Sequence record: OK272472.1
DNA length: 64,000 nucleotides
From: Escherichia phage JLBYU28
Strand: one strand, 5' to 3'
Part shown: positions 1 to 64,000 of the stretch, in pieces
Layout of the letters: every line of letters starts with the position of its first letter
Position numbering within the stretch: position 1 is the first letter of the stretch
The notes under the pieces: model-generated
Databases searched by the model: none
What the model saw: the letters and a program-made list of their open reading frames with translations, nothing else
What the model was told of the DNA's origin: nothing
Position numbers and translations under genes: made by a program

Positions 1-1722
1 ATTGAGTAAAATTTACGAAATTTATATTTTTTATAAAATTTTATCGGTTGTCCCAACCTCTTGGTCACCATCATATGTGAACAAAATATCTATCCTTCTT
101 AACAACCTTCTTAATCTTACTCTCTATATATAGTTATATAGTACTATATAGTATCTTAGTATCTATCTAGTGGTCTTAATAGCCCTCTGTATAACCCTTC
201 TAACAAGCCCTCTAACAAGCCTTCTTAATAACCTATACAATCACCTTAACCATCTCTCTATACCCTCTTAGAAGCTCCTATACACCTCTTAATCTCTAGG
301 TTATCTGCGTTACTTAACAGTAACCCATTAGGTTAGCTATGTTACCCTCTATAGGTGTTCACTAGGTATTACTAAGCCTCTATATAGACTGTTTTAACAA
401 ACTTAACAGGGATATCTTTACAGACCTTATCTCACAAGGTCTAACACGGTATTAACAAGGTATCTTATAAGCCTGTTTCTACCTGTATTTTTAAAAGACT
501 GTATAGGTAATTATTCAGAATTTTAAAATTTTTATAAAATAGGACTATCAAGTCATTTTTTAGGGTCTTTGAAGGAACTCAAAAATATCTGTAGAGTTGA
601 TTCGGTAGAATCTACCTCATGATGTATATCTGCTTGGTAGCCCTTAACAGCTCCTTAACACTCCCTTTGCAGAATTTTAAAATATCCTTAACAATCTCTT
701 AACAGTTACTACATCTTCTTAACATCTCTTCAGAGGTCTTAACAGTTTCTTAACAGAACTAACAAGGCTGTAATAGTTTCTTAACAGTTGATACATAGTC
801 TTTACAGAGGCTTAACAGATGACTAACAAAAGCTAACAGGGATTGGTAACAATACCAATTAGTTAATTTTAAAGAGTTATTTTGTTAAGATAATTAACAA
901 GCTTCTAACAAGTGTTTAACCTTTTTAACAAGCTATTAACATGGTCACTATCTCTGGTCTTATCGTTCCCTTCCTTTCTTAGTGATTCCTTAAACATACC
1001 TCTTAAAAACTCTCTATAGCTCTTTATAGGCTCTTTTAAGCCTCTTCCTAGTATTTACCCCTCAACTGTATGGATAGCTCTTTATAGGGCTTTACAGGGG
1101 CTTTTAAGGCTATGCCAAAGACTCTTACAAGGCTTTTACATGGTTGTAACAGAGGTTTAACAAGGGGCTAACAAGTTGCTAACAAGTGCCTTAAAAGCAT
1201 AACTATGTAGGGTTTGTTAAGAAAATGTTAAGAAAATGTTAAGGGGGCTAGCATTTACGTAACTTTTAAGCTACTTCAAAGTAACTTTAAAACCCCTATA
1301 ACATACTTTTAAGACACTAACAAGCCCTTTTTAGTAGTTCACAAGAATACTAACGAGATAATAAAGCTTACACCCTTATAAGATTCTTTTAAGGCTCTGG
1401 GAAGCTCTATAAAGGGCTTTTTAGAGTGGGTTAATATGATTGCTTAAGTTAGGTTGATAAGGCTGTTATAGAGCTTTATAGAGCGTTTTAGTGGTTGCCC
1501 TTCCCTTTCGGGTTATGGGCTTATATTTAAGTTGATTTGATAAGAGGTTATAGAGTAGACTATAGAGTTATTGCTTTTAAGGTATGAGATAGTCTCTATC
1601 GAATCAGTGGGATAGATTCTGGGAAGGAAAGGGATTGTATAGAGACTCTTTATAGACGTAAAAAAGCCCCTATGAGAAGGAGCTTTTAAGGTATCTGGGG
1701 CTATTTAGCCCCGTTGCGTCGA
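1..1722. repeat. ORF-free AT-rich region packed with short direct repeats (TAACA[A/G]G, CTTTATAG, CTTTTAAG words)
   Basis: No ORF >=60 aa on either strand in the track; >25 copies of the TAACA core counted by eye between ~100 and ~1330; tandem 11-mer GTTAAGAAAAT x2.3 at 1216-1247; palindrome ATTGGTA-ACAA-TACCAAT at 842-859. Confidence 0.7.
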
Positions 1723-1971
1723 TTAGTTGTAACCTTGTTTATTGTAGTACAGGGAGACAATCAAGTCACCCCAGTAATGGTAATGGTGTTCATCGTTTAA
1801 TGCCTCTTTTACAGCATCTTTCCAGAAGTCATCAGTAGGATTATAATCTGGAATGACTTGCTTGATAACTGTCTTCACTAATGAAAAACACTCGTCAGTC
1901 CCACCAATATCGAATTTAACGTCCAGAGTATAACAGCCATAAGCATTGATAGTTGCGCGGATAGTTGCCAT
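1723..1971 (-). CDS. hypothetical small early protein (82 aa)
   Basis: ORF with ATG start preceded by family-A cassette and AGGAG-like SD; no recognisable domain. Confidence 0.55.
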   Translation of the reverse strand: MATIRATINAYGCYTLDVKFDIGGTDECFSLVKTVIKQVIPDYNPTDDFWKDAVKEALNDEHHYHYWGDLIVSLYYNKQGYN

Positions 1972-2037
1972 TTTAGAATCTCCTAGTTTAAGGACTTTAC
2001 TTAGTGGGGAGGTTATCCCTCCCCGTTGATTAGTAAT
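1972..2037 (-). promoter_or_regulatory. family-A promoter/leader cassette copy 1 (-10-like TAAATT, GGGGAGG/CCTCCCC hairpin 2006-2024, SD)
   Basis: Near-identical ~65-nt intergenic element repeated 6 times; read on minus strand. Confidence 0.5.
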
Positions 2038-2301
2038 TTACTGCATGTTGTTGTAAGTTGCAAGCCTTTTTTTGTTGTATTTTGTCAGAATCTCGCAAGA
2101 TAAAACATCGTACTTTTTAACTGCGTTGCCTTTGTCGAGGTCAAAGAATCCGAATGTTTTACCGTCTTTGAATCCTACAACTTCGTAGGACTCTTTGATG
2201 ATTTCACCATTGAACAAATCGCTTTCGATACGGTGGAATAATGCTACGTCTTCTTTGTCGGTTGCAATTTGTAAAAGTGTGGTTAATTCTACGTTTTCCA
2301 T
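2038..2301 (-). CDS. hypothetical small early protein (87 aa)
   Basis: ORF behind family-A cassette; no recognisable domain. Confidence 0.55.
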   Translation of the reverse strand: MENVELTTLLQIATDKEDVALFHRIESDLFNGEIIKESYEVVGFKDGKTFGFFDLDKGNAVKKYDVLSCEILTKYNKKRLATYNNMQ

Positions 2302-2369
2302 CTTGATAACTCCTAGTTTAAGGACTTTACTTAGTGGGGAAGTTCATTCCCTCCCCGTTGATTGACAAT
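2302..2369 (-). promoter_or_regulatory. family-A cassette copy 2 (TTGACG-17-TAAATT on minus strand, hairpin, SD)
   Basis: Repeat of the 1972-2037 element. Confidence 0.5.
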
Positions 2370-2900
2370 TTACAGACTTTTAAGTGTCTCGTCAATATCT
2401 TTTTCAATATCTTTTAAAGTTTTTTCTAAGTTCTTGATATTGAAGGTTAAACCTTCTCCTAGAGTCTTAGAGTAAACAGTTGGGCGTAAGTCATGCAGTT
2501 TAATTTGTTCTACATCGAAGAGGCTAACTAACTCACCATTCACAGCATAAGCCATTGATACAGTATTTTCAGGGGCTTTATAAAACTTGTTGAGTGACTT
2601 GATAGAACGCTCGTAAGCCATTTTATAACCATTTAAAAGGTCTTTAACATGGTTACGGATATTTTTACACTCATCTAAGTAAATCTCTAAGAATAACGGT
2701 AATAACTCCGCTACAGCTTGCATAAAGTGAGAGACTACAACGGTTGCAACATTACGACGATGGATATAATAAGCCCCCTTTTCTGATTTAGTGATGGTTG
2801 CAAAGTGTACACCATTACAACGAAATTCGTAAGTGTCTTTGACAGGTTTAGACATAACACTATTTGAACGAATGTAGTTGATAGCTTTAAACTTGTTCAT
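2370..2900 (-). CDS. hypothetical early protein (176 aa)
   Basis: ORF behind family-A cassette. Confidence 0.55.
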   Translation of the reverse strand: MNKFKAINYIRSNSVMSKPVKDTYEFRCNGVHFATITKSEKGAYYIHRRNVATVVVSHFMQAVAELLPLFLEIYLDECKNIRNHVKDLLNGYKMAYERSIKSLNKFYKAPENTVSMAYAVNGELVSLFDVEQIKLHDLRPTVYSKTLGEGLTFNIKNLEKTLKDIEKDIDETLKSL

Positions 2901-2975
2901 TTTGACTCTCCTAGTTTAAGGACTTTACTTAGTGGGGAAGTTCATTCCCTCCCCGTTGATTAGTAATTTACTTGT
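2901..2975 (-). promoter_or_regulatory. family-A cassette copy 3 (TTGCAA-17-TAAATT, hairpin, SD)
   Basis: Repeat of the family-A element. Confidence 0.5.
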
Positions 2976-3122
2976 TTTGATAGCTGATTGCAAGCAATTT
3001 TTTAAGCTTATCTATAAAGAATCTTTTAAGTTAATCCCTTTTAGATAAACCCCCTCGAACAAAGTTACCAATGTCAAGAGGGATTGTCAACACTTTTTTA
3101 AAAGTTTTTTGTAAGTTATTGA

Positions 3123-3464
3123 TTAACTGATGAATATTTTTTCAGGCTTTACATAGCTGATACGCTGACTTTTTAGCAGGTCATCCCAGATTAGTGCGGC
3201 AATATGAGCATAACCGGATTCACGTAGAAGCTTCATTGCTTTACTTCTCGTTTCGAAGCGGCTTGCATAGTACTCACTGTTCAGAGTCGTTTTCTTCCCT
3301 TCATTGTCTACATGAATAATCTGCATTATTTGAAAGGGGCTTACATCCTCGCCTTTATTCCATTGCTCAAAGTATTTTAGGCACTGCATAGGTGACATCT
3401 TGTCGCTTACTTGAGTTGACCAAGATGAATCCGGTTTATTGGTAATTACAGTTACATAAGCCAT
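3123..3464 (-). CDS. hypothetical early protein (113 aa)
   Basis: ORF behind family-A cassette. Confidence 0.55.
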   Translation of the reverse strand: MAYVTVITNKPDSSWSTQVSDKMSPMQCLKYFEQWNKGEDVSPFQIMQIIHVDNEGKKTTLNSEYYASRFETRSKAMKLLRESGYAHIAALIWDDLLKSQRISYVKPEKIFIS

Positions 3465-3558
3465 TTTTTGAATCTCCTAGTTTAAGGGTTTATGTAGTGG
3501 GAGGTTGTTACCCCCCCCCCCCGTTGATTGACAATTTACAAACTTTTATCAGGCTTGT
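3465..3558 (-). promoter_or_regulatory. family-A cassette copy 4, containing a C12 homopolymer (3511-3522) in place of the usual CCTCCCC arm
   Basis: Repeat alignment by eye; TAGACA-17-TAAATT on minus strand. Confidence 0.5.
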
Positions 3559-3792
3559 CTAGTCTTTTTCTATGATAATTTCATATTGACCGTCAACGCT
3601 GTCAAAATAGATTCCGTCTTCATCTTCTGTCTTAAAGTAGCATTGAATGTCGTCACTGGCGGGGTAGTCTTGTCTTGCTATCTGGCACACCTGAATAGCA
3701 TTTTCTTTACTTCCTGTAAACTCTTCAAGCCCTTTAAAGTCGCATGAATGACCGTTACAGATAGAAAGGATGAGATAAATGGTTGTCAACAT
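3559..3792 (-). CDS. hypothetical small protein (77 aa) with hydrophobic N-terminus, possibly secreted
   Basis: ORF behind family-A cassette; N-terminal MLTTIYLILSIC. Confidence 0.5.
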   Translation of the reverse strand: MLTTIYLILSICNGHSCDFKGLEEFTGSKENAIQVCQIARQDYPASDDIQCYFKTEDEDGIYFDSVDGQYEIIIEKD

Positions 3793-3855
3793 GATTTAAG
3801 CCCTCTAAATGGCCCTGTACGGGCCTTAAGTTGGAAGTTGGTGTCTTTGTACTGA

Positions 3856-4419
3856 TTAACCTAAAAAGTCTTTTAAATTGCGTTCTGTGAGGTTTGCCGT
3901 GATTTTATCCAGTAGGTCGCAATACACAGAGCAATCCCCGCTATTCTGCACAATTTTCGCCATACTTAACAAATCTTCGTCAATATCTCCTAAATTACGG
4001 TTAGCTGTATCAGGTACAAAGAAAGGCGCATATATTGCACTAAATTTCGTCGAGTGAAGGCCAACAATCCAATCCTTATCAAAGTATCCGGTAAAACTGG
4101 CGATATCGCTCATGTTGTCACAAGAATAATCGTCCTCTAGCTCTTCCTCTGGGATATCCATTTCAATGACAATCACGTCCTGCGTTTCCATTTGGAAAGC
4201 TGCCGTAATAAGTCCAGACTCTAAAGCGTTTTGAATGCAGCGTTCACGGATATAAGAATCTTCCTCATCTTCCAGACATTCCGTTTTGATAACCTTGTTC
4301 ATTGGGTAAACGTAGAAACAATCGTCCATGTAGGAGCAGTTCCAGATTCCTTCCGGCTTGTCGCCACCATTCAGCAGGTTTACAAAGTTTTTGAGGGTAG
4401 TTCCGTGATAGCATTTCAT
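3856..4419 (-). CDS. hypothetical early protein (about 187 aa)
   Basis: Track ORF 3856..4434 starts at a TTG inside the family-B cassette; the ATG at 4417-4419 with GGAGAA SD is the likely start. Confidence 0.55.
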   Translation of the reverse strand: MKCYHGTTLKNFVNLLNGGDKPEGIWNCSYMDDCFYVYPMNKVIKTECLEDEEDSYIRERCIQNALESGLITAAFQMETQDVIVIEMDIPEEELEDDYSCDNMSDIASFTGYFDKDWIVGLHSTKFSAIYAPFFVPDTANRNLGDIDEDLLSMAKIVQNSGDCSVYCDLLDKITANLTERNLKDFLG

Positions 4420-4505
4420 TTTTAAGTTCTCCAATTTAGGATTTAGTGGTAAAGCTCTTTATCTGGGGCTTACTTTATCGAACTATAAGCCCCTTGTAAA
4501 GTACT
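4420..4505 (-). promoter_or_regulatory. family-B cassette copy 1 (TTTACA-17-TAAAGT on minus strand overlapped by inverted repeat GGGGCTTA/TAAGCCCC, then GGAGAA SD)
   Basis: ~85-nt element repeated 5 times nearly identically. Confidence 0.5.
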
Positions 4506-4709
4506 TTAACGATTATTTTTGACAACTTTTAAAACTGCAAGATAACCTAAGCGATAAGAATCACCGAAGAGAGTTCTACCCATGAAAGAATCCTCTTTGA
4601 TATCCTTTGCAGTGACAGTTTTTTCTACGCCGTGGAAAAGAACTATATCCCCAACTTTGATATCTTTGATGTGAGTAGTTTCAATGGTTAAACCGTTAAT
4701 AGTAGCCAT
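4506..4709 (-). CDS. hypothetical small protein (67 aa)
   Basis: ORF behind family-A cassette. Confidence 0.5.
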   Translation of the reverse strand: MATINGLTIETTHIKDIKVGDIVLFHGVEKTVTAKDIKEDSFMGRTLFGDSYRLGYLAVLKVVKNNR

Positions 4710-4808
4710 TTTAGAATCTCCTAGTTTAAGGACTTTATTTAGTAGGGAGGTTATTGCCTCCCCGTTGATGAGTAATTTAATCTATCTAAAAATCAGTGTC
4801 AACAGTTT
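4710..4808 (-). promoter_or_regulatory. family-A cassette copy 5 (TTGACA-17-TAAATT, hairpin, SD)
   Basis: Consensus -35 hexamer present on minus strand. Confidence 0.55.
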
Positions 4809-5213
4809 TTAGAGTTCTGCATAAATTGCATCACAGATATCACGAAAATCATGATTTGTCAAATTACGTTGTAACCAAGTGGCAAAGAAATCAGCGATTG
4901 CAAAATTGGCGTCATACTCGACGGATAGCCACACTTTCACGGCAAATCGAAACATTTTTAAATCAAGCTCTTTATTCATTATCTTTGATTTGCCTAACAT
5001 GTCAATCATTTCATATTGTGCGCCGTCTAGCGTGATACCTGCTGCAACGTCAGCCAGTGAGTTTTTTACGCTTTCAACGTCTAAGATAACACTTTGAATC
5101 TTCCCAATAATGTTGTCCAAAGTTTCATCCGGTGCAGATGATGTAATAACATTAATCCGGTTAACGGTCAAACGTGCTTTTAATATTGATAATTCACGGT
5201 TATTAATAGTCAT
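4809..5213 (-). CDS. hypothetical early protein (about 134 aa)
   Basis: Track ORF 4809..5228 starts at a TTG inside the cassette; ATG at 5211-5213 is the likely start. Confidence 0.55.
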   Translation of the reverse strand: MTINNRELSILKARLTVNRINVITSSAPDETLDNIIGKIQSVILDVESVKNSLADVAAGITLDGAQYEMIDMLGKSKIMNKELDLKMFRFAVKVWLSVEYDANFAIADFFATWLQRNLTNHDFRDICDAIYAEL

Positions 5214-5299
5214 TTTTAAGTTCTCCAATTTAGGATTTAGTGGTAAAGCTCTTTATCTGGGGCTTACTTTATCGAACTATAAGCCCCTTGTAAAGTACT
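5214..5299 (-). promoter_or_regulatory. family-B cassette copy 2
   Basis: Identical to 4420-4505 over ~80 nt. Confidence 0.5.
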
Positions 5300-5572
5300 T
5301 TATACTAAATGCAGTTTTTTACCTTTTACCATGATGTAACTCGATGCACTATTGCTTTGCACATCCTGATAAATTCTGCGCAAACGGCCTTTGTAGTGTA
5401 CTTTCCAACTAGTTGGAATCTTTTTACCGTATCCGGTAGCAGTTTTTTGGAGTCCTGCGACTTGCCAATCTAAGATGTGTTGCTCAGCTTGTAAATCTTC
5501 AAAGTGCATGACACCGCCTACATAGTGACGTAGTGTGACATTTAAGGTACGACCGTTGTTAGTAGTATACAT
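5300..5572 (-). CDS. hypothetical small protein (90 aa)
   Basis: ORF behind family-A cassette. Confidence 0.5.
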   Translation of the reverse strand: MYTTNNGRTLNVTLRHYVGGVMHFEDLQAEQHILDWQVAGLQKTATGYGKKIPTSWKVHYKGRLRRIYQDVQSNSASSYIMVKGKKLHLV

Positions 5573-5662
5573 TTTTAGAATCTCCTAGTTTAAGGACTTT
5601 ATTTAGTGGGAAGGTCATTCCCTCCCCGTTGATGTGTAATTTAATCTATCTAAAAACCAGTG
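5573..5662 (-). promoter_or_regulatory. family-A cassette copy 6 (TTGACA-17-TAAATT, hairpin, SD)
   Basis: Repeat alignment by eye. Confidence 0.55.
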
Positions 5663-5995
5663 TCAAACACTTTGTTTTCGTTTGCTCAATTCTTGAACAA
5701 TTACAGCGTGATAGTCTTTTAAGTCGCTGATATTTAAAGCATTTATCAGAGAATTATAATCATCAACTAACTGAAAATCGTCTTTGAAAATGTCGCTAAT
5801 CTGATAAGTTCTTGCCCGAAATCTGAAGCTCATCTCTAGCCGCTTTAATTGCTCATCACTTAAACGCTCTAGAAAGCTCATTACAAGGTTATTGCTGACC
5901 TGTTGTGTGATTACCTTACTTGCTAGATTATAGGCGCTGTACGCCTTATATAGCGCCATAATAGCGATAATTGCAGTGATGCCTATCATTAGCAT
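5663..5995 (-). CDS. hypothetical protein (110 aa) with N-terminal transmembrane segment
   Basis: Hydrophobic N-terminus MLMIGITAIIAIMALY. Confidence 0.5.
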   Translation of the reverse strand: MLMIGITAIIAIMALYKAYSAYNLASKVITQQVSNNLVMSFLERLSDEQLKRLEMSFRFRARTYQISDIFKDDFQLVDDYNSLINALNISDLKDYHAVIVQELSKRKQSV

Positions 5996-6285
5996 GGTGC
6001 TTCCTCTTTACGTGACACTTTGCCATTTACAGTTATCTCATAAGATTCTAATAAGTCACTTTTAGACTTTACTGGACTTTTAAAAGTATCATCATAAACA
6101 TTAATTTGCAATACAGGTTTTTTATACTCCCTGCAACTATTCCATAAGCAAATCACTACACGACGGCCATTTATTTTCCCGTGTAACCATTCCATAACCT
6201 CATGAGTATTTCTTGATGTTTCAATAAAATCAATTTTGTTGAGTAATTTGCTAAGGTTTTCCCTAACTTTATTTGATAATTTCAT
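5989..6285 (-). CDS. hypothetical small protein (98 aa)
   Basis: ORF behind family-B cassette. Confidence 0.5.
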   Translation of the reverse strand: MKLSNKVRENLSKLLNKIDFIETSRNTHEVMEWLHGKINGRRVVICLWNSCREYKKPVLQINVYDDTFKSPVKSKSDLLESYEITVNGKVSRKEEAPC

Positions 6286-6373
6286 TTTTGAATCTCCAGT
6301 TTAGGATTGAGTGGTAAAACTCTTTATCTGGGGCTTAAGGTATCAGCTTTTAAGCCCCTTGTAAAGTACTTTA
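6286..6373 (-). promoter_or_regulatory. family-B cassette copy 3 (diverged loop)
   Basis: Repeat alignment by eye. Confidence 0.45.
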
Positions 6374-6664
6374 TTACTTAATTTTCAGCTTTGCATAACT
6401 TCTCATTGTACGAATGGGGGATGTTAATGCTACGCGTCTAATGTATGCCTTTTTCGTGTATACATTTGTCTTCCCGATAGTGTTTACACATGTAAAAAGG
6501 TTTATCGGTGAATTTTTTAACTTCAACTGTTTATCAACCTTCACGCCCCACCTTACAGCAGATTGTTTTCCATTGTCAACCACTTTCCCGCATAACTTTT
6601 TAGCCATAACGCGAGCGTCATCACGAGTCTTTGCAGTAATTACAACGTTTTTAATAATAGCCAT
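6374..6664 (-). CDS. hypothetical basic small protein (96 aa)
   Basis: ORF behind family-B cassette. Confidence 0.5.
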   Translation of the reverse strand: MAIIKNVVITAKTRDDARVMAKKLCGKVVDNGKQSAVRWGVKVDKQLKLKNSPINLFTCVNTIGKTNVYTKKAYIRRVALTSPIRTMRSYAKLKIK

Positions 6665-6752
6665 CTTTGAATCTCCAATTTAGGATTGAGTGGTAAAGCT
6701 CTTTATCTGGGGCTTACTTTATCGAACTATAAGCCCCTTGTAAAGTACTTTA
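6665..6752 (-). promoter_or_regulatory. family-B cassette copy 4
   Basis: Repeat alignment by eye. Confidence 0.5.
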
Positions 6753-7133
6753 TCAGTTAATTTTGAAGATAGTTACATAACCATCGCTACCAATGATTTG
6801 CGACACTCCCGCTTTTTCTACTGAATAGCCCATATTTTCAAGATGATAAACAGCATCATCATAACCATATGCGCCACCCTGATAACGTCTTTTGTCGCAG
6901 CTTATCAGTTTTTTCCCACGTCCTGCAAGTGCATTCAGTACAGCTTTTTCACTTGATAGCGTACCATCTAACATGGTTGCCGTGTAATGGTTGATTCTGT
7001 TCCCGTTAATATCATACTTAAAATTGAATGCGTGAACAACGATAATGTTACCTTTAAAATTTTCATCAAGTGACTTCTCCAGTGCGTTGCGAAAGTTGTC
7101 TTTGTTGATGAATTTAGGTGCACGATATGCCAT
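6753..7133 (-). CDS. hypothetical protein (126 aa)
   Basis: ORF behind family-B cassette. Confidence 0.5.
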   Translation of the reverse strand: MAYRAPKFINKDNFRNALEKSLDENFKGNIIVVHAFNFKYDINGNRINHYTATMLDGTLSSEKAVLNALAGRGKKLISCDKRRYQGGAYGYDDAVYHLENMGYSVEKAGVSQIIGSDGYVTIFKIN

Positions 7134-7222
7134 TTTTGAATCTCCTAGTTTAAGGTTAGCTAATAAAACTCTTTATCTGGGGCTTACTTTATCGAACTAT
7201 AAGCCCCTTGTAAAGTACTTTA
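7134..7222 (-). promoter_or_regulatory. family-B cassette copy 5
   Basis: Repeat alignment by eye. Confidence 0.5.
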
Positions 7223-7429
7223 TTAGATATCGTAGTAATAAACTGCTGTCTGTCTTATGTGCTTTCTTGTATTTCTTGTAAGGTAGCAATTAGAATTAAT
7301 AGCCGTCTCTACATAGTTGCAGTAGTCAGCTTCTGATATTCTGGACCATGCGCCACATACTTGCATGTAAAAACGTTTTACCTTTGTGTTAACGTTAGTT
7401 GTAACCATCAATTCACGACTATAAAGCAT
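7223..7429 (-). CDS. hypothetical small protein (68 aa), first gene of the early array
   Basis: ORF; upstream on minus strand is TTGACT-17-TAATAT (about 7475-7503). Confidence 0.5.
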   Translation of the reverse strand: MLYSRELMVTTNVNTKVKRFYMQVCGAWSRISEADYCNYVETAINSNCYLTRNTRKHIRQTAVYYYDI

Positions 7430-7659
7430 TTTCGATTCTCCAGTTTAGGCAGTGGGCTTGCTTGCCCGTCTGATGCAAATATTAGATAACCATACTCAAA
7501 GAGTCAATAGGAATTTTAAAAATATTTTTGGCAAAAATGTAATGAAACGGGTGCGCGCGACTACCACAAAACAGAACTACAATCAAGAATTATTTTTCAA
7601 TCCGCTACAAATTTTTCTGTTGACTTTTATTTCCAGATGTGGTAGCCTTGTGAGAAATG

Positions 7660-7870
7660 GCGACATCCCCACCTGCACCCACCTACCTGCACAATTCTAA
7701 AATGATTTTTCTTGCCCGACCTGAGCGGGGTCTGCACGTTTTGAAAATGAAAAAGCTCTTTGGAGATTACCTGCACAGTTTGAAAATGAATTTTCTCTTT
7801 GGAGTTCAAAATTTTCTCTACAGATTTCTGTCCAGAACTCTACCTGCACAATCCTGAAATGAAAAAGCCC
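7660..7870. repeat. array of 4-5 degenerate direct repeats, consensus about CCTGCACA-N6-GAAAATGAA
   Basis: Repeat units begin near 7686, 7732, 7770, 7842; the track ORFs across this stretch owe their recurring LHxxKM peptides to the DNA repeat. Confidence 0.55.
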
Positions 7871-7935
7871 TCCTTACCTGAAAAATTTACCAGATAAGAA
7901 AGGCTTAGTCTATTGTGAATATTCTACAGAGTTTC

Positions 7936-8721
7936 TTAGTTCTTTGCGTCTAAGAAGGTAACTTCCGGTGAAGAGAAGACCGTCTCGATATCCTCATCAG
8001 TTCTTGCATAGATATATGTATCTGCATCACTGCCAAATGTTACGGCTATCCTGTGATTGCTCTTCGACAGGTGGGTAACTAGAGCGTTACTCAGAGACAT
8101 CTTCTCAACCGGAGGGTTACTTTGATGTATCTTACCTTTTCTTCGTCTGAAGAGGGTAACTGTATCATCTGTGAACACAACTACACCTGCAAAGTATTCT
8201 GGTTCACAGTAGTTCTTCCAACCTGAGCGTAACTTGTGGTACATCTCTCCTTCATAGACATACAGATACACATCTACACTCTTCATCACCTGATTGATGA
8301 TAACTGTGACGGCTTGAGGGTCCAACCCACCAATACCTGCACCAATCATAGGTAACCCAACTTTCTTCAACTGATTGACTTCACAGTATCTGTTAAGCTG
8401 TTTCAAAGATGATTCTAAAGCACTGTATCGGGCATCTTTACCAGTCTTAAGCTGAGTGTAAAGATTAGCTATACGGCCTTGTTCTAAACGTGCTACAGAG
8501 AAATTGCCTAGTAAATTCTCACAGGGTTTGTGGCCTATACCACCTGCATACAGATAAACTTCTGTATCGGTCTCATATGCTTTTGGGTAAAGTTTAGAAA
8601 TCTTGTCAGCGATACCTGCACCCATTAAATTCATACAGTTGCAACCGTGACCAATAATATCAAACTTACCTTTATCAAATGCGGAGAAGATACCCCCATT
8701 GATGATTTTTACAATACCCAT
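7936..8721 (-). CDS. macro-domain protein (TARG1/Poa1-like ADP-ribose-processing domain) with C-terminal domain of unknown function
   Basis: N-terminal motifs IIGHGCNCMNLMGAGIA and PMIGAGIGGLDP match the macro-domain glycine-rich ADP-ribose binding loops. Confidence 0.6.
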   Translation of the reverse strand: MGIVKIINGGIFSAFDKGKFDIIGHGCNCMNLMGAGIADKISKLYPKAYETDTEVYLYAGGIGHKPCENLLGNFSVARLEQGRIANLYTQLKTGKDARYSALESSLKQLNRYCEVNQLKKVGLPMIGAGIGGLDPQAVTVIINQVMKSVDVYLYVYEGEMYHKLRSGWKNYCEPEYFAGVVVFTDDTVTLFRRRKGKIHQSNPPVEKMSLSNALVTHLSKSNHRIAVTFGSDADTYIYARTDEDIETVFSSPEVTFLDAKN

Positions 8722-8958
8722 TTAGCATCTCTCCCAAGATTCTTTATCTTCTGAAGGTTTTACACGCTGTCCTTCATGGTCTACCCAGATACATCCACAA
8801 CCTTCACAGATTACTGGTATTGCATAACCAGCTTTAAAGTCTTCTTCAGTGATGAGACCTTTTAAGTCACCTGTATCACGTCCGAACATTTCGATAGCAC
8901 AATCTTTGCAGAAATCAGCCATGAATAATTGCCTCTTGAATGATGATGCCTTCGCCAC
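8722..8958 (-). CDS. cysteine-rich small protein, possible zinc ribbon
   Basis: CKDC ... CEGCGC pattern. Confidence 0.45.
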   Translation of the reverse strand: MAKASSFKRQLFMADFCKDCAIEMFGRDTGDLKGLITEEDFKAGYAIPVICEGCGCIWVDHEGQRVKPSEDKESWERC

Positions 8959-9148
8959 AGCGACTTTTGAAATCTTCTAATGGTTCAGAGATGAAGCCAC
9001 GTAAACGGTCACTGAATTTACGTTTTAAACCCTTCTTATAAGTTAGCACATCTTCCCCTGCAAACGGTACGACTTCATCTCTCCCTATGAATACTGCTGA
9101 ACGTACAATCTTACGGGTCTTTTTATCTCTGGCTAGTATTACTTTCAT
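8915..9148 (-). CDS. hypothetical small protein (77 aa; start uncertain)
   Basis: ORF in track; overlaps neighbour by ~40 nt. Confidence 0.35.
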   Translation of the reverse strand: MKVILARDKKTRKIVRSAVFIGRDEVVPFAGEDVLTYKKGLKRKFSDRLRGFISEPLEDFKSRCGEGIIIQEAIIHG

Positions 9149-9449
9149 AGTTTACCTTCTCAGTTAGCTCATATAAATCAACATGCTCAATACTATCAAT
9201 GTTGATATCAATCTTTTTGAAGCGTTCTATCACTTCATTGTCAGTCATCCATATCAGACACCAATGATTCTGAATGGATTCTTCAAGAAGGTCAACACAA
9301 TCTTTAAAAGTTTTTGTATCACTTCTTGTTCCAACTACTGCGATTGTTCCATATAGCCACTTACCATTGCCATAAGACACTTGTGCTACGCCAACTTCTT
9401 TATCTTTCTCGTAGTAAACGGCTACAAATTCTCTTCCGTTAATCTGCAT
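9123..9449 (-). CDS. hypothetical protein (108 aa)
   Basis: ORF in track. Confidence 0.45.
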   Translation of the reverse strand: MQINGREFVAVYYEKDKEVGVAQVSYGNGKWLYGTIAVVGTRSDTKTFKDCVDLLEESIQNHWCLIWMTDNEVIERFKKIDINIDSIEHVDLYELTEKVNYESNTSQR

Positions 9450-9451
9450 AG

Positions 9452-9721
9452 TTACTTCCTCGTTTTGAGAACTGCTAAGATTTCTTTAGAGTCTGGTAAG
9501 AACCATGTGTAGTGATTCTCTTTGATTTCTGGATGAGTGTCAACCTTTATTTTGCAGTCTTTACCGACATGCTTAAGCTGTGCTGTGACACCCTGCATAA
9601 AGATATGACACATCACATTATCCATAATGGTTGGTATGAAGTCAATTCGCATATAAGTTTCTTTTGGTCGCGGTAACAGTAAGTGCCCTTCTACGTAAAA
9701 AGTATCTTCATTCTCTGTCAT
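9452..9721 (-). CDS. hypothetical protein (89 aa)
   Basis: ORF in track. Confidence 0.45.
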   Translation of the reverse strand: MTENEDTFYVEGHLLLPRPKETYMRIDFIPTIMDNVMCHIFMQGVTAQLKHVGKDCKIKVDTHPEIKENHYTWFLPDSKEILAVLKTRK

Positions 9722-9987
9722 TGCTGCTTATTTCCTAATAAAATCATGTCAATAAGGTTATTAGCTTTAATTGTACACTGGTAAAAGCCGTCACGGTAGA
9801 ACTCAAGTGCTGCTGCTACATCACTGCCTGTGTTGCCTTTGATGATATACCGTGATTCTTCTTGAGTGTACTTATCACTCTCACTTACTTGGGAGTTTTT
9901 GAATGTACTGTTCACTTTGTTCGTTGAACACCCTGACATAATTATCAGTAACACAAACATTATAAAACTCTGGCTTAGTTTTTTCAT
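9718..9987 (-). CDS. lipoprotein, putative o-spanin (Rz1-like)
   Basis: Signal peptide with lipobox-like IIMSGC; start lies inside the 3' end of the upstream membrane-protein gene. Confidence 0.4.
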   Translation of the reverse strand: MKKLSQSFIMFVLLIIMSGCSTNKVNSTFKNSQVSESDKYTQEESRYIIKGNTGSDVAAALEFYRDGFYQCTIKANNLIDMILLGNKQQ

Positions 9988-10228
9988 ATGTTAGTACCTC
10001 TTTTGTGTGCTTATTCTTAGCAAGCACATCTTTCAAATCATTTTTGTAATTGGTGCTCAGTGTGACTAAACCTTCCTGATAAGCATCTTTAGCAACACTT
10101 ATTAGTTTCTCATTATTTAGCTCAGCTTCAGCAACTTGATAGTCTCTGTAAGAGTATCCTCCCCAGACACCTGCTCCAACTAAGAAAACAATTATGAAAG
10201 TAGCTTGACAAAACTCTTTAAATGTCAT
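9881..10228 (-). CDS. type II membrane protein, putative i-spanin (Rz-like)
   Basis: N-terminal TM helix FIIVFLVGAGVWGG then predicted helical periplasmic part; overlaps lipoprotein gene by 107 nt. Confidence 0.4.
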   Translation of the reverse strand: MTFKEFCQATFIIVFLVGAGVWGGYSYRDYQVAEAELNNEKLISVAKDAYQEGLVTLSTNYKNDLKDVLAKNKHTKEVLTYEKTKPEFYNVCVTDNYVRVFNEQSEQYIQKLPSK

Positions 10229-10240
10229 TTAACAATCTCC

Positions 10241-10270
10241 TGAAATGAAAAAGGCTCCCGAAGGAGCCTG
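10241..10270 (-). terminator. rho-independent terminator (GGCTCC-TTCG-GGAGCC + U-run on minus strand)
   Basis: Perfect 6-bp GC stem with tetraloop followed by TTTTT. Confidence 0.7.
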
Positions 10271-10274
10271 TGTA

Positions 10275-11087
10275 TTATTCTTGACTGTAATAGTTGACAA
10301 GTGAAATCGCTTGATTCATCAACAACTTATCAGCCTGTGCTCCGCGACCAGCTTGTAATGCCAGTTGGTATACCTCTGTAACATATTTGTTAGACATACC
10401 TTCACAGTAGTCATTATAGTCTTCCCAAAAGGAAAATGCAGCATCACCATATAGGCGTAGTGTAATTAACATTGCTGCACGAATCCCAGAAGAATATTTT
10501 CGTTTTGCGTTTACTACACCTTTAAGCTGTACTTCAAGAGAATCAATTTGTTCCAGCTCATTTTTAAAGTCATTAAGATATTTAACTGTTTCAGTGTTAG
10601 AGACCTGTTGTACACCGTAGTATGCAGCAACATATTTAATAGCAGTTGCCCAAGATGCTTTCATCAGTTCTGACTCTGGGTTGAAAGAAATCATCTTCAT
10701 ATTCCCGTAATAAACTTCTGAAGGTTTTTCTCTTGCTAACTCAGAGTCAAAATGAGTGTACAAATCTGTGACATCCAATATAGAATTCACATGGTATATA
10801 ACTGCAATCAAGTTCTCTGGTCGTGTCAGATTACCAACTTTCCATGCCTCTCGACGTGAGTGCCCATCAATGATGAACAGTGAACTGCCAAACTTAGCTA
10901 CATGGACTACTGTTTGGTCTGGTGATACGTCACCATTAAGGTGTTTGCTTTTCAGACGCTTAAGTGTATTTCGTTGACGAGGGTTTTCTTTGTAACGTTT
11001 TTCATTAAGAAAATCCTCGACACTGATAATCTTAGTGTGAATTTTAACAACCTTGCCATTCAGTGCTACATTGATGCTGTTTGCCAT
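10275..11087 (-). CDS. ParB-like nuclease-domain protein
   Basis: Motif FIIDGHSRREAW resembles the ParB/Srx-fold GxxR box. Confidence 0.45.
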   Translation of the reverse strand: MANSINVALNGKVVKIHTKIISVEDFLNEKRYKENPRQRNTLKRLKSKHLNGDVSPDQTVVHVAKFGSSLFIIDGHSRREAWKVGNLTRPENLIAVIYHVNSILDVTDLYTHFDSELAREKPSEVYYGNMKMISFNPESELMKASWATAIKYVAAYYGVQQVSNTETVKYLNDFKNELEQIDSLEVQLKGVVNAKRKYSSGIRAAMLITLRLYGDAAFSFWEDYNDYCEGMSNKYVTEVYQLALQAGRGAQADKLLMNQAISLVNYYSQE

Positions 11088-11098
11088 AACTTGATACC

Positions 11099-11983
11099 TT
11101 AGTTGTGAATAATTACTTCGTTAATATCTTTGCTTCTCTGTGCATGTATTGTGTATGAATGACTAACCTCTGTCAAGTTAAAATTTTCAGGAATTAGGTT
11201 TGCCCATCCATCCCACTGAGAGTTTGACATCAAAACTTTAGAGCCTAACTCCCCCCAAGAAATCATATCTTCACATAATTTTACAGACATCTCAATGTCA
11301 AACTTTGCACCATATTTCTGGTTGGTATTGATATACGGGGGGTCACAGTAAATAACTGTGCCTTCTCCATGTTTTATGTCAACCCTGTTATAAGGTTCAC
11401 TGCTAAGTATTACCCTTTCATCGGTGATAAAACTGTAGAACTCAGACAGTGACTCCTTAGTTTTTGTGAAGAAAATCTCTTCTTCCAGCAAATACCCGCA
11501 AGGTGTTGCATAGTGACCTTTCATCTCTTTAGTAGTCTGCCATACACCACCAAAACTTAGTTTTTGAAGGAAAAACTGTCTGGCATAGTACCTGTAGTCA
11601 TATGCTCCTTCTTCACCAAGCAAAAGAAGTTCCTCTCTTACACTGTAATACATCTTATAGCGTAGACGGTTATGACGCTGGCCTTTCACGGCATACTCTT
11701 CCTGCATAGGTAAGGCTAAGTACCTCTTTGACAAGTACTCAAATTCTTCCATGAAGTTTTCATAGTCATCTCTGAAAGTTGTGTAAAGACCTATAATATG
11801 TTTATTTATCTCATTAATAAACACTTTTGCCTCTGGGTATCTGTTATAAGCCCAGATAGCTACTGAACCACCACCTGAAAACAGGTCATAGAAGTTTGTA
11901 CAGTTGTCTGGAAAGACACCTAAACGCTCATACTCTTTTAATATTCTTGTTTTACCACCAAGATATTTGAACATCGGCTTCAT
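11099..11983 (-). CDS. dam: DNA N6-adenine methyltransferase (Dam-like)
   Basis: Motif I FKYLGGK...DLFSGGGS and catalytic DPPY (IYCDPPYINT). Confidence 0.8.
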   Translation of the reverse strand: MKPMFKYLGGKTRILKEYERLGVFPDNCTNFYDLFSGGGSVAIWAYNRYPEAKVFINEINKHIIGLYTTFRDDYENFMEEFEYLSKRYLALPMQEEYAVKGQRHNRLRYKMYYSVREELLLLGEEGAYDYRYYARQFFLQKLSFGGVWQTTKEMKGHYATPCGYLLEEEIFFTKTKESLSEFYSFITDERVILSSEPYNRVDIKHGEGTVIYCDPPYINTNQKYGAKFDIEMSVKLCEDMISWGELGSKVLMSNSQWDGWANLIPENFNLTEVSHSYTIHAQRSKDINEVIIHN

Positions 11984-12000
11984 TAATACTCCTTGAAATT

Positions 12001-12027
12001 TAAAAAGGCTCCCGAAGGAGCCTGTAT
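12001..12027 (-). terminator. rho-independent terminator (GGCTCC-TTCG-GGAGCC + U-run)
   Basis: Same hairpin as at 10253-10268; followed by TTTTTAATTT on minus strand. Confidence 0.7.
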
Positions 12028-12034
12028 CTTAACC

Positions 12035-12499
12035 TTAACCGAGGACTTTAGCAAGGACATTTGCAGCCATCGAAGAAGCTTTTGCAGCAGCAGCTACACC
12101 AACTTTGACAGTGCTATCCTTGATAGCAGATACCGTTGCAGCATCAGTAAAGAGATAAGTAGTTGTTTTAGAACCACTTGTAAAGGAAAGCATGAGAGCA
12201 GTTTCCAGATTGAAAGAGCGATACGGAGCACCTTCTTTAACGATACCTTCAGCACCTAATTCTGAGGCCATCCCCATATCATAGATAGTCATCAGGTTTT
12301 CTTTGTGTGCAGTCGTTGAACCAGAACCTTTGACGTGTTTCTTAACATTCAAAAGAGCACGATACTCTCGGATGTTGCCGTCTGCTTTTACATTGACAGC
12401 ACGGAAGATTTTACCCTCAAAGTTGCTCTTGATAATGTTACGAACTACTTCAGATTTGTTTGCCGTAACGTCCAGTGCTACCGTAATTATATTGTTCAT
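12035..12499 (-). CDS. hypothetical protein (154 aa)
   Basis: ORF in track; terminator directly downstream. Confidence 0.5.
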   Translation of the reverse strand: MNNIITVALDVTANKSEVVRNIIKSNFEGKIFRAVNVKADGNIREYRALLNVKKHVKGSGSTTAHKENLMTIYDMGMASELGAEGIVKEGAPYRSFNLETALMLSFTSGSKTTTYLFTDAATVSAIKDSTVKVGVAAAAKASSMAANVLAKVLG

Positions 12500-12509
12500 A
12501 AGTTTTCTC

Positions 12510-13205
12510 TCAATGTTTAACTAACATGGTTTTGATGTGTGGAAGGATTCTGTTTACCTTCTGAACATTCTTCTCTGTATCTTCTATAAAACATACTATA
12601 TTAAAGTAAGGAAGAATGCAAGACTGAATCATCCTAACCTTTAAACTTTCTGCACTTAGAGAATTTGTTCCAAAGCCACGCATAAAAAGCAAGTAATCAT
12701 GTTCTATATTGTGTCTTAAAAACATCTCAGTGGGTATTCTCTGAGTTTCACCTCTTGCTGTCAAGAGTCCGATAGCAGCATGATTAGCAATTGCATCAAT
12801 GATATTGAAAATATATGTTGGTTTTGCTCTTACAGAGTCAAGAAGATTAGTGTACTGTGAAAATGACCCGTCAGTCAACTCTGTTGAGTAATCTTCGTGA
12901 TTAAAATTTGTAAGAACTCCATCAATATCTGCTAAGATGAGGTTACCTTTTTCTACAAGGTCTTTGTTAACTATGACTAGGCTATCACGTCTTACACCTA
13001 TAGATTGTCCGGTCTCTTTGTCCATAACGTTCACAATTGGCTCTGGTGTATGGAACTCTTCAAGTGAACATACAACTTCTCTTGCAGTATCTTCAAAGTC
13101 TCTACACTGCTCTGGAGTCCATATGCCAGAATCAAGACCTAATTCATGGGGATGCAAGTCATAAGCATGGCACAGTACGTCATCAAACTTTCTTAATTTT
13201 TTCAT
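12510..13205 (-). CDS. HAD-superfamily phosphatase-like protein (possible nucleotidase or polynucleotide phosphatase)
   Basis: HAD motif I LADIDGVLTNF and motif II-like GLLTARGE. Confidence 0.45.
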   Translation of the reverse strand: MKKLRKFDDVLCHAYDLHPHELGLDSGIWTPEQCRDFEDTAREVVCSLEEFHTPEPIVNVMDKETGQSIGVRRDSLVIVNKDLVEKGNLILADIDGVLTNFNHEDYSTELTDGSFSQYTNLLDSVRAKPTYIFNIIDAIANHAAIGLLTARGETQRIPTEMFLRHNIEHDYLLFMRGFGTNSLSAESLKVRMIQSCILPYFNIVCFIEDTEKNVQKVNRILPHIKTMLVKH

Positions 13206-13731
13206 GGTTTACCTTAGAAATGTTTGTTGCAAATTCACATTGAGCAATAACTTTCATGTTGTTATAGACATCTTGAGAATACTTCTTAGCTTTAGGGATT
13301 TTGTACGAATACCCAGCATTATATGATGCTAAAACTTTTTGTAAAGTCTTCTTTGACTTTGGCTGACCATGCACCTTTGTCCAAAACTCAAGCTCTTTGT
13401 GAGTTTCCTTCGCAGCATAGTCAAAGTCTTTTAAGAGTTTCTTTTTAGCCACATTAGGACTGATTTTGTTACGCTTTACAACAGTCTTCAAGTGATTCTG
13501 GAAGATACCATAGTCATGGGTCTTTTTATTCTCCATATTCAGACCTAACTCTGACTCTTGTAAGGCTATAGCAGCTAGAGTGATACCCCAACCTTTACCC
13601 ATATTATTCTCACCATACTGGTAAGCTTTTAACATGTTTACTTTTTGGCTAATTGATAGCTCTGGGCAGTCAACCGCATAAGATAAGTGTGCTGTAAACA
13701 TTAAGCACAAACCTAGAATCAATTTCTTCAT
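13183..13731 (-). CDS. secreted lytic transglycosylase (SLT domain), candidate endolysin or cell-wall hydrolase
   Basis: Signal peptide MKKLILGLCLMFTAHLSYA; SLT-like motifs ALQESELG and YGIFQ. Confidence 0.5.
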   Translation of the reverse strand: MKKLILGLCLMFTAHLSYAVDCPELSISQKVNMLKAYQYGENNMGKGWGITLAAIALQESELGLNMENKKTHDYGIFQNHLKTVVKRNKISPNVAKKKLLKDFDYAAKETHKELEFWTKVHGQPKSKKTLQKVLASYNAGYSYKIPKAKKYSQDVYNNMKVIAQCEFATNISKVNHEKIKKV

Positions 13732-13794
13732 TGGTTCTCCTGTTTAGTTTATCGTGACAACAATTATACAGCACTCTGCACAAAATACAAATAA

Positions 13795-13818
13795 AAAAGG
13801 CCGCCGAAGCAGCCTTTT
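13795..13818 (-). terminator. rho-independent terminator downstream of rIIB-like gene
   Basis: Minus-strand GGCTGC-TTCG-GCGGCC stem (one G-U) followed by TTTTTT. Confidence 0.6.
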
Positions 13819-13831
13819 AAGAAATTACTTA

Positions 13832-14941
13832 TTAGATTTCACGCTTACGTTGGGAGATAAGTTCTCCAGCAGTACCGACGATGACATGTAAAGCTTCAGT
13901 CTTGCCATCCCATGCTTTCAGCACTTTACGTTGATTATCAACGATTGCTGCAACTTCATAACGAGACGAACGCATCTTCATATCGTTGTAATCAGTTGGA
14001 ACAGATACAACATCTCGTGGATGGACACGAACCTTCAGGATTGTATCACCTGAGAAGCAACGAACATAATCCCAAGCACCAACATGAAGACCTTGAGAGC
14101 AAGTCACGTTACGGTTGTTATCAACCATCCAACGTGGCATTTCTACAATGTTACCCAAATCATTAGGTACTTTGTAGGTGTGGGAGTCAACCAGCTTGCC
14201 TTCACGAGTAGAGACTTTCTTCCAACCAATGATGTAGCCTTCTTCATCAATTTCAACATCAAGGTGAGATACGAAGCCCCAAAGTTGTTCTACAGAGTCT
14301 TTAGATGGGTTTTCCATCAGTTTTTCGAAGAACATCACAAGGTGTTCAAAACCCTTATCTCCAGTCTTCATCATGTGAAGAATACGGTCAACCAGAGTAG
14401 AACGCATCTCAACAGCACCGTAGAATAACTTGTCACCTTTGATGGTGATAGCACCCTGAGTGAAGTTTTCGATAGATTTACGAATGTTCATCAGTTCGAA
14501 AGCTTTCTTGTACTCACCGGATACAACAGCCATCACGATTTCTTTGTAGTTCGGATGGGTAGATTCAACGATTTCAGAATCTGCACCAAAAGTCATGATA
14601 ACAGAGTCGCCAGTAATCATGTACTCAATCTGGTCACCATTCTGCATAGCTTCATGCAGTTTATTTACTGGAGCCTTTTGTACAGGCTCTTTAACGACCT
14701 TTTCAACTGGTTTGCCAGCTTTCTTTTTAACTGATTTAGCAACTTGCTTCAAAGTCTTCGTAGCTGGTTTAGAAGCTACCTTTTTCTTGCCTTTTAAGGT
14801 TGCTTCATGACGCTCTACAGCACGACCAACTGAACGGGTTGAAGTATTGAACTTCTGTGCAATCGCTGTTTTAGTCAGCTTACCTTCTTTAACCAGTTCG
14901 TAAATTTCTGCGTCAATCTGTGCTTTAGTTTTAGTAGTCAT
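13832..14941 (-). CDS. rIIB: rIIB-like protein
   Basis: Immediately downstream of the rIIA-like gene; N-terminal HTH-like region and Lys-rich linker; assignment by synteny and size. Confidence 0.5.
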   Translation of the reverse strand: MTTKTKAQIDAEIYELVKEGKLTKTAIAQKFNTSTRSVGRAVERHEATLKGKKKVASKPATKTLKQVAKSVKKKAGKPVEKVVKEPVQKAPVNKLHEAMQNGDQIEYMITGDSVIMTFGADSEIVESTHPNYKEIVMAVVSGEYKKAFELMNIRKSIENFTQGAITIKGDKLFYGAVEMRSTLVDRILHMMKTGDKGFEHLVMFFEKLMENPSKDSVEQLWGFVSHLDVEIDEEGYIIGWKKVSTREGKLVDSHTYKVPNDLGNIVEMPRWMVDNNRNVTCSQGLHVGAWDYVRCFSGDTILKVRVHPRDVVSVPTDYNDMKMRSSRYEVAAIVDNQRKVLKAWDGKTEALHVIVGTAGELISQRKREI

Positions 14942-15020
14942 CTTATTACTCTCTCTTGTTAGTTAATAAATCATTTTGTAAGGCTATTCTAAGGGGCTTC
15001 AAAGCCCCTTGTCAAACACT

Positions 15021-17387
15021 TTAATCGTAAATTGTAGTCCCTTCTGGAACACACTTCACATCAAAGCCTAAGAACTTACTCACTTCGATGGGTGACACTT
15101 TATTCCAATCTAAATGAGAAAGCAAGAAGTTTTCTTGTTTTCTTTTTGAAAGGTAGTTTGTCACCTTGATGACCATACGGTCACCAGCTTTCTTAATTTT
15201 CTTGTACAGCTTTGTATCATTATCAAGACATCTTTTTAAATCTTGCAACACACTAATAGTGTAAGTGTATGCAAAAGGTGCAGCAACGTATTGGATTTTA
15301 CCAAACATTGCCTCTACAGCATCTTCATTACCTTCTAAGAAGATAGTTTTGTTTGTATCCCGCGAATAACAATAGCCACGAGAAATCTTCCTGTTATTGA
15401 ACGTAAAGTTTCTGGCAATAATCCAACTGCTTGTAAGGTCGAGGACACCATTCATATAGATACGTGTCATATACCTGTTATGATTAATCCAATGAACATC
15501 AGTTAAGCTGTCGTTCAAGAGTTTCTCATCTACTTCAATCCAGTCTTCTGGTATCTTTTTCCAATTTGCTTTTCGGAAAACATAGACTGTCTTACCTGTA
15601 ACATTAGCAACTGACTTAGCTACATCTTCTGGAGATGAGCAAAAACATTCACCATCAACTGTGTCACCGACTGCCTTAATATAAAGCTGAGGCTCTTCAA
15701 TCGTATCTAAGTCTTCTGACACATCTATGTATGAAGCTACACCTTCTGCTGGAACAGCTTTCCAAAGTTTTACAACACCTCTTACAGCTTCTTTACGCTG
15801 ATAATGGTGTTCCTTATCAGACATTTTCACAATCTTTAACAAGCTTTTATCAAGTTTGTGCAGATTGATTAAGTCATCTAGCTCTTCCTCATTAGAGAAT
15901 ACAAAGACGATACCATTGTATCTGTGAAACAGACTTGACTCGCTGGCATAGTCTCGACATGCACCACGCAGAATCTGATTGCGTCCTACAGTCTTCTCAG
16001 TTCCGTTTTTATTGCGACGGTCATTAATCACGAACAAAAACTGTTCAATTTGGCTTTTACGCATTGCACCAAAGATATTGAACATACTTGCCTCTTGAGT
16101 GTAGGAAAGTGCTGTTGCACGAATCTTACTCTCTAAAGAGTTGAACTTAACATAAGCAACTGGATTGTATAGGTAATCTACTTTAGGGATATTATTCCCG
16201 TTCCTATCAACCTTAATATTACCTTTGCCGTCACGTTCATAGATGACTGAGCCGTCTTCTGCGTAGATAATCCCACGACGAATGTTTAGTAATTCTTCTT
16301 CCAGAGAATCAAGCTTAACGCCTCCCCACTCTAGCTTTGGACACACAGCATTAAACATTTCTCGTGAGTTCAAACGTAACTCAGCATAAGCCTGTGCAGC
16401 ATCCATGAGTGTAGGTTGGCTATTAACTTTCTTGATAACATCTTTTGTAATTGCTTCAGTTATCTTTTTAGTAGCCTCGATGATAACATTTTTTGTCGTG
16501 TCATTCATCTGCAATGCTTCACGAGAAGCTGCAATAGCAACTGAACCAATAGGCATGTAGATGTTTACAAGGTCTACGCTCCTACGGAAAAATTCTGGCA
16601 AGACTTTGAAGAAATCATCACCAAGTAATGCTTCCATGTTAACTGGATAGGCAATATTACCCATCACCACATTAAATTCTGTCCTGTTACTACTAGAGCG
16701 CCAGCTTTGCTTATGAATCATGGCATCATAAACACCTTCTTCACGGGCAATGACGTTCATATCTGCTAATACATCGTCATACTCGATATTGCTTTCTGGT
16801 TTTACAGCAAAGTATGAATATACGTGACCCGCTTCTTCAAAGAACTTTGAGATACGGTGGTCAGCAACTGCTACACGTACAGCTAAACCATTAGGCTCTT
16901 TTGTTGGGTTAGTGGTAAGCTTAGTTACTTGAGGGATACCATTCTCAAGATAAACAGAGTACTTATTAACAACACCGTCAACATAGCTAGACACTGTGAA
17001 TGACTGAGCAATTGCAAATGGAGATTTTGAGCCGATACCCATTGCACCAATGTAGTCATTAGAGTCATTCTTCGTAGAAGCCCCGTAGTTCAGATACAAA
17101 CTCATAACTTTATCATGAGTCAGTCCAGTTCCAAAATCACGAACTTCGAAGTAAGGCTCAAAACGAGTAGGTAAATGCACATGGAATGGGATGTTCTCTT
17201 TTCCAGCTTCTTTCTGAGCATCTACTGCGTTACATGACAGTTCACGAATCACTGCTCGCTCTTTAAACGTGTATACACCAGAACTCAAAAGGCTGAACAT
17301 TTCAGGTGTCATTGTAATCTGTGCTTGAGATGTCTCTAAAGAAGTTGAACTCTTAATCACTTCTGCGTGGTCATTTACCATGCGCAT
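15021..17387 (-). CDS. rIIA: rIIA-like protein with GHKL/histidine-kinase-like ATPase domain
   Basis: N box IRELSCNAVDA, G1 box RDFGTGL, G2 box GAMGIGSKSPF; ~790 aa. Confidence 0.7.
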   Translation of the reverse strand: MRMVNDHAEVIKSSTSLETSQAQITMTPEMFSLLSSGVYTFKERAVIRELSCNAVDAQKEAGKENIPFHVHLPTRFEPYFEVRDFGTGLTHDKVMSLYLNYGASTKNDSNDYIGAMGIGSKSPFAIAQSFTVSSYVDGVVNKYSVYLENGIPQVTKLTTNPTKEPNGLAVRVAVADHRISKFFEEAGHVYSYFAVKPESNIEYDDVLADMNVIAREEGVYDAMIHKQSWRSSSNRTEFNVVMGNIAYPVNMEALLGDDFFKVLPEFFRRSVDLVNIYMPIGSVAIAASREALQMNDTTKNVIIEATKKITEAITKDVIKKVNSQPTLMDAAQAYAELRLNSREMFNAVCPKLEWGGVKLDSLEEELLNIRRGIIYAEDGSVIYERDGKGNIKVDRNGNNIPKVDYLYNPVAYVKFNSLESKIRATALSYTQEASMFNIFGAMRKSQIEQFLFVINDRRNKNGTEKTVGRNQILRGACRDYASESSLFHRYNGIVFVFSNEEELDDLINLHKLDKSLLKIVKMSDKEHHYQRKEAVRGVVKLWKAVPAEGVASYIDVSEDLDTIEEPQLYIKAVGDTVDGECFCSSPEDVAKSVANVTGKTVYVFRKANWKKIPEDWIEVDEKLLNDSLTDVHWINHNRYMTRIYMNGVLDLTSSWIIARNFTFNNRKISRGYCYSRDTNKTIFLEGNEDAVEAMFGKIQYVAAPFAYTYTISVLQDLKRCLDNDTKLYKKIKKAGDRMVIKVTNYLSKRKQENFLLSHLDWNKVSPIEVSKFLGFDVKCVPEGTTIYD

Positions 17388-17415
17388 AATACTTTCCTCT
17401 TAGTTTACTGTTAAA

Positions 17416-17592
17416 TTACTTATTAAACATTTTACCAGAACCACCACAAATAGGGCAACAACCTGCTCTTGTATACCCTTCTCCGTTACAGTAGTCACAC
17501 TTTTTGTGTTCTGCAAAGTACTTACAAAGAAGGCAAACAAATATTGCTACACTACCAAGTGACAGTAAAATTTCTATCCAATATGCTTGCAT
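17416..17592 (-). CDS. small membrane protein with zinc-ribbon-like CxxC...CxxC (58 aa; below track threshold)
   Basis: Hand translation MQAYWIEILLSLGSVAIFVCLLCKYFAEHKKCDYCNGEGYTRAGCCPICGGSGKMFNK. Confidence 0.4.
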   Translation of the reverse strand: MQAYWIEILLSLGSVAIFVCLLCKYFAEHKKCDYCNGEGYTRAGCCPICGGSGKMFNK

Positions 17593-17909
17593 GACTCACC
17601 TCTCATATTTTTGTAAAGGATAAAACTTCTGTCATGGACGATACTTGTAGATACTGCAAAGTTACTTTCAAGCATCTGTTTGTTTGGATTGTAGAAGCCT
17701 TCTTTAAACTCGTCAAGTGCAAATTGGTGATTGTCTGGAAGACCTTTTACACAAACCTTTATTGTGATTGCTGCTGCAATCTTGCCAGTCAGTTCTTCTT
17801 TAGCTGCTACTAAAATTTTGTTAAGGAACTTTTTACCATCTTCAGGTTTCTTAATGTTCTCCCAACGTTCTTCTAAGACAATGTTGATGTTCATCTCTTT
17901 GATTTTCAT
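17574..17909 (-). CDS. hypothetical protein (111 aa)
   Basis: ORF in track. Confidence 0.5.
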   Translation of the reverse strand: MKIKEMNINIVLEERWENIKKPEDGKKFLNKILVAAKEELTGKIAAAITIKVCVKGLPDNHQFALDEFKEGFYNPNKQMLESNFAVSTSIVHDRSFILYKNMRGESCKHIG

Positions 17910-17919
17910 AGTCTTCTCC

Positions 17920-17950
17920 AGAAATTAAAAAGGCTCCCGTAGGAGCCTCT
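17920..17950 (-). terminator. rho-independent terminator (GGCTCC-TACG-GGAGCC + U-run) downstream of Nampt-like gene
   Basis: Hairpin 17932-17947 followed by TTTTTAATTT on minus strand. Confidence 0.7.
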
Positions 17951-17962
17951 TATCATATACTT

Positions 17963-19744
17963 TTAAAGCTGCTTGTCAATATTATTTCGAATATCACCAA
18001 GAGTTGTGTAACCGTACTGCTCAGAGTCACTAAAGACTAAACGTAAAGCACAAGCTGGATGTTCAAGTGCATCTGCAAAGCTCTGGAATCCATAGCCATC
18101 TACAGCTTTCAACTTATCACCATCCCACATAGGTGCTACACCACCAAAAGCAGACTTCTTAACACCACTATCTGTTTTAGGGTCTTTTGCAAGCATAATC
18201 TCTTTACCACCAATGCTTGCAAGAGTTGCTTTAACAGCAAATGCAAAGGTGTCACGAGTCATGTACTGGTAAGTGTAAGAGCCTACGCCAAACACTACGT
18301 TAGAGCTTGCAAAACCCATTTCATACAGACGCTTCAGGATTTCGTTTGCACGTTCCAGCGTGATAGAGTCGCCATAGATAAGTCCGATATGCTCATCCAG
18401 TACCTTAAACCCTTTAGAGTTGATAGTTCCTCCAAAGATGTTATACAAAGTCTTAATAGCCCCATCAATCTCTGCTACAGGACGTGTTACAACGTTTGCA
18501 GAACCAACCATATAAGCATTTTTCAACATCACTGTATCAGCAACTTCAAAGTCTTCTCTGTCAACAACCATTTCGTAGCCTTCTGACAGTAGCCATCCAG
18601 CAATACCATAATTGATGTTTTCAAGCTTCATGTTCAGAACAGAGTTTAGCATTGTATCACTAGCTTCCAGCTTGCTAAGATGTTCATAATAAGCCTTCTT
18701 AGCACATTCTAAGTGGATTGCTTTATAACCTGTGACAATATGTACAGGGTCTCCAGAGTCAGGACGAATTACCAGTTTACCGTCACGTCCCATAATCTCT
18801 TTACGAAGTGCTGGTAAGATTTCTGACACAGTTCTCCAGAAGTTATAAGTGTCTGAGACAACACTTGCAATACCAGTTGGGTAAGTTTCTGTTAAGAAGC
18901 GACGGAAGGTTTGTAATTCACCTTTAAAGCGTCTTTCTTCTTCAATCAACTCATTACCACCTTCCAAAGCAATGTTTGCACACATTACAGAGTGTTCAGT
19001 GGCTGGTACAGAACCACCAATATCAGAGACTGGGTAAGACTGTCCGTAGATGCGTTTAGCTGTATATACAGCAGGGAAGCTATCAGTCCCTTTAAAGCTG
19101 GTTAAGTGGCCTACAGCGTTAAATGCGTCATCAGTAAAGCCGGACATACCACGCATAGCAAAGTCATGGCACTGATAAGGTAAATGTAAGTCATTGTCGC
19201 AAGTAAGGTCAGCCCACTTCTTACAGATACGTTTGTAGTGCAATGCAATAGTTGCGATGGTACAAGCCTTCCAAATCTCAGCAGAGAAAGCATCTTCCAG
19301 ATACCCTGCTACCCAATGGAAACCTGAAACAGTGTTCTGGAAGACAAGCATTGGTACACGCATAGGAACAACTGTGCCTTCTTCTACAGCGTATACTTCG
19401 ACTGGCAGATAACCTAAGTCATGAAGTGCTTCCCAATGCTCTCGACCAATAGCATCTTTGCCCAGAACACCGTTCATGACTTCTAAGATTTCGTCAATTG
19501 CTTCTTTTTTGTCACGTTCAAAGAAAGTGGCGTTCCAATGGTCTATCAAGTAATCTTTAACGAAACGTTGAATACCAAAAGCCACTACACCGTCAATTGC
19601 CAAAGGGCTGTTAAACCATTTATCACTACGTGGTGTCAGGTTCAACATAAGATATTGCGTAGCATCTGGATACTGATATATATGTGATGCCTTGTAAGCA
19701 TCTGCATTAAGACCTGCTGGTACTGCATAAAGTGATTTAGTCAT
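17963..19744 (-). CDS. nadV: nicotinamide phosphoribosyltransferase family protein (NadV/Nampt-like; possibly Namat of an NAD+ reconstitution pathway)
   Basis: Recalled Nampt-family blocks: DAYKASHIYQYP, EVYAVEEGTVVP, CHDFAMRG...FKGTDS, VVSDTYNF, RPDSGDP. Confidence 0.85.
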   Translation of the reverse strand: MTKSLYAVPAGLNADAYKASHIYQYPDATQYLMLNLTPRSDKWFNSPLAIDGVVAFGIQRFVKDYLIDHWNATFFERDKKEAIDEILEVMNGVLGKDAIGREHWEALHDLGYLPVEVYAVEEGTVVPMRVPMLVFQNTVSGFHWVAGYLEDAFSAEIWKACTIATIALHYKRICKKWADLTCDNDLHLPYQCHDFAMRGMSGFTDDAFNAVGHLTSFKGTDSFPAVYTAKRIYGQSYPVSDIGGSVPATEHSVMCANIALEGGNELIEEERRFKGELQTFRRFLTETYPTGIASVVSDTYNFWRTVSEILPALRKEIMGRDGKLVIRPDSGDPVHIVTGYKAIHLECAKKAYYEHLSKLEASDTMLNSVLNMKLENINYGIAGWLLSEGYEMVVDREDFEVADTVMLKNAYMVGSANVVTRPVAEIDGAIKTLYNIFGGTINSKGFKVLDEHIGLIYGDSITLERANEILKRLYEMGFASSNVVFGVGSYTYQYMTRDTFAFAVKATLASIGGKEIMLAKDPKTDSGVKKSAFGGVAPMWDGDKLKAVDGYGFQSFADALEHPACALRLVFSDSEQYGYTTLGDIRNNIDKQL

Positions 19745-19789
19745 CTTTTAATCTCTCTCAAAATGGGGCTTTTAAGCCCCTATAAACTT

Positions 19790-20686
19790 TCAATTAAGGT
19801 TTGCTACAGTAACTTGACTATGATGTGTTAAGCTACGGTCTTTAGCTTCTCCTAAAGAGTTTGTAGTGTAGATATGGTCAATACCATTGTCAAGTAAGTT
19901 TTCAACACCTTTAGAGAAAATACCATGAGTTACATATAGTTCCACACGTTTTGCACCTGCTTCACGAAGATGTTTCGCTGCTTCTATGAAGGTTCGACCA
20001 CCATCACAGATATCATCCAGAATCATGACAGTTTTATCTGTCAAATCAACATCATCAAGGATTCGCATACCAGTGATTTCACCAGTTTTGAGGTTGCGTA
20101 CTTTAGACATTGTGATGTATGGTTTATCTACCTCTTTAGCAGTCTCTGCAATCTTCTTAGAAGCACCTGCATCTGGAGCTACTAAGTAATCAATCAGTGG
20201 GTCATTTGCATAGTGGACTGCAATTTCCTTTTGAGGAATACTCTGGAAGCAGTTAAAAAGGTTATCTGGAACGTAACTGTGAGGGTCAACTGCACAGACT
20301 GCGCCAAATCCCAATGCATTAACCTGTTTAGCAAAAACCTTCAAAGCTGCTGCATCACCTTTAAACATGTGACGGTCATATCGTGCATTCGGTAAGTAGT
20401 AAAAGATGACAGTCTTTAAGGCATAATCATGAGGAATCAAATCATCAATTACCTCTTTAGCAAGTGCCACAGCAAACAGTGTGTCTTTGTCATAACCCTT
20501 TACAATCATAACCACATTGTTAATAGATGATGCTGCATAAGCAGTAAAATCAACAAACTCTGGCGAAAAGTGTCCACCAATCTCACCAGAAGGAAATTGG
20601 ATGATGTTAAACTCTTCTTCATGAGTTCCTTTAGTTGGTGAATGAATTGTAACACGGATAGATGTTTTCATAGTCTTCTCTCTCAA
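19790..20686 (-). CDS. prs: ribose-phosphate pyrophosphokinase family protein (Prs-like; possibly ADPR-pyrophosphate synthetase Adps)
   Basis: Prs blocks VAPDAGASKK, ILDDICDGGRT (PRPP-binding loop), VTHGIFS, IYTTNSL. Confidence 0.8.
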   Translation of the reverse strand: MREKTMKTSIRVTIHSPTKGTHEEEFNIIQFPSGEIGGHFSPEFVDFTAYAASSINNVVMIVKGYDKDTLFAVALAKEVIDDLIPHDYALKTVIFYYLPNARYDRHMFKGDAAALKVFAKQVNALGFGAVCAVDPHSYVPDNLFNCFQSIPQKEIAVHYANDPLIDYLVAPDAGASKKIAETAKEVDKPYITMSKVRNLKTGEITGMRILDDVDLTDKTVMILDDICDGGRTFIEAAKHLREAGAKRVELYVTHGIFSKGVENLLDNGIDHIYTTNSLGEAKDRSLTHHSQVTVANLN

Positions 20687-20797
20687 TCAAAAGTTACGTT
20701 TGTTACTGACATTGCAGCAGAACGTTTCAGGTTTGACAGATACATTTTATCTCCAAAATAAAAAGGGAACCTTTACAGCTCCCCCTATAGTATCTGT

Positions 20798-21118
20798 TTA
20801 CTGAGCTACTTTCAAGATGCTTGTGAATGAAATCTCACTCTCATCCATAGACTCTTTTGCTTCCCCAGTAACTTTTACAAAGTTATCTAGGCAGATAATC
20901 TTCTTATCTTTCTTGCTGTAAGTTAGCTTAACCTTTTCAATATCTTTCTTAGAGCTTTTCTCTTCATTAAAGAGCTTTACAGCTTCTTTGAATGGGAGGT
21001 ATGAGCCATCATCATCACTAATAAAGCCTGTGCCACAATAGTAGAGGTTGTATTCTTTAGCCATAAACTGGCACAGTACGAAAATCTGTAATTTGCGAGT
21101 GTTATAAACTTTGCTCAT
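20798..21118 (-). CDS. hypothetical protein (106 aa)
   Basis: ORF in track. Confidence 0.45.
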   Translation of the reverse strand: MSKVYNTRKLQIFVLCQFMAKEYNLYYCGTGFISDDDGSYLPFKEAVKLFNEEKSSKKDIEKVKLTYSKKDKKIICLDNFVKVTGEAKESMDESEISFTSILKVAQ

Positions 21119-21120
21119 GA

Positions 21121-21390
21121 TTATTTACCCTTCTTATTGCGTTTACGGTTACGGTTACGGTTACGAGCTTTCTTAGCTGCTCGTTTAATAGCTGCTGCAC
21201 CAGTTGGCCGATGTGCTTGTTTTTTACCACCTTTACCACGGCCTACATAGATACTTTTCATAATCTCATTAGCCAGCTTCTCATCCATCTTGAAGTTCTG
21301 CATAAGGTGAGTCACATCAACACCAGTGAGCATACCTAATGAAGCTAGTGCTGCTTTTACTTTTGATTTAAAACTATTCCAGAGTCCCAT
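21121..21390 (-). CDS. hypothetical protein with extremely basic C-terminal tail (RNRNRNRKRNKKGK)
   Basis: ORF in track; composition suggests nucleic-acid binding. Confidence 0.45.
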   Translation of the reverse strand: MGLWNSFKSKVKAALASLGMLTGVDVTHLMQNFKMDEKLANEIMKSIYVGRGKGGKKQAHRPTGAAAIKRAAKKARNRNRNRKRNKKGK

Positions 21391-21514
21391 TTCATATCTC
21401 TCTCAATCTTTTCACAAAATGTTTTAAGTTCTTTTCAGTGACACAAACGGTTAAGTTTGTTCTGTAGAACATTGTAAAGTGCCCCTTTACCGATAACCCA
21501 CTTTACGACGAGAC

Positions 21515-22000
21515 TTACTCGGCTCTCCATTGACAATCGCCTTGCCACCCATACTCTTTTCTCCAGAGGTTTTGGTTATCAGAACCACGATATGGTTTAA
21601 CTGTTGGTTTAGATGAATCATACTTACCATCAATCACCACGTCAACATATTTCATCACATCTAGGTGAATTTTTTCGTGTAACTGAAAACCTGTCCAGAG
21701 CCAGATAGATTTCTCTGGGTAAACAGTTTTAATACGTTTACATATGTCTGTAACCTCTTGAATATTTCTATCATCCAGAGGTTCTCCACCAAGTATTGAC
21801 AAACCACTGACAGCATTATCACCCATTAGCTGGATGATTCCGTAGAGGTTTGCATAAGTAAATACCTTACCAGCATTAAACTTCCAAGACTCCCTGTTAA
21901 AGCAGCCTTCACAGTGATGCTTACAACCAGCTACGAAGAGGCTTACACGAACCCCTTCACCATTAGCTGTGTCAAATGGTCGAATCTCCATGTAATTCAT
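21515..22000 (-). CDS. nrdG: anaerobic ribonucleotide reductase activating protein (radical SAM)
   Basis: CxxxCxxC motif (CKHHCEGC) near N-terminus; adjacent to nrdD. Confidence 0.8.
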   Translation of the reverse strand: MNYMEIRPFDTANGEGVRVSLFVAGCKHHCEGCFNRESWKFNAGKVFTYANLYGIIQLMGDNAVSGLSILGGEPLDDRNIQEVTDICKRIKTVYPEKSIWLWTGFQLHEKIHLDVMKYVDVVIDGKYDSSKPTVKPYRGSDNQNLWRKEYGWQGDCQWRAE

Positions 22001-22009
22001 CTAGTTACC

Positions 22010-22309
22010 TCACCAATACATATAAGTGTTCTTAGCGGCTTTCTTTGGAGACTTGCTATCAATGTCAAAGTCTTCATCTAAGAAGGATGTCTTAGAAAGC
22101 TGCCTGATTTGTGTTCTTGTAAGACGTTTAGTAGCCTTCTTAATCTCCCTACAAGGTTGACTTGTAAAGTCATAAGAGCCACCTTTTCTGGACATCATAT
22201 CAGAGTGGTAGTAGACCTCTGAAGCATTTTCTCTGTTACGTACCTCATTCCTCCACTCATAGAGTCCGTGAACGTTCTTTAAACCTTTTCTTCGAATTGT
22301 TTTACTCAT
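22010..22309 (-). CDS. hypothetical protein (99 aa)
   Basis: ORF in track. Confidence 0.45.
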   Translation of the reverse strand: MSKTIRRKGLKNVHGLYEWRNEVRNRENASEVYYHSDMMSRKGGSYDFTSQPCREIKKATKRLTRTQIRQLSKTSFLDEDFDIDSKSPKKAAKNTYMYW

Positions 22310-22701
22310 TCAAACACCACCTGACAAGGAACCTGTTTAATAATAAATTCTTCACAGTGCTCTTTAATGAAGTTTTGTAATGGTACACAATCTTGTGCGC
22401 AAGTCATTAGCATAATGTACTCTGGATTCATGATGTTTTCAAGGGTGTAGAAGACAACATCGTCAGATAGTTCATGACCGTCTTCTTCAGACCAAGTTCC
22501 AGTGACTACAGCTAATTTGTCAAGCAATTCATTAGGCAATGCTACACCATCTTCTACAGAATCACTTAGAACGTTATCACTGACATACAGTGTGAAGGTC
22601 ATATGAAATATTGAGTATCTTACGTGATTCTTTTCGCAAGAGCCACACTCTGAGGCGTAATCTTTAATCCACTCTAACTGTTTTTGGTTCAACTTAATCA
22701 T
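22306..22701 (-). CDS. hypothetical Cys-containing protein (131 aa)
   Basis: ORF in track. Confidence 0.45.
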   Translation of the reverse strand: MIKLNQKQLEWIKDYASECGSCEKNHVRYSIFHMTFTLYVSDNVLSDSVEDGVALPNELLDKLAVVTGTWSEEDGHELSDDVVFYTLENIMNPEYIMLMTCAQDCVPLQNFIKEHCEEFIIKQVPCQVVFE

Positions 22702-22898
22702 AACCTCACCTTAGTTGGTAATGCACTGAATGCTATAGCTAACCCTAAAAATGGTTTGAAGCATGACCATAAATCCATCTGACCGTGGTATGAGAAACCC
22801 CATTGTGGGTCAGAAAAGCCCCATACCATAACACTAACTCCAAAGAAGAAGACTAGTGTTCGGAGCATTGGTATCAATGCTTTTGGTATTTTAAACAT
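22698..22898 (-). CDS. small membrane protein (66 aa)
   Basis: Two hydrophobic segments. Confidence 0.4.
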   Translation of the reverse strand: MFKIPKALIPMLRTLVFFFGVSVMVWGFSDPQWGFSYHGQMDLWSCFKPFLGLAIAFSALPTKVRL

Positions 22899-23052
22899 TT
22901 TAACTTATCTCTCAATTCACAATAAGAGAGTTCTAAAAAGAACCCTAGTAAGACAGAGCCTATGAGCAACCCAATAATACTCTCTGCCATATATAACATC
23001 CAATAAAAAAGGTGATATAAGCCTATCAAGACCCACATCACCTTGTCAAGTT

Positions 23053-24021
23053 TTACATAGAGACTCTATCACGAATCTCAGCGATTTTTGCATCGTTCAT
23101 TCGGGATTCACCTTTAATCTTAGTCCATCCAAGATACCCACACACCCTGTTAATCACAGAGATATCATATGAATGGCAAACCTCACACTCTTCCACATCA
23201 GCCTTTGGTCTGTTACCACAATGTTCACAGATTGCTAAGTCAAAGTTAAGTCCTTGATAGAAACCTTTCAACATACCTCTCGTAATACAACTCTTAAGTG
23301 CTGATAAGTTTTCTGGGTTAGCTACTCTTACATACTGGATTCTACCACCTCTACAGATATGGAAGAATGGCTCTTCTAAGTCCTGCTTCTCAAATGGTGA
23401 GATGTCTGCTGCAACATTCATATGGAAACTGTTTGTAAAGTATTCCTTGTCAGAGACACCTTTAATAACGCCAAACATATCTCTGAACTGTTTTAACTGA
23501 GTTCCACAAAGTGATTCTGCTGGAGTGCCATATACCGCATACAAGAAGCCATCTTCGTTCTTAAACTCTTCAGTTTTCATGTTGATGTATTCTAGAACAT
23601 CGTATGCAAAACTACAGCTTCCAACTTCATGAAGTCGTTTACCTTCAGCAAGAACAGATAGCTCATCAAGCGCAGTAACCCCAAAAGAAGCTGTGAAGGA
23701 CTTCACGATATCCCAACCAACCCTGTCAGTAGGTTTCTTATTCCCTTTGTACAGACCACCTTGTGTAAATGCAAGAGGGTTAGAACTTGCTGGCATATTA
23801 GCAATCATTTCGTAACGTTTCTTGTGGAAGCTGCGAATCATTTCTAAGTACTTATCAAGCTCTTTCCAGAAATCTAAGCCATTCTCTTTAGAATACTGGT
23901 AAATCATTGGTAAGTTCAAAGATACAGCACCAATGTTAGCACGACCTACATAAAACTCTTCACCATTCTCGTTATGATATGGTGATAAGAACGCTCTACA
24001 CTTGTTGTTCAGGTAAGTTCG
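23053..24021 (-). CDS. nrdD: anaerobic ribonucleoside-triphosphate reductase NrdD, 3' exon
   Basis: Glycyl-radical motif RVCGYLG and zinc ribbon CEHCG...CEVC; reading frame open upstream of the track start as far as an in-frame TAG at 24022-24024. Confidence 0.8.
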   Translation of the reverse strand, partial: RTYLNNKCRAFLSPYHNENGEEFYVGRANIGAVSLNLPMIYQYSKENGLDFWKELDKYLEMIRSFHKKRYEMIANMPASSNPLAFTQGGLYKGNKKPTDRVGWDIVKSFTASFGVTALDELSVLAEGKRLHEVGSCSFAYDVLEYINMKTEEFKNEDGFLYAVYGTPAESLCGTQLKQFRDMFGVIKGVSDKEYFTNSFHMNVAADISPFEKQDLEEPFFHICRGGRIQYVRVANPENLSALKSCITRGMLKGFYQGLNFDLAICEHCGNRPKADVEECEVCHSYDISVINRVCGYLGWTKIKGESRMNDAKIAEIRDRVSM

Positions 24022-24313
24022 CTAAGCTTACCCCGCTTTATTCAAGCTGCTTACTGTCGCCAGTAAGTCCAGACTATATCTTCTACTTATTTCTAAGTAG
24101 CGTACCATTTCGAGTCGCTTGACCCTACACCGCTACATTCATCACGGTTAGTCGTTCGGCATTTAGATGTATTCAAACTCATATTCGAAGTTATTTGGCA
24201 TGTAAGACTCCTATGTTGTATAGTTTCTTACATCATACACCATTTAGCACAGGATTGTCTACATCTGTAGAGTTTCCCTGTTTAGGCACGTTTTAGATGA
24301 GCTATAGAGCTTG
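24022..24313 (-). other. putative group I intron interrupting nrdD (5' boundary not resolved)
   Basis: Non-coding gap inside a single gene; minus-strand GACUA (in aacgactaacc) and UAGUC (in atatagtctgg) candidates for P7, followed by stem-loops and a terminal G. Confidence 0.55.
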
Positions 24314-25513
24314 TTAACCCATCGGTGAAATTACCTTACCAGAACGCTCAAAAGCCTCTGCTACAGCACCATGACCAGATACACTTAAGAAGTCTGGATA
24401 CATTGCTTTAGAGCAACACTCAATGGCTTTACTGTACAGGTGACCTTGACAAATATTCTCATCATGTCTCTTCTGGTCATAGATATAAACCAGTTTAGGA
24501 AATACAACCGGTTTTTTGCTCTTACCTTGTCCGTTCATACGAACATCTAGGAGAGTACTTGCAATCATATATTGCAGTCGGTTATCTTCATTAGACATAT
24601 CTGAGTCAAGTAACCCGAATGTCAAAGTTGTAAATGCAAAATCCCCACGGCTACAAGGTACGGTATTTAGTTTCATCTCAAGTGACTGAAAACCTTGAGT
24701 CAGTTCAATTTGTAACTGCTCCATTACATAGTTATGGTAATGTTCTTTAGGAATACCGTAAGATGCTGCTTTCTCAGCATGATAGCGTAGAGACTTCTTA
24801 GCATACGGTACAAGCACCTTATCAATCTCTGCTAAAGTAAATCCACCAAATTGCTGTGCAGTTGCTGAAAGAACTACATCACCAATAACCTGTAAGGCTG
24901 ACAGCACAGACTTCGGTTCACAGTATTCAATGCCAGACATTTCAAAGCCACCTTTCAGTACTTTACCGATGTCAAACAGGCAACAGTTGATACCACCAAA
25001 AATTAGGTCTCTTAAGTCATGGATGTAGATAAACCCTTTTTCAATGGCTTCGAGTTCCTCTGGTGTTAAATGGTATTGTTTAAAGATTTCTTTAGTCAGA
25101 TAGCCACGAATAATTGAACCTTTTGTAGAAATTAAACTGCTGTCAAAGTTAGCATTTTCACGGTCACCTAAGAAGAGTGTATCCTTAGTCTTCTGGTAAA
25201 GTTCATCCCAATTTTGAGCAACCTCTTTACGGTAATTTCTATACGTTGAGTAAGACTCATAAATCTCGTGATTGACTTCTGCCAAAGCACCCTCAACAAT
25301 ACTGTGAATATCATTTACTGAAACGAGTAAATTATTCTGCTTAGTAGATTTTACCAGAATCCTCATAAATGCTGACTCAAGAGCTTGAGTAACATCTGGT
25401 GGAAGCTCTTTATAACCAACTCTGTTAGCTGACTTTGTGACTGCTGCTAAAACTTTTTTGATATCAGGTTCTTCGAGTGAGCCATTCTTTTTAATAATCT
25501 GTACTTTGTTCAT
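24314..25513 (-). CDS. nrdD: anaerobic ribonucleoside-triphosphate reductase NrdD, 5' exon (ORF as seen; true splice donor lies upstream of the in-frame stop)
   Basis: N-terminal ATP-cone-like region; same protein as the downstream exon. Confidence 0.75.
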   Translation of the reverse strand: MNKVQIIKKNGSLEEPDIKKVLAAVTKSANRVGYKELPPDVTQALESAFMRILVKSTKQNNLLVSVNDIHSIVEGALAEVNHEIYESYSTYRNYRKEVAQNWDELYQKTKDTLFLGDRENANFDSSLISTKGSIIRGYLTKEIFKQYHLTPEELEAIEKGFIYIHDLRDLIFGGINCCLFDIGKVLKGGFEMSGIEYCEPKSVLSALQVIGDVVLSATAQQFGGFTLAEIDKVLVPYAKKSLRYHAEKAASYGIPKEHYHNYVMEQLQIELTQGFQSLEMKLNTVPCSRGDFAFTTLTFGLLDSDMSNEDNRLQYMIASTLLDVRMNGQGKSKKPVVFPKLVYIYDQKRHDENICQGHLYSKAIECCSKAMYPDFLSVSGHGAVAEAFERSGKVISPMG

Positions 25514-25534
25514 TATTGCCCCTTTACATGCTAA

Positions 25535-25556
25535 AAAGGTCTCCGAAGAGACCCTT
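25535..25556 (-). terminator. terminator/attenuator hairpin upstream of nrdD
   Basis: Minus-strand GGGTCTC-TTCG-GAGACCT followed by TTTTT; lies ~20 nt before the nrdD ATG. Confidence 0.5.
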
Positions 25557-25561
25557 TCATT

Positions 25562-25768
25562 TTAAATCTTTTTAGAAAACTTCGCAAAGAGTTCTCTTAG
25601 CTTTTCAGTGATACCAAGATGTATCTCTAGGATTTCAAATATAACCCATAGTAACATGACTCCAAACAACAAACCTTGTTCAAAGTCAGTAAATAGGTTA
25701 ACAACAAGCATACCAATTACAATAGCTGGTGCATCAATAACCAAACCTTCCCAAAGGCGTTTAAGCAT
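25562..25768 (-). CDS. small membrane protein (68 aa)
   Basis: Hydrophobic segments. Confidence 0.45.
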   Translation of the reverse strand: MLKRLWEGLVIDAPAIVIGMLVVNLFTDFEQGLLFGVMLLWVIFEILEIHLGITEKLRELFAKFSKKI

Positions 25769-26003
25769 TATTCACCTCTGCCATAAAATTCTGTAGCGTA
25801 CCAACAGGTTTTAGGTTTTGTCCATCAGTTTTCATGATGAATGGCATCTGACGAACTGGCATCTGTGCAATGTCCATTAGTTCCGATAGCTCATAGTCCT
25901 GCCCTAACATTCTCACAACATGGTCAATACCACGAGCTTTTGCAAAATTCTTTGCAGTCTCACACTGAGGACATCCAGTTTTGGAGTAAATTACATAAGT
26001 CAT
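25761..26003 (-). CDS. glutaredoxin-like protein (NrdH/Grx type)
   Basis: CPQC active site in first 15 residues; ~80 aa; next to nrd genes. Confidence 0.75.
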   Translation of the reverse strand: MTYVIYSKTGCPQCETAKNFAKARGIDHVVRMLGQDYELSELMDIAQMPVRQMPFIMKTDGQNLKPVGTLQNFMAEVNNA

Positions 26004-27076
26004 TAAGGAACCTCTAAAAATCCACTATTCAAATCATCTACAACAGTATTCAACAGGTACGCACCGTTCTGCTGCTCCTGATTAGCATTCTGCTCTTTAT
26101 CAATTTCCATCTTCTTAATCATGTACTTCAAAGGTGGTTCTTTAGGAGCTACAAAATCTCTGGGAATGCCAAACATATCATACAGTGGGGCAGCATTATA
26201 GTAAACCCACTCATGAAGAAGCTTTGTATTTAGGCCAACTACAGCACGTCCTTCGGAGAAGATATAATACGACCATTTCTCTTCACTTTCAACTACTTCA
26301 TCTAAGATTACTTTAATCTCTGGAAGAATTTGTTGAAAAGCTTTCTGCCACTCATCATCTCTTAAAGTTTCTTTTAAAACTTCAATATCAATTTTAGTGT
26401 GAAGGATTTCGTCAAGCATAATTTTCTGCACAGCTTGAGCAATACCCTGAAATTTATCTTGAGCATCAAGTGCAAAAGTACATGCAAAGGATGCCATAAA
26501 AGATATACCTTCCAGTGCAGTCACTGCAAATAGACCTTTTAGAATCACTTTATGGAAGTGTAAAGGGTCTTTGTCAAGAAGTGAATCACGGACATAACTC
26601 AGTCGGTAGTTTATACCTTCATCCAGTAATTCTTCAAGAACACGATTCACAGTTTTTAATCGGTCTTGCACAGCAACATTCTGGTTAATCTCATCTAAGA
26701 TTGTTTCAGGGTTTTTAATACATTGCCTTACAATCTCTGAGTAAGTAAGAGCATGTAGGTTTTCAATCTCAGACTGCTTCATAATTGCAGTTGCATAGAT
26801 GTCATCAGAGATAAAAGGTGCAAAGGCAAATGCCAAGCTCTTAGCAACTTGAGTATCCGCTTCCCATTGCCACTTAAGAATCTCAAGCATTACACCTGAC
26901 ATTGATGCTGGGACACTCTCAAAATCAAGACGTGATTGTTCAAAAGGGAACTCATCTTCTGACCAGTCTTGTGCTTTTTGTTGTTTATAAAGTTCAAAGA
27001 TTTTTGGGTAGTGTTTATTAAGTGAGTCAAAAGTTTTCCTCTCACCACCTAAAAAGATTGGGTGCTGGTTAATCAT
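26003..27076 (-). CDS. nrdB: ribonucleotide reductase small subunit
   Basis: Diiron-ligand ExxH blocks (EIENLH, LDEILH); track ORF extends to 27136 but the Met at 27076 (MINQHPIF) is the likely start. Confidence 0.7.
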   Translation of the reverse strand: MINQHPIFLGGERKTFDSLNKHYPKIFELYKQQKAQDWSEDEFPFEQSRLDFESVPASMSGVMLEILKWQWEADTQVAKSLAFAFAPFISDDIYATAIMKQSEIENLHALTYSEIVRQCIKNPETILDEINQNVAVQDRLKTVNRVLEELLDEGINYRLSYVRDSLLDKDPLHFHKVILKGLFAVTALEGISFMASFACTFALDAQDKFQGIAQAVQKIMLDEILHTKIDIEVLKETLRDDEWQKAFQQILPEIKVILDEVVESEEKWSYYIFSEGRAVVGLNTKLLHEWVYYNAAPLYDMFGIPRDFVAPKEPPLKYMIKKMEIDKEQNANQEQQNGAYLLNTVVDDLNSGFLEVP

Positions 27077-27330
27077 AGCGTGATTTCTCCTTTCTTTATC
27101 ATTTCTAAGGCTTGTTTTCTGTCTAAAACTTCCCAATTTTCTTTGTTGAACATCTCATAAGGTCTTGCGTAGATTTTACCATCTGCTGTAGAGATGTAAG
27201 AGATACCAGCAACCCATGAGTCATCATTTTGTTTTATCATCATATCTGTGCTACCCACATAGTACATCGTTTTCCGAGGCTTGTGGAGCAAGTATATAGG
27301 CCGCTCATGTTTTTCTATTAAGTCTTTCAT
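27073..27330 (-). CDS. hypothetical protein between nrdA and nrdB (about 85 aa from internal Met)
   Basis: Track ORF 27073..27414 overlaps nrdA end; internal start MKDLIEKH more plausible. Confidence 0.4.
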   Translation of the reverse strand: MKDLIEKHERPIYLLHKPRKTMYYVGSTDMMIKQNDDSWVAGISYISTADGKIYARPYEMFNKENWEVLDRKQALEMIKKGEITL

Positions 27331-27385
27331 GGTCTCTCCAAAGTTATTTTTAGAGGGTCTTTTACGACCCTCATAGTTGTTAAAA

Positions 27386-29620
27386 CTAAACACCACAACC
27401 CTCGCAATAAGCATCTTGCAGTGCAGATTTACCTACACCAATGCGACTGTTAAGGTAGTACATGGTTTTCATACCTACCGAGTTGGCATAAATCATGTAC
27501 TTCAAAGCTTGAGCCAATGATACCTTCTTAGACTTTGCATAGTCAACATAGAAGTCTGAAGAGATAGCTTGACCAGTGAACTTTTGAACAATTGCATAAC
27601 AATCAATCATATCAAAGGTGTCAATATCCCAAGCAATTTCATAGACATACTTCAGTTCTTCATAATCTGGAACAATAAACAGTACGTTACCAGTTGCAGA
27701 CTTTTTAGTTAAAATAAAGTCACGAATTGGGTACAAGCCATTTGTCGTATTAGTTGCTAGTGAAGAACTCTCATTAGGCATGTAAGCTTCTAATACAGAG
27801 TTTCGGATTCCACCATTTTCTTTGATACGTTGTGCTAAGTCATCCCAATCATATCGTAGTTTTGCATCATGCTTTTCATCAATCTTCTTGTTAGCTGTCT
27901 TTGGAGGAACCCAGCCTTCAGGATACTTAGTGAACTTCATGTACTCTGGAACGCCACGCTCTTTAGCAAGTCTCAGAGAGGCTTCATGCAGATAGTAAGA
28001 GTGCATCTCTGCCAGTTCATGAAGTTTCGTTTTACCTGCTCGTGAAGAGTAGTTCACATAGTTCTTCGCAAGGTAATGAGCCACATTTGTAAGGCCAATC
28101 CCAACAGAACGACGCTTCTGAACATGGTTACGCATCGACGGATACGGATAATCCATAAGGTCAATAACGGAGTCAACCATTGCAAGAGCATAATAAGCAA
28201 CGTCAGCGTATTCATCTTCTGAAATTCTCCCTGCAACCAAACTAGCTAGGAAGCAAAGAGCCACCTCACCATCCTCTTTCACAGCATCGTCTCTGTAAAG
28301 GTCTGTCTCTTTCTCAAAACCATACACTGGCAACACAATTTCCATACAAAGATTTGACATCTTCAATGGTTCTTTAAATGGTGTGTGTGTGTTTGCATTG
28401 TTAGTGAAGAATGGATACACACGACCTGTAGCATAACGCTGTTGAATAAACAGCTTAGCAATTTCACGAGCCTTGACTCGTCTGTGCTTAACTCCTGAAT
28501 GTACTGCGTGACCAACTGCCATAGCAAACTCATCAGCAGATGCTGTGTAGAACATGTCATAGAGCTTTGGTGCATCTTTGTAAGAGAATAGCAACCAGTC
28601 TGTATCATACTGAACACACTGCCAGAAATAATCGTTTGTGCCGAATGAGTAGTCCATCTCATTAATACGTTTAGAAGGAACCGTTGTAGGGTGCTTCAAA
28701 CGCAGTAAATCTTCAATCTGCGGGTCTAGAGCAGTGTAGAAGTTATTAGCTGAACCGCCACGACTCTTCTGTTTGTTTGCCTCTACAGATGAACGTACAA
28801 GCTTGTAATAAGGTAGTTTACCCATGTGCTCAATCGTATTTTGACGGATACCATCACCAATAGTACGTGTCTCCATCAGCATACCGATACCGGCTTGCTT
28901 TGTAGTCATATCATAAGCAACCTTTGCAGCAATACCAAGTGATTCAGCAGTGTCATTTGCCTTAATCAAACAGCATGACGCATAGCCTGATTTAGTTGCT
29001 CTTAAACCGTTTAAATAAGGTGTAGGAGCATTAATCTTCAGGTCAGATAGGTAAGTGTACAACTTGATAACATCTTGCAGTCTACGGTGCTTTGGTTGCT
29101 TCTCAAAGGCTTTCATAGCCATACCCATAAACATAAATTGTGGCGACTCAAAAAGTCTTCCCGTTTTAATATCACGGATACCGTACTTATCTCTGAACTG
29201 TTTCAAGACTGCATAACCGTAAGAGATATCTTTTGAGTGCACGATGTAACCTTGCAGGTATTCAAGCTCTTCCTGAGAATAGTCCATCTTCTCCCAAAGT
29301 CCTGCTCTCTCCATATTTTTAACGAAGGTGACCAGCGTAGGAACCTTAGTAAAGCCTCCAAAGGCTTCTTTGTAGATAATTCCCAGAAGTAGCCGTCCAG
29401 CCATATCTGAGTACTCTTGCGTTTGTTTATCAACACAAACATCAATCATGGCTTGGTGCATCTCTTTTGTAGTGCAACCTTCATAGACACGCTTCATAGC
29501 TTCCATAGTGACTTCTGACCAGATAATACCACGTTTATCTGCCCATGATGCCCACTTATTCAGTCTTTCTGGGTCAAAGCTTACTACTGTACCATTTGAT
29601 TTTTTAATTGTCTTAATCAT
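27386..29620 (-). CDS. nrdA: ribonucleotide reductase large subunit (class I)
   Basis: N-terminal ATP-cone, ~740 aa, C-terminal Cys pair (CEGCGV). Confidence 0.85.
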   Translation of the reverse strand: MIKTIKKSNGTVVSFDPERLNKWASWADKRGIIWSEVTMEAMKRVYEGCTTKEMHQAMIDVCVDKQTQEYSDMAGRLLLGIIYKEAFGGFTKVPTLVTFVKNMERAGLWEKMDYSQEELEYLQGYIVHSKDISYGYAVLKQFRDKYGIRDIKTGRLFESPQFMFMGMAMKAFEKQPKHRRLQDVIKLYTYLSDLKINAPTPYLNGLRATKSGYASCCLIKANDTAESLGIAAKVAYDMTTKQAGIGMLMETRTIGDGIRQNTIEHMGKLPYYKLVRSSVEANKQKSRGGSANNFYTALDPQIEDLLRLKHPTTVPSKRINEMDYSFGTNDYFWQCVQYDTDWLLFSYKDAPKLYDMFYTASADEFAMAVGHAVHSGVKHRRVKAREIAKLFIQQRYATGRVYPFFTNNANTHTPFKEPLKMSNLCMEIVLPVYGFEKETDLYRDDAVKEDGEVALCFLASLVAGRISEDEYADVAYYALAMVDSVIDLMDYPYPSMRNHVQKRRSVGIGLTNVAHYLAKNYVNYSSRAGKTKLHELAEMHSYYLHEASLRLAKERGVPEYMKFTKYPEGWVPPKTANKKIDEKHDAKLRYDWDDLAQRIKENGGIRNSVLEAYMPNESSSLATNTTNGLYPIRDFILTKKSATGNVLFIVPDYEELKYVYEIAWDIDTFDMIDCYAIVQKFTGQAISSDFYVDYAKSKKVSLAQALKYMIYANSVGMKTMYYLNSRIGVGKSALQDAYCEGCGV

Positions 29621-29639
29621 TTTTGAATCCTACAGATGA

Positions 29640-29662
29640 AAAGAGCCTCCGAAGAGGCTCCC
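29640..29662 (-). terminator. rho-independent terminator (GAGCCTC-TTCG-GAGGCTC + U-run)
   Basis: Perfect 7-bp stem, tetraloop, TTTTC on minus strand. Confidence 0.65.
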
Positions 29663-29666
29663 TAGT

Positions 29667-30002
29667 TTAAATCTTGAAAATTTGCTCATTCTGCCACATA
29701 TCGTAAAACTTATCACTTACTTTTGTGACTGAAGAAGTGTGCATACAATTCAGGAACCACGATGGTGTGTTGCCATTCATAATTGCTTCAAGCTCTTGTG
29801 TAGTGTTCTCATCCATGTCTGCAACAACGTAGTTACCTCGCATCTTGCAAACAATTCTTCCAAACAAGATTGCACTTCTGCCTCTTCGGTCGTCACAGTA
29901 CATAACTGTGTCTCCGTGCTTAACCTCTTGCCCAATACTGTCAACGCCTAATTTAGCACCTGAGATAATGTCATCATAAGATAACTTTTTTGCTTTAGAC
30001 AC
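29667..30002 (-). CDS. hypothetical protein (111 aa)
   Basis: ORF in track. Confidence 0.45.
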   Translation of the reverse strand: MSKAKKLSYDDIISGAKLGVDSIGQEVKHGDTVMYCDDRRGRSAILFGRIVCKMRGNYVVADMDENTTQELEAIMNGNTPSWFLNCMHTSSVTKVSDKFYDMWQNEQIFKI

Positions 30003-30327
30003 GGTATTTCTCCAAGTTTCTTTTTAGATATAACCAACCGTAGTCAGTCCTTTCTACACCCATAAAGAGTGGAGCCATCACAACTTTACCGAAAGTATTC
30101 CTGTGTTGGCAGATTTCAAAGGAATACTCTTTCTCAATATCAATCCCGTATTTGTACAGGACTGCTTTTAAAACTTGTTCATTATCCAGAAGTGTATCTG
30201 GAGTCTCACCATACTTCTCAAGTAACGGGTCATACATAAACACCGTCATAGAAATATTATAGTTTGAGAAGTGGCTCTTCTGAGCCACACCCTCTTTATT
30301 AATGTTCTGTGAATCCATTATAACCAA
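29995..30327 (-). CDS. hypothetical protein (110 aa)
   Basis: ORF in track. Confidence 0.45.
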   Translation of the reverse strand: MVIMDSQNINKEGVAQKSHFSNYNISMTVFMYDPLLEKYGETPDTLLDNEQVLKAVLYKYGIDIEKEYSFEICQHRNTFGKVVMAPLFMGVERTDYGWLYLKRNLEKYRV

Positions 30328-31054
30328 CCCCTTTTAACCAGCACTTCAGGTTATTAGCATCATAATTCAGTTTCGGGTATGAGGTTACATGGAACTGCTC
30401 ACCATCATAGTAGACAATATCTGCAATCCATAGTCCATTCTCTTTACAGAAGTCTTTATCTGCTTTAGAGGTAATTGGATTAACTTCTACAAAACCATCT
30501 ACACCCAAATCCTTTAAGCTACCTACAATACCTTTGCAGATAACGCATGTCTCAGATACTACCACAAAAAGTTCTTGGCTTTCAAGTTCTACAATGTATT
30601 CACCAAGCTGTACTTTAGGGAGATTTGATTGCTTCATAATCTTCCCATCGGCTGCACGAACAATCGCATACCACTCTTTACCATCAACTACTGACATTCT
30701 GATAACACACTCTTGACCAGTACGCTTCTCAATATCTGCAAGACGTTTTAAAGCTTCTTCATAGTCATCTGTGTACTTCAGGTCATTATTATGGCAAACA
30801 GCTTTCATAGCGCCGTTATGGTCATGTTGTGACAGATAAATCAAGCCGTCAAGAACATATTGCAAATCTGCCTGAGCATCCAGTGTCTCAATGGGGTCTT
30901 TCTCTTCAATTGCTTTTACAAGCTCTTTTGCTTCTTCAAGCATACACAGAGATTGAGATTTTAAAGATTCCCAATACTCATCACTGTAAGGTTGCTTTTG
31001 AGTGTTTCCACAACGCAGGTTCCAGTTTTTTACTGATTCTCTTGAGTTAAACAT
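30299..31054 (-). CDS. hypothetical protein (251 aa); N-terminus weakly MazG/NTP-pyrophosphohydrolase-like
   Basis: ORF in track; weak all-alpha EExxD pattern only. Confidence 0.3.
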   Translation of the reverse strand: MFNSRESVKNWNLRCGNTQKQPYSDEYWESLKSQSLCMLEEAKELVKAIEEKDPIETLDAQADLQYVLDGLIYLSQHDHNGAMKAVCHNNDLKYTDDYEEALKRLADIEKRTGQECVIRMSVVDGKEWYAIVRAADGKIMKQSNLPKVQLGEYIVELESQELFVVVSETCVICKGIVGSLKDLGVDGFVEVNPITSKADKDFCKENGLWIADIVYYDGEQFHVTSYPKLNYDANNLKCWLKGVGYNGFTEH

Positions 31055-31293
31055 TCGGACTCCTTAAAATATCTGTTAACTTTTAGCTCTCGTGTTTCAA
31101 TATATTCTAGATGCTCACGTAGCTCTTGACGTTTAAGCATTAGGTGCTGCATTTGAGATTCAACAGCTTCAACTTCTTTGATTATTGACTCTCTAGCATT
31201 TGCAAGGATGCGCTCAAGTTCTTCAATCTTGCTGTCAACTTTTGCTACATGACTCACAGCTTTGCTTTTGTTAAACATTTTATTCTCTCTCAA
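31030..31293 (-). CDS. hypothetical coiled-coil protein (87 aa)
   Basis: ORF in track. Confidence 0.4.
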   Translation of the reverse strand: MRENKMFNKSKAVSHVAKVDSKIEELERILANARESIIKEVEAVESQMQHLMLKRQELREHLEYIETRELKVNRYFKESECLTQENQ

Positions 31294-31299
31294 TAGTTA

Positions 31300-31797
31300 T
31301 CAAGCACAATTTGCTTTCATTACCTTATGGATTCTTTTTTCAGCATCTTCATAAGTTTCTTTAGTAATAAACTTAATTGCTGCAATATTGGCATTGTAGA
31401 AGAGTCTGAGCTTCGAGTCAATCCTTTTTGTCATTACATCGAACTTATGTTGAAGGTTTGCTTCACCATAAACTAGGCCACCTTTTGTGTAGTAGGTCTG
31501 AATAATGTAAAAGTCAAAAAATTCTTTTCCAAAGCTCTCAATATCTTTTTTAATATACTCAGAAGAAGTCTCGTAAGTCATCCAATCACTTTCCTTAGTG
31601 ACTACCTTCTTCCGAGTCTTCCCAGCAACTTTTCTTTTGGTAACACTGTTAAACTGTTTCCTTCCTATATAGTATTGTCCAGTCTTCTTACAGTGCACTA
31701 AATAGACAAAACCAAAATGTTTAGTGGGGTCAACTTCCCCACATAAAGATACCCAATGACCATAGGTGGGACAATTACCAAATCCTTTAATCTTCAT
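31300..31797 (-). CDS. GIY-YIG-like nuclease, possible homing endonuclease
   Basis: FGFVYLVHCKKTGQYYIGRK resembles GIY-(9-11)-YIG. Confidence 0.35.
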   Translation of the reverse strand: MKIKGFGNCPTYGHWVSLCGEVDPTKHFGFVYLVHCKKTGQYYIGRKQFNSVTKRKVAGKTRKKVVTKESDWMTYETSSEYIKKDIESFGKEFFDFYIIQTYYTKGGLVYGEANLQHKFDVMTKRIDSKLRLFYNANIAAIKFITKETYEDAEKRIHKVMKANCA

Positions 31798-32827
31798 TCA
31801 TACACGGCTCCCAATTATATTTCTTAAAAGAGAAATTATCTTTTGGATTCCTCTCTTGATATGCTACCCAGAAATGCTGCTCCATTAACTCTAACGGTGT
31901 CTTTGTAACAGTCTGTCCATCCCATGACACATAGGTATAAGACTCTTTTTTAGCATAGAGTTCATAGATAGCATCAAGACACTCTTTATATGTCTCTTTA
32001 CCATCTAAAGCATTCATCACAGCTACTTTGCCAGCACCTTTAAGACCAAAGTAGTTGTCTGCATTATCTCCAGCAACAGCCTGATAACACAAGAATTTAA
32101 AACCTACACCAACTGTTTTTGCAGCTTTTGGTTTTGATTTGATAGGGCAATCCCAGATATTACCAACGTTATTATCAGCAATAAAAATTAGTGGTGACTT
32201 TTCATAAGTCATATCAATACAATAAGTCCCTTCAGCTTGTCGAAGGTCTTTATCAATACTCATAAGAGCAGCTTTCTTACCCATCTTTTCAGCTTTAGCA
32301 ATTACGATTGAATCGGCTTCGAAGCCGCCCCTTAAGAGCTTGAACTCTGGTCTGGATAAAAGGTATTCACGACAAGCAACTAAGTGTGTTGGTGTGACAG
32401 CATCTTTACGGTTCCCTTGATATTGGTGCTCAAGACCTTTAATGTCTTTATGTTTATGCACACCTTTCTCTGTTAAATAACCTACCCAAGTTCTCTCTTT
32501 ACCAACAACCTTAAGCCATTCCTGAAGCACCTGTTGAGTCGCCATGATAGCTTCTTTCTCACTCTTAGCTTCTTTCCAAGTCTGTCTTTCCCATTCATCT
32601 TCATCAAATGTCAGGCCAAGCTCTTCCACAAGGATTCTCTGGTCTGCTAACCATCTTGCAGCATCTTTCGCATTATCAAATGGCTCAGACTCTTCTGCTG
32701 TGAGTTTATTGACATATTTATATTTTGCTTTCTCAACTACACAAGCACCTTTATAGGCAATACTGTCAGAGTCAATAAAGACATGTGTAACTGAATCGGG
32801 AAGCTTTGTTAATGTGTACTTCTCCAT
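31787..32827 (-). CDS. 5'-3' exonuclease / flap endonuclease (RNase H-like)
   Basis: Acidic clusters FIDSDSIAYKG and MSIDKDLRQ typical of the FEN/T5 exonuclease family. Confidence 0.7.
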   Translation of the reverse strand: MEKYTLTKLPDSVTHVFIDSDSIAYKGACVVEKAKYKYVNKLTAEESEPFDNAKDAARWLADQRILVEELGLTFDEDEWERQTWKEAKSEKEAIMATQQVLQEWLKVVGKERTWVGYLTEKGVHKHKDIKGLEHQYQGNRKDAVTPTHLVACREYLLSRPEFKLLRGGFEADSIVIAKAEKMGKKAALMSIDKDLRQAEGTYCIDMTYEKSPLIFIADNNVGNIWDCPIKSKPKAAKTVGVGFKFLCYQAVAGDNADNYFGLKGAGKVAVMNALDGKETYKECLDAIYELYAKKESYTYVSWDGQTVTKTPLELMEQHFWVAYQERNPKDNFSFKKYNWEPCMNED

Positions 32828-32889
32828 TATGGCTCTCCATATGAAAAAGCCCCATACTAAGTACAGGGCTTTAAAGTAACTTTTAGAGA

Positions 32890-33747
32890 TTAGTCTTCTG
32901 TATCGAAGTCTTCATCTTCTTCGTCATCTGGGTCTGGCAAGTCTTCATCGTCACCATCATCAGAATCATTCGAAGGTTTGTGGTCTTTTGCGTCTTCTTC
33001 AGTGATTTCACCGTTGTCTTCAACACCATCAAGACCAAGCATAGCCAGTTCATCTTCATCCAGTTCAGGTTCGCCGTTAGCACCGTTACCACCAGTGTAA
33101 GGTACAAGGGTATCAATGATAAACTGTTCCTGAATAGGTTTTGTCAGAACATTGTTCTCAAAAGTGTAGAAGTGAGTAGAAAGAATCACACTACCAAAAG
33201 AACCGTTACCAACTGCAATATCTGGATGAATTACATCATAGTTCTTGTCATCTTCATGTTTATCGGATGCTTGAGCTTTAATTTTCTTCATCGGCTGTTT
33301 AACAGCTACACGCTTACCATTTACTTCTTCAATAAGCATAACAGGGAATGACTGTTTAGCTGTCCATACAGCACCGTCTTTATAAGCTGCTGCACGACTT
33401 ACTTTCAAGATGTAGTAAGTGTCTGCTTCAAAAGGTGGTTTGCAACCAAACTTCTCTTCGAAGTCATCTGCATCAACTGCTTCAGTAGTAACTTTATCCC
33501 AACCTTCTGGATTTTTCTTAGACTTAGTAAACTCTTTAAACAGCTTGTTACCATCTTCTGCCAGAATTGAAACGCTGTAGTTACAATCTTTTCCTGGGAA
33601 TTTCTTATCAATGGATTTACCTTTTCCCGGACGTGGTGAAGTGTTCAGGTAATAAAACCAGACATCTTTCAGCAGGTAACGCAGAGTTTGACGTTCAGTA
33701 CCATTGTACTTCTCTACCGGAGCTTTCATTTTAACAACTTTAGACAT
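32890..33747 (-). CDS. single-stranded DNA-binding protein with acidic C-terminal tail
   Basis: C-terminus DDGDDEDLPDPDDEEDEDFDTED with aromatic near the end, as in T7 gp2.5-type SSBs. Confidence 0.55.
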   Translation of the reverse strand: MSKVVKMKAPVEKYNGTERQTLRYLLKDVWFYYLNTSPRPGKGKSIDKKFPGKDCNYSVSILAEDGNKLFKEFTKSKKNPEGWDKVTTEAVDADDFEEKFGCKPPFEADTYYILKVSRAAAYKDGAVWTAKQSFPVMLIEEVNGKRVAVKQPMKKIKAQASDKHEDDKNYDVIHPDIAVGNGSFGSVILSTHFYTFENNVLTKPIQEQFIIDTLVPYTGGNGANGEPELDEDELAMLGLDGVEDNGEITEEDAKDHKPSNDSDDGDDEDLPDPDDEEDEDFDTED

Positions 33748-33819
33748 TATTTAAACCTCTATCTCAATTTATGAAGAGTACCAATTCTAATTTGTTGATA
33801 CTCTATTGTCAAATACTAA

Positions 33820-33969
33820 TTACTGGAAGTTGTGCTTATCTTTAGAAGATGCTTTACGTGCAGTTTTTCCAGTTCTTACACGTTTTTCTTCATAGTATTT
33901 TGCTGGTTTTCCAGCAGTGGCTTTTAAGGAATCCCCAAAAACTTTTTCAAATGCTTTAGAGTGTTTCAT
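33820..33969 (-). CDS. small basic protein (49 aa; below track threshold)
   Basis: Hand translation MKHSKAFEKVFGDSLKATAGKPAKYYEEKRVRTGKTARKASSKDKHNFQ. Confidence 0.35.
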   Translation of the reverse strand: MKHSKAFEKVFGDSLKATAGKPAKYYEEKRVRTGKTARKASSKDKHNFQ

Positions 33970-34259
33970 GATATTCTCCGATATACTTGATATTCAAACA
34001 CATTTTCTTTAATTATAAACAGCCAACCAATATTATGTCGAGGTATAGTAATAGTGACTGTTATCATGCTGTGATGGAACTTTTCTTCTACCTCAACGCC
34101 TCCATCACATTTCATGTAGAGCATTCTATAGAACCTATCAACCTTTGTCAAACACTCTTCCTGAAATTCATTTAAACTTTTTTCTTCAAAGAAGGGTATG
34201 AACCCCTCTCTTTTATAGCTATCACTCAGTTTCAAACGGGCAGTCATCTGCATCCTCAC
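33966..34259 (-). CDS. hypothetical protein (97 aa)
   Basis: ORF in track. Confidence 0.35.
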   Translation of the reverse strand: MRMQMTARLKLSDSYKREGFIPFFEEKSLNEFQEECLTKVDRFYRMLYMKCDGGVEVEEKFHHSMITVTITIPRHNIGWLFIIKENVFEYQVYRRIS

Positions 34260-36213
34260 TTAATACAGGTGGAATCGTTGAGCTTTGACGCTGTTCTTCA
34301 GTATAGACTTCACCAGTCTCACGGTCAAACACTTCATCTTCATAATGAGGTAAAGAGTCGTCATAATGGTCTTCAGCTTCACCAATACCAAACTGTTGAC
34401 GGATATTTTCTGCTGCACCATCAATGTCAACACCACATCCAGAAGCTTTGATAAGACGTCCTGTGTCTGGATTGTACCAAGTATGGCCAGCAATACCTGT
34501 TGACTTACCATGACGACGACACTTAGTTAACTTGATTTTTGTCAAGTTTTTCTTAACAGGGTCTGGGTCAACCTTGTTACGCATTAACAGGATGTTGTTC
34601 ATAGAAATCTGGAAATACGCACCAGAGCCTTTAATATCCTCTTCAGAGATATCCCCACCTTCAGAGTTAGCCTTCTGACCACCTGCACTCTTACGAACGT
34701 GACAGACGTTCACTTGTGCATACTGGTAGCGTTTGCAACGACGCAATAGCTCAGACAAAACTTCCTCTTCATCCGTATCTGAACGTGACAGAGCCAACGT
34801 AATAGGGTCAAGAATAATAATCTTACAGTCTAAGCTATTAACAAGATAGTCAACAAACTCCAGTAAGTTATCTTGGTCAATTGCCCCTTGATGGTCTACG
34901 ATGTGGATACGACGACCTTTAGATAGTTCTGCGTGCGCTCCCTTCAATTCATCCCAATCACGTTCGTCATAAGGAATCTCAGAAATCTGCTTGCTCAGGT
35001 GGATTGCACAGAGCATCTCCATCAACTCTTCATAGGTATCTTCTACAGGAATTACACCAATATTGTAATCGGTTTCTTTCCAAGCTGTGTAAATCATTTC
35101 ACGAGTATATGCTGATTTACCCACTGAAGATGGTGCTGCCAGAGTTGTAATCTCACCTAGTCCATAACCACCATAAGTCAGTCTGTTCAAATCTCCGAAT
35201 GATTCTGGGAAAGGAATCAATGGAATCTGACCACGATTCTTCATTGCCTCAAAACCATCTGCGAAGTTCTTGATACCAGCAGGACAGTAACGAGGTGCAT
35301 TGTAGATACGCTGCTTAAATCCTTCCAGAACTGTATCTTTCTCTTTATAGAACTTTGTCCACCATTCGTTAAGGTCTTTTACACCTTCTGGATACTGGAA
35401 TAAACGAACCTTCTCAATAGGCAGGATACCAGCAGCCTCTTTAGTGGCTTTAGCACCTGCTTCATCGTTATCAAAGCACAAGTAAATCTCATCAAATGAT
35501 GTAATGTACTGATAGTTATCCTTGATAGACTTGATGTTTGCACCTGATGGAACAGATACGTGACAGTAATTCTTACGACGAGATTTGTCCTTAATCGCAA
35601 GAGAAGTCATATAGATTGCTGTCGCACATTCCATCTCACCTTCCCAGATGAATAGACGGTTACCACCTTCTGGAGCAATCCATGAACCGAACATTGCCAG
35701 TTCACCTTTAATGTCTCCAACACCACCAGAAAAGTCCTTTAACTTACCACGTAGGTGCTCTTTTGGATGGTCTTCTGGGTAACGGTGACGAACACGGTAG
35801 CCAACATGCTCTAGCTTGCCATCTTCATTGCGTTTGTAAGTTGGGTAGAAATGTGCGTCAATTTCACCGTCACTATCAATGTCAACCTTGATACCTAAAC
35901 GTTCAAGGACTTTTGCAGGAATCTTCCTATCTTTCAAGTCCATTGCTTCTAGGTTTTCTTTTACATCGTCTAAATCCATTCCACGGAAAGTACGGTTTTT
36001 ATTGTCTGAACCAGTAGAATAAGTGCTCACGATTTGTCCTTTATCAAAATCCCACTCTGGGAAACCTTTGTTACAACTAAAGCAAGTCATCGAATAAGAA
36101 TCATCGTCATGATGATAGATTGAACCAGCATCTGATGAACCACAACGTGGGCATGCACAATGACCAATAAACTGACCAGCCTCTTTCAATTTACGACCTT
36201 TAGACATTAGCAC
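34222..36213 (-). CDS. DNA primase-helicase (zinc-ribbon primase N-terminus, DnaB-like helicase C-terminus)
   Basis: CPRCGSS...CFSCNKG zinc ribbon; Walker A-like AAPSSVGKSAYT. Confidence 0.7.
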   Translation of the reverse strand: MLMSKGRKLKEAGQFIGHCACPRCGSSDAGSIYHHDDDSYSMTCFSCNKGFPEWDFDKGQIVSTYSTGSDNKNRTFRGMDLDDVKENLEAMDLKDRKIPAKVLERLGIKVDIDSDGEIDAHFYPTYKRNEDGKLEHVGYRVRHRYPEDHPKEHLRGKLKDFSGGVGDIKGELAMFGSWIAPEGGNRLFIWEGEMECATAIYMTSLAIKDKSRRKNYCHVSVPSGANIKSIKDNYQYITSFDEIYLCFDNDEAGAKATKEAAGILPIEKVRLFQYPEGVKDLNEWWTKFYKEKDTVLEGFKQRIYNAPRYCPAGIKNFADGFEAMKNRGQIPLIPFPESFGDLNRLTYGGYGLGEITTLAAPSSVGKSAYTREMIYTAWKETDYNIGVIPVEDTYEELMEMLCAIHLSKQISEIPYDERDWDELKGAHAELSKGRRIHIVDHQGAIDQDNLLEFVDYLVNSLDCKIIILDPITLALSRSDTDEEEVLSELLRRCKRYQYAQVNVCHVRKSAGGQKANSEGGDISEEDIKGSGAYFQISMNNILLMRNKVDPDPVKKNLTKIKLTKCRRHGKSTGIAGHTWYNPDTGRLIKASGCGVDIDGAAENIRQQFGIGEAEDHYDDSLPHYEDEVFDRETGEVYTEEQRQSSTIPPVLSEDADDCPFETE

Positions 36214-36400
36214 CTCTTCGTTGTAGTTCCGCCTTCAATCCATTTTCAATCTTGTCCAGTTCATGAATTTCATCTGCAATCTCTTTCCTTCGTGATTCAA
36301 CTCTCTTAAGACGTTCAATCATTACCTCATTGGAAAGAGATGAGAGTTCCACTAAACGGTGGTCAATAACTTTAAAATTGTCTTTTACTCTCATCTTCAT
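36200..36400 (-). CDS. hypothetical small protein (66 aa)
   Basis: ORF in track. Confidence 0.4.
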   Translation of the reverse strand: MKMRVKDNFKVIDHRLVELSSLSNEVMIERLKRVESRRKEIADEIHELDKIENGLKAELQRRGANV

Positions 36401-36408
36401 TCTCTCTT

Positions 36409-37152
36409 TTAAACTTTAATGATGGCTCTTAGCTTGTTCTCAAGGTCTGCAAGAGTACCATTATTATGAATAATGTCACGCTCATATTTTGTAGAAATCC
36501 CATTTTCTGAAACATGTGATGAAACTTTGTCCACATTGTCTCTTTTTACTTCAATAGTTTGGTGTGCAAATCTACTCAGCCACTCAGCCTCAGAGTCAAA
36601 TCTTAAATCACTGATTAAAACAACACCTTCTTGATTTCTAAGTGAGCAAACGTCAAAGAAATTTACCATTCGTTTTTCAAGGTCTTTAGCCCAGAACTTG
36701 TCACCCATAACTTTACGGATAACTTCAGTGCCCCAAATCTGTTGAATTTGTCTTGATGAGAATTTATACTTTTTGCTAAATCCCAGACGTGTTAATAGGG
36801 TCGGTTTAGCAACCTTCTTAAGCTCCATGATTAATCGTCCGGTTAGTTCTGACATAAGCTTAAAATCCATATGGTAACGTTCACCTTTGAAGGTAAACTC
36901 CATAGCTTCAGTCACTTTGAACATCAGTTCAGGATATGATAAGTCAAAAACCTGCGGAGCCTCTTTAGTTTCACCATACAGGTCATTCCAAGTCAGGTCA
37001 AATATCCTTGATGCAGATAGCTTAAGGTTGTCTGCATAGGCCATTACTGCAACATTGTAGCCGTACTCATCCTCTAAGATATTCTTCACAATAGAACACG
37101 AGGTGTCTTTTCCAGAACGTGCCTTTCCAGTAAATGCAATAATATTACTCAT
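36409..37152 (-). CDS. deoxynucleoside monophosphate kinase-like P-loop protein
   Basis: P-loop FTGKARSGKDT near N-terminus. Confidence 0.5.
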   Translation of the reverse strand: MSNIIAFTGKARSGKDTSCSIVKNILEDEYGYNVAVMAYADNLKLSASRIFDLTWNDLYGETKEAPQVFDLSYPELMFKVTEAMEFTFKGERYHMDFKLMSELTGRLIMELKKVAKPTLLTRLGFSKKYKFSSRQIQQIWGTEVIRKVMGDKFWAKDLEKRMVNFFDVCSLRNQEGVVLISDLRFDSEAEWLSRFAHQTIEVKRDNVDKVSSHVSENGISTKYERDIIHNNGTLADLENKLRAIIKV

Positions 37153-37203
37153 TTTAACTCCCTTAATTACTAAAAAGCCCCCAACTAAGGAGGCTTGTAA
37201 AAT

Positions 37204-38013
37204 TTATAAAGACTTAGTGCAGTTGCTCAGCAGACTCTTTTCAGCCATAGCTGAGAGTTGCTTCACAAAATCATCACCGAAGTTAATGCGTAGTTTCTCT
37301 TCAATGATGGAAGCACCAATGTTCACCAAAACATCATTGATTGCTTGCATACTAACACCACCAGTCATCTCCTCAATGAACTCAATACTCACACCCATCA
37401 TCTGTGACAGTTGGACTAGCGCAACGATATTCATCATCGTAGAGATAGTTGGAATCATCAGTGCAACTTTCACCTGAAGTGGTTCGATGTCAGCTACAGA
37501 GTCATTCTCAACAGCTTCTTCCAAAGACTCTTTGGTTTGCTGGATAATCTCTTTGATTCGTGGGTTTAATTCTTCTACGCCCCAATCAAGTTTTTCATAT
37601 CGTGAAAGTTTCTCTTCCATTCGCTTCTCAAGAACAGCCATAACAGCACTCGTTGATGAGATAAGCGTATCAACAATGAAATCAGTGTCCTTAGTCAGCA
37701 ACAGTTCCTTATCTTCGTCTGACATTCTGATATAGTCATTCTTTTGCATTTCATAAAAAATGAACTCAGCAAGTGCATCAACACCAACCGCAATAGATGC
37801 CAGAGCAAGTGTAGTGTCTGTCAACAACATTTTAACCTGTTCTGCAAAAGCACCGTTATCGGACTTATCTTCAGGCAAGTTGTAGCTTGCAGGCATAAAC
37901 TGTTCTGTGTAGTTATTTCCACGAAGAATCATAGCCATGCTTTCTACGGCATTGATTAAGAATGCTACATCAACACCTTTCTCTTCAAGCATCTGTTCCA
38001 CATTGATATTCAT
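37204..38013 (-). CDS. hypothetical protein (269 aa)
   Basis: ORF in track. Confidence 0.5.
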   Translation of the reverse strand: MNINVEQMLEEKGVDVAFLINAVESMAMILRGNNYTEQFMPASYNLPEDKSDNGAFAEQVKMLLTDTTLALASIAVGVDALAEFIFYEMQKNDYIRMSDEDKELLLTKDTDFIVDTLISSTSAVMAVLEKRMEEKLSRYEKLDWGVEELNPRIKEIIQQTKESLEEAVENDSVADIEPLQVKVALMIPTISTMMNIVALVQLSQMMGVSIEFIEEMTGGVSMQAINDVLVNIGASIIEEKLRINFGDDFVKQLSAMAEKSLLSNCTKSL

Positions 38014-38014
38014 A

Positions 38015-38437
38015 TTATTTCTCTCTCAGTTGGTTAAGTTTCTTTCTAGAACATTTTAAGTTTTCGGATGAAGAAAAGTCAAGTGTCTTTTCAGAACGTG
38101 GATAATAGTGCCTATCCCAAGAAGTTTCAACATCGTTAATCAGTGACGCTAGATTACACAGGTCTGTACCACTTTGCAACCTCTTTTTAAGAGAATCTAG
38201 TAAAGCAACTGTGTCTTTAGCTTTACGCCTCGCTGTAGCAACATCTTTCATATGCTCAAATACAGAGCATTTTAAGTCATCTTCATAGTTTTCAGACAAC
38301 TCTATTTCATGTTGTATATCAACCATTCTCCTGTGATGGTGAGCATACTCCCGTTGAGCAGCAATGTCAAGTTCTTCCAACTTCTGCAAAGCCCTAACAA
38401 AGTCAGCTATGTCTGGGTGAACAAACATTTTCTGCAT
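38015..38437 (-). CDS. hypothetical protein (140 aa)
   Basis: ORF in track. Confidence 0.5.
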   Translation of the reverse strand: MQKMFVHPDIADFVRALQKLEELDIAAQREYAHHHRRMVDIQHEIELSENYEDDLKCSVFEHMKDVATARRKAKDTVALLDSLKKRLQSGTDLCNLASLINDVETSWDRHYYPRSEKTLDFSSSENLKCSRKKLNQLREK

Positions 38438-38694
38438 GTAAGCCTCTTTTAAGTAACTATTAAGTTTTAATCTTTTATCTTAACGTATACTATACGTTAT
38501 ACTTTAAAGCTTTTTAAAAGCTATTAAATAATCTTTTAAGAGTTTTAAAGTATCTGTATAGTTAAACTGTTAAGTAACCTTTTAAGTAAAAACCCACTTC
38601 GCAAAGATTAACACCTTGTCAAGTACATTGTCAACTTGCTTTTTATAATTTTTTGCAGTAATGTATGTGGTTAATGATTTTAGAGGGAGTAAAA
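38438..38694. promoter_or_regulatory. divergent intergenic control region with 17-bp palindrome AACGTATA-C-TATACGTT (38482-38498)
   Basis: Strand-switch point between minus and plus blocks; AT-rich with TTAAG words. Confidence 0.45.
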
Positions 38695-40837
38695 ATGGAA
38701 AACGTAGATTTTAAAAACTTACATTTAGTTGGTGATACAGAAACTGATGGTTTACTCCTTGAGTTCACTAAAGTTCACGTAATGGCCTTTGCAGACTATA
38801 AATCTGACGATGAAGAGCCACCTGTATGGGTCTTTACAGATGAGCCTATCCTCGGTCACAAGTACACCAAGTACATTAAGGGTGGCTTACGTGAAGGTAT
38901 TGAGTTTGCGTTAAAGGCAAAACGTCTTTGCATCCACAACGGTCTCGGTTATGACTGGTGGGTTTTCAATCACATTGCACCTGATTTATGGAACTTTGAT
39001 AATCCAAAGTGTAAACCGTGGAGTAATTTCTTTCAGGATTCTCTTATCCAGTCTCGTGTTCAGTGGATGGATAGACCAACTCCAAAGGGTTATAAAGGTG
39101 CTCATGGTTTGGCTGCATGGGGTGCTCGTGTTGGTGTTCGTAAACCAGAGATTGAACATTGGGGTGTATGGAATGCAGAAATCTTCACTCGTGTTGTAGA
39201 AGATATACGTATTAACGCCAAAACTAAACGTGCACTTGATAACGAGTATCTCAAGCTTAAGAAGTGTGGCATAGACACTTATGAAACCTACATGCGAGCT
39301 AAAGAGACATCTTTCTGGATGAGCCAGCAAGCTATTAATGGCTGGAAAGCTGATAAAGAGCTTATGGAGTTCCATGTAAAGGAACTTGACAAGTTGACTA
39401 ATGAGCTTGCTTCAGAGGTTGAACCACATCTACCTCCAACTATTAAGACCAAAGGTAAAGTCACTGGAGAAGAGTTTGCAAAAGCTTGGAATGAGTATGT
39501 TGAAACATTTGGTCATGCAGATGGACTGAAGAGGATTACCAAGTATCCTAAGACAAAGTATCGTCAACAGGTGCGTAACGGTGAGATGCAGACATACGAA
39601 ATCAAGCCATTTGGTAAGCCAACTACAAAGATTTTTAACATTGAAAAGAGAAATTGCTATACACCAACCAACTCTGTAACTGGTGAAGAGTACAAGGAAG
39701 GTTTTGTAGCAATGAAGGATGCTCGTGCAATTTGCAATGAGTTGAATGCAAAGATTGGTAAGAAATGCAAAGACTGGAAGCCAGTAAAAACAGTCAAAAC
39801 TGTGAAGTACTATAACAGCCACGTTGTTAACCACTTTGAACTTGAGTCAAGTCGCTACACAGGATTGATTGATGCACCATATACACCAATTGAGTTTGAA
39901 GTTTCTCGTATGACTCAGGTAGCAGTTGTAAAAGACTACTTGAAATCAGTTGGTTGGATTCCAGATGACTGGAACTACAAGAAAGACTCAGACGGTCGCC
40001 CTGTCAAAGTTTGTCGTTTCAAAGACAATAAAAAGATGATTACAAAACATCCTAAGTGGCAGGAGATGGTTGAGCGGTGTGGTTTGAGCTATGTTGAGCA
40101 CGAAGGTGTACAGTATATCGAGCATAACTGGTCTGTGAAGAAGTACACAGATTTGCTTGAATCTTGCTTAATCCGTACTTCACCAAAACTTACTGAGTCA
40201 TCTTATGATACGATTGAAGGTGAACTTGGACAGAAGATTGCAAAGTACTATACTTTGATGCACCGACGCAGAACTATTGAGAACTCAAAGGATGATGAAA
40301 AAGGTTGGTTGAACCAGATTCGTCCTGATGGTCGCCTTAGTGCTGGTGCAATGGTGTTTGGTACTTCAACTGGACGTATGACACAATATGGTATTGTAAA
40401 CGTACCGTCTGGTGCTGCTGTCTATGGAGCACCTATGAGGGAGGTTTGGATTTGCGAGGAAGGGACTAATATCGTTTCAGTTGACCAGAACTCTGCACAG
40501 CTTGTTTTACTGTGTAACTTTATGGGTGATAAAGAGTTCACTAAAGCGGTAACTGAAGGTAAAGAGTCAGTAGAATTTACCAAGCGAGAAGATGGGAGGT
40601 ATTATTGCAAACATCTTGATAAGTACCTTAATCCAGAAACTGATAAGTATCTTCGTTATGATGCTGAGAATGACCTCTATGAAGTCTACACAGGGACTGA
40701 TGCGCATACACTGAATAGTATTTACTTTGGTCTTAACAAAGAAGAGGATATTGTTCATTGCAGGGAGACACAGGATGAGGAACTTCTCCACGAGATTACA
40801 AAAGGTCGTAAGAAAGCCAAAAATGGCATTTATGCGT
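38695..40837 (+). CDS. DNA polymerase (family A), exon 1
   Basis: 3'-5' exonuclease Exo I motif LVGDTETDG; motif B begins RKKAKNGIYA before the frame is interrupted; ATG at 38695 with GAGGGAG SD. Confidence 0.8.
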
Positions 40838-41105
40838 CAGTGGCGCATGTAAAACGTTGTGAATTGCTGGAAGCCTAAGTCTGTAAAGATATGGTAATCA
40901 GCAGCGAAGCCTCTTAAGAGGAACGTTCAGAGACTATCGAAAAGCATACTTAATGTATGAACTGAGTAGAGTAGGGTGGTAAGCTAATGACCATTCCCAA
41001 GTGCAACGGTAGTATTACTACTACGTGATATAGTCCGACACTCCGTAGAAATGCGGAGAAGTTCATAAGAGAACTGGTACACCTTGCGAGTGTATTGACC
41101 AGATG
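40838..41105 (+). other. group I intron (268 nt) in DNA polymerase motif B
   Basis: 7-bp P1 between exon end UAUGCGU (40831-40837) and intron GCGCAUG (40843-40849) with U-G at the splice site; GACUA/UAGUC P7 candidates; terminal G at 41105; splicing restores AKNGIYALLFGAGDEK. Confidence 0.7.
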
Positions 41106-41662
41106 TATTGTTCGGTGCAGGTGATGAGAAGTTTGCCAAAACCATTAAGGCAGCTTCTACAGAAGAAGGTGCATTGACTAAGCAGACCTACTATATGCGT
41201 CTGCCAAAGATTAAGAAGTTACTTGATAGCTTAGAAGCCGATTTTAAGGCGTCTAAAAAGGCTCTGGAAGAGGTTTTTGGGAAGAATTCTTCAATTGCTA
41301 AAGGTGGTTATATCAGGGTTGCTGGAGCATGGATATGGTGCAAATCTCCACATAAACTACTGAACTACCTCCTGATGAGTTCGGAAGCACAGATTCAGAA
41401 TGAGGCCATCAACCTAGCAGCAAGAAAAGCCTGTGAAGATGGCCTGACAAAACTGAATGCTCGAAAACCAGCTATCGGAGCAAGGTTACTTCTGGCATAT
41501 CACGATGAAAATAGTTGGGAATGTCCAGAGGGTATGACACATGATATGAAAGCAATTGCTGACTGGATGTATGGACAAGCTTCAAAAAACTTAGGTTTGA
41601 GGAAAGAAACACTTGTAACTGGTACAGCAAAGGTTGGTAAGTCGTGGTATGAGGTACATTGA
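41106..41662 (+). CDS. DNA polymerase (family A), exon 2
   Basis: Continues motif B (LFGAGDEK) and carries motif C (LLAYHDE). Confidence 0.8.
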
Positions 41663-41665
41663 TTA

Positions 41666-42199
41666 ATGGATTTTATTTCACAAAAACGTTTAAAGGAGCT
41701 ACTACACTATGACCCCGAAACAGGGGTCTTTACTTGGCTTCGTAGAGAAGGTAAATCAAGAGCTGTTAGTGTTTTTAACAGTAACTATGCAGGAAAGGTA
41801 GCAGGTAATGTTCAGACAGATTCAACTGGTCATAAACAGATTAGTATCTATTTTGACAAGAAAGCACATAAAGCACACAGACTCGCATGGCTTTATGTAT
41901 ATGGCAAGATGCCAAAAGGTATCATTGACCATATCAACGGAGACTCTCTTGACAACAGGATTGTAAACTTAAGGGAAGCAGATGATTTTCAAAGTGCTTG
42001 GAATAAAGGTAAACCAGTCACCAATAAATCTGGGTACAAAGGTGTAAGTCTTAAGAAGAAGTCTGGTAAGTGGGTCGCACAGATAAGTTATAAAGGTAAG
42101 AAGATGTTTTTAGGTCACCATGACACGCCTGAAGAAGCCCATAAAGATTACTGTGAAGCTGCTATGAAACTCCACGGAGAGTTTGCAAAACTAAGTTGA
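41666..42199 (+). CDS. HNH homing endonuclease with AP2 DNA-binding domain
   Basis: HNH block IDHINGDSLDNRIVNLREA; AP2-like GYKGVSLKKKSGKWVAQISYKGKKMFLGHHDTPEEAHKDY. Confidence 0.8.
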   Translation: MDFISQKRLKELLHYDPETGVFTWLRREGKSRAVSVFNSNYAGKVAGNVQTDSTGHKQISIYFDKKAHKAHRLAWLYVYGKMPKGIIDHINGDSLDNRIVNLREADDFQSAWNKGKPVTNKSGYKGVSLKKKSGKWVAQISYKGKKMFLGHHDTPEEAHKDYCEAAMKLHGEFAKLS

Positions 42200-42250
42200 C
42201 AAGGTGCTCAGGGAAGAGTACCTTATACTACATCTTGTATAGGAGGGCTT

Positions 42251-42460
42251 ATGAGCCACCGTGGAAGAACCCATGCAGCGATGATGAAAGGTGCTTCAAA
42301 GGAAACTATCAAGAATCGTAAGCAGAAGTTGTTTGAGAGAATGAACAGGTTAATTGACAATTCATCTCTTTCAGGTTCTGAGAAGGTTTTCTTGAAAGGT
42401 AATCTGAAAAGTATTGCACAAGAACTTATTGACATTGAATATTGGAGACATCAAAAATGA
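42251..42460 (+). CDS. hypothetical small protein (69 aa)
   Basis: ORF in track. Confidence 0.45.
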   Translation: MSHRGRTHAAMMKGASKETIKNRKQKLFERMNRLIDNSSLSGSEKVFLKGNLKSIAQELIDIEYWRHQK

Positions 42461-42675
42461 CACTTGCAGACGTTATTCAGCAACTTCACGACAATTGCTA
42501 TACTCCAGAGTTGATTCAGGAGATGTCCATTGTAGTGATGCCTAGTAAGTTCTTAAAAGGTTTTAATCGTGAGGCTTTAAGGTCTGCGCATATCCTTATT
42601 GTTGAAGGGAAGATTGCAAAAGACCGTACCGGAGTCCTTAAGGGTGAACGTATTGATATTGACTTAGCTTTTTAA
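42442..42675 (+). CDS. hypothetical small protein (77 aa)
   Basis: ORF in track. Confidence 0.45.
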   Translation: METSKMTLADVIQQLHDNCYTPELIQEMSIVVMPSKFLKGFNREALRSAHILIVEGKIAKDRTGVLKGERIDIDLAF

Positions 42676-42684
42676 GGGAAAACT

Positions 42685-42891
42685 ATGGAAGTCTTAGTAA
42701 ACTATATCTATTGTTATGATGTTGTTCACTCCACTACAACCGTAGCTCAACGTAACCCAATCGTCCCACGAGAAGGTGAGTTTGTTCGCATTGATGGTTG
42801 TACTTACACTGTGGAAAGCATCATTCATAAGTTTGATGTTGCTGGTGATGTTCAAGTTATCGACGTAGAGATTGGTGGTAAGAGAAAATGA
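42685..42891 (+). CDS. hypothetical small protein (68 aa)
   Basis: ORF in track. Confidence 0.45.
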   Translation: MEVLVNYIYCYDVVHSTTTVAQRNPIVPREGEFVRIDGCTYTVESIIHKFDVAGDVQVIDVEIGGKRK

Positions 42892-43991
42892 CAATTCTGT
42901 ACAAACAAAATAAAGATGGTTCCTTCAACGTCTGGTCATGTGTCGCTATAGGTAACAAAGTTATCACAACCTATGGTAAAGAAAATGGCAAGATGATGTT
43001 TGAAGAGTATACAGCAGAACCTAAAAACATTGGTAAAAAGAATGAGCGTAACGCTGAACAGCAAGCTCTCTTTGAAGTTGCTGCAAAGTATAAAAAGCAG
43101 GTTGACCGCAAAGGTTATGCTTACACAAAAGAGTCTGCACAGAATACTGAGAAAGTAGGTGTACAGCTTGCTCATGATGCTGCAAAGGTTAGCCATGCAA
43201 AGTATCTGAAGTTCCCTGCTGATGCTCAACCGAAGCTTGATGGTGTACGTTGTAGAATTTCAAGACACTTAAGCATTGGTAGCGTATTCACAGCATACTC
43301 TCGTGAGAATACTGTTTATAAAATCCCTACTGAACTCATACCTGACATTATGGCAATGTTAAGGCTCCACAAAGATGTTGATGAGTTTGATGGAGAGATT
43401 TATGCTCATGGGTGGGACTTAGAAGATATCGTCTCTATGATTAAAAATGAAGACAATCCTGACAGACACTCACTTAAGTTCTACTGGTATGATATCTGTG
43501 ACAGCACTAAGACGTGGCCTGAGCGTAGAGATATCATTGAGACCTCACCATTGAATGACTTTAGAGATGGCTGTAAAGTTGTCCCTGTTAAGTCTCGTCG
43601 TGTAAATTCTTGGGAAGAGTTTGATGAAGCCCATGATAAGTGGGTTGAAGCTAAGTTTGAAGGTGCAATGTACCGTTCAATCTCTGAAGACTCCTTCTAT
43701 GAGTGTTGTCACCGTTCATACTTCTTGATTAAGCACAAGAAGATGCACACTGAAGAGTTTAAAGTGACTGGTGTAAAGACCGATAAACGTGGTCATGGCA
43801 AGTTCGTTGTAGAGACTCTTCCTAACGTCTTTGTAGATGTCTCATGGAAGACTACTCATGAGAAGAAACAGTATCTTGCTGAACATCCTGAAGAGTTTAT
43901 CGGGAAACCTTTAACTGTTCAGTTCCAGAAGATGACTCGTAAGGGTTCTTTACAGTTTCCTGTCGGGCTAGTTATTAGGGATTATGAGTAA
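42888..43991 (+). CDS. ATP-dependent DNA ligase
   Basis: Adenylation motif I KLDGVR (PKLDGVRCRI); ~370 aa. Confidence 0.7.
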   Translation: MTILYKQNKDGSFNVWSCVAIGNKVITTYGKENGKMMFEEYTAEPKNIGKKNERNAEQQALFEVAAKYKKQVDRKGYAYTKESAQNTEKVGVQLAHDAAKVSHAKYLKFPADAQPKLDGVRCRISRHLSIGSVFTAYSRENTVYKIPTELIPDIMAMLRLHKDVDEFDGEIYAHGWDLEDIVSMIKNEDNPDRHSLKFYWYDICDSTKTWPERRDIIETSPLNDFRDGCKVVPVKSRRVNSWEEFDEAHDKWVEAKFEGAMYRSISEDSFYECCHRSYFLIKHKKMHTEEFKVTGVKTDKRGHGKFVVETLPNVFVDVSWKTTHEKKQYLAEHPEEFIGKPLTVQFQKMTRKGSLQFPVGLVIRDYE

Positions 43992-43994
43992 ACT

Positions 43995-44141
43995 ATGTTA
44001 AGCACAATCATTCTGTTTGCATTAGTTGTCTTTGTATTGTCATACGTTGCAAGTAAGCTTTTGGACACATCTTTTGCAATGGGTGTCTTGTTTACAATCT
44101 TTTGTTTCGTGACACATATAGCTATCAGAACTTTTTTATAA
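43995..44141 (+). CDS. small hydrophobic membrane protein (48 aa; below track threshold)
   Basis: Hand translation MLSTIILFALVVFVLSYVASKLLDTSFAMGVLFTIFCFVTHIAIRTFL. Confidence 0.35.
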   Translation: MLSTIILFALVVFVLSYVASKLLDTSFAMGVLFTIFCFVTHIAIRTFL

Positions 44142-44146
44142 AAAGT

Positions 44147-44175
44147 TGTTGACATAGAAAATTTGGTGAGTATAC
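44147..44175 (+). promoter_or_regulatory. sigma70-like promoter TTGACA-N16-TATACT
   Basis: Exact -35 consensus and 5/6 -10 match; followed by ~200 nt ORF-free structured sequence. Confidence 0.5.
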
Positions 44176-44429
44176 TGAGCAGCATAAACCAACTGGTACT
44201 CACCAGCATCACTTAAGAGTCTTCTAAGAGGGTTTTTAAGTGATGTCTAGTCAGGTACAGTACGGCTAGGTTGGGTCTGGTAAGGTCAGGTATGGTTTGG
44301 TATGGAAGGATGGCAGTAGCCTTATAAAAAATCTGCCAAATAAGCTATAAAGTCTGTTGACAAGTCAGGTGTTATAGCTTATTTTTATACCCAATGTAAT
44401 ACAAAATTTAATATAACTTTGAGGTCATT

Positions 44430-44813
44430 ATGAAAAAGATTTTATTAGCTGCTGCAATGGTTATGGCAATGAATTTACCAGTCAATGCAACAGAACTTCC
44501 AAATGTGGACTTATCAGGTGTTCCAGAAGACACTTGCCAGATTGTAAAAGGTGTTGCTCTGGCTAATGGTGAGTTACTTAAACCAATCTCTGAAGAGTCT
44601 TTGACAGAGATGACCGATAAGGTGACTGACTATCAGTATCGTGTTCTTGCAGAGTATTTCCTACAATCTGCAAATATTAAAGAGAAACACCATGATGATA
44701 TTGATGTACAGGCTATGCTCAACCATCGTATCCAGTTTAAAGAAGATTTGATGCAAAAAGCTATGTACGGTGTTGAATATTTCTTAGAAAACAGAAGCTG
44801 CACAGGTATTTGA
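44430..44813 (+). CDS. secreted protein with signal peptide (127 aa)
   Basis: N-terminus MKKILLAAAMVMAMNLPVNA. Confidence 0.55.
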   Translation: MKKILLAAAMVMAMNLPVNATELPNVDLSGVPEDTCQIVKGVALANGELLKPISEESLTEMTDKVTDYQYRVLAEYFLQSANIKEKHHDDIDVQAMLNHRIQFKEDLMQKAMYGVEYFLENRSCTGI

Positions 44814-44814
44814 T

Positions 44815-45027
44815 ATGGCTCTTAAAAAGTTACATCCCAGAAGCGGTTATGGTAAGATAATTGACGATACAGACGGCTTTACAGTCTTTACAGTTATCTG
44901 TCAAGATGATTCACAGATTGAAAAGGCTCTTGATGATTATCTTAATGATGAACGCGAAAAGGTTAGGACTACAAACATAGATTCATTGATTGACACTTCA
45001 CGCAAACTGAAGAAGAAAGATGAATGA
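44815..45027 (+). CDS. hypothetical small protein (70 aa)
   Basis: ORF in track. Confidence 0.45.
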   Translation: MALKKLHPRSGYGKIIDDTDGFTVFTVICQDDSQIEKALDDYLNDEREKVRTTNIDSLIDTSRKLKKKDE

Positions 45028-45319
45028 GGTTTTTGACCCTTATGCTCCACAAGATGATTGGGAGGCTGACAGAGAGGCTGGAATGGAGAGTTATATTTGT
45101 CCAATGGATGTAGACGAAATGAGAGACTTCGTTGCACATCGTTTTAAGAGAGAGATTAAATCCAGAGGTCTTTCTCAAGAGCAAGTTGCTAAAATTTGTG
45201 GTATATCTCAGGCTCGTGTATCCAACATAATCCACCTCACTGGTAATGTTTCCCTTGAGTATATGTTGGGAGTGTGTGAAAAATTTGGTGTTAATTTCAA
45301 TTTAAGGTTGGCAGATTAA
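45020..45319 (+). CDS. XRE-family helix-turn-helix DNA-binding protein
   Basis: HTH block LSQEQVAKICGISQARVSNI. Confidence 0.6.
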   Translation: MNEVFDPYAPQDDWEADREAGMESYICPMDVDEMRDFVAHRFKREIKSRGLSQEQVAKICGISQARVSNIIHLTGNVSLEYMLGVCEKFGVNFNLRLAD

Positions 45320-45320
45320 T

Positions 45321-45680
45321 ATGAAACGTGAAAACATTATCCACTTTGAAAACTTCGCATTAGGTTTTTATGGCGTACCTACTCACCTTGAGAAGTATTA
45401 TGGTGTTAAGATTCTTTCCAATCTCATTATGGCTTACAAAGATGGTAAGATTAAGCATACTGAGAAGAAACGTGTCATGGGTTATATGGCTGTAGGTTCA
45501 GCAATCTCAAACATTAAGCTAGAAACAACTAGCAGTCAGGTTGTGAAAGACCACTTCATCAAAGAGCTTTACCACAATCTAGATGGTGTAGATGTTCAGG
45601 CTGTTTGGCTGGATGTTGATGGTCACAATTACACAAGTTTCGTTTTCAAAAACGATGACATTAAGTGTCTGTTCCCATAA
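45321..45680 (+). CDS. hypothetical protein (119 aa)
   Basis: ORF in track. Confidence 0.45.
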   Translation: MKRENIIHFENFALGFYGVPTHLEKYYGVKILSNLIMAYKDGKIKHTEKKRVMGYMAVGSAISNIKLETTSSQVVKDHFIKELYHNLDGVDVQAVWLDVDGHNYTSFVFKNDDIKCLFP

Positions 45681-45693
45681 TAGGTGATGAACT

Positions 45694-46209
45694 ATGATTG
45701 ATATCTTCTTACAAGATGCTCATGCAGATTTCCTTAAAGTGATGCTTAAAAAGTTTATGGCTTCACAGTATGAGAATGAAGCATCTTTTAAAATAGTTAC
45801 ATGTGGCGACGAAGCTGGTTTTGTTGAGATTGAACATGAAGGTACTGGAAAGACTGTTTGTAAGCTACCTGATAGTATGTTCTCTAGCACGTTCTTAACA
45901 AAGACTAGTATAAATGTTAAGCTTGTACCTCAGATTGAAACATACTCTGGTACAGATTACCCTAAAGGGTTTAAGTCACTGATGAAGTACTTCTTAGATG
46001 ACTTTGTGGGTAATCTTCTGAGGGAGGTAAAAGAAAGTCGTACAGTGTTGACTGTAGAGAACATGGGAGGAACTATCAGGGTCACTTCTGACTGTTTTGT
46101 TATGAGCCTCTTCGACTTCGTTCCTAAGAACTTTGATGGTATTCTGGATGAAGAAGATGACTGTGTAGATTTTATATTGGTTCTTGAGCCAGTTTTTGAG
46201 GTTAAATAA
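45694..46209 (+). CDS. hypothetical protein (171 aa)
   Basis: ORF in track. Confidence 0.45.
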   Translation: MIDIFLQDAHADFLKVMLKKFMASQYENEASFKIVTCGDEAGFVEIEHEGTGKTVCKLPDSMFSSTFLTKTSINVKLVPQIETYSGTDYPKGFKSLMKYFLDDFVGNLLREVKESRTVLTVENMGGTIRVTSDCFVMSLFDFVPKNFDGILDEEDDCVDFILVLEPVFEVK

Positions 46210-46470
46210 ATGAAAATTGAACACTGCTATGAGTCTGATGGAACACCTATCCGATGTCCACATTGTGGGTGTACAGACTTACAAGGCGAGGTAAGTGAAA
46301 TAGTCAACGGTCATATTGCTGAAGAGAGTACAAGGTGTACAGGATGTAATGAAGTCATTGCTTTCTGGGCTTATGGTGCATACCAACCTACACCACACTT
46401 AATCTACCATAGCAATAAAGCTGTGAAGAGTGTTATCAACTGGTTCATTAAGAAAGGATTTACAAAATGA
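46210..46470 (+). CDS. zinc-ribbon protein (86 aa)
   Basis: CPHCGC ... CTGCNEV. Confidence 0.5.
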   Translation: MKIEHCYESDGTPIRCPHCGCTDLQGEVSEIVNGHIAEESTRCTGCNEVIAFWAYGAYQPTPHLIYHSNKAVKSVINWFIKKGFTK

Positions 46471-47012
46471 TTAAATTAATCTTTGCAAGTGGTGAAAATG
46501 GGGAGTTTGGTACTCCAACTGGTATGCCGTGGCCTCGACACAAACAGGACATGCAAGAGTTTAAGAGACTCACTAAAAACAACTTAGTAGTGATGGGTAA
46601 CGAGACTTTTAAGACTCTGGGTAGTAAACCTTTACCAGAACGTGCAAACCTTATCTTAACAAACTCTATACCATATTTAGGCATAGACTTTGACAAAGAT
46701 GAGATAATGTATGCTAAGGCCACTAAAGAGTCATTTGGAGCATTTTTGAAGTATCTTGATAGCTCTATTGATGAAGATGTCTTTGTAATTGGTGGTGCAG
46801 GTGTCCTTGTCAATGCTTTACCATATGCTGATGTAGTGTTCCATACAGTTTTCCATAAAGTTACTGAAGAAGCCACTGTGTATTTACCTTTTGAAAACTT
46901 CTTCGATAAACTGTATGATAGTCGTGTATTTGCAAAGGTACAGTCAAGGCCATCGGATGATGGTAAAGCAACCTTTGAAATTTATGTTCCACAAGTAAAA
47001 GGACACTTTTGA
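46467..47012 (+). CDS. frd: dihydrofolate reductase
   Basis: N-terminal IFA...GMPW and VVMGNETFKTLG...PLPERANLILT blocks match DHFR; directly upstream of thymidylate synthase. Confidence 0.85.
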   Translation: MIKLIFASGENGEFGTPTGMPWPRHKQDMQEFKRLTKNNLVVMGNETFKTLGSKPLPERANLILTNSIPYLGIDFDKDEIMYAKATKESFGAFLKYLDSSIDEDVFVIGGAGVLVNALPYADVVFHTVFHKVTEEATVYLPFENFFDKLYDSRVFAKVQSRPSDDGKATFEIYVPQVKGHF

Positions 47013-47013
47013 T

Positions 47014-47913
47014 ATGTCACAAGCAGATTTGAGTTACAAAAATATCCTTAAACATGTTTTATCCGTTGGTGAACTGCGTACTACACGAACTGGAGATGTT
47101 ATCTCTGCATTTGCTCCACCACAGTTTCGTTTTGATATGCGTACTGGTTTCCCACTCTTAACATCTAAACAGGTGTTTACACGGCAAGTTATTGGGGAAG
47201 CTTTATGGTTCCTGAATGGCGAGAATAAACTTGGCGAACTCCGTTACCGTACTTGGGGTGAAAATGATGGGGAACGCTGGACTATCTGGTCAGATGATTT
47301 TAAACGTTGGTTAAGTTCTAACTATTCTTCTGAACAAGATTGGTTAGAAGATGCAGGTGGGAGAATCTATGGGGTTCAGTGGAGAAACTTTGAAGGTCAT
47401 AATGGTTGTGTTGTAGACCAGTTAGAGACCTTAGTAACAAAGATGAAGGGTGATATCACAGACCGTTACATGCTTGTTAATGCTTGGAATGCAGCAGATA
47501 TTGCAGCAAACTCAATGGCTTTAGCACCTTGTCATGTTCTGTTTCAGATTTATATCACTAACGAAGGTGAAGTTGACTTGCAATGGTATCAGCGCTCTGT
47601 AGACACATTTTTAGGACTCCCGTTTAACATTGCATCTTACGGTTTTATTCTGGAAGTGCTTTGCAAGATGACTGGATACACTCCACGGTACTTGATAGGT
47701 GTCTTTGGAGATACTCAAATTTATCAGAACCATATGAAGCAGGTTTATGAGCTGATGAATAATGAAGAGTTCCATGCACCTACTTTTGAGATTGGTGTAC
47801 AGCTTAACACTCTAAGTGACCTTAAACATCTTACTGCAAGTGATTTTATTGGTGGCATTTACAACTACCAACATGCAGGAAAGATTGAAGCACCTTTGTC
47901 AGTAGGTAAGTAA
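47014..47913 (+). CDS. td: thymidylate synthase
   Basis: Conserved blocks TRTGD, ALAPCH (catalytic Cys), QWYQRSVD, GLPFNIASYG. Confidence 0.9.
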   Translation: MSQADLSYKNILKHVLSVGELRTTRTGDVISAFAPPQFRFDMRTGFPLLTSKQVFTRQVIGEALWFLNGENKLGELRYRTWGENDGERWTIWSDDFKRWLSSNYSSEQDWLEDAGGRIYGVQWRNFEGHNGCVVDQLETLVTKMKGDITDRYMLVNAWNAADIAANSMALAPCHVLFQIYITNEGEVDLQWYQRSVDTFLGLPFNIASYGFILEVLCKMTGYTPRYLIGVFGDTQIYQNHMKQVYELMNNEEFHAPTFEIGVQLNTLSDLKHLTASDFIGGIYNYQHAGKIEAPLSVGK

Positions 47914-47919
47914 AAACAA

Positions 47920-47950
47920 AAAAGGCTCCCGTAAAAAGGAGCCTTAAAAT
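47920..47950. terminator. bidirectional rho-independent terminator between convergent blocks
   Basis: GGCTCC-CGTAAAAA-GGAGCC hairpin (47924-47943) flanked by T-runs on both strands. Confidence 0.7.
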
Positions 47951-47951
47951 T

Positions 47952-48323
47952 TTATTTTTCAGTATTCTTTGTGTTCTTTTCAGTAATAGCTTGGAGGGCT
48001 GATACTGATTGAGCCAGATTATTAACACTATCAGAGAATTTATCAAGAGTCTTAGTAAGTTTTGCGTTTTCCCCTTTAACGTTCTCTAACTGAACTTTCT
48101 GGTTCTCCATCCCTAACTGAAGCAGTCTCATATCAGACTGCAAATCACGAATAGCTGAGTAATTAGATTTACTATAATTATCTAGCTGCTGTAATTTTGT
48201 TGTGACAGACACTTCTTGCTTACCACTTGAAACTTGCATAGTGGTATACATCCCAATAACACTAAAAATACCAACAACAATTGCACCAATATTATTTTTA
48301 AAAGCTTCCTCTAGCCACTTCAT
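47952..48323 (-). CDS. membrane-anchored coiled-coil protein (123 aa)
   Basis: N-terminal TM segment IGAIVVGIFSVIGMY then heptad-like region. Confidence 0.45.
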   Translation of the reverse strand: MKWLEEAFKNNIGAIVVGIFSVIGMYTTMQVSSGKQEVSVTTKLQQLDNYSKSNYSAIRDLQSDMRLLQLGMENQKVQLENVKGENAKLTKTLDKFSDSVNNLAQSVSALQAITEKNTKNTEK

Positions 48324-48518
48324 TTATTTCTCCCCCTTAAAAGCTTTCTCTAAGTTATCTACGAACTCATCATCAATAGGTGTGTCTGTTTTACTCGCAA
48401 GGTATCTTGCAAGCTTAAAGAACACTTTCTCAATCATGTATTCACTCAGCAGGGATAAAATGAGTTTCCAGAAGAAACTACCTAGATTTTTTAGAAGAAT
48501 TGCTAGGATTGTAGGCAT
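48324..48518 (-). CDS. small membrane protein (64 aa)
   Basis: Hydrophobic N-terminal half. Confidence 0.4.
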   Translation of the reverse strand: MPTILAILLKNLGSFFWKLILSLLSEYMIEKVFFKLARYLASKTDTPIDDEFVDNLEKAFKGEK

Positions 48519-48597
48519 TTAATCACCTCATCAGCCAAGATGGTGAGAATACCCATAAAGAATATTAACACCATCTTAACAATCAGTCAACAAGGGA

Positions 48598-51123
48598 TTA
48601 AGCAGTTCTCACCCAAGCCATTAACTTATAGAACTGGTTAGTTACGCTAAATGCTGAACCAGAACCTGTACCTCCAGTGTTACCACTCACTGTATGGCTG
48701 TGAGCACCAATACCAACAGTGTGAGCATGGTTTCCGTTAGAGGCAGCAGTACCAGACACAGTGTGTGAGTGATTCCCAGCAGCTCCTGACGTGCCATTAA
48801 ACGATGGGTTGTCAAAGCCTGTTTTACCGGTTTCACTGTTCGTTCTGGCATTACCCCTGTAAATGGTATGTGTATGGTTACCTGTTGTGTTCGTTGAACC
48901 ACTCACTGAGTGGGTGTGAGCACCAGTAGTGTTAGTGGTTTTAGTTCCATAGTCAAAGCTAGAGGTTGTTGCAGAGAAACTATGAGTGTGTGAAGGTAAG
49001 TTTCCAACTGCTAACGTAACAGAATCCGACCCACCAGTGGTAGCAACATCTGAACCATTTGCTGCTGCAATTCTGATAGTTCTACCAACACCATTGTTCA
49101 GGTACGTCCAAGTTAATCCAGGAAGTGCGGTATTAGGGTTAACATTACTGTTAAACCACGTTACGATACCTACTGGATAGATTTTATTCAGGTCTGTAGA
49201 GTCACTTACTGCCTGTGCAATCTTCTGGTCAGTTTCTGCTTTAGTGTATGCACCGATATCTGAAGGGGTTGGTTTTTGCATATTTGTGTAGTATTTTGCA
49301 ATTGTACCCTTTACAATACCTTGCGGAGCGTCATCAAATGTTTGTGGTACTCCAAACAACTGCACACCTGCATTACTAGTATATTGGACTCTTGATGTTG
49401 TACCATTCTGGAACGCACCGACCTTACAGTAAATATCATAAGTGTCTCCAGAAGTATTCACAGAGCCGATATCCGTAATAATGGGATTCTTCGAGTTTTT
49501 CCAAGCAACAATATTTAAACCCTTTGGGCTCCCATTCCCCGTTCTGAGAACAATTTCCGTTTTACAAGCTTGGTCAAGTACACCATAGTTAAAGCCTGAC
49601 CCACCAAACACTTCAATCACCGCAGTAGATGCGGATTGCGGCATTACAACAGTAGCAATTTTAGCCCACTTTTCATCGTCTCCATTATTGAAGTTAGTAC
49701 TTCCGATTCTCAGGTATCTACTATCACTAGCACTTTGAGTAAAGTATCTAGCATCTAAGTTAGAGAAATCTGAAGGTTGAATCTGCCCTGCTAGGGTTAA
49801 TGTCTTATTGATACTTGCAGTTGAGTTACCTAAAATTAACTGAGTGCCAGAGAAGCTGTTGTTTAAGGCTACATCAGTAGAATTTGGGCCACCAACACCT
49901 ACCCACCATCTTGATGCATTGGCAGCGTCCTTACCACGAATATACAATGGCCTACTCTGAGTAGAGTTTTTAATAACTAAACCTTCGCCATCACTAACAA
50001 CTGTTTGCGCACCATTAAAAGTATTTTGTGTATTAGTTCTTGCAATCGTACTTAATGTTGCTGCCGGAATATATCTAGAGTCAATGTTAGAGAAATCTGA
50101 GGGTTGAACCTGCCCAGTGATTTGCACGGTTTTATTGATACCAATAGTTGTACCTAGTGAAACCCGCGAACCTGTAAGGTAGTTATAAATGTTTAGACGT
50201 GTATCTTCAGAATCTGTACCAACATACCATTTATTTGTTCCATCAGACTTCTTACCGAGAATGTAAAGTGGTGTACTTGCATCAGTATTCTGCAAAGTAA
50301 GAGCATTAGCGTTCTTCTTAACAACAAGGTTAGTGAAAGTATTAGCACCTGTAAAAGTGTTATCCCCAGCTAACTGTGCAAATCTCTGATTAGCAACTGT
50401 CTGAGTAAAGTATCTATCATCTAAGTTAGAGAAATCAGAAGGTTGGACTTGACCAGTGATTACTAAAGATTTATTAACAGAAATATTACTTGCAACAGTC
50501 AAGGCTGAGTCGTATTTGTTGTTATACAGGTTTACTGTATCACCGCCATTGCGACCAATACCGACCCACCATCTAGCCGAACCATCTAGGTCTACACCTT
50601 CAATATATTGTGCATTATTTGCATTTTGGTTTCTAAGGCGAAGTAAGTTAGCATCACCTTGAATTTGCTGAGTCCCAGAGAATGTGTTTGTGACAGCAAG
50701 TCTTGCATATCTTGCGTCATTCTCTTCATTAGTTCTCATACCAAGCTCATTAGGACTTGGCTTATTCAGAGTATGATAGACAGTTGCAGACCTTGAAGCA
50801 TCTGCAATAGTTAGTTTAAGACCATTTGCATTAATTTTAAAAGTCTTTAAAACATCCCCCATAGTAATCTCAGAAGAGCCTGTAGGGTCAAAGACTGCCT
50901 TACCACCATAAAGTAACTTAACAATCCCTAAGTCACCAGTCATAGTACTACCAGCAATCTGAACAAATCTTTCAAGCTTAAAAGATGCTAAGAAATCTTG
51001 ATAGGTCATTCGACGGTCTTCATCACCCAGCATTTCAGGTCTCTTTTTAACCCTGACATGAAGAAGGTCATCTGAACGGATTGTATCGATTGAGTTTAAT
51101 TCACTCAACTTGTAATCTGCCAT
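48598..51123 (-). CDS. long tail fibre protein with three internal ~100-aa repeats and C-terminal His-box (HTH/HSH) region
   Basis: QPSDFSN(L/I)D(S/A)RY(F/I) seen three times; C-terminus GAHTHSVSGSTNTTGNHTH ... HSHTVSG. Confidence 0.7.
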   Translation of the reverse strand: MADYKLSELNSIDTIRSDDLLHVRVKKRPEMLGDEDRRMTYQDFLASFKLERFVQIAGSTMTGDLGIVKLLYGGKAVFDPTGSSEITMGDVLKTFKINANGLKLTIADASRSATVYHTLNKPSPNELGMRTNEENDARYARLAVTNTFSGTQQIQGDANLLRLRNQNANNAQYIEGVDLDGSARWWVGIGRNGGDTVNLYNNKYDSALTVASNISVNKSLVITGQVQPSDFSNLDDRYFTQTVANQRFAQLAGDNTFTGANTFTNLVVKKNANALTLQNTDASTPLYILGKKSDGTNKWYVGTDSEDTRLNIYNYLTGSRVSLGTTIGINKTVQITGQVQPSDFSNIDSRYIPAATLSTIARTNTQNTFNGAQTVVSDGEGLVIKNSTQSRPLYIRGKDAANASRWWVGVGGPNSTDVALNNSFSGTQLILGNSTASINKTLTLAGQIQPSDFSNLDARYFTQSASDSRYLRIGSTNFNNGDDEKWAKIATVVMPQSASTAVIEVFGGSGFNYGVLDQACKTEIVLRTGNGSPKGLNIVAWKNSKNPIITDIGSVNTSGDTYDIYCKVGAFQNGTTSRVQYTSNAGVQLFGVPQTFDDAPQGIVKGTIAKYYTNMQKPTPSDIGAYTKAETDQKIAQAVSDSTDLNKIYPVGIVTWFNSNVNPNTALPGLTWTYLNNGVGRTIRIAAANGSDVATTGGSDSVTLAVGNLPSHTHSFSATTSSFDYGTKTTNTTGAHTHSVSGSTNTTGNHTHTIYRGNARTNSETGKTGFDNPSFNGTSGAAGNHSHTVSGTAASNGNHAHTVGIGAHSHTVSGNTGGTGSGSAFSVTNQFYKLMAWVRTA

Positions 51124-51173
51124 TATTTTTGTCCTCTAGAAAGAGGGCTATACAGCCCCCTGTAAAAGAATTT

Positions 51174-52343
51174 TTAAGCGGTTCTTTGCCATACATAAAC
51201 TACAAAAGATGGTTGCTCAACACTAAATGCTTGACCAGCACCAGTAGCACCAGTAGTACCTGAATGGGTGTGTTCTCCAGCTCCAGTAACACTAACCGTT
51301 ACATTGTGTGAATGCGCTCCGATAGCAACAGTGTGTGAGTGTGAACCAATAGCCACCGTGTGATTATGGTTACCATTGGATGCAGCAGTACCACTAATGG
51401 AGTGAGAGTGGTTACCAGCACTATCTGTCTGAACGGTATTCCTGTGCCCATCCCTATCCCAGTCACCTGACGCACCAGTAGCTTGGTAACCAGTGACATA
51501 GCCATGTGTGTGAGCACCTGTTGTATTTGTTGAACCACTCACTGAGTGGGTGTGAGCACCAGTAGTGTTTGTGGTCTTAGTACCGTAATCAAATGATGAG
51601 GTTGATTTAGTACCATAATCAAACGTACTAACTGAGACATTTGCACCATGATTATGATTTCCACCTGCTAGGTAGATAGAATGACTGTGCGATGGTAAGT
51701 TGTTGCTAGATAAGCTAATACTACTTGAGCCAAAGTTACTACCAACTGGCCTAGAAGCACTATCATAACCTACAAGTGCTCTTCCTCTTGAAACTAACTC
51801 CCAAGTACCTCCACAAATTAAATATGTAGAGGGGTTTGCAGGATTCATAGAGAGATGGATAGTACCTACTGGATAAGAAGCCTGAACAGCCTTGTACAAG
51901 TTATTTACTGCTCTTGCTGTAGCATACTTATCTGCATCTTCATTATAAAGGTTAGACGTTGTCCAGTTCTGGACATTACTTAAACCAACCTGTGCCTTAG
52001 TTGTATTGTGTGGGTTGCTCTTGTCATTAATATGCTGCTGAATAAGGCTATTAACCTCTTCTGAAGACATAATCTGTAGATTTGCTCTTGCCTCAGCTAC
52101 ATTAACAATATCTGATAAGTTATTTGCAGCAACTAACTGAAGAGCATTGATAACGTTATCTAAACCAATTTGTGTTTTAGTAACACCGTGGGGGTTATTT
52201 CTTAGGCTTGAGTGTGGAGCAAGTAATTGCTCAAGAGTACATCTCTTATCCTCAATACCCTGCTTAAGATGGAAGATATCACTAAGGTCAATTGGTAAGG
52301 CTGCTTGAGGCAAGGCACTAATTTGAATTTCACCTACTGCCAT
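51174..52343 (-). CDS. second tail fibre / receptor-binding protein with His-box region
   Basis: Shares the FDYGTKTTNTTGAHTHSVSGSTNTTG block and similar C-terminus with the 841-aa fibre. Confidence 0.65.
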   Translation of the reverse strand: MAVGEIQISALPQAALPIDLSDIFHLKQGIEDKRCTLEQLLAPHSSLRNNPHGVTKTQIGLDNVINALQLVAANNLSDIVNVAEARANLQIMSSEEVNSLIQQHINDKSNPHNTTKAQVGLSNVQNWTTSNLYNEDADKYATARAVNNLYKAVQASYPVGTIHLSMNPANPSTYLICGGTWELVSRGRALVGYDSASRPVGSNFGSSSISLSSNNLPSHSHSIYLAGGNHNHGANVSVSTFDYGTKSTSSFDYGTKTTNTTGAHTHSVSGSTNTTGAHTHGYVTGYQATGASGDWDRDGHRNTVQTDSAGNHSHSISGTAASNGNHNHTVAIGSHSHTVAIGAHSHNVTVSVTGAGEHTHSGTTGATGAGQAFSVEQPSFVVYVWQRTA

Positions 52344-52345
52344 TA

Positions 52346-60364
<8,019 letters not shown>

Positions 60365-60365
<1 letters not shown>

Positions 60366-60604
60366 TACATTTTTCCTGCTCTTCTAAGTTCGTTGTAAGC
60401 AATTTCCTCTTTATACGACCTCTGAATTTCAAGAAATTGTCTCAATGATAATAAATCAGAGAATGTCATAGCAAAGAGTTGGTCAAGTGTTTCTTTACAC
60501 CCTTCCATACCATAAATAGCAAGCACAAATTTCATCTCGTCTGCTTCTTCATAGGTTGCCTCTACAGCAGCATCAGTTAGTGGTGTCTGTAGAGTGTTAC
60601 CCAT
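60365..60604 (-). CDS. tail assembly chaperone, frameshift extension ORF (T-like)
   Basis: In -1 frame relative to upstream ORF; -1 frame open back through slippery site 60643-60649. Confidence 0.5.
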
Positions 60605-60606
60605 GT

Positions 60607-61005
60607 TTACTGAGAAGTTAGGCTTTTGAAAATGCTTGCTTCGAAAAAACTTCCGAAGTTTGCCTCCAGCGCAAATGCTAAGTAATCAATAAATTCACCA
60701 TAGTTTGCTTGGAAGTATGTATCGATATTAAGTGGGAAGTCGTCAACAGTTGCCCCTTGAAATAACAGGGTAGCCATTTCTTCAAGGTTAATTTCTTCAA
60801 TTCTGTCAAAACAAGCTTCAACAAGCTCTTTAAATGGAACCATTGGAGCTTCTTTCTTGCCCTTGTCAGTCAGACTTGATAGCATCTGTGCAAAGGTTGG
60901 AACAACAATTTTACCCAACTTCATAGACATCTTAATACCATCTCTTGCCCCAAGCAGAACGATATTTACTTTCTTACCATTAATTACTCTAAATTCTGTT
61001 TTCAT
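60607..61005 (-). CDS. tail assembly chaperone (G-like)
   Basis: Between tube and tape measure genes; contains slippery heptamer T_TTT_TTC. Confidence 0.55.
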   Translation of the reverse strand: MKTEFRVINGKKVNIVLLGARDGIKMSMKLGKIVVPTFAQMLSSLTDKGKKEAPMVPFKELVEACFDRIEEINLEEMATLLFQGATVDDFPLNIDTYFQANYGEFIDYLAFALEANFGSFFEASIFKSLTSQ

Positions 61006-61037
61006 TGTGATTCCTTAATACTTTTAAAAGAAACAAA

Positions 61038-61068
61038 AAAGGGGAAGACCTTTTAAAGTCTCCCCCTT
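61038..61068 (-). terminator. rho-independent terminator after tail tube gene
   Basis: Minus-strand GGGGGAGAC-TTTAAAAG-GTCTTCCCC followed by TTTTTT. Confidence 0.6.
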
Positions 61069-61078
61069 ATAGGATTTA

Positions 61079-61525
61079 TTAAACACTTGACGCTGGAATT
61101 GTAGAAGTGTAATCTAGCTTCTCACAACCAAAAATCCAAGTTTTAGAGTTCTGGTCACGACCAAGTTCAATCTGTGGTAACTCCTGCAACCAAGCGTTAA
61201 TACCAGTTGCCAGAACAGAGCCTGATGGGTCGTAGATTACGAAGTTAGAAGAGATATCTTCTTCAAGTTCCATATTGTCTTGTTTAGCTTGAATTGCAGA
61301 AAGCATCTGGTTAGAGAGAGAAGTCTGCATTAACTCAATCTCAATAGTACCTGTCTTGTCTGCATTTCTTGTCAGAGCAACCTGACCACCCGCACCAACA
61401 ACTGGTGTCACAAGTGGTGATGTTCTCTGTAGACGCAAGAATGAGTCTGGGGCAAAGCCTTCAATGGCAATACCATTCCAGCTACATACAACGTCTTTAG
61501 GGGAATATTGCTGATACATAGCCAT
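61079..61525 (-). CDS. tail tube protein
   Basis: 148 aa directly downstream of sheath gene. Confidence 0.55.
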   Translation of the reverse strand: MAMYQQYSPKDVVCSWNGIAIEGFAPDSFLRLQRTSPLVTPVVGAGGQVALTRNADKTGTIEIELMQTSLSNQMLSAIQAKQDNMELEEDISSNFVIYDPSGSVLATGINAWLQELPQIELGRDQNSKTWIFGCEKLDYTSTIPASSV

Positions 61526-61540
61526 TCCAATTTACCTCTA

Positions 61541-62893
61541 TTATTCGTAAGCCACTGTACCTTTCAAGTCAACATCCAAGATAGCCCCTGCTAAGATACC
61601 TGCAAAGGTAACATCTTTCAGGATACGTGCTTTCTTGTCTGCCAAAGCAACTTGAGAGGCTTTAGGAACATTAACTGTGTAAGATGACAGGAAGTTTCTG
61701 TTGACTGCTCTTTGCAGAGAGGTTTCAATGACTTGACGAATACGGGTAATACCAGTATCATCATAAGTAATCTTACCACCCTTCTGATTAATTAGCAAGT
61801 CTCTCAGAGAAGTTTTCAGGTCTGATTCTAACCAGTCAACACCACGGACGATATCAATCCATTCCCCACCAGAAGTAATCCCTCTACGAACCACTGGAAC
61901 ACCACCATCAAGGTCAATAAAGTTACAGTGACGTGCATCTAAAGCAGACTTCTGAATACTTGTCAGAGGTCTCTGATTAGATGGTTGTAGAGAAGCTGCT
62001 ACACCAGTTAGCTGAGCATTACCCCAAGCAATTGAGCCTGCATCATATGGAGCACCATAAGCAATGTATGCCATCTCTGGATAATCTTCTGCTGCTGCGT
62101 GATGCCACAAGCAAACTGTACGAGTGTACATATTCTTAGCAAGCTGTGCTGGAACATCATTTGCACTGGCTAATTCTGTACCTTGTAGGGCTGTTACATC
62201 AGAGTTAGCAGTGAAGAAGATTTTCTTACGAGCTTGAATCTCAGAAGCCATTGCTAAGACAAACTGTTGAGTTCTGTCTTCTGCTGCAATGAAATACCAG
62301 TCAGTTGAATAAGCTTCAATAGCTGCCAGAGCAGTTGATGCTGTATCAGCAGTTGTACTTGCAATATATACAGTCTGTGCTGTAGTTGTTACTTTCACAA
62401 AGTCATTATTACCAGCTTTGGTAATAATCATTGTGGCAGAAGCACCACTACCAGTTACGTTCACAGAAACCTTATCTTTGATTGTTGGGTCAGCTTCAAT
62501 CTGTGTTTTAAACTGTTGCAACACTACTTCAGCAGTGTCTGAGCTTTGTGCTGTATACTGGAATGGTTGAGAGATTCCACCACCAACAGCTACAGTAATT
62601 GAGTAGTCTGTGCTTTCAGTAACGGCATCAGGGATTGATACAGTGTACTGCATAGCACGTCTACCAATATAAAGCTGAGTTACTTTAGGAGTCTGACTCC
62701 AAAGTTGTTTAGCAGCCTTATATGCAGCAGACCTCTCATCGAAATCTTCAGCAACTTCAGTTAAGGAGGTGTAGCCACGTACTCTTTCTTCAAAGTTATC
62801 TGTTGAAGCTAAGAATAGTGGTAAACCAAAACCTTCTCTTGTAGTTCCTGCGGTGTTCAATGTAATATCTACATTAACAATTGGATTCCACAT
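61541..62893 (-). CDS. contractile tail sheath protein
   Basis: 450 aa immediately upstream of tube gene. Confidence 0.6.
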   Translation of the reverse strand: MWNPIVNVDITLNTAGTTREGFGLPLFLASTDNFEERVRGYTSLTEVAEDFDERSAAYKAAKQLWSQTPKVTQLYIGRRAMQYTVSIPDAVTESTDYSITVAVGGGISQPFQYTAQSSDTAEVVLQQFKTQIEADPTIKDKVSVNVTGSGASATMIITKAGNNDFVKVTTTAQTVYIASTTADTASTALAAIEAYSTDWYFIAAEDRTQQFVLAMASEIQARKKIFFTANSDVTALQGTELASANDVPAQLAKNMYTRTVCLWHHAAAEDYPEMAYIAYGAPYDAGSIAWGNAQLTGVAASLQPSNQRPLTSIQKSALDARHCNFIDLDGGVPVVRRGITSGGEWIDIVRGVDWLESDLKTSLRDLLINQKGGKITYDDTGITRIRQVIETSLQRAVNRNFLSSYTVNVPKASQVALADKKARILKDVTFAGILAGAILDVDLKGTVAYE

Positions 62894-63493
62894 TTATTTT
62901 ACCCCTTTGGAGTCTACATCTAGATGGATAGTATATTCTGGTGTCTCTTGTCCTTCTTCGTAAACCAACTCACCATCAACAATGACACGCTCAATAATAC
63001 TTCCACGTTCATCTTTCAGGACTGAGTTTTTTACAAGAGTTACAACAAGAGGTGCAGAATTTTCGAAATCTGTATTGAGATAAGTATAGTCATTCGGGAT
63101 AGCTCCAGTGTCTAGTACTGTGGCTCCTGTCTCTTCAAGGATTAAATCTCTGACTGAACTCATCTCTAATCGTTGTTTAAGCTCAAGCATAATACTATGA
63201 GCACCTTTACCATTTACCGTAATTAATACAGGAATCTGAAAAGCAATTCTGTAACAAACTACATCATCCTCAACAAACTTATCAAGAACCCAACCATAAG
63301 GTGTTGCAGCATCTTGACAATATACGGTAATAAATGGCTGGTCAGGTTTTAAACCTTTGTCATTTGAGTTATCAGAAGGGTAAGCTCTAATTACGTTTGG
63401 CCTATTATTTTTATCACGAGCTAGTCTGTGACCAATAACATCCACTAAGGTTCTAACTAGACCTTTTTCAAGTTCTGCTGTTTCTAACTGCAT
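62894..63493 (-). CDS. tail completion / neck-proximal protein (199 aa)
   Basis: Position upstream of sheath. Confidence 0.35.
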   Translation of the reverse strand: MQLETAELEKGLVRTLVDVIGHRLARDKNNRPNVIRAYPSDNSNDKGLKPDQPFITVYCQDAATPYGWVLDKFVEDDVVCYRIAFQIPVLITVNGKGAHSIMLELKQRLEMSSVRDLILEETGATVLDTGAIPNDYTYLNTDFENSAPLVVTLVKNSVLKDERGSIIERVIVDGELVYEEGQETPEYTIHLDVDSKGVK

Positions 63494-63869
63494 TCATTTT
63501 ATCCCTTCTAATAATGATATATTCATAATGGGACGTATGGACTAATTGCTGTGACCAATCCATAGTCATAAATACTTCATACTCATGACCATCAATCATA
63601 ACAATATCAGACTCATTCCACTCTACATCATCTGAAGTTCTAAGTTTATATGTGGTATACAGGATTCTTGTATCGGTAAGCCTGATACCTTCCGGTAAAG
63701 CAATCTGTGTACCATTCTTTACAGAACCTTTGATATATGGCTGGATATTACCTTTACAGTTAACCTCCACAATATCTTGTGAAGCTACCCAATCACCATC
63801 ATCGTTATAATAACCGTCTTCAGAGACTTTACGCTTTACTACAAAGCTGTGTCTGTTTAAGAGTCTCAT
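63468..63869 (-). CDS. tail completion / head-tail joining protein (133 aa)
   Basis: Position. Confidence 0.35.
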   Translation of the reverse strand: MRLLNRHSFVVKRKVSEDGYYNDDGDWVASQDIVEVNCKGNIQPYIKGSVKNGTQIALPEGIRLTDTRILYTTYKLRTSDDVEWNESDIVMIDGHEYEVFMTMDWSQQLVHTSHYEYIIIRRDKMNAVRNSRT

Positions 63870-64000
63870 TTCTTAATACCCTTCTTAGTAGAAATTTTAT
63901 AAGCAAGGTTATCCCTTAAGTCGCCTGTCTCAACAAGAGGTGCGTTAAAGCCTTTTTTCTTGACTGTGGAAGGTGCGTTAGGAGGGAGGATAGCAGAATT
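63866..64000 (-). CDS. 3' end of a minus-strand gene truncated by the window edge
   Basis: Open frame from 64000 down to TGA overlapping the next ATG (ATGA overlap at 63866-63869). Confidence 0.45.
   Translation of the reverse strand, partial: NSAILPPNAPSTVKKKGFNAPLVETGDLRDNLAYKISTKKGIKK

Follow-up and report, generated by a model that had tools for sequence, protein, structure and literature searches.

Two adjacent genes in the window (the whole stretch of DNA analysed here, 64,000 nucleotides) very probably form the standard two-gene NARP1 counter-defence module of Felixounavirus, with chemistry and phenotype assigned by homology. The first is predicted to encode an ADPR-pyrophosphate synthetase of the Prs family (Adps) and the second a nicotinamide ADPR transferase of the Nampt family (Namat). 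This NARP1 identity is already known rather than new. An earlier note on the same DNA had preferred Adps plus Namat to Prs plus Nampt, and comparison with Bas63 supports that choice: the Namat proteins are identical at 573 of 593 positions (97%, bas63_0080) and the Adps proteins at 223 of 293 (76%, bas63_0079), both ungapped, and the selectivity clamp of Namat is present.

NARP1 was found by deleting genes 79–80 of Bas63 (JohannRWettstein), a Felixounavirus. The deletion left the phage sensitive to SIR2-HerA, and ADPR-PP was seen only when wild-type phage and the defence system were present together (bioRxiv 10.1101/2024.02.11.579819). Restoration of NAD+ and rescue from NADase defence (SIR2-HerA, DSR, Thoeris I or SEFIR) have been demonstrated for the Bas63 and SPbetaL1 modules. 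Because Bas63 Adps could not be purified, the in vitro reactions used the SPbetaL1 enzymes; SPbetaL1 Adps converts ADPR and ATP to ADPR-PP and makes no PRPP in vitro, and the same step in Bas63 was deduced from metabolomics. Namat lies nearby in 97% of Adps-clade genes, and adps followed by namat is the defining layout. A literature search found no paper naming NARP1 and Felixounavirus together; the link between them is drawn from the taxonomy record of Bas63.

For the window pair, the sequence shows protein identity, signature motifs and gene order, whereas its NAD+-rebuilding chemistry and anti-defence phenotype are predicted by homology, from in vivo work on Bas63 and in vitro work on SPbetaL1. 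The two genes would be transcribed together, adps first. A host NADase effector of the SIR2, TIR or SEFIR type would split NAD+ into ADP-ribose and nicotinamide, Adps would transfer a pyrophosphate group from ATP to the terminal ribose of ADPR, giving ADPR-PP, and Namat would swap the pyrophosphate of ADPR-PP for nicotinamide, yielding NAD+ directly. Host NMN-to-NAD+ salvage (NadR or PncC) would be dispensable for this rebuilding. Such assignments are relevant to predicting which therapeutic or typing phages beat Thoeris I, DSR, SIR2-HerA and SEFIR. Conceptually the pair offers nothing new; the only leads beyond the literature are the window-type Adps allele and a distant Adpp-like Macro-domain gene.

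The Felixounavirus locus

The window is Felixounavirus DNA: its nucleotide sequence is 95% identical to those of wV8 and the REP8–12 phages. Escherichia phage JLBYU28 encodes identical proteins, and its copies of the pair are annotated as putative Prs and Nampt. Both genes lie on the minus strand, co-directional and adjacent as the earlier note described, with adps upstream and a 45-nt spacer between them (Table 1). The 298-aa Prs-like protein given in that note corresponds to a longest-ORF call (19790..20686), which does run from a TTG; the gene itself starts elsewhere, almost certainly at the ATG at 20671 (293 aa), because GAGAGAGAAG precedes this ATG and the 882-nt annotation agrees in Bas63, wV8 and 35FD. 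The TTG at 20686 merely delimits the longest possible Prs-like ORF. The motifs by which the two proteins had been recognised, VAPDAGASKK and ILDDICDGGRT together with DAYKASHIYQYP, CHDFAMRG and RPDSGDP, all occur in the translations.

Table 1. Coordinates of the adps–namat pair and associated features in the window
Feature	Position	Strand	Remarks
adps	19790..20671	-	ADPR-pyrophosphate synthetase, Prs-family, 293 aa; function by homology
namat	17963..19744	-	nicotinamide ADPR transferase, Nampt-family, 593 aa; function by homology
G+C-rich hairpin in the 45-nt adps–namat spacer	19765..19780	-	GGGGCU-UAAA-AGCCCC, then AUUUUG and the namat ribosome-binding site
Intrinsic-terminator-like hairpin 3' of namat	17928..17951	-	GAGGCUCC-UACG-GGAGCCUUUUU; 10 pairs, T-rich tail
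Terminator-like hairpin after the upstream DUF7390 gene	20762..20786	-	90 nt before adps; terminator scan and folding
Putative remnant ORF, 20 codons	20683..20745	-	stop overlaps the TTG just 5' of adps
Macro-domain protein gene	7936..8721	-	261 aa; ~9 kb downstream of the pair; 98% identical to bas63_0095 'putative phosphatase'

Gene order, spacer hairpin and protein lengths (293 and 593 aa) are the same in Bas63 NARP1 (bas63_0079/bas63_0080; Osterman et al. 2024). The Namat clamp loop and clamp helix motif are also identical, and Adps is nearly identical over its C-terminal third. The two loci differ in the N-terminal 180 residues of Adps, which are of another allele, and in their immediate surroundings: three small ORFs that adjoin the Bas63 pair, bas63_0077 and bas63_0078 on the upstream side and bas63_0081 on the downstream side, are missing from the window.

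Both RNA structures mentioned in the earlier note, a hairpin between the genes and a terminator after them, were recovered, the latter as a terminator-like site that folds at -17.6 kcal/mol. The 56-nt intergenic RNA has a fold energy of -12.6 kcal/mol (z = -3.1), and its stem is invariant in four Felixounaviruses (window, Bas63, wV8 and 35FD), among which one loop base alone varies. The terminator scan made no call at the spacer hairpin, which may be a partial terminator or an RNA-stability element. An Rfam search for riboswitches and other RNA elements (positions 17000–26000, E ≤ 0.01) gave just a group I intron in nrdD, and a scan for sigma-70-type promoters returned 16 sites against 10.5 expected, with nothing convincing directly 5' of adps.

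Sequence determinants of Adps and Namat

Pfam and PHROGs matches far beyond chance bear out the family assignments made earlier from the letters. The Prs-like protein matches PF00156 and PF14572 (44.4 and 38.2 bits, both exceeding the gathering cut-offs) and phrog_619 (E = 1e-96); the Nampt-like protein matches PF04095 (E = 1e-33), PF18127 and phrog_448 (E = 2.5e-201). In the comparison proposed in the note, the Prs-like protein is closer to characterised Adps than to E. coli Prs, and the Nampt-like protein carries Namat features that canonical Nampts lack. Folds and catalytic motifs, including the PRPP-binding loop, the catalytic Lys and His, and RPDSGD, are nevertheless common to the window enzymes and to cellular Prs (E. 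coli b1207) and Nampt (human and Xanthomonas). Compared with E. coli Prs, window Adps lacks the C-terminal Prs helix and carries the loop DDICDGGRT instead of DDMIDTGGT.

Window Adps shares 35–51% identity with other phage and bacterial Adps-type proteins, 30–32% with SPbetaL1 Adps and 22–25% with E. coli Prs. It barely passes TIGR01251, a broad subfamily model (118.7 bits against a cut-off of 113), on which SPbetaL1 Adps scores 106 and E. coli Prs 422.7 bits; it reaches none of the Prs equivalog cut-offs, the best being NF002095 at 101 bits against 296. By these pairwise identities and TIGR01251 scores, the protein groups with the phage Adps clade and not with cellular Prs. Bas63 Adps was itself one of the queries that defined this clade. 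In an alignment of 20 sequences (19 Adps-type proteins and E. coli Prs), window Adps keeps all 19 invariant columns, among them K190 and R192. K190, within MSKVRN, occupies the position of K162 in SPbetaL1 Adps and of K194 in E. coli Prs, and is the equivalent of B. subtilis Prs K197 and Gary K192; mutation of K162 abolishes the activity of SPbetaL1 Adps. A PDB search found canonical Prs only (best 4twb, E = 9e-19) and no solved Adps structure, and a literature search found no paper giving residue rules that split ADPR from ribose-5-phosphate binding in Adps. Clade membership, genomic context and conserved catalytic motifs are therefore the basis for assigning the protein as Adps.

Published determinants are available for the other enzyme, and the residue check suggested in the note found them in window Namat, in both the clamp helix and the clamp loop. 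Among solved structures, its best sequence matches are 9w5w and 9w5x, both of SPbetaL1 Namat (E = 4e-128). The conserved catalytic residues D15, Y17, F195, R198 and D221 correspond to SPbetaL1 D13, Y15, F189, R192 and D215, H251 corresponds to the catalytic His, and R327 and D329 to R306 and D308. The selectivity clamp of Namat has been defined structurally (Lan et al. 2026). In its loop between beta1 and beta2, position 3 is Arg, Lys or Tyr, and where it is Lys or Tyr, position 4 is a stacking residue. The window loop S40-D41-K42-W43, identical to that of Bas63, fills positions 3 and 4 with K42 and W43, and the clamp helix motif GSYTYQYMTRD lies at residues 488–498 with Y490 and Y494. This adenine-stacking K-W loop has no counterpart in the canonical Nampts compared (Xanthomonas and KVP40-like). 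At the clamp helix, Xanthomonas Nampt reads GMGGALLQKVDRD and lacks the adenine clamp, while a KVP40-like Schizotequatrovirus phage Nampt reads GMGGGLLQQLDRD and has a shorter loop than the window protein; both carry GMGG(A/G)LLQ..DRD in place of the Namat motif. Of the cellular Nampts, the human enzyme likewise has no adenine clamp.

The SPbetaL1 module of a Bacillus phage (Namat crystals 9w5w and 9w5x; Lan et al. 2026) has the two-gene layout in common with the window, and the Adps lysine (K162/K190), the Namat catalytic core and GSxTYQYxTRD are conserved between them. It differs in overall identity (30–32% for Adps, 48% for Namat) and in using a stacking Arg in the clamp loop where the window has K-W. 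Relative to the SPbetaL1 protein, window Namat also contains an insert of ~80 aa (roughly residues 345–427) and a smaller one near residues 264–278.

NARP2 of Vibrio phage KVP40 (Nampt plus Nmnat) likewise combines a Nampt-family enzyme with the purpose of restoring NAD+ under NADase defence. However, its Nampt acts on PRPP in the canonical way and an Nmnat is required, whereas the window has Adps instead. NARP2 Nampt lacks the aromatic clamp motif, and the KVP40-like relative mentioned above is 31% identical to window Namat. The window pair departs from NARP2 both in its clamp and in its adjacent Adps; in the 45-kb Bas63 stretch spanning the NARP1 region, no Nmnat is annotated.

A distant Macro-domain gene

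Outside the pair, the phage encodes a Macro-domain protein (PF01661, E = 1e-7) that, judging from its sequence, might serve in trans as an ADPR-1''-phosphate phosphatase (Adpp-like); it is a candidate, and its membership of the module is putative. The relevant known system is NARP1-AP, the Adps-Adpp-Namat operon of Vibrio phage Gary (Osterman et al. 2026 preprint). The window has the core Adps and Namat of this operon, and its phage too encodes a Poa1p-like Macro-domain protein. The arrangement differs in that the Macro gene lies outside the operon, 9.2 kb and more than 10 genes downstream, and encodes an extra, uncharacterised C-terminal domain of ~95 aa. ADPR-1''-phosphate is the product of aRES-type RES NAD+ phosphorylases. 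We conjecture, as an extension and not a replacement of the NARP1 reading, that the phage may run a dispersed NARP1-AP in which the Macro protein would turn ADPR-1''-phosphate into ADPR for Adps, and that it would also resist aRES despite a phosphatase gene 9 kb from the operon. This is a tentative proposal that we consider possible but on the whole unlikely.

In full-length alignments, the Macro protein shares 27% identity with the characterised Gary Adpp (E = 1e-12) and 34% with a Macro protein that phage PN09 encodes within its NARP1 (E = 2e-17). The aRES study mutated H24 of Gary Adpp, and the window protein has H25 at the aligned position. The Macro protein and Adpp have NxYxQ and GxPxIGxGxGG motifs in common. 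Q90 of the Macro protein occupies the position aligned with the TKK segment of TARG1, in which we take the catalytic lysine of TARG1 and DarG to lie. An AF2 model (pLDDT 92) matches the Poa1p, TARG1 and DarG macrodomains, with an rmsd of 2.6–2.8 to Poa1p. The fold matches include 6lfs, an entry for the Poa1p H23A mutant, which suggests that the residue equivalent to H25 matters in Poa1p too, the equivalence itself being a candidate. The Macro gene lies on the same strand and in the same gene block as the NARP1 pair, an arrangement that distant Ounavirinae-like contigs retain. Because the aRES study scanned no farther than two genes from NARP1 on each side, it would have missed the Macro gene.

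Several observations pull the other way. The Macro family is present in ~2,840 phage records, some of them from T4-like phages without NARP1, and is therefore not NARP1-specific. Foldseek ranks the TARG1 and DarG macrodomains slightly above Poa1p, and because the scores of TARG1, DarG, Poa1p and viral macrodomains all lie within a roughly tenfold range, fold alone does not settle the subtype; it is the motif comparison (H25 and Q90) that favours a Poa1p/Adpp type. The C-terminal domain has no known role, and the accessible part of the aRES study's text reports no Felixounavirus tested against aRES. The broader claim, that Felixounaviruses including the window phage run a dispersed NARP1-AP whose reach extends to RES NAD+ phosphorylases, is more doubtful still. 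If the Macro gene is functional, surveys limited to operon neighbours would undercount NARP1-AP, and if a dispersed NARP1-AP exists, the published survey would not have counted Felixounavirus as NARP1-AP.

Closer to the pair, searches for Macro domains (PF01661, PF14519 and PF20016, E ≤ 1) gave no match in the two nearest ORFs on each side or in two further upstream. The RyR domain PF02026 (RyDEP) had no match in the ORFs flanking the pair, and neither Macro nor RyR domains were found in the Bas63-specific neighbours 77, 78 and 81. Among adjacent ORFs, the domains found were limited to DUF7390, with a weak sub-threshold DUF5499 match farther upstream. Two motifs from published aRad1-like aRES inhibitors had no matches in the six-frame translation.

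Adps alleles, older annotation and the upstream indel

Felixounavirus Adps falls into two discrete allele classes with a deeply diverged N-terminal part. At an identity of 90% or more to window Adps there are ~154 phage records, and a second group of ~94 lies near 76%, with almost none between. The window allele is of the other class than the Bas63 allele tested in vivo; the proteins are 53–83% identical over codons 1–180. At the nucleotide level, identity to Bas63 adps is 56–84% in the 5' 540 nt (56–66% in the first 270 nt), then mostly 89–92%, with 85% in the final 70 nt. Recent positive selection was considered as the source of this difference and rejected: 56–66% identity in the first 270 nt means that synonymous sites are saturated, and the break coincides with the indel, which is in keeping with mosaic recombination.

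The two classes might also differ in function, although this is a weaker possibility than a dispersed NARP1-AP. The window-type Adps would then perform NARP1 chemistry with another substrate range, regulation or partner specificity than that of Bas63, and both alleles would persist in the genus through host counter-pressure. The discreteness of the classes, and divergence limited to the 5' 540 nt while the adjoining Namat is 97% identical, speak for such a difference. We nonetheless regard it as improbable. Both alleles keep every invariant column (NARYDRH, DPHS, PDAGA, the K-x-R loop and DDICDGGRT are examples), and the window sequence also agrees at the listed near-invariant positions. Moreover, ~40% nucleotide divergence points to old mosaic recombination and not to recent adaptive change, as does the coincidence of the upstream break with the gene 77/78 indel.

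Least probable is the pre-2024 view, still GenBank's annotation, that a true PRPP synthetase and a true Nampt make NMN from ribose-5-phosphate and nicotinamide, with host NadR or PncC finishing NAD+, so that the pair merely boosts pyridine-nucleotide salvage: it draws on the names in Pfam, PHROGs and NCBIfam and on the putative Prs and Nampt labels of the identical JLBYU28 proteins, but Bas63 overcame SIR2-HerA even in a host lacking pncC and nadR (bioRxiv 10.1101/2024.02.11.579819), SPbetaL1 Adps gave no measurable product in a Prs-activity assay while making ADPR-PP from ADPR and ATP, Namat keeps PRPP-to-NMN activity in vitro yet yields NAD+ as sole product when offered PRPP and ADPR-PP together, and the window proteins combine an adenine-binding clamp that canonical Nampts lack with a Prs-like partner that is remote from E. 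coli Prs and below every equivalog cut-off. On the preferred NARP1 reading, the labels 'ribose-phosphate pyrophosphokinase' and 'nicotinamide phosphoribosyltransferase', which sit on the exact JLBYU28 proteins and on hundreds of Felixounavirus records, are outdated and should be Adps and Namat (NARP1).

The indel upstream of adps can be placed by blastn, which joins window positions 20705/20717 to positions 21989/22701 of Bas63 L007 with a 13-nt overlap. The 20-codon ORF at this junction is probably the scar of a 712-bp deletion that took out the homologues of bas63_0077 and bas63_0078.

Layout and identity of the gene pair

The best-supported reading of the adjacent adps and namat genes is a standard NARP1 locus, the published two-enzyme pathway that re-forms NAD+ out of ADPR plus nicotinamide. 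As the earlier note had described, the two genes are adjacent and co-directional, and every peptide block that it quoted occurs in their translations. The Prs-like gene, adps (ADPR-pyrophosphate synthetase), encodes PF00156 and PF14572, while the Nampt-like gene, namat (nicotinamide ADPR transferase), encodes PF04095 and PF18127; both proteins match PHROGs families (E 1e-96 and 2.5e-201, respectively). The 298-aa Prs-like ORF of the earlier note exists when counted from a TTG, but translation most likely starts with the ATG at 20671, which yields a 293-aa protein. This ATG follows a GAGAGAGAAG ribosome-binding site and agrees with the 882-nt gene annotated in phages Bas63, wV8, and vB_Si_35FD. 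The hairpin that the earlier note had described between the genes is likewise present, and a terminator-like hairpin follows them. The folding energy of the intergenic RNA is -12.6 kcal/mol (z = -3.1), and the hairpin stem is invariant in four Felixounaviruses, with a single variable loop base.

Coordinates of features in the NARP1 region and elsewhere in the window
Feature	Position	Strand	Remarks
Prs-like ORF (adps)	19790..20686	minus	298 aa counted from TTG
Nampt-like ORF (namat)	17963..19744	minus	593 aa
Spacer hairpin	19780..19765	minus	G+C-rich; in 45-nt adps-namat spacer, then AUUUUG
Terminator-like hairpin	17951..17928		after namat
Terminator-like hairpin	20786..20762		before adps
Putative remnant ORF	20745..20683	minus	20 codons; left by 712-bp deletion
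Macro-domain protein	7936..8721	minus	261 aa; PF01661; 9.2 kb downstream of NARP1
Namat insertion	18466-18712	minus	aa ~345-427
1.7-kb insertion	10275-11983	minus	relative to Bas63
Group I intron	24050-24400	minus	Rfam RF00028; 53.9 bits, above gathering score
nrdD ORFs	24314-25513, 23053-23919		split by the intron

Aligned with characterised and housekeeping enzymes, as the earlier note had proposed, both proteins group with the NARP1 enzymes. Namat is identical to bas63_0080, the Namat of phage Bas63 (JohannRWettstein), at 573 of 593 residues without gaps. Lan et al. solved structures of the Namat of Bacillus phage SPbetaL1 with nicotinamide and with NAD+, and described a two-part adenine-binding 'selectivity clamp' (PMC12774641). 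One part is the beta1-beta2 loop, which has Arg, Lys or Tyr at position 3; with Lys or Tyr there, stacking falls to the residue at position 4, as in Bas63 (PMC12774641). The window Namat has S40-D41-K42-W43 in this loop, carries the clamp motif as GSYTYQYMTRD (aa 488-498), and conserves the catalytic residues D15, Y17, F195, R198, D221, H251, R327, and D329. In contrast, the canonical Xanthomonas Nampt has GMGGALLQKVDRD at the clamp motif, and a KVP40-like Schizotequatrovirus phage Nampt, 31% identical overall, has GMGGGLLQQLDRD and a shorter loop. The closest solved structures by sequence, 9w5w and 9w5x (E 4e-128), are those of SPbetaL1 Namat. A third solved Nampt-family structure similar to window Namat (PDB 9ke8 and 9keo, E 3e-105) has an intermediate clamp-helix motif, GAQTYQRNTRD. 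Relative to SPbetaL1 Namat and the KVP40-like Nampt, Felixounavirus Namat contains an insertion of ∼80 aa, which to judge by the alignment seems to lie after the RPDSGDP strand and ahead of the following conserved block. Alignments to other long phage Namats are unbroken and cover at least 96% of the query.

Because searches of the PDB and the literature turned up neither a structure of Adps nor published rules on which residues bind ADPR, Adps was assessed by its clade, its catalytic motifs, and its genomic surroundings. The protein shares 76% identity with bas63_0079, the Bas63 Adps (223/293, no gaps), 35-51% with further Adps-type proteins from phages and bacteria, 30-32% with SPbetaL1 Adps, and just 22-25% with E. 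coli Prs. It keeps all 19 columns that are invariant among 19 Adps-type proteins and E. coli Prs; one of these holds K190, the counterpart of SPbetaL1 K162 and E. coli K194. Against the broad NCBIfam model TIGR01251 (cut-off 113) it scores 118.7 bits, compared with 106 for SPbetaL1 Adps and 422.7 for E. coli Prs, and it approaches no NCBIfam Prs equivalog cut-off. Megabase-scale Enterobacteriaceae contigs (Superficieibacter, Cronobacter, Pluralibacter) also encode Adps-type proteins, 37-49% identical to that of the window, in agreement with a published report of bacterial NARP1 homologues.

Chemistry and role of the pair

By homology, Adps would pyrophosphorylate ADPR freed by host NADases to ADPR-PP, and Namat would join ADPR-PP to nicotinamide, regenerating NAD+. 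The pair would thereby counter SIR2-HerA, DSR1/2, type I Thoeris, and SEFIR. NARP1 was discovered by deleting genes 79-80 of Bas63, a BASEL-collection phage (Osterman et al., bioRxiv 10.1101/2024.02.11.579819). Loss of these genes sensitised Bas63 to SIR2-HerA and made NAD+ depletion more severe; ADPR-PP was seen only when wild-type phage infected defence-carrying cells, and the effect was independent of host pncC and nadR (bioRxiv 10.1101/2024.02.11.579819). Because Bas63 Adps purified poorly, SPbetaL1 homologues were used in vitro; these converted ADPR and ATP to ADPR-PP, and ADPR-PP and nicotinamide to NAD+, and Adps K162A and Namat R306G abolished activity (bioRxiv 10.1101/2024.02.11.579819).

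The window Adps, Namat, and a downstream Macro-domain protein are each 100% identical to JLBYU28 proteins, labelled putative ribose-phosphate pyrophosphokinase, nicotinamide phosphoribosyltransferase, and phosphatase. The older reading of such a pair, in which PRPP is made first and NMN is formed next, is at odds with the genetics of Bas63, the biochemistry of SPbetaL1, and the clamp motifs of Namat, although Namat can still convert some PRPP to NMN in vitro. The NARP1 assignment, as proposed in the earlier note, is supported by the Bas63 identities, the Namat clamp, the Adps clade placement, and the layout. The system itself is already known, as NARP1 was first described in the same genus (Bas63 is a Felixounavirus) with a 97% identical Namat. 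What remains is an annotation correction and two modest leads: the Adps alleles relative to Bas63 and the distant Macro gene.

A distant Macro-domain gene

The nearest ORFs on either side of adps-namat contain no Macro or RyR domain, so the locus is a plain two-gene NARP1, unlike the Adps-Adpp-Namat operon NARP1-AP of Vibrio phage Gary (bioRxiv 10.64898/2026.01.28.702374) and RyDEP-containing NARP1 (bioRxiv 10.64898/2026.05.28.727677). The Macro protein 9.2 kb away is 98% identical to bas63_0095, which is also labelled 'putative phosphatase'. Along its full length, the Macro domain can be aligned with both Gary Adpp, a characterised ADPR-1''-phosphate phosphatase (27% identity, E 1e-12), and a Macro protein embedded in the NARP1 of phage PN09 (34%, E 2e-17). 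H25 aligns with Gary Adpp H24, the residue mutated in the study of aRES, a RES NAD+ phosphorylase defence, and the family-invariant NLYTQ motif places Q90 opposite the TKK segment of TARG1, which holds the catalytic lysine of TARG1 and DarG. An AlphaFold model (pLDDT 92) matches Poa1p (rmsd 2.6-2.8), and the TARG1 and DarG macrodomains with slightly better E-values. Two metagenomic contigs with the same Ounavirinae-type gene order preserve the synteny NARP1 ... rIIA-rIIB ... Macro. These residues, alignments, model, and synteny tie the protein to the Adpp type.

The aRES study scanned only two genes on each side of NARP1 (bioRxiv 10.64898/2026.01.28.702374), so a Macro gene this distant would have gone uncounted. 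It is tempting to speculate that the protein acts as Adpp for a NARP1-AP in trans. We consider this lead rather unlikely: the family occurs in ∼2,840 phage records, among them T4-like phages devoid of NARP1, and the protein has an uncharacterised extra beta-rich C-terminal domain (aa ∼170-261; no match), both of which disfavour a dedicated NARP1 role.

Differences from Bas63 and other relatives

The nucleotide identity of the region to Felixounaviruses, for example wV8 and REP8-12, is 95%, and it has matches in 257 phage records. Bas63 NARP1 has the same gene order and spacer hairpin. Divergence within adps is limited to the first 540 nt (20130-20671, minus), at 56-84% nucleotide identity; the remainder is mostly at 89-92%, with 85% over its last 70 nt, namat averages ∼94%, and most sequence flanking the divergent segment is 89-96%. 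Felixounaviruses carry two discrete Adps alleles, with ∼154 phage records at least 90% identical to the window Adps and ∼94 near 76%. The window allele is the commoner; Bas63, the tested phage, has the other. Because both alleles keep all conserved Adps motifs, we read the split as probably the result of mosaic recombination long ago and not of a functional change.

Two Bas63 genes directly upstream of adps, bas63_0077 and bas63_0078 (171 and 92 aa; no Pfam), are missing from the window, which has a clean 712-bp deletion at this place (within 20683-20761) relative to Bas63 and wV8. Upstream of adps, Salmonella phage vB_Si_35FD is equally compact, with neither of these two genes. Directly downstream of namat, bas63_0081 (345 bp, 114 aa) is likewise absent (17910-17915).

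Elsewhere, a group I intron splits nrdD (anaerobic ribonucleotide reductase). In the Bas63 annotation, nrdD consists of two pieces joined together, and an ORF for a homing endonuclease lies inside the gene span; the window gap is too short for such an ORF. The 1.7-kb insertion encodes a D12-class N6-adenine DNA methyltransferase (294 aa, PF02086) and, adjacent to it, a 270-aa protein (phrog_2615); a more distant relative has the methyltransferase at a nearby position.

Follow-up and report, generated by a model that had tools for sequence, protein, structure and literature searches.

A predicted T-even-type group I intron beside the catalytic-cysteine codon of nrdD in a Felixounavirus

Arrangement of the nrdD locus

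Comparative analysis indicated that nrdD of this Felix O1-like Felixounavirus is very probably interrupted, just before the codon of the catalytic cysteine, by an IA2-like group I intron of 316 nt that is of the T-even type and predicted to be self-splicing. The window, by which we mean the whole stretch of DNA analysed, is 64,000 nt long. The main features are listed by window position.

24317..25513, minus: nrdD exon 1, codons 1-399, covering the ATP-cone plus the N-terminal portion of the NRDD domain; ends in CCG AUG GGU
24001..24316, minus: predicted group I intron, 316 nt, IA2-like, without a full ORF; intron nt i is window position 24317 - i
24163..24212, minus: remnant of a homing-endonuclease gene in the P6a loop, from alignment with UAB_Phi87
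24022..24024, minus: in-frame UAG, eight codons 5' of exon 2
24001, minus: terminal G (omega-G) at the 3' splice site, boundary set by the intron-less allele
23053..24000, minus: nrdD exon 2, codons 400-714 and stop; the first codon, UGU, is Cys400
21515..22000, minus: nrdG, 161 aa, the NrdD-activating partner, downstream of nrdD and likewise oriented; the name comes from a homologue in UAB_Phi87 that is annotated as nrdG

The unspliced gene appears as two minus-strand ORFs. The upstream one (25513-24314) encodes 399 aa followed by a stop, and the downstream one (23919-23053) encodes 288 aa from a TTG start. The original prediction had described an N-terminal ATP-cone ORF and a C-terminal ORF with a glycyl-radical motif and zinc ribbon, and both were found: in the spliced product, Pfam assigned residues 5-97 to the ATP-cone and residues 119-712 to the NRDD domain, and exon 2 contains RVCGYLG and a CxxC...CxxC zinc ribbon. 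The presence of nrdG shows that nothing else is missing from the class III system.

Splice sites and the restored protein

The intron boundaries were taken from intron-less alleles and protein alignment, not from the ends of the Rfam match. The Rfam limits (24400-24050) were rejected as boundaries; the model puts P1 inside exon 1 (24400-24317) and stops before P9.1 and P9.2. In the intron-less allele MK965969, the sequence GGGT/TGTAGAG (the slash marks the junction) is uninterrupted and contiguous exactly at the predicted junction. A synthetic spliced junction likewise gave unbroken matches to many intron-less Felixounavirus records. The 5' splice site, left unplaced in the original prediction, falls between U 24317 and position 24316, and the intron ends in G at 24001, as stated there. 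The gap of about 290 nt reported there is correct as the distance from the stop at 24314 to the opening of the frame after TAG 24024-24022, and the intron itself measures 316 nt.

The predicted ligated junction reads ...CCGATGGGT/TGTAGAGCG..., and the spliced protein has 714 aa. It aligned without gaps over ...SPMG/CRAFLSPY... with PDB 9d3x and T4 NrdD (1h78). At the junction, Gly399 is followed by Cys400, the equivalent of Cys290 in T4 NrdD. The predicted intron therefore directly adjoins an active-site codon.

Secondary structure and group I class

The structural elements of the predicted intron are as follows.

24297..24307, minus: internal guide CUAUA-GCUCAU, intron nt 10-20, read from the sequence
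GCUCAU with exon 1 end AUGGGU 24322-24317, minus: P1, 92.9% paired in seven introns
CUAUA with exon 2 start UGUAG 24000-23996, minus: P10, read from the sequence
CGUGCC 24290-24285 with GGUACG 24106-24101, minus: P3, compensatory changes in five of six pairs; encloses P4, P5, P6 and P6a
24281-24276 with 24254-24249, minus: P4, from the covariation alignment and energy fold
24271-24267 with 24262-24258, minus: P5, from the covariation alignment and energy fold
24248-24247 with 24160-24159, minus: P6, from the covariation alignment and energy fold
24241-24235 with 24172-24166, minus: P6a, compensatory changes in six of seven pairs
24233-24226 with 24207-24200, minus: P6b hairpin, from the fold; contains the AUG of the remnant ORF
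GACUA 24153-24149 with UAGUC 24076-24072, minus: P7, pseudoknotted with P3, invariant in seven introns
ACCG 24148-24145 with CGGU 24132-24129, minus: P7.1, covaries
GGGUC 24125-24121 with GACUC 24116-24112, minus: P7.2, covaries
24100-24083, minus: P8, GAAA loop, covaries
24067-24050, minus: P9, GCGA loop, in the peripheral 3' domain (24012..24067)
24047-24035, minus: P9.1, weakly supported, outside the Rfam model (which ends at 24050)
24032-24012, minus: P9.2, GGUAAG with CUUACC, covaries, outside the Rfam model

The intron matched Rfam RF00028 with 53.9 bits (E 6.9e-11), only about 4 bits above the gathering score of 50. The same model gave 60.4 bits for the RPN213 variant and 105.3 bits for the T4 nrdD intron. 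At the gathering threshold it gave no match on the endonuclease-bearing copies L001 and L005. This can presumably be attributed to the 426-500-nt ORF in their P6a loop, so that the missing match reflects the model and does not speak against an intron.

The minimum-free-energy z-score was -3.49, and an energy-only fold gave back P3 to P6a, P7.1, P7.2, P8, P9 and P9.2. A structure of 75 pairs (P1 to P10 with P7.1 and P7.2, and no P2) was then compared across seven related phage introns, namely T4 td, T4 nrdD, three other phage introns and two Felixounavirus rows. It was 93.6% paired, as against 33-41% in slid controls, with 33 double-sided pair changes as against 3-8, although the derivation of the structure from the window sequence and the hand trimming somewhat favoured the unshifted register. 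The ORFs had been trimmed by hand from five of the seven sequences, with the P6b/ORF region cut out of both Felixounavirus rows. None of 500 shuffles reached the observed pairing and covariation values. P10 could be assessed solely in introns of the same nrdD site, that is, in this lineage and in HMD-6, where the exon likewise begins with UGUAG. An alternative pairing for P9.1 (AGCUU with AAGCU) was dropped in favour of the covarying P9.2.

The P7-like elements GACUA...UAGUC of the original prediction do form P7, which encloses P7.1, P7.2, the 3' strand of P3, and P8. The motif was set aside as sole evidence, with two matches in the window against 2.35 expected. The features that place the element in group I are the RF00028 match, the P3-P8 core with its P3/P7 pseudoknot, the P1 with a U·G pair between the last base of exon 1 (24317) and a guide-sequence G, the P10, the omega-G and the restored coding sequence. 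Together with the covariation and the contiguous intron-less alleles, these bear out the putative group I intron. The subgroup was assigned from the extra hairpins P7.1 and P7.2 (intron nt 169-205), which follow the 5' strand of P7 and precede the 3' strand of P3, and from a core homologous to the T4 introns, with 71-82% identity to those of td and nrdD. The P7.1/P7.2 arrangement is what we take to be the IA2 hallmark in the Michel-Westhof classification.

Proposed splicing

The splicing steps proposed here follow from the sequence and established group I intron chemistry. In the primary transcript, P1 would form between the guide GCUCAU and AUGGGU at the end of exon 1. P7 would bind a free guanosine, which would attack 3' of the exon 1 U, and P10, formed by CUAUA with UGUAG, would position exon 2. 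The released exon 1 would then attack after the terminal G, joining GGU (Gly399) to UGU (Cys400) to yield the 714-aa NrdD. Without splicing, only a 399-aa fragment would be produced, because the intron begins with UAA, a stop for translation of the unspliced RNA.

Alternative explanations

It is improbable that the intron is a dead relic whose core no longer splices, leaving nrdD a pseudogene in the carrier phages. The endonuclease gene has already decayed, the Rfam score is near threshold, and NrdD might be dispensable in phages that have aerobic nrdAB. However, the core helices are all intact, with P7 and J8/7 matching exactly those of the T4 introns proven to self-splice. The spliced ORF of 714 codons was open in all 15 intron-carrying alleles examined. 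Among these, at 88-95% nucleotide identity, synonymous codon differences outnumbered non-synonymous ones by about 5:1 in both exons. From the intact ORFs and this ratio, nrdD is apparently under selection. The retention of nrdG also argues against decay.

Still less credible is a truly split nrdD, with the two ORFs translated separately and the active enzyme assembled without splicing. Most GenBank records do annotate two CDSs, and a precedent has been reported in the mobE-split NrdA of Aeromonas phage Aeh1 (cited in PMC3653736). Here, however, exon 1 ends at Gly399 and the earliest start of the downstream ORF is the TTG at 23919, so that Cys400 and the next 27 conserved residues are absent from both polypeptides. 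The exon 2 frame has stops 10 and 8 codons ahead of the junction, and between the second of these (UAG 24024-24022) and the Cys400 codon there is no AUG, GUG or UUG. Exon 2 with its catalytic Cys is thus untranslatable unless the RNA is spliced. The spacer, moreover, is a covarying group I fold.

We give practically no weight to other accounts, such as an intein, translational bypassing or an assembly artefact, and found nothing in their favour. Stops in both exon frames (the exon 1 frame stops at the first codon of the intron) exclude an intein, the 316-nt insert has a group I fold, and its occurrence in 93 independent phage records excludes an assembly artefact.

Endonuclease remnant and signs of mobility

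Within the P6a loop of the predicted intron, the remnant retains a Shine-Dalgarno AGGAG (24212-24208), an AUG (24201-24199), a 12-codon ORF (MPNNFEYEFEYI) and a stop (24165-24163). Compared with the 154-aa HNH ORF of relatives, which carries Pfam HNH_3 and NUMOD domains when complete, the window copy has lost 426 nt in frame. Among Felixounaviruses, nrdD was found without an intron, with the 316-nt intron, with a 292-nt variant, or with a 742-nt form that encodes the 154-aa HNH endonuclease in its P6a loop. Felixounaviruses also carry aerobic nrdAB.

We compared 20 intron-less loci with 14 carriers at the same site. Divergence between the two groups peaked at 22% in exon 2 nt 0-39 and was 2-5% further out in exon 2. 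The window copy encodes no endonuclease, only the 12-codon remnant; presence or absence at an identical site among relatives, together with an altered flanking exon, was observed. The variable occupancy of one site and the exon 2 divergence peak may be taken as signs of mobility. A putative co-conversion tract would cover roughly the first 55 nt of exon 2. The relatives suggest that the ancestor would have been a 742-nt mobile intron with an I-HmuI-like HNH endonuclease in its P6a loop. A 426-nt in-frame deletion would then have taken all but 12 endonuclease codons, leaving the ORF-less descendant.

Comparison with known phage introns

The closest relatives are in the Felixounaviruses JohannRWettstein/Bas63 (MZ501086), UAB_Phi87 and FSL SP-010/012. 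These have the same insertion site, and the shared 316 nt are 95-99.7% identical. Their copies are 742 nt long and carry the 154-aa HNH_3 and NUMOD endonuclease, whereas the window copy keeps 12 codons of it.

The nrdD introns of the Vequintavirus-like phage HMD-6 and of Vibrio phage 355E48.1 occupy the same Gly/Cys site, with cores about 71-79% identical to ours. Both contain an intact HNH_3 and I-HmuI-NUMOD-like ORF in the P6a loop; they differ in belonging to other phage lineages and in their divergent peripheral helices. In both phages nrdD is annotated merely as split or fragmented. One tentative reading, to which we give somewhat less than an even chance, is that the Gly/Cys-site intron forms a distinct, undescribed T-even-type lineage spread by I-HmuI-like HNH endonucleases among Felixounavirus, Vequintavirus-like coliphages and marine Vibrio phages, with all homing stages present at once. 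In that same joint reading, the stages would be the empty site, the endonuclease-bearing intron, two independent losses of the endonuclease gene by deletion, and ORF-less copies in divergent exon backgrounds. If this were true, these last copies would point to mobilisation in trans or by recombination.

The T4 nrdD (sunY) intron, which encodes I-TevII, lies in the same host gene. Its core is 82% identical over nt 14-75 and 75% identical over nt 152-273, and it shares the guide GCUCAU, P7.1/P7.2 and the absence of P2. Identity of site was rejected, as it is inserted at the equivalent of 280/281, 119 codons from 399/400. Its ORF encodes a GIY-YIG enzyme and lies 3' of the core in P9.1 (PMC2988022), not an HNH enzyme in P6a. 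The window intron may derive directly from it by transposition, as the common guide and similar 5' exon ends (AUGGGU and AUGAGU) would suggest; against this, the introns of td, HMD-6 and the Vibrio phage show comparable identity to it.

The T4 td intron, with I-TevI, is 71% identical in the 3' half and likewise has its ORF in the P6a loop. Its RNA hairpin over the endonuclease start region (PMC2988022) has a counterpart here in P6b. It differs in its host gene (thymidylate synthase), the presence of P2 and its GIY-YIG endonuclease. The T4 nrdB intron, like the one described here, still interrupts a ribonucleotide reductase gene after a large deletion in its HNH gene, I-TevIII (PMC2988022). The gene and site are different, and the deletion in the window intron leaves only 12 codons.

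Previous annotation and significance

In most public Felixounavirus genomes, nrdD is annotated as two proteins, in some cases with an intervening endonuclease gene. In GenBank MZ501086 the two pieces are joined into one CDS that encloses the endonuclease gene, and for JohannRWettstein/Bas63 a single intron is entered in the BASEL S5 table. Our literature search for a group I intron explicitly described in Felixounavirus or Ounavirinae nrdD returned just split-gene, ncRNA-scan and table mentions. One paper describes nrdD as 'split by a homing endonuclease' (PMC4837284), another, from scanning phage SPJ41 for ncRNAs, mentions 'two introns' in unspecific terms (PMC9951933), and the paper on the Felix O1 genome describes these genes as free of insertions (PMC3185647).

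The intron is real but an ordinary phage element of an already annotated kind; its novelty is low, and it reveals no new element type or mechanism. Its main value is practical, as the exact predicted splice sites allow the CDS to be joined correctly, with the catalytic Cys included. The locus also offers a tidy natural example of the homing-intron life cycle, with invasion, endonuclease loss (at least two independent deletions) and coexisting empty sites.

The two introns proposed for this window were both recovered, the other within the DNA polymerase gene (40775-41058, plus strand), where RF00028 scored 64.2 bits. The suggested parallel with T-even phages holds in that the nrdD intron is homologous to those of T4 td and nrdD. 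It has to be amended on two points: the codon differs from that of the T4 nrdD intron, and the DNA polymerase gene is uninterrupted in T4.

Splice sites of the nrdD intron

The window comes from a Felix O1-like myovirus, and many Felixounavirus genomes are 94-96% identical to it across all of 23053-25513. The large subunit of the anaerobic ribonucleotide reductase is encoded jointly by two ORFs in this region:

25513-24314, minus strand, upstream nrdD ORF (399 codons)
23919-23053, minus strand, downstream nrdD ORF (288 codons)

The original prediction of a group I intron in nrdD proved correct and well supported, and is useful for annotation. The Rfam group I intron model RF00028 matched 24400-24050 on the minus strand with 53.9 bits (E 6.9e-11; curated threshold, 50), an intron-less allele is contiguous, and the fold covaries. 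Read backwards from the second ORF, the downstream frame continues as ...NNK CRAFLSPYHNENGEEFYVGRANIGAVSLNLP. Joining 24317 (exon 1 end) to 24000 (exon 2 start) gave a 714-aa protein, ...KVISPMG|CRAFLSPY..., in which Pfam recognized an ATP-cone and a full-length NRDD domain. This product aligned without gaps over the junction to the solved NrdD structures 9d3x (E 6e-78) and 1h78 of T4 (E 3e-75). The junction cysteine, Cys400, corresponds to T4 Cys290 in the numbering of the alignment to 1h78, which is the thiyl-radical cysteine. In the intron-less sister phage MK965969, the DNA runs unbroken through the junction (...CCGATGGGT|TGTAGAGC...), and the insertions that relatives have at this point measure exactly 316, 292 or 742 nt. 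The boundary is ambiguous by one base, as T starts both the intron and exon 2; we chose the position that follows the group I rules, with U at the 3' end of the exon and G at the 3' end of the intron. Together with the intron-less allele and the protein alignment, these rules therefore define the intron as 24316-24001 (316 nt).

Structure of the intron

The guide sequence CUAUA-GCUCAU occupies intron nt 10-20. In P1, the AUGGGU at the end of exon 1 pairs with GCUCAU, placing a U·G pair at the splice site, and in P10 the first five bases of exon 2, UGUAG, pair with CUAUA. The core comprises P3, P4, P5, P6/P6a, P7, P7.1, P7.2, P8, P9, P9.1 and P9.2, with GAAA and GCGA loops on P8 and P9; P2 is absent. 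The GACUA...UAGUC elements, suspected from the outset to be P7-like, do form P7 of this core, and as a motif alone are no better than chance. An energy-only fold (z = -3.49) recovered all core helices except the pseudoknotted P7, with P9.1 in the centroid structure only.

We aligned the window intron with its endonuclease-carrying Felixounavirus form, T4 td, T4 nrdD, and the nrdD introns of Mosigvirus, HMD-6 and Vibrio phage 355E48.1, after trimming the ORFs. Over 75 proposed pairs, 93.6% of cells held standard pairs, compared with 33-41% when the partners were slid by 1-3 columns; both partners had changed in 33 pairs, whereas the slid controls gave 3-8 such pairs. None of 500 shuffles reached the observed values. 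Covariation was found at 5-6 positions in each of P3, P6a and P9.2.

An 8-bp hairpin, P6b, was also seen at 24233-24200 (minus strand; AUGUAAGA/UCUUACAU). The AUG that opens an endonuclease remnant has its first two bases within this hairpin, whose loop holds the Shine-Dalgarno sequence. The hairpin resembles the translational control hairpins of T4 intron endonucleases (PMC2988022).

Requirement for splicing

Translation running on from exon 1 would meet UAA as the first codon of the intron. On the other side, the frame of exon 2 is closed by a UAA and a UAG lying 10 and 8 codons ahead of Cys400, and no AUG, GUG or UUG occurs between them and exon 2. Without splicing, Cys400 and the conserved segment that follows would be missing from both products, which argues against an enzyme of two polypeptides. 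Nor does the interrupted gene look like a pseudogene: the 714-codon spliced ORF was intact in 15 of 15 intron-carrying alleles examined, their codon differences, summed over pairs, were mostly synonymous (6654 versus 1174 non-synonymous in exon 1; 4311 versus 871 in exon 2), and nrdG lies downstream. We infer from the sequence that the nrdD transcript would be spliced.

Loss of the endonuclease gene

UAB_Phi87 and many other relatives carry the 742-nt intron, whose P6a loop contains an ORF of 154 aa that matches HNH_3 and, weakly, NUMOD1. What remains of this gene in the window is its Shine-Dalgarno sequence, AUG and three codons, followed in frame by the final nine codons and the stop. This equals a 426-nt deletion from the 742-nt form, with AAT at both edges, while a separate 450-nt deletion produced the 292-nt intron of RPN213. 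Loss of the endonuclease gene has therefore occurred on at least two occasions. Among the 34 Felixounavirus-type loci that we examined, 20 were intron-less, and 10, 3 and 1 carried the 742-, 316- and 292-nt forms, respectively. In the phage collection, 80% or more of the intron was present in 93 records, and the spliced junction was matched by 237.

Divergence between intron-plus and intron-minus alleles was 22% over the opening 40 nt of exon 2, fell to 9% over the next 40 and was 2-5% further out; on the exon 1 side, the 40 nt before the junction differed by 5%. Such a peak is the pattern expected if homing had led to co-conversion by a diverged donor and the break lay on the side of exon 2.

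Comparison with known introns

The nrdD intron is not new: it belongs to a textbook class, of which it is an ordinary example. GenBank MZ501086 (BASEL phage Bas63) presents nrdD as a two-piece joined CDS over 2887 nt with an endonuclease gene inside, a length consistent with a 742-nt intron added to 2145 nt of coding sequence. One intron is entered for Bas63 in the BASEL S5 table. Earlier papers described nrdD as 'split by a homing endonuclease' (PMC4837284; PMC3728262), and the Felix O1 genome paper did not report an insertion in these genes (PMC3185647). Our literature search found no paper giving splice sites, structure or ORF-less forms of the Felixounavirus nrdD intron, and in most records the annotation is still that of two genes.

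The intron core shows 71-82% identity to the introns of T4 nrdD and td alike, and it shares GCUCAU and the absence of P2 with the former. The T4 nrdD intron (1033 nt by the boundaries set here; ORF 3' of the core) lies at a different site, which corresponds to residue 280|281 and is 119 codons upstream. At the Gly|Cys site of the window intron, the Vequintavirus-like coliphage HMD-6 and Vibrio phage 355E48.1 also have homologous introns that contain HNH ORFs. The nrdD of 355E48.1 is annotated as three fragments, with a further break of ~117 nt between parts 2 and 3 (4333-4451), which may reflect a small intron, a frameshift or a sequencing error.

A 42-nt segment, intron nt 151-192 (window 24166-24125; J6/7, the P7 5' strand and P7.1), has mostly unannotated matches of 97-98% identity in one Vibrio phage and in many phages of T-even type (Mosigvirus/Tequatrovirus) or Vequintavirus-like. 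The match in Mosigvirus KAW3E185 falls inside the nrdD intron at the T4-type site, in a record whose nrdD exons are unannotated. The closest full-length matches to the window nrdD region (96%) were MG065664 and MG065668, which bear the name 'Campylobacter phage A132/A126'. In these records the region is unannotated and Felixounavirus-like, and they are therefore probably mislabelled or mixed assemblies.

A second intron in the window

A permissive Rfam scan of the window (E up to 0.1) returned one weak unrelated match and no group I matches beyond that in nrdD and a second one at 40775-41058 (plus strand, 64.2 bits). The features at this locus are:

40838-41105, plus strand, second group I intron, interrupting a family A DNA polymerase gene (38665-41662)
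41666-42199, plus strand, 177-aa ORF directly after DNA polymerase exon 2

Joining 40837 to 41106 gave a single open frame, ...KNGIYA|LLFGAGDEKF.... The synthetic junction matched in one piece in intron-less Felixounavirus records and was split by a 268-nt insertion in intron carriers. Some records matched only half of the query, suggesting that they carry a larger insertion at this site. The 177-aa ORF has the HINGD...N motif that is typical of HNH endonucleases, and thus probably represents a free-standing homing endonuclease beside the second intron.

Follow-up and report, generated by a model that had tools for sequence, protein, structure and literature searches.

In Escherichia phage JLBYU28 (sequence record OK272472.1), from which a window of 64,000 nucleotides was analysed, the DNA polymerase gene is interrupted within motif B by a 268-nt group I intron, and a free-standing HNH-AP2 endonuclease gene follows directly downstream. 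The account favoured here, which as a whole is considered rather probable, is that the intron belongs to a mobile family as its ORF-less form and that the HNH gene belongs to an independent cassette. Judged by its sequence, the source phage is Felix O1-like, and the polymerase is a family A enzyme encoded by an essential gene.

Exon 1 of the polymerase gene (38695..40837, + strand) opens with an ATG that has a candidate ribosome-binding site, GAGGGAG, 5 nt upstream, and it ends with ...GRKKAKNGIYA and the first base of a Leu codon, the junction being fixed by intron-less alleles. The exon 1 ORF reads on through 13 intron codons and halts at a TAA (40876-40878). Exon 2 (41106..41662, + strand) begins UA UUG UUC GGU, encoding LLFG..., and stops at a TGA (41660-41662). 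These ORFs agree with the original prediction, in which the polymerase frame broke after ...RKKAKNGIYA and resumed 268 nt further on. Joining the exons in silico at 40837|41106 gives a protein of 899 aa, and its junction peptide GRKKAKNGIYALLFGAGDEK is the uninterrupted sequence found in 24 intron-less relatives. The motif B pattern RxxAKxxxYxxxFGxG is present in the spliced protein as RKKAKNGIYALLFGAGDEK, opposite RDNAKTFIYGFLYGAGDEK of T7 DNA polymerase, and the two align without a gap; the expectation that splicing at these positions restores a normal motif B in a product of about 899 aa was thus borne out by the 24 intron-less alleles and the T7 alignment. The Pfam DNA_pol_A model scored 52.4 bits on the spliced protein against a cut-off of 34.3, with a match spanning the junction, while neither of the two unspliced ORFs, tested singly, reached 34.3 bits. 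Counted as in E. coli Pol I, the insertion point falls in codon 764, within the O-helix of motif B.

Most GenBank records annotate two separate 'DNA polymerase' CDSs at this locus, in line with a gene that is not spliced and yields two polypeptides or is a pseudogene. Such a reading is extremely improbable, since the interruption sits within the O-helix, and the exon 2 frame, by ORF scan and by reading of the sequence, is open from 41099 only and has neither an ATG nor a ribosome-binding site. The intervening RNA also has the features of a group I intron, as described below.

The intron occupies 40838..41105 (+ strand), with both ends fixed by intron-less alleles. The covariance-model search returned a significant match to Rfam RF00028 (64.2 bits, E 5.7e-14; the gathering score is 50), in agreement with the group I assignment made from the letters alone. 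No + strand ORF of at least 20 aa was found within 40838-41105, and the last base of the intron is G. The exon strand of P1, UAUGCGU (40831..40837, + strand), pairs with the intron sequence GCGCAUG (40843-40849), with a U-G pair, made by its final U, at the 5' splice site; this helix had been proposed at these positions and was recovered by the MFE fold as well as from the sequence. Together with GCGCAUG, the preceding CAGUG makes up an internal guide sequence (40838..40849, + strand) that was read from the sequence, the P1 part being found also by the MFE fold. By manual reading, CAGUG could pair with UAUUG of exon 2 to form P10. The junction TATGCGT|TATTG was present in all 26 intron-bearing alleles and in none of the 24 intron-less alleles.

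The catalytic core helices lie in 40855..41058 (+ strand) according to the Rfam alignment and the MFE fold. They comprise P3 (40855-40861 with 41002-41008), P4-P5 (40864-40903), the P6 hairpin (40910-40921), P7 (GACUA 40932-40936 with UAGUC 41031-41035), P7.1 (40944-40959), P7.2 (40974-40998), P8 (41009-41024) and P9 (41041-41058), all on the + strand. The P7 strands, which had been listed as candidates along with the terminal G, were found in the sequence and in the Rfam alignment. The full set of helices is P1, P3-P9, P7.1/P7.2 and P9.1, and P2 is absent. P1, P3-P6, P7.1, P7.2, P8 and P9 were reproduced by the MFE fold, the z-score of which (-1.65) is weak as a sole criterion. In addition, compensatory changes in P3, P5, P8 and P9 were seen when the Rfam alignments of this intron and of a related intron in phage ZQ2 were compared. 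Between P7 and P3', 63 nt that the Rfam consensus lacks fold into the two hairpins P7.1 and P7.2, and on the basis of these hairpins rather than a formal classifier the intron appears to be of the phage IA type, IA2-like.

The intron is found in this essential gene, with both exons free of frameshifts, in over 90 plaque-forming phages that were isolated independently of one another, and a related polymerase intron, that of LUZ24, is spliced in vivo (PMC10914365). Both observations weigh further against an unspliced gene, and from them we infer that the intron splices itself out of the mRNA in vivo. For annotation, the polymerase would be better entered as a single spliced product of 899 aa, a point of modest importance.

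About 96 Felix O1-like GenBank records bear the intron at the polymerase site. This number comes from a count with a chimeric query, and the form of the intron and the type of HNH gene were scored on 50 loci, of which 26 are intron-bearing (13 ORF-less, 13 ORF-containing) and 24 intron-less. The JLBYU28 locus is about 97% identical to its nearest records. Intron copies in relatives hold, within P6, an ORF of 160 aa for an Endonuclease_7 (Endo VII-type) protein, and this P6-borne homing endonuclease would be the likeliest engine of intron spread. The 268-nt intron would then be an ORF-less member of a mobile family that occupies one site in related phages. Loss of the ORF is directly visible in a second ORF-less form of 311 nt (62.3 bits with RF00028), from which the nuclease gene is deleted between CAAA repeats. 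The P6 of the 268-nt form is not what a plain deletion of the ORF from the ORF-containing form would leave, and its first P6 pair is C-G as against U-A in the ORF-containing forms. The ORF-containing introns of L024 and Bas89 were missed at the Rfam gathering threshold, as is expected with so large an insert.

The intron itself is already known and is not new. It was mentioned in phage Meda (MH586731) in 2019 (PMC6486253), and the Endo VII protein of JH2/EC6 was entered as intron-encoded by Fang et al. (2018) (PMC6083498); the class of the intron, its position in motif B and its relation to the HNH gene are not stated in these two papers. The introns of Meda, JH2, EC6 and FSL SP-010 lie in the same gene and at the same insertion site as that of JLBYU28, with cores that are 96-100% identical. 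Felix O1 itself is intron-free, which matches the founding paper on that phage, where reportedly no introns were described.

The LUZ24-type intron of Pseudomonas phages, examined here in phage TL, is likewise of group I and likewise interrupts motif B of a family A polymerase, and its Endo VII-type nuclease and the product of the Felix-type intronic ORF share 51% identity. It differs in that it contains an ORF, occurs in a phage family other than the Felix O1-like phages, and lies 6 nt 5' of the Felix-type site, in the Tyr codon of TFI|Y|A (codon 762 as opposed to 764); its RF00028 score of 43 bits is under the gathering threshold. Related introns in other phages flank codon 764, at 762 and 766, and codon 764 in the O-helix is a further insertion site among the introns of phage family A polymerases. 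The intron site in T7-like polymerases is 881, outside motif B (PMC3428280). IA2 introns with HNH nucleases are also known from the family A polymerase genes of SPO1, SP82, Bastille, Pf-WMP3 and phiL7 (PMC3428280), but their sites (674 and 676) are outside motif B and their HNH nucleases are intron-encoded.

The HNH-AP2 gene (41666..42199, + strand; cassette type A) was identified by its ORF, Pfam and PHROG matches. It begins 4 nt past the polymerase TGA and has a GAGG 11 nt 5' of its ATG, and the encoded protein contains HNH_3 (residues 69-104, E 8.9e-15) and AP2 (residues 122-171, E 9.9e-12) domains and matches PHROG 99 (HNH endonuclease, E 1.2e-70). A free-standing gene with this domain content and spacing had been anticipated and is what was found. 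The AP2 region is similar to plant AP2/ERF structures. A scan between the two genes for promoters and terminators gave nothing beyond chance expectation, and the HNH gene is probably co-transcribed with the polymerase gene.

At the polymerase 3' end, at least four allelic types of the cassette occur in these phages (types A, A', B, C and D). The cassette is present in 30 of the 50 loci, sporadically among close relatives, and in several genome pairs its boundary is the polymerase stop codon. From this sequence distribution it looks like a second selfish element, separate from the intron, and type A would be one allele of a free-standing homing-endonuclease cassette that occurs with or without the intron. 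The end of one essential gene would in that case house two selfish elements, competing or cooperating, in many allelic states.

ORF-less introns and the HNH gene nevertheless do go together. An adjacent downstream HNH gene accompanies 13/13 ORF-less introns, 3/13 ORF-containing introns and 14/24 intron-less loci (Fisher tests: 13/13 vs 3/13, 1e-4; 13/13 vs 14/24, 0.007). Four HNH types are represented in the 13/13 co-occurrence, as are both ORF-less forms, the 268-nt and the 311-nt one, which were derived independently, and full independence of intron and HNH gene does not predict the pattern of 13/13 vs 3/13. It is possible, if rather doubtful, that the co-occurrence reflects a real dependence, in which the HNH nuclease drives the nuclease-less intron in trans, or permits or forces the loss of the intronic nuclease. 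As a mechanism, HNH breaks near the intron could co-convert the ORF-less intron, or the free-standing nuclease could make loss of the intronic one tolerable, and in both cases ORF-less introns would last only next to an HNH gene, a proposal for which our confidence is equally low. It has a precedent in T4, where mobE mobilises the defunct nrdB intron, and in a proposal on the turnover of homing endonuclease genes (PMC2790892, PMC10448857). However, the 13/13 may come down to no more than about 4-5 effectively independent events, and backbones with the ORF-less intron carry the HNH gene even when intron-less, so that ancestry may explain the association. Decay of the intronic ORF is also seen in an HNH-free genome, L023/VpaE1, where this ORF is frameshifted.

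The original prediction had gone further and suggested collaborative homing through cutting by the HNH enzyme at the intron site. Under this scheme the type A HNH nuclease would cut intron-less alleles, the intron would protect its carriers, and repair would bring the intron into the recipient, in many cases together with the HNH gene. The HNH gene does adjoin every sampled ORF-less intron, and the gene layout resembles S-PM2 psbA/F-CphI and T3 gene 5.3/I-TslI, where likewise an ORF-less intron or its site is paired with an adjoining free-standing nuclease and where cutting at the intron insertion site was demonstrated (PMC3984707, PMC6083498); in T3, as in JLBYU28, the HNH gene directly follows the family A polymerase gene. 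The scheme found little support in the comparative data, which for types B, D and A' run contrary to it, and strict homing of this kind is regarded as improbable.

The strict test compared the insertion-site sequence of intron-less HNH carriers with that of HNH-free genomes and was done for types B and D. In both, no position around the insertion site (-88..+37 and -31..+61) distinguishes the carriers from HNH-free genomes, and since these sequences match exactly, types B and D do not appear to target the intron site, even though both are also found beside ORF-less introns. The HNH-linked polymerase haplotype instead seems to start in 41353..41435 (+ strand; exon 2 +248..+330), with a boundary at about +318 (41423). 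HNH-bearing genomes and their HNH-free sisters are 94-100% identical 5' of this boundary and 70-84% identical 3' of it, in a comparison that covered types B, D and A', type A standing outside it; L021, L016 and the L008/L009 pair are exceptions. The region about 320 nt 3' of the intron site is thus a candidate site for homing by the HNH cassettes, a short distance that would also suit co-conversion from a nearby break. Any help that the HNH nuclease gives to the intron would then come through proximity rather than through cutting at the insertion site, and in this the JLBYU28-type system, with its presumed HNH footprint some 320 nt away and intact sites in carriers of types B and D, differs from S-PM2 and T3. 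T3 gp5.3 was considered as a relative of the JLBYU28 HNH protein and rejected, as the comparison gave no meaningful similarity.

For type A, the recoded junction of the intron-less L001 and L002, which differ from HNH-free genomes at 17-19/80 positions around the site, would be in favour of strict homing if it were a signature of immunity. This interpretation was rejected, since the whole polymerase 3' haplogroup is equally diverged and the same junction differences occur in L030 (type B) and L025/L026 (type C).

The mosaic patterns, which like the distribution were observed directly, also bear on whether the two elements travel together. Among intron-bearing genomes, median identity is 97.6% in the intron core and 77.5% in distal exon 2. 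The exon tracts linked to the intron are short (about -50 to +50/+100), are found in at least four backbones, and stop before the HNH gene. The exon segment between intron and HNH gene matches that of intron-less genomes whose HNH gene is of the same type; distal exon 2 and the HNH gene are shared, for example, by intron-bearing genomes and the intron-less L001 and L002. The intron would accordingly have moved between backbones without the HNH gene, and no joint transfer as a single block was seen, contrary to strict homing; the short tracts also speak against co-conversion from HNH breaks. The direction of these transfers, like the nuclease targets, is something we infer from such comparisons. 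In T4, mobE is likewise a free-standing HNH gene beside a gene whose intron has no working nuclease, and mobility of the nrdB intron was ascribed to a nearby break and co-conversion (PMC2790892), whereas the Felix-type intron-linked tracts are short and lie apart from the HNH-linked tract.

If the dependence were true, Felix O1-like coliphages would display all life stages of a mobile intron together in an easily crossed system, namely the empty site, the ORF-less intron with an HNH gene, the intron with its own nuclease, the decayed ORF and the deleted ORF. The phages are easy to grow and cross, and a direct test of the joining or replacement of intron and homing endonuclease is possible.

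Three further comparisons placed related sequences elsewhere. The Bas89 polymerase intron does not lie at the Felix-type nucleotide, as the intron-less EP335 places its site 6 nt 3'. The related intron of ZQ2 lies in a gene for an RNA polymerase. Staphylococcus phage sequences that match the 5' part of the intron are located near holin and endolysin genes and not within a polymerase gene.

Many Felix O1-like phages of Escherichia and Salmonella (Felixounavirus) match the 3.7-kb region at 95-97% identity, and in their records it is usually labeled 'DNA polymerase (x2)' with an HNH endonuclease after it. The predicted break of the polymerase frame after ...RKKAKNGIYA, with restart at LFGAGDEK, was borne out by the ORFs, both on the + strand. 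The exon 1 ORF, with its best start at ATG 38695 (GAGGGAG upstream), reads ...GRKKAKNGIYA and runs through 13 more codons to a stop at 40876-40878, and the exon 2 ORF, which has no ATG and is open only from 41099, continues with LFGAGDEK... to TGA at 41660-41662. The spliced polymerase of 899 aa scored 52.4 bits against Pfam DNA_pol_A (cut-off 34.3), while exon 2 alone scored 25 and exon 1 gave no score, and motif B of the spliced protein aligned with T7 DNA polymerase without gaps.

In the covariance-model search proposed with the original prediction, the gap between the polymerase ORFs matched the Rfam group I intron model above its gathering score (64.2 bits against 50; E 5.7e-14). The intron occupies 40838-41105 (268 nt), and no + strand ORF of at least 20 aa was found inside it. 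Since 24 intron-less relatives encode exactly GRKKAKNGIYALLFGAGDEK at the junction, the only splice that fits is 40837|41106. The Rfam score, the intron-less junctions and the gap-free T7 alignment thus fully confirmed the ORF-less group I intron, which is real and correctly delimited. The structural features expected from the sequence were all present: P1 forms between UAUGCGU at the exon end and GCGCAUG in the intron (40843-40849) and has a U-G pair at the splice site, the P7 strands are GACUA and UAGUC, and the final intron base is G. A P10 is possible between the first five intron bases CAGUG and exon 2 UAUUG, and two additional hairpins, located between P7 and P3', are consistent with the IA type usual in phages. 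The related intron of the N4-like Escherichia phage ZQ2 (L038, 460-703; 91.8 bits; core 72% identical), which lies inside an RNA polymerase gene with an HNH ORF after it, shows compensatory changes relative to the window in P3, P5, P8 and P9. Among the alleles examined, the TATGCGT|TATTG junction was observed in 26/26 with the intron and 0/24 without it. Two intron-less loci, L016 and L017, have the GCGT exon 1 end of intron carriers, L017 being 1 base different from the intron-linked junction; intron loss or partial conversion may have left these traces.

The polymerase intron is present in about 96 GenBank records. Besides the 268-nt form of the window, which has no ORF, a form of about 800 nt was found in many phages (L019, L021-L024 and L040-L047 among those examined), and its P6 loop contains a 160-aa ORF encoding an Endo VII-type nuclease of the DHHRN family (Pfam Endonuclease_7, E 9e-20); this ORF is frameshifted in VpaE1 (L023). 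In a 311-nt form (NS7, Tf and warpig; L037, L053 and L054), the P6 ORF is cleanly deleted between two CAAA repeats. At the first pair of P6, the 268-nt form has C-G where the others have U-A, a compensatory change. Two unannotated records labeled 'Campylobacter phage A132/A126' (MG065664.1, MG065668.1) carry a 100% identical intron in a 96.6% identical locus; such a locus is typical of Felix O1-like phages from Escherichia and Salmonella, and the host label looks doubtful.

The HNH endonuclease gene predicted right after the polymerase was found as an ORF with HNH_3 and AP2 domains at 41666-42199 (+ strand). Across 50 loci, the slot right after the polymerase stop codon is either empty or occupied by an HNH-AP2 gene, of which there are at least four diverged types. 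A downstream HNH gene was observed in 14/24 no-intron alleles (types A, A', B, C and D; the window has type A), in 3/13 alleles with ORF-containing introns (all B-like) and in 13/13 with ORF-less introns of 268 or 311 nt (types A, B, C and D). The HNH gene does not require the intron. ORF-less introns always have an HNH neighbor, while ORF-containing introns are mostly without one (Fisher 1e-4; 0.007 for ORF-less introns against intron-less genomes; the samples are related). Because of this relatedness, with possibly only 4-5 independent events, shared ancestry could explain the pairing. By analogy, the pattern would also be compatible with trans homing through nearby breaks in the manner of T4 mobE (PMC2790892), or would fit nuclease turnover (PMC10448857).

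Among intron-bearing genomes, median identity was 97.6% in the intron core and 77.5% in distal exon 2, which indicates recent horizontal spread of the intron. In segment-by-segment nearest-neighbor comparisons, ORF-less-intron genomes resembled other intron carriers near the intron (about -50 to +50/+100 nt from the insertion site, + being the exon 2 side), whereas farther out they resembled intron-less genomes of the same HNH type (L036 with L026, both type C; the window, type A, with L002/L030; L037, type D, with L005/L010). In at least four backbones, therefore, the intron was either gained or lost while the HNH gene was not exchanged. The window appears to be a backbone of the L001/HY02 type, including its HNH gene, combined with a short intron-linked tract. 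Most relatives share 92-100% identity over the first ~1.7 kb of the polymerase gene, and the final 400 nt of exon 1 together with exon 2 (about 40440-41662; L001-L054) form deeply diverged haplogroups with fine-scale mosaicism, about 75-80% identical to each other with mostly synonymous differences, suggesting a recombination hot spot around the intron and HNH elements.

It had further been proposed that the HNH enzyme drives collaborative homing by acting on intron-less polymerase alleles. If it cut the intron-less site, its intron-less carriers must differ there from HNH-free genomes. For type B, L004 and L020 are identical to the wV8-like L015 from -88 to +37, and for type D, L005 and L010 do not differ between -31 and +61. 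For types A and C, 14-19 of 80 site positions differ from HNH-free genomes, a divergence equal to that of their polymerase 3' haplogroup in general, and the same site sequence is present in a type B genome, so the test is uninformative for the type A of the window. Collaborative homing is thus unproven, and it is contradicted for types B and D, whose sites are identical to those of HNH-free genomes. Along the polymerase gene, HNH-bearing and HNH-free sister genomes are 94-100% identical until about +250 to +318 of exon 2 and 70-84% identical from there as far as the stop codon and the HNH gene. This switch zone lies at about 41353-41435 (+248 to +330), with a consistent boundary at about +318 (about 41423) except in L021, L016 and the L008/L009 pair; at +318 the peptide CRRMIDEG changes to CRRACEEG/ARKACEDG. 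The boundary looks like the edge of a tract co-converted with the HNH cassette, and a candidate homing site for the HNH enzyme would then lie ~320 nt downstream of where the intron is inserted. Most likely, two separate selfish elements share the 3' part of an essential polymerase gene.

In Pol I numbering (R754, K758, F762, Y766), the intron of the window lies inside codon 764. The LUZ24-like Pseudomonas phage TL (L056, 2319-2956) also has a group I intron in the polymerase O-helix, but inside codon 762 and bearing an Endo VII gene, in contrast to the ORF-less intron here, and the O-helix group I intron of Bas89 (L039, 2952-3729) differs in lying inside codon 766, as set by intron-less EP335. 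These are therefore three phase-1 sites, 6 nt apart, clustered in the O-helix. The TL, Felix-like and Bas89 introns are related, each with an exon-final U and intron-final G. The LUZ24 intron is spliced in vivo (PMC10914365), and the published intron sites of family-A polymerases are 674, 676 and 881 (PMC3428280).

According to the Felix O1 genome paper there are no introns (PMC3185647), which is correct for Felix O1, a phage without the polymerase intron. The 2019 paper on phage Meda mentions the polymerase intron (PMC6486253). Fang et al. gave the Endo VII-type proteins of JH2, EC6, FSL SP-010 and 2 JES-2013 as intron-encoded (PMC6083498), and a brief mention of 'two introns' appears in the SPJ41 paper (PMC9951933); the polymerase intron is therefore already known, though so far superficially described. 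A second Rfam group I intron match at 24050-24400 (- strand, 53.9 bits) putatively interrupts nrdD, the gene for anaerobic ribonucleotide reductase, with Pfam NRDD positions 1-250 and 285-560 on the two flanking ORFs (24314..25513 and 23053..23919). No ORF of at least 80 aa lies between these two ORFs in the window; in UAB_Phi87, Meda and other relatives, a homing endonuclease is present at the nrdD site (PMC4837284, PMC6486253).

Follow-up and report, generated by a model that had tools for sequence, protein, structure and literature searches.

VIPR systems and their guide RNAs

VIPR (Viral Interference Programmable Repeat) is the subject of two 2026 bioRxiv preprints. They describe an RNA-guided system for DNA recognition and silencing that is related to CRISPR and may predate it (10.64898/2026.04.26.720920, 10.64898/2026.04.26.720927). 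Its protein component is Vipr, a RAMP-like protein of ~20 kDa that forms filaments on the guide, which is called vrRNA. A vrRNA is ~100 nt long, with 9-16 YNNGG repeats and, after them, an invariant tail (10.64898/2026.04.26.720920, 10.64898/2026.04.26.720927). The outcome is transcriptional silencing of competing phages or satellites, and no self-targeting is found in the VIPR systems that the preprints cover (10.64898/2026.04.26.720920, 10.64898/2026.04.26.720927).

The closest described relative of the locus considered here is that of SUSP1. Its vrRNAs are ~100 nt by small-RNA sequencing and co-purify with Vipr (10.64898/2026.04.26.720920). Each repeat is bound by one Vipr protomer and its GGY is sequestered, whereas NN pairs with double-stranded DNA, on either strand and with no PAM, in such a way that every third target base is skipped (10.64898/2026.04.26.720920, 10.64898/2026.04.26.720927). 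The tail of SUSP1-clade vrRNAs is a 3' pseudoknot that was predicted and later resolved by cryo-EM, in a sample in which SUSP1 vrRNA1 has 12 repeats. The guides of this clade are mostly directed against a satellite phage, and a small accessory gene, vap1, comes after vipr (10.64898/2026.04.26.720920, 10.64898/2026.04.26.720927). The order of the SUSP1 locus is ligase, vrRNA1, vipr (agp039), vap1 (agp038), three vrRNAs and a homolog of a 127-aa gene discussed below.

A probable orphan vrRNA gene in phage JLBYU28

The DNA analysed here is a stretch of 64,000 nt (64 kb) from phage JLBYU28, referred to as the window. It is Felix O1-like (Felixounavirus, Ounavirinae), and the closest complete genome over 20 kb is that of Salmonella phage pSJ21 (95%). 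The element of interest lies between the DNA ligase gene (42888-43991) and the 127-aa gene, and all of the genes around it are on the + strand in the ORF list. A 601-nt query around the interval matches 260 phage records, mostly with 90-95% identity. The features are as follows.

43995-44141 (+): 48-aa hydrophobic ORF (phrog_22006, E=1e-32), a neighbour outside the VIPR element
44149-44176 (+): promoter P1, TTGACA-N16-TATACT, a near-consensus sigma-70 promoter with 11/12 consensus positions
44165-44172 / 44197-44204 (+): first inverted repeat, GGTGAGTA / TACTCACC, from an inverted-repeat scan
44207-44225 / 44227-44245 (+): hairpin H, 19-nt arms forming ~17-19 bp including G-U pairs
44246-44305 (+): vrRNA guide tract of 12 tandem in-phase YNNGG units, from a period-5 scan
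44306-44338 (+): invariant 3' tail, an H-type pseudoknot recognized by compensatory changes
44306-44309 / 44320-44323: pseudoknot stem S1, AAGG / CCTT
44311-44316 / 44333-44338: pseudoknot stem S2, TGGCAG / CTGCCA
44338-44389 (+): terminator-like hairpin with perfect 13-bp arms (44338-44350 / 44372-44384), then TTTTTATA
44357-44385 (+): promoter-like P2, for the 127-aa gene, in the loop and 3' arm of the 13-bp inverted repeat
44430-44813 (+): 127-aa gene with a signal-peptide-like N terminus (phrog_4332)

Very probably, 44149-44389 constitutes one vrRNA gene belonging to the SUSP1/type II clade, whose effector genes have been lost. An earlier note on this DNA took the strong promoter to drive either a small non-coding RNA or a long regulatory leader. 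That proposal is supported in kind, with the element being a homolog of the SUSP1 vrRNA genes. In other words, on sequence grounds the element is an orphan member of an already described, very new family, that of the VIPR vrRNAs. There is no tRNA or tmRNA in the interval, and no Rfam covariance model matches it at the gathering score, with only noise (E>1) at a permissive threshold.

The comparison with SUSP1 is informative. The locus is the same, from ligase to the 127-aa gene, and both the window array and SUSP1 vrRNA1 have 12 units. Almost base for base, P1, the first inverted repeat and hairpin H are the same as what precedes vrRNA1 in SUSP1. The tail, the 13-bp-arm hairpin and P2 agree just as closely with what ends and follows the last SUSP1 vrRNA. 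However, SUSP1 has four vrRNAs together with vipr and vap, whereas the window has one vrRNA and neither gene. The NN sets of the two also differ; that of the window is common only to a few Salmonella phages (the BPS17W1 group, 95%).

How might the element work? Host RNA polymerase would initiate at P1, and the leader hairpins would be removed from the transcript. The product would be an RNA of ~95-100 nt with 12 YNNGG repeats (44246-44305) capped by the 3' pseudoknot (44306-44338), and the hairpin at 44338-44384 would terminate transcription or bound the RNA. If Vipr were present, a filament of the SUSP1 type could form, presenting NN to double-stranded DNA and blocking transcription of a competitor. 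Because the vipr-vap cassette is absent, the vrRNA alone should be inert. It would be active only with Vipr supplied in trans.

The YNNGG guide tract

The NN dinucleotides of units 1-12 are CT, CA, AC, AC, TA, TG, CT, AA, CA, AT, TT and AT. Y is present in 12/12 units and GG in 10/12, with units 1 and 3 having AG in its place. GT or GG occupies 9/10 consecutive period-5 positions; elsewhere in the 64 kb, on either strand, the maximum is five. The GGT-rich short repeats noticed previously are therefore real and far above chance, and they form a strict period-5 array that is unique in the window. Indeed, no copies of the repeat are found elsewhere in the window.

An alignment of 25 related loci reveals flanks that are ~100% identical and a GGY that is kept every five bases, with hypervariable NN. 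Among 849 Felixounavirus units, the second position is G in 99% and the third is a pyrimidine in 92%, whereas the fourth and fifth are near random. The commonest array length in Felixounavirus is 12-13 units. Relatives have from one to five arrays at the locus, on the transcribed strand in every case. When close pairs of phages with vipr are compared, 24/34 substitutions fall in NN. The functional core of the element is the period-5 GGY/NN tract together with the pseudoknot tail, not the two hairpins.

Promoter P1 and the leader hairpins

P1 is the sole + strand site in the 64-kb window that matches at least 11/12 consensus positions. There are nine such sites on both strands, versus a mean of 3.2 in shuffles. 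The consensus promoter claimed in the earlier note is borne out by the 11/12 match, but it lies at 44149-44176 rather than at 44147-44175. The predicted transcription start is at ~44183-44184. The P1 sequence is also present upstream of SUSP1 vrRNA1, and P1 and the leader are found with at least 90% identity in 230 phage records.

Both of the inverted repeats reported before are present. The 5' arm of the first one overlaps the -10 hexamer of P1, so the hairpin cannot form in RNA initiated there. It forms only in read-through RNA from upstream. When junction sequences are aligned, this repeat falls opposite the tail hairpin that internal vrRNA units have, and on that basis it looks like a degenerate tail. 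The second, ATCACTTAA/TTAAGTGAT, is part of hairpin H. Successive vrRNA units in relatives are separated by a related hairpin (H or H'), which occurs between all tandem units. The mature SUSP1 RNAs consist of repeats and tail, and hairpin H has therefore probably been cut away. It is probably a processing or insulating element that is absent from the mature RNA. Hairpin H is a predicted terminator in the annotation of phage ASO1A, yet there is no U tract after it. Folding of the region is more stable than that of shuffles (z ~ -3.5).

The pseudoknot tail, the downstream hairpin and P2

Across the four tail classes of the relatives, S1 and S2 are paired in 100% of cells, compared with 23-50% when the partners are slid. 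There are six pairs with double-sided changes, three in each of two tail alignments.

The 44338-44384 hairpin is AT-rich, and TTTTTATA comes after it. A scan of the + strand for consensus terminators calls neither this hairpin nor hairpin H. The terminal tail and the terminator-like hairpin are present in 230 phage records and are 95-100% identical in 229/230 of them. An identical terminator-like hairpin follows the last vrRNA of SUSP1. The second promoter-like element that had been noticed ahead of the gene at 44430 is also present (P2). The -35 of P2 lies between the two arms of the perfect 13-bp inverted repeat. This repeat could be an operator, or it could couple termination of the vrRNA to initiation at the next gene.

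The Vipr family beside the arrays

A search of viral contigs with a pattern of seven GGTNN units matched more than 120, from very different environments. Many of these have the same complex type of array, often with several in tandem and a short constant linker. Candidate partners were sought by clustering the ORFs within 4 kb of the arrays at 56 unrelated viral loci with complex arrays. A single family of ~180-205 aa is present in 35/56 of these loci. Its members are nearly always on the strand of the array and 0-80 nt from it. The Felixounavirus member is a 200-aa ORF between the arrays in the longer loci (1064-1666 in L019).

The family of ~200 aa belongs to phrog_4652, where its function is listed as unknown, and neither Vipr nor Vap has a Pfam or PADLOC match. 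A profile of 40 family members against the PDB finds one entry, 36pp "SUSP1 Vipr protein" (E=5.9e-80). Aligned with 36pp, the protein from Felixounavirus is near-identical from end to end (E=1.2e-127). The contact residues named in the preprint, H17, K33, R39, R138, D177 and R179, are invariant or nearly so in the 40-sequence alignment. The predicted structure of Vipr has a pLDDT of 95.7.

No member of the Vipr family is found within 4 kb at 21/56 of the complex-array loci (BLASTP 1e-5). These loci could have other Vipr types, they could be truncated by the ends of their contigs, or they could represent additional orphan guides.

Viral contigs from metagenomes commonly have GGY/NN arrays (IMG/VR, L027-L146). 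Examples are L036 3396-3843, L046 2217-3406, L124 3233-4394, L080 1845-2134 and 2950-3309, and L131 7674-8257. Some far exceed the 9-16 units per vrRNA given in the preprint: runs of 41-61 units stay in phase, and as many as 18 calls overlap at one locus. Long or overlapping arrays of this kind may be what the preprint calls "staggered/overlapping" arrays. Others have very short constant linkers (GGCAGG, GGCTAATG and GGCAGTTAY). In two cases, L049 ~14807-14934 (-) and L140 734-870, the array runs into a tRNA-like T arm sequence, GGTTCGATTCC. This suggests a vrRNA that adjoins, or is fused to, a tRNA gene.

Apparent loss of vipr and vap, and a possibly recombinant array

There is no tblastn match to vipr (~195 aa) or vap (vap1, 146 aa) in the 64-kb window. 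The same is true of the complete pSJ21 genome, which has one array at the same locus. The window corresponds to the whole pSJ21 map minus ~22 kb of structural, tRNA and lysis genes, and the absence of vipr from that part of the JLBYU28 genome rests on synteny with pSJ21. Vipr is found with at least 90% identity in 118 related phage records, in one place in each. The absence also rests on the gene being single-copy in every record that has it and at the ligase locus in those examined (L019, wV8 and SUSP1). In SUSP1, and in about half of the Felix O1-like records, the first vrRNA unit is separated from the last by the vipr-vap cassette.

How common are orphans? With 230 records of the module and 118 with Vipr, about half would be orphans if the sets nest; the P1, tail and vipr counts were compared as totals, by count subtraction. 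By these counts, orphan vrRNAs with promoter, pseudoknot and terminator-like hairpin appear to be kept in approximately half of the Felix O1-like records and approximately three quarters of the Salmonella-phage records. Among the module records, vipr is kept by 77/114 Escherichia phages versus 17/75 Salmonella phages, the hosts being tallied from the first word of the organism name. Apparently there is a host-linked bias, with vipr lost preferentially in Salmonella-infecting lineages.

Units 1-2 of the array agree with the terminal array in L012, whereas units 3-12 agree with L015/BPS17W1 except for two substitutions. Judged by these matches, the window array looks recombinant, as though the guide had arisen when two arrays recombined in register. 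The single array of the window would then be a chimera of two array types, and in-register recombination between vrRNA modules might have deleted vipr-vap and left the hybrid array behind.

A live guide, a relic or a decoy?

Orphan CRISPR arrays and virus-borne mini-arrays exist without cas genes. As in the window, a guide locus has been kept without an effector in cis, and the question of use in trans versus relic is alike. However, CRISPR has repeat-spacer units whereas VIPR has a pentamer GGY/NN code, and the effector family and the recognition rule (1-nt skip, no PAM) also differ.

What if the region is kept solely as regulatory DNA? In this scenario a cassette of promoter, terminator and insulator would serve the ligase operon and the 127-aa gene, and the tract would be a decaying relic. 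This is a serious possibility, to which we would give somewhat less than an even chance. The architecture fits, with P1 and P2 flanking the tract and P2 lying inside the terminator-like hairpin. It also fits that the flanks (95-100%) are better conserved than the tract, that about half of the records, by count subtraction, and most of the Salmonella phages are without vipr (17/75 keep it), and that 3/12 units in the window are without a canonical G1 or otherwise atypical, with more in pSJ21. However, a degenerate G1 is equally common in the last vrRNA of SUSP1, which does have vipr. The sampled orphans have 11-17 in-phase units each and no frame-breaking indel, which speaks against a relic. 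Furthermore, complete deletion of a relic would be expected in some of the lineages that keep P1. By counts, 230/230 of the P1 records appear to keep a tail, and universal retention of the tail is not predicted by simple neutral decay.

Alternatively, the orphan vrRNA might work in trans. It would be loaded by the Vipr of a co-infecting Ounavirinae phage with vipr, a prophage or a satellite, and a competitor of the phage would be silenced. This strikes us as unlikely, although the evidence points both ways. Nothing is broken in the promoter, the 12 in-phase units, the pseudoknot or the terminator-like hairpin, and the record counts suggest that the tail is kept wherever P1 is kept. A recent deletion could also explain this intactness. 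In two close pairs of phages without vipr, 0/8 substitutions affect the invariant G2 and 4/4 changes of Y are from pyrimidine to pyrimidine, but two pairs make a tiny sample. GG integrity is 0.73 in arrays without vipr and 0.79 in arrays with it. There are hosts common to relatives with and without vipr, and the preprint reports that satellites sometimes have vrRNAs of their own (10.64898/2026.04.26.720920, 10.64898/2026.04.26.720927).

Against a role in trans, target searches with exact patterns of 9-10 units under the 1-nt skip rule gave only chance-level matches; a natural target would be expected to match at least 80% of NN. The searches covered IMG/VR, metagenomes and the GTDB representative genomes, and in no case does the match continue into the units on either side. 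The one recurrent 1-nt-skip match is in a low-GC gut bacterium and has poor flanking matches. There is no self-target of the guide in the window, where the best match (17/24) equals the mean of the permutation null. The vrRNA flanks do not occur in the complete genomes of E. coli, which also counts against a role in trans, and no satellite was located in that way.

A third idea is an anti-VIPR sponge: the orphan RNA would be a decoy, titrating the Vipr that competing phages or satellites make. The strong promoter would suit such a role, and the RNA is predicted to bind Vipr because the GGY repeats and the pseudoknot scaffold are intact. Conflict between VIPR systems also exists, since vrRNAs that target other VIPR systems are reported in the preprint. 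However, one RNA with 12 units is a weak sponge and a decoy has no need of hypervariable NN. A decoy is very improbable. The broader proposal, that the orphan vrRNAs are not relics but act in trans, either borrowing or jamming Vipr from a co-infecting phage or a satellite, is unlikely, though less so. If it is true, trans-acting orphan vrRNAs would amount to guide-only participation in VIPR warfare.

Finally, the array might not be a guide RNA at all. Sites for TRAP, in Bacillus trp leaders, have 11 (G/U)AG triplets with spacers of 2-3 nt. Like the vrRNA, they combine period-5 triplets, one protein subunit per repeat and non-conserved spacers. However, TRAP binds NAG triplets as an 11-mer ring, whereas VIPR has GGY triplets and a helical RAMP filament, and the vrRNA "spacers", unlike those of TRAP, carry information because NN reads DNA. 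It is scarcely credible that the array is a TRAP-like ring-protein site (suggested by 11-13 triplets at 2-nt spacing), a G-quadruplex/R-loop-prone origin (a G-rich non-template strand behind a strong promoter), a recombination hotspot (the array flanks an optional gene cassette) or an antisense Rho rut site, given that arrays co-occur with Vipr and that the published structures account directly for the GGY/NN periodicity. A TRAP site was rejected because the triplet is GGY rather than (G/U)AG and the associated protein is Vipr. A rut site was rejected because the invariant antisense positions are RC, not the YC that Rho prefers. A G-quadruplex is made less likely by the variability of the first G. 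All four readings were abandoned when the arrays proved to be associated with Vipr.

The orphan vrRNA gene of the window is not mentioned in the Felix O1, UAB_Phi87 and PhageMaP papers. Promoter-equipped, intact guides without Vipr, apparently present in a large fraction of Felix O1-like phages, are likewise absent from the preprint text that was searched. Such orphan guides are a natural test set for function in trans, for the generation of new guides and for the loss of vipr in Salmonella lineages. VIPR guide genes can evidently be detected by a reader from sequence alone.

Neighbouring genes and other features of the window

The 48-aa hydrophobic ORF at 43995-44141 that had been pointed out upstream of P1 is real, as judged by its match to phrog_22006. 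It is present in only some relatives and is missing in L003, L009 and L017, in which the ligase stop directly abuts the promoter. On the right, the VIPR locus has the 127-aa gene as a conserved neighbour, also outside the element, and its SUSP1 homolog, agp037, is in the equivalent position. Among relatives, 270-2129 nt separate ligase from the 127-aa gene.

In the pSJ21 record, a small hypothetical CDS is annotated at 79976-80125 (-), which corresponds to ~43982-44212 (-) of the window. It is roughly opposite the conserved + strand ORF of 48 aa. This minus-strand annotation opposite the phrog_22006 ORF is probably on the wrong strand.

The window also contains two group I introns above the Rfam gathering score, at 40775-41058 (+) and 24050-24400 (-). 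In the matching regions of pSJ21, DNA polymerase and anaerobic ribonucleotide reductase are both split, and genes for HNH homing endonucleases lie nearby. Approximately 0.6 kb downstream of the intron at 40775-41058, a 177-aa ORF at 41666-42199 (+) has, by eye, the look of an HNH/AP2-type homing endonuclease. In the region of pSJ21 taken as syntenic, an "HNH endonuclease motif containing protein" follows the second piece of the DNA polymerase.

Follow-up and report, generated by a model that had tools for sequence, protein, structure and literature searches.

Tail-fibre genes of Escherichia phage JLBYU28: gp37-type tips and evidence for exchange of heads and rod units as cassettes

Two neighbouring genes in the stretch of Escherichia phage JLBYU28 DNA analyzed here (64,000 nt of record OK272472.1, below called the window) encode proteins of 389 and 841 aa that share a histidine-box module, and the longer protein also contains a triplicated repeat. 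The locus raises the question of what these proteins are, and whether the segments that they share, with each other and with the fibres of other phages, are sites of recombination between fibre genes.

Identity of the two genes and their tips

Both open reading frames lie on the minus strand, as do all features described below, exactly where the initial annotation had placed two adjacent tail-fibre genes. The 389-aa frame (51174..52343) is orthologous to gp26 of Bas63 and gp76 of Felix O1; it matches the PHROG tail fiber profile phrog_2097 (E 2e-143) and Pfam Gp10_C (E 1.5e-18), and its gene is 95.7% identical in nucleotides to that of Escherichia phage HK3. The 841-aa frame (48598..51123), orthologous to Bas63 gp27 and Felix O1 gp77, matches phrog_4277 over its full length, is 100% identical in amino acids to the "putative tail fiber protein" of Escherichia phage JLBYU28, and falls in P0001 (100% identity), one of 120 clusters of long fibres. 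Since the two genes upstream match Bas63 baseplate chains in PDB 9NDY, namely a 100-aa attachment point of the long fibre (52346..52648; chain S, 'LTF platform protein (gp025)', E 3e-65) and 'Wedge protein 1 gp024' (E 6e-184), synteny identifies the 389-aa frame as gp26, the short tail fibre (STF), and the 841-aa frame as gp27, the long tail fibre (LTF). On these sequence grounds JLBYU28 is a Felixounavirus, and the pair are its short and its long tail fibre; Bas63 (Escherichia phage JohannRWettstein) belongs to the same genus and shares the gene order wedge 2, wedge 1, LTF platform, STF, LTF. In virions of Bas63, gp26 and gp27 both show up as trimeric fibres (PMC12609058). The spacer between the JLBYU28 genes (51124..51173), as read from the sequence, holds the LTF ribosome-binding site and a small GC hairpin, which was below passing in a terminator scan of the JLBYU28 sequence; the equivalent site of wV8 carries a rho-independent terminator annotation.

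The STF begins with a genus-conserved baseplate-binding and helix-turn region (aa 1-145, 51909..52343), whose role is taken from Bas63 (PMC12609058); among 29 relatives, identity over aa 1-150 is 83-100% in most bins and 73% in the lowest. A gp10/gp12/gp37-type collar follows (aa 146-216, 51696..51908; Pfam PF21939), aligning to T4 gp10 and gp37 chains. The needle, delimited by the sequence and the alignment to PDB 2XGF, consists of a descending strand with FDYGTK repeats and four HxH motifs (H219, H230, H264, H278; 51504..51695) and an ascending strand with five (H312, H326, H335, H344, H358; 51264..51410), the DNA of the latter matching T4-like gp37 DNA at 72-85%. Between the strands lies the head, a putative receptor-binding tip (aa 281-311, 51411..51503, GYVTGYQATGASGDWDRDGHRNTVQTDSAGN), with 17-43% identity across relatives. 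The LTF ends in the same order. Its helix-turn linker and collar (aa 621-709, 48997..49263) align to the STF collar and are almost invariant across 28 LTFs, the PF21939 score of 23.3 bits being under the 27-bit Pfam cutoff. The descending strand (48868..48996) and the ascending strand (48688..48771; Pfam PF03335, phage fibre repeat) have three HxH motifs each (H712, H736, H750 and H785, H799, H808), and the putative receptor-binding head between them (aa 753-784, 48772..48867, TIYRGNARTNSETGKTGFDNPSFNGTSGAAGN) is at 0-30% identity with every one of the 29 relatives in the panel, is carried only by P0001 and P0020 among the 120 clusters, and is near-identical to P2-like fibres.

The T4 gp37 tip contains 7 Fe. 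STF aa 146-359 align to it (2XGF, E 5e-28) over 212 residues, with all seven T4 HxH motifs pairing with STF HxH motifs, and the LTF C-terminus aligns with E 5e-15. The likeness of the HxH boxes to the metal-binding tips of T-even fibres, pointed out in the initial annotation, is thus, as judged from these alignments, homology to the iron-binding needle of gp37. The HxH motifs, nine in the STF and six in the LTF, would hold metal ions in a stack along the threefold axis, giving up to nine sites and six sites, respectively; iron is the metal expected by analogy, and the trimer geometry would follow that of Bas63 and T4. In the AlphaFold monomer of the LTF, pLDDT is below 50 at aa 611-841 and the tip model is unusable.

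Tips of the gp37 kind in T4 and P2 need a gp38/Tfa-type chaperone, and no such gene was found in the 64,000-nt window. Could the 389-aa protein itself help to assemble the 841-aa fibre, as a chaperone or accessory factor, and not be a virion fibre? Besides the absence of a separate chaperone gene from the window, this would agree with the location of its gene directly upstream of the long-fibre gene and with the 9% coverage of gp76 in the Felix O1 proteome, under the threshold of that study (PMC3185647). We regard it as extremely unlikely, given that none of collar, needle and head is missing from the protein, which also has a conserved N-terminus, lacks similarity to Tfa, and carries a hypervariable, host-tracking head as in an adhesin, while Bas63 gp26 is a 430-A trimeric fibre bound to wedge 2A (PMC12609058). 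The original assignment of the 389-aa protein as a fibre is therefore retained, on its collar, needle and head and its synteny with gp26.

Repeated rod of the long fibre

The conserved N-terminal baseplate-binding region of the LTF (aa 1-136, 50716..51123), defined by identity to relatives, is 80-100% identical in amino acids in the closer ones, falling to 63% in the farthest, and 96-100% identical in nucleotides to BPS17L1. The triplication of about 100 aa marked by QPSDFSN(L/I)D(S/A)RY, which had been noticed in the initial annotation, is borne out: 74-nt direct-repeat cores at 49736, 50063 and 50402, spaced by 327 and 339 nt, delimit three units of 99, 113 and 109 aa that are pairwise ~40% identical, and Pfam PF20744 ('gp37 trimerization region') matches three times (E 2e-81). 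Two more, degenerate relatives of the linker motif lie at aa 121-139 (KPSPNELG...ARY) and aa 617-635 (KPTPSDIGAYTKAETDQKI).

Unit A (aa 137-235, 50419..50715, terminal linker QPSDFSNLDDRY) is an all-beta rod domain with a seven-strand pattern in the AlphaFold monomer (pLDDT 58-82), and its allele classes are bimodal among relatives. Unit B (aa 236-348, 50080..50418, terminal QPSDFSNIDSRY) has a wV8-like allele, codons 256-330 being 89-100% identical in nucleotides to wV8 and only 36-58% to BPS17L1. For unit C (aa 349-457, 49753..50079, terminal QPSDFSNLDARY; best PF20744 stretch aa 379-465), a close allele is absent from the relatives panel (best 71-93% per bin, most 31-67%). The distal beta module (aa 458-620, 49264..49752) is all-beta in the same model (pLDDT 60-85), has PHROG tail-fibre matches at aa 477-628, and is present only in the ~840-aa class of LTFs, to which that of JLBYU28 belongs; in the ~780-aa LTFs it is absent or replaced (nucleotide identity bins of 0-29%). 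Across relatives, the rod-unit profiles are block-wise, with conserved islands at the linkers, and support the exchange of repeat units as blocks at these linkers.

The common module and the variable heads

According to BLASTP, the STF and LTF are 41% identical across the C-terminal 263 aa (E 2e-36). Of the two C-terminal blocks originally described as near-identical, both of them short, TSSFDYGTKTTNTTGAHTHSVSGSTNTTG(A/N)HTH deserves the term, with 32 of 33 residues matching, and GNHSH..SGTAASNGNH.HTV.IG.HSHTV is ~80% identical. Their reflection in DNA, claimed at the same time, is real: 101 nt match at 85% (48868-48968 vs 51504-51604), two other matches cover 93 nt (73%) and 41 nt (78%), and an exact run extends over 41 nt (48893-48933 = 51529-51569), whereas in codon-shuffled controls such runs average 11 nt and never exceed 16. 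For the 33-codon block, nucleotide identity is 0.848, where the amino-acid sequences together with local codon usage predict 0.747 +/- 0.037 (P = 0.004); the similarity thus goes beyond protein constraint alone. In JLBYU28, STF and LTF have unrelated heads between their His boxes.

Among the 29 relatives, the head between the conserved His boxes is hypervariable, and at least 13 types of LTF head occur in the 120 clusters. The STF head type of JLBYU28 is also found in phages JH2 and HK3 (98%) and in mio and A132 (91%), and the P0047 LTF has a head related to it (25/31 residues by hand count). In some relatives the STF and LTF bear identical heads, one head type is on the STF in L019 and on the LTF in P0008, and the two genes share exact runs of 189 nt in BPS17L1, 113 nt in L014 and 51 nt in Felix O1; STF-LTF identity of the descending block within single genomes spans 0.41 to 0.98. 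The proposal that the shared modules are substrates of recombination thereby gains comparative support, and recombination in vivo between fibre genes may underlie these patterns. Since the heads of JLBYU28 are unrelated and its longest run is 41 nt, it is relatives, and not JLBYU28 itself, that show recent STF-LTF exchange.

The LTF head of JLBYU28 is part of a cassette common to fibre genes of P2-like phages (Peduovirus; 48758..48894; in blastn, 88% identity over 137 nt, 46 of which match exactly in one run). Its edges are the G-N-H-T-H and G-N-H-S-H boxes, with sharp DNA breakpoints, and inside it ~40 of 42 amino acids are identical (hand count), compared with just 45% over the whole alignment. 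The cassette occurs in prophage tail genes of 63 of 5,426 E. coli genomes, the single locus inspected being a P2-like prophage, and only 5 of 50,697 phage records contain the head (tblastn). The 88% identity indicates that the exchange was not recent. Some Felixounavirus LTFs bear a T4 gp37-type head, and the Felix-type head also occurs in Salmonella P2-like and T4-like phages; mosaic breakpoints at the His box, which the initial annotation had suggested looking for, are found in the cassettes shared with P2-like and T4-like phages. All this supports heads being cassettes swapped at histidine boxes. Head exchange may also change the host range, the evidence being that the Felix-type head goes with Salmonella hosts, 79 of its 85 records naming Salmonella; the head types of the JLBYU28 STF and LTF occur in E. 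coli phages and prophages.

An old duplication kept by purifying selection on the needle, without recombination between genes or phages, would also produce a common module. It would be consistent with the moderate identity of the JLBYU28 fibres over the module (just 41%), with synonymous differences at 10 of the 32 identical codons of the block, and with a mean STF-LTF identity of the descending block that is barely higher within genomes (0.604) than between them (0.594). But the exact runs of BPS17L1, L014 and Felix O1 span the hypervariable head, the codon-usage null is exceeded in relatives (P below 0.0002) as well as in JLBYU28, the same head type moves between STF and LTF, and identity to P2-like fibres drops sharply from ~90% to background at the His boxes; such a history is very unlikely and, for the genus, appears already largely refuted by these comparisons. 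Even less credible, indeed hardly at all, is that the similarity of the LTF head to P2-like fibres is an artefact, either an assembly chimera with prophage reads or a chance low-complexity match of G/S/T/N-rich sequence. JLBYU28 was grown on E. coli, the head region is compositionally biased and the match is short, but the independently deposited A132/A126 records are 96% identical to the 423-nt LTF 3' end containing the head and encode a nearly identical head, and the P2-like head is in frame between genus-typical His boxes. The prophage identity of 88%, not 100%, rules out read contamination, and the scarcity of phage records matching the head argues against a generic low-complexity match. 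As for the rod, the authors of the Bas63 study list mutational tolerance, host recognition or defence-system escape as explanations of LTF repeat variability, and the missing close allele of unit C would suit relaxed constraint and point mutation in place of cassette exchange. This is rather unlikely, because LTF identity profiles change in steps, from 100% down to 36-58% and up again to 100% over some tens of codons, and disagree between relatives (BPS17L1 matches unit A and the distal module, not B; wV8 matches A as well as B), the identities of units in register are bimodal, and one unit has shifted from position C to A (82% identity out of register vs 52% in register).

Hence we consider it highly probable that the STF and LTF are homotrimeric fibres with gp37-type tips, whose heads and rod units are exchanged as cassettes. 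The conserved N-terminus would anchor each homotrimer to the baseplate; in the tip, the collar would be followed by a six-stranded beta needle, to which each chain gives a descending and an ascending strand, and the ~31-aa head at the needle turn would contact the receptor. Conserved helix-and-turn linkers would connect the beta domains that make up the LTF rod, three of which are evident paralogous repeats. As the DNA of His-box strands and linkers is conserved and that of heads and beta units is not, homologous recombination there would exchange cassettes, both between the two fibre genes of a single genome and with related phages, P2-like prophages, and T4-like phages having the His-box framework. 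JLBYU28 combines an STF head of the JH2/HK3 type with an LTF head otherwise found in P2-like E. coli prophages, and with these unrelated types it probably shows two different receptor specificities; any receptor assigned to the STF or LTF would be putative.

Comparison with known fibres

The two-fibre architecture of Bas63 was published in 2025 (Sci Adv, PMC12609058; baseplate model PDB 9NDY). The fibres of Bas63 and JLBYU28, compared at the level of architecture, are alike in the conserved N-terminal baseplate-binding domain, the gp37-like collar, needle and head, and the LTF beta repeat domains joined by helix-and-turn linkers (PMC12609058), whereas their head sequences differ, and STF and LTF have 9 and 6 HxH motifs in JLBYU28 and 7 and 6 (with an HHxH) in Bas63. 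Genes 76/77 of Felix O1 share DNA repeats of 51 bp and 32 bp, and the gp76/gp77 C-termini are similar to T4 gp37 and the gpH of one P2-like phage (Whichard et al. 2010, PMC3185647). The 32-bp repeat sits within the 41-nt run of JLBYU28; however, Felix O1 has nearly one head on both fibres (2 aa differences), whereas neither of the two unrelated JLBYU28 heads is of this Salmonella-associated type.

The T4 gp37 tip (2XGF, Bartual et al. 2010) has a homologous collar, HxH needle and head, a similar head length (about 35 aa, versus 31-32 in JLBYU28) and a related C-terminal hydrophobic tail, but differs in the number of metal sites. In T4 it caps a kinked fibre of 145 nm made of four proteins and depends on gp38 and gp57A, whereas in Felixounavirus it caps single-protein straight fibres, with no gp38/Tfa homologue seen in the JLBYU28 window. 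The T4 short fibre gp12 has a tip of another kind, unlike both fibres of JLBYU28. The Bas63 authors compare the LTF repeats to the T4 gp34 rod (5NXH) (PMC12609058); our Foldseek search with the LTF monomer model yielded weak matches only (TM below 0.2), gp34 fragments included, and the LTF units differ in their length of about 100-113 aa and the distinctive QPSDFSN(L/I)DxRY linker.

The gpH of the P2 family (Peduovirus P24A7b, phage Chuche, E. coli prophages), which goes with the assembly protein gpG, is homologous at its C-terminus in collar, His-box needle and head, with ~88% DNA identity to the JLBYU28 LTF over the head and the His boxes next to it; the rest is unrelated, with 45% amino-acid identity in the tip flanks and none upstream. 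P2-like fibres have the T4-like end ...NIAFNYIVRLA, followed by a Tfa gene, whereas the JLBYU28 LTF ends in ...FYKLMAWVRTA without Tfa. In T-even adhesins, exchanges in or near conserved motifs are known (Tetart 1996/1998, as cited in PMC3157838). In those phages, short conserved motifs flank hypervariable segments and act as crossover points, as proposed here, and duplication or loss of motif units alters needle length, another likeness to the JLBYU28 fibres. Unlike the T-even case, the exchange in Felixounavirus would, judging by the sequences, also involve two paralogous fibre genes within one genome, and a virulent phage and temperate P2-like prophages.

The His-box tip shared by STF and LTF and the repeated rod domains are therefore already described for Felixounavirus, and most of what the initial annotation claimed is already published (Felix O1 in 2010; Bas63 in 2025; the principle by Tetart 1996/1998, as cited in PMC3157838). 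To this picture our analysis adds the hypervariability of the heads, the P2-like cassette of the LTF, the apparent movement of heads between STF and LTF, the tracking of Salmonella by a head type, and the probable exchange of rod units as blocks.

Fibre locus and flanking genes

Both fibre genes of Escherichia phage JLBYU28 lie on the minus strand, and the ORF calls fall at exactly the coordinates of the initial annotation: 51174..52343 for the short tail fibre (STF, 389 aa) and 48598..51123 for the long tail fibre (LTF, 841 aa). Three ORFs of 100, 285, and 489 aa are found upstream on the same strand. The 489-aa ORF encodes a Baseplate_J protein (Pfam), and the other two match chains of 9NDY, the baseplate model of Escherichia phage JohannRWettstein (Bas63), namely "Wedge protein 1 (gp024)" for the 285-aa product (E 6e-184) and "LTF platform protein (gp025)" for the 100-aa product (E 3e-65). 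The gene order, wedge 2, wedge 1, LTF platform, and then the fibres, is identical in BPS17L1, wV8, and Felix O1. By synteny, the 389-aa and 841-aa genes are assigned as gp26 and gp27 of Bas63, identified by cryo-EM as a 430-Å STF and a 630-Å LTF, respectively (PMC12609058). Megablast places the window in the genus Felixounavirus, that is, among the Felix O1-like myoviruses; its baseplate genes share ~97% identity with many records, whereas the fibre genes are only ~85-90% identical, and piecewise. The deposited "putative tail fiber protein" of JLBYU28 is the 841-aa LTF (100% identity); the JLBYU FhuA paper contains no description of this phage.

Two small ORFs of 64 and 123 aa follow the LTF gene in the same transcription unit (47952-48518, minus strand), neither with a Pfam family. 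The former belongs to phrog_402, and the latter, which combines a hydrophobic N-terminal segment with a coiled coil, to phrog_4038. The counterpart of the 123-aa ORF in BPS17L1 is labelled 'holin', yet the Felix O1 paper reports no holin-lysin cassette. The unit is separated from the convergent thymidylate synthase gene (td/frd side) by a perfect, GC-rich hairpin at 47922-47945 (AAGGCTCC...GGAGCCTT) with T-runs on both strands, which is likely a bidirectional terminator. It was the sole convincing terminator in a promoter and terminator scan of the region, where the counts were not above those in shuffles and the STF-LTF intergenic hairpin failed. The GC skew of the window changes sign twice, at ~38 kb and ~48 kb; the latter change coincides with the switch of transcription direction at the convergent td/fibre junction.

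Two tips of the T4 gp37 type

The initial annotation proposed that the two genes share a His-box module, and the comparison of their products agrees, with 41% identity across the last 263 residues (BLASTP, E 2e-36). Of the two terminal blocks that had been called near-identical, the first (TSSFDYGTKTTNTTGAHTHSVSGSTNTTG.HTH) indeed has 32 of 33 residues in common, but the second is only ~80% identical. The DNA common to both genes comprises three segments, of 101 nt (85% identity), 93 nt (73%), and 41 nt (78%); the longest exact run is 41 nt, compared with at most 16 nt in codon-shuffled controls. Given the two protein sequences and local codon usage as the null, the nucleotide identity of the 33-codon block is 0.848 against an expected 0.747 +/- 0.037 (P = 0.004), and therefore the DNA similarity, besides lying beyond chance, exceeds what protein constraint gives.

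The likeness of the HxH motifs (His boxes) to the metal-binding tips of T-even fibres, also suggested earlier, is borne out by alignment to 2XGF, the structure of the T4 gp37 tip. STF residues 146-359 align to chain residues 18-229 (E 5e-28), and each of the seven T4 HxH motifs has a counterpart there; LTF residues 710-820 align to residues 105-218 (E 5e-15). As read from the sequence, the STF motifs are H219, H230, H264, and H278 on the descending needle strand and H312, H326, H335, H344, and H358 on the ascending one; those of the LTF are H712, H736, and H750, and H785, H799, and H808, respectively. The descending and ascending counts are thus 4+5 in STF, 3+3 in LTF, and 3+4 in T4. The head, or receptor-binding tip, between the strands has 31 aa in STF and 32 aa in LTF. 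The STF collar matches the Pfam family PF21939 (Gp10_C) with 68.5 bits (cutoff 27). The LTF collar scores 23.3 bits, under this cutoff, and aligns to the STF collar; many LTF homologues have a precomputed PF21939 match. The significant homology to 2XGF identifies both tips as predicted members of the T4 gp37 type.

In a T4-type tip, six histidines per site coordinate octahedral Fe(II) in an intertwined homotrimer. By analogy with T4 and Bas63, each JLBYU28 fibre would be a trimer, in which the HxH motifs of the three chains would hold metal ions along the needle axis, at up to nine sites in STF and up to six in LTF, and the head would touch the receptor. The receptor of Felixounavirus is generally LPS (PMC8594841).

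An AlphaFold2 monomer of the LTF, built from a 28-sequence alignment, has a mean pLDDT of 51, and only the three repeat units and the module at aa 480-610 are confident parts. The tip (aa 611-841) is below 50, as expected when a single chain of an intertwined trimer is modelled, and we consider this model unusable for the His-box question. A Foldseek search with it against the PDB yielded T4 gp34 fragments, T7 gp17, and tailspike N-termini, all at TM <0.2 and rmsd >8 Å. These weak matches agree with the literature but are not decisive, so no argument rests on them.

The alternative that the 389-aa protein is a fibre chaperone is rejected on the 2XGF alignment, which includes the HxH strands and the 31-aa head; collar, needle, head, and synteny with Bas63 gp26 all point to a fibre. 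No Tfa-like chaperone was found in the 64-kb window, all but ~22 kb of the genome, by tblastn of two P2-like Tfa proteins (best E ~9), although a T4-type tip depends on a gp38/Tfa-family protein and on gp57A. The 64-aa and 123-aa ORFs were considered as head-specific chaperones and rejected: Pfam and PHROG scans revealed no chaperone, and the ORFs do not co-vary with head type, both being 90-100% conserved across the genus whatever the head.

Probable exchange of heads and rod units

The fibres were compared in a panel of 29 IMG/VR loci, supplemented by BPS17L1, wV8, Felix O1, one Peduovirus, one E. coli prophage, and the record "Campylobacter phage A132". In 30-residue bins, LTF residues 1-150, 601-750, and the last 60 are conserved among relatives; LTF residues 1-150 and STF residues 1-180 mostly share 80-100% identity with the window in closer relatives, falling to 63% in the most distant one. 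The LTF head bin (aa ~751-780) is at 0-30% identity to the window in every relative and the STF head bin at 17-43%. At least nine LTF and seven STF head types occur in the panel, and at least 13 among 120 LTF clusters of a large protein database, where the head type of the JLBYU28 LTF is found in only two, those of JLBYU28 and A132. The LTF frame is interrupted in two panel loci, L010 (541 aa) and L011 (453 + 311 aa), which are either sequencing frameshifts or real LTF-defective isolates.

A match to this rare head lies outside the genus. About 40 of the 42 residues of the LTF head and adjoining His boxes (TNTTGNHTHTIYRGNARTNSETGKTGFDNPSFNGTSGAAGNHSHTV; hand count) are the same as in the tail fibre of Peduovirus P24A7b, while the full alignment is at 45% identity. 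At the DNA level the match occupies 48758-48894 (137 nt at 88%, with a 46-nt exact run), starting in GGTAACCATACACAT (G-N-H-T-H) and ending at GGGAATCA (G-N-H); beyond either end, identity is at background. The comparison with relatives, a check proposed in the initial annotation, locates mosaic breakpoints at the His boxes, with the heads hypervariable between them. Among 50,697 phage records, tblastn finds this head in five, three P2-like and A132/A126; by Megablast, 63 of 5,426 complete E. coli genomes have it in prophage tail genes. The single prophage locus inspected is typically P2-like, and a tail-fibre assembly gene comes after its fibre gene.

Several side observations concern the records that carry these heads. 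In the P2-like prophage of E. coli Ecol_AZ159 (L035), which has the same head cassette, genes for an AAA-family ATPase (6486-7688) and a DUF4435 protein (5577-6479) sit between the fibre-assembly gene and the sheath gene, a 'hotspot' position where P2-type genomes typically hold a pair of anti-phage defence genes. The 'tail collar fiber protein' of Citrobacter phage phiNP (OR565852.1, 44.9 kb) has a head 64% identical to the JLBYU28 STF head; by this similarity, the putative cassette pool extends to another phage type, an unrelated phage of Citrobacter rodentium. The records MG065664.1 (L033) and MG065668.1, 'UNVERIFIED: Campylobacter phage A132/A126', are Felixounavirus genomes with Ounavirinae in the taxonomy line, 96.9% identical to 52346-64000 of the window and with the same STF and LTF heads; their assignment to a Campylobacter host seems doubtful. 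Felixounavirus fibre DNA is also matched by records under the names Staphylococcus and Listeria phage LPML1.

Heads are also shared between the two fibres of one genome. BPS17L1 and locus L014 each have STF and LTF heads of the same protein sequence, with exact DNA runs of 189 and 113 nt, respectively; the two Felix O1 heads differ at two residues, and the exact run there is 51 nt. These runs cover the head and the His boxes. Across genomes, one LTF cluster (P0008) has the very head that locus L019 has on its STF, and the head of another (P0047) matches the JLBYU28 STF head at 25 of 31 residues (hand count). Simple paralogy of the two tips does not predict the spread of STF-LTF identity within genomes, from 0.41 to 0.98 over the 87-nt descending block; sporadic gene conversion does. 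The earlier proposal that shared modules are substrates for recombination is supported by the identical heads and the 189-nt run, the His-box breakpoints in relatives, and the occurrence of the cassettes across phage lineages.

The distribution of heads follows the host. The Felix-type head was found at 141 places in 85 phage records, so most carry it on both fibres; 79 of the 85 are named Salmonella phages, and the effect of the head on host specificity is to this extent a correlation. The same head is present in the Salmonella P2-like phages SEN1/4/5, RE2010, and STYP1 and in a 169-kb Salmonella T4-like phage, and a T4 gp37-type head occurs on some Felixounavirus LTFs. The JLBYU28 STF shares its head with Escherichia phages JH2 and HK3 (98%), and the E. 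coli association of both JLBYU28 heads fits the recorded host. Judged from the head sequences, JLBYU28 has two different heads, as opposed to one in Felix O1, and so probably two specificities.

The rod of the LTF contains the triplicated ~100-aa repeat noted initially. Three 74-nt cores, spaced by 327 and 339 nt, bound units of 99, 113, and 109 aa (A, B, and C), which are ~40% identical pairwise and match PF20744 ("gp37 trimerization region") three times (E 2e-81). Degenerate related linkers also occur just before the first unit (aa 121-139) and before the collar (aa 617-635). In relatives, unit boundaries were taken as alignment columns, the regular expression for the linker being too narrow. 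In 15-codon DNA bins, the JLBYU28 LTF is 84-100% (mostly 93-100%) identical to that of BPS17L1 over codons 1-255, 36-58% over codons 256-330, 100% at the second linker (346-360), 38-58% over codons 376-450, and 100% at the third linker (451-480), then 80-100% up to the head. Against wV8, codons 256-330 are at 89-100%. In-register unit identities are bimodal (30-50% or 70-100%), and rod-unit breakpoints sit at linker islands. In one instance a unit has moved: unit A of locus L021 is 82% identical to unit C of BPS17L1 and at most 52% to any other unit A. The step-like, discordant profiles point to cassette exchange at the conserved QPSDFSN(L/I)DxRY linkers. The Bas63 authors described the domain variability as "not expected" and proposed mutational tolerance, host recognition, or defence escape (PMC12609058); recombination would be a simple account of what their study left open.

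A further LTF module (aa 458-620, window 49264-49752) is all-beta, has no Pfam family, and is modelled with moderate confidence (pLDDT 60-85). Among Felixounavirus LTFs, it was found in the ~840-aa class alone; in its place, LTFs of the ~780-aa class have a segment that is unrelated and ~60 aa shorter.

Precedents and implications

The fibre architecture itself is ordinary and rediscovers the published Felix O1-like arrangement, a known kind of system in a deposited phage; the STF/LTF module and its interpretation are correct but already published. Both C-termini in Felix O1 were reported to resemble T4 gp37, and gp77 to resemble the gpH fibre of a P2-like phage; in the proteome, gp77 was strongly and gp76 weakly detected (PMC3185647). 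The 51-nt exact run in Felix O1 was recovered independently here, and the 32-bp repeat published for that phage lies within the 41-nt run of the window. According to the account of Tetart et al. 1996/1998 given in PMC3157838, adhesin exchanges fall in or near conserved motifs. The present comparison adds mapped boundaries for the cassettes, a connection to P2-like prophages, evidence that heads convert between STF and LTF, and a recombination account of rod-unit variability. For Felixounavirus, we found no earlier description of heads exchanged between STF and LTF or of the connection to P2 prophages, which is weak evidence given thin coverage of the subscription literature.

Conserved His-box and linker DNA flanks hypervariable cassettes, and chimeras break in those motifs, both within and across phage families. 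The boundaries from His box to His box, 48758-48894 in the LTF and 51411-51503 for the STF head, are useful for host-range prediction and engineering. Natural exchanges at these boundaries gave viable fibres in three phage families, which suggests that heads are transplantable among Felixounavirus, P2-like, and T4-like scaffolds. The data further suggest that head type, not phage taxonomy, predicts Salmonella versus E. coli tropism in the genus.

A broader reading is that the His-box head cassettes form one host-tracking pool, common to virulent Felixounaviruses, temperate P2-like prophages, and T4-like phages and shuttling between STF and LTF too. Taken whole, with the prophage reservoir, the switch between one and two heads, and the shuffling of rod units, we regard it as evenly balanced between right and wrong. 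If it is true, rod beta units would shuffle at their linkers as heads do at the His boxes, accounting for the variability that surprised the Bas63 authors. Resident prophages would be a reservoir of host-matched heads for an infecting lytic phage, captured by recombination across some tens of bases. The same head on both fibres, as in Felix O1 and most Salmonella members, versus two heads, as in JLBYU28, would then be an evolvable switch between single- and dual-receptor adsorption.
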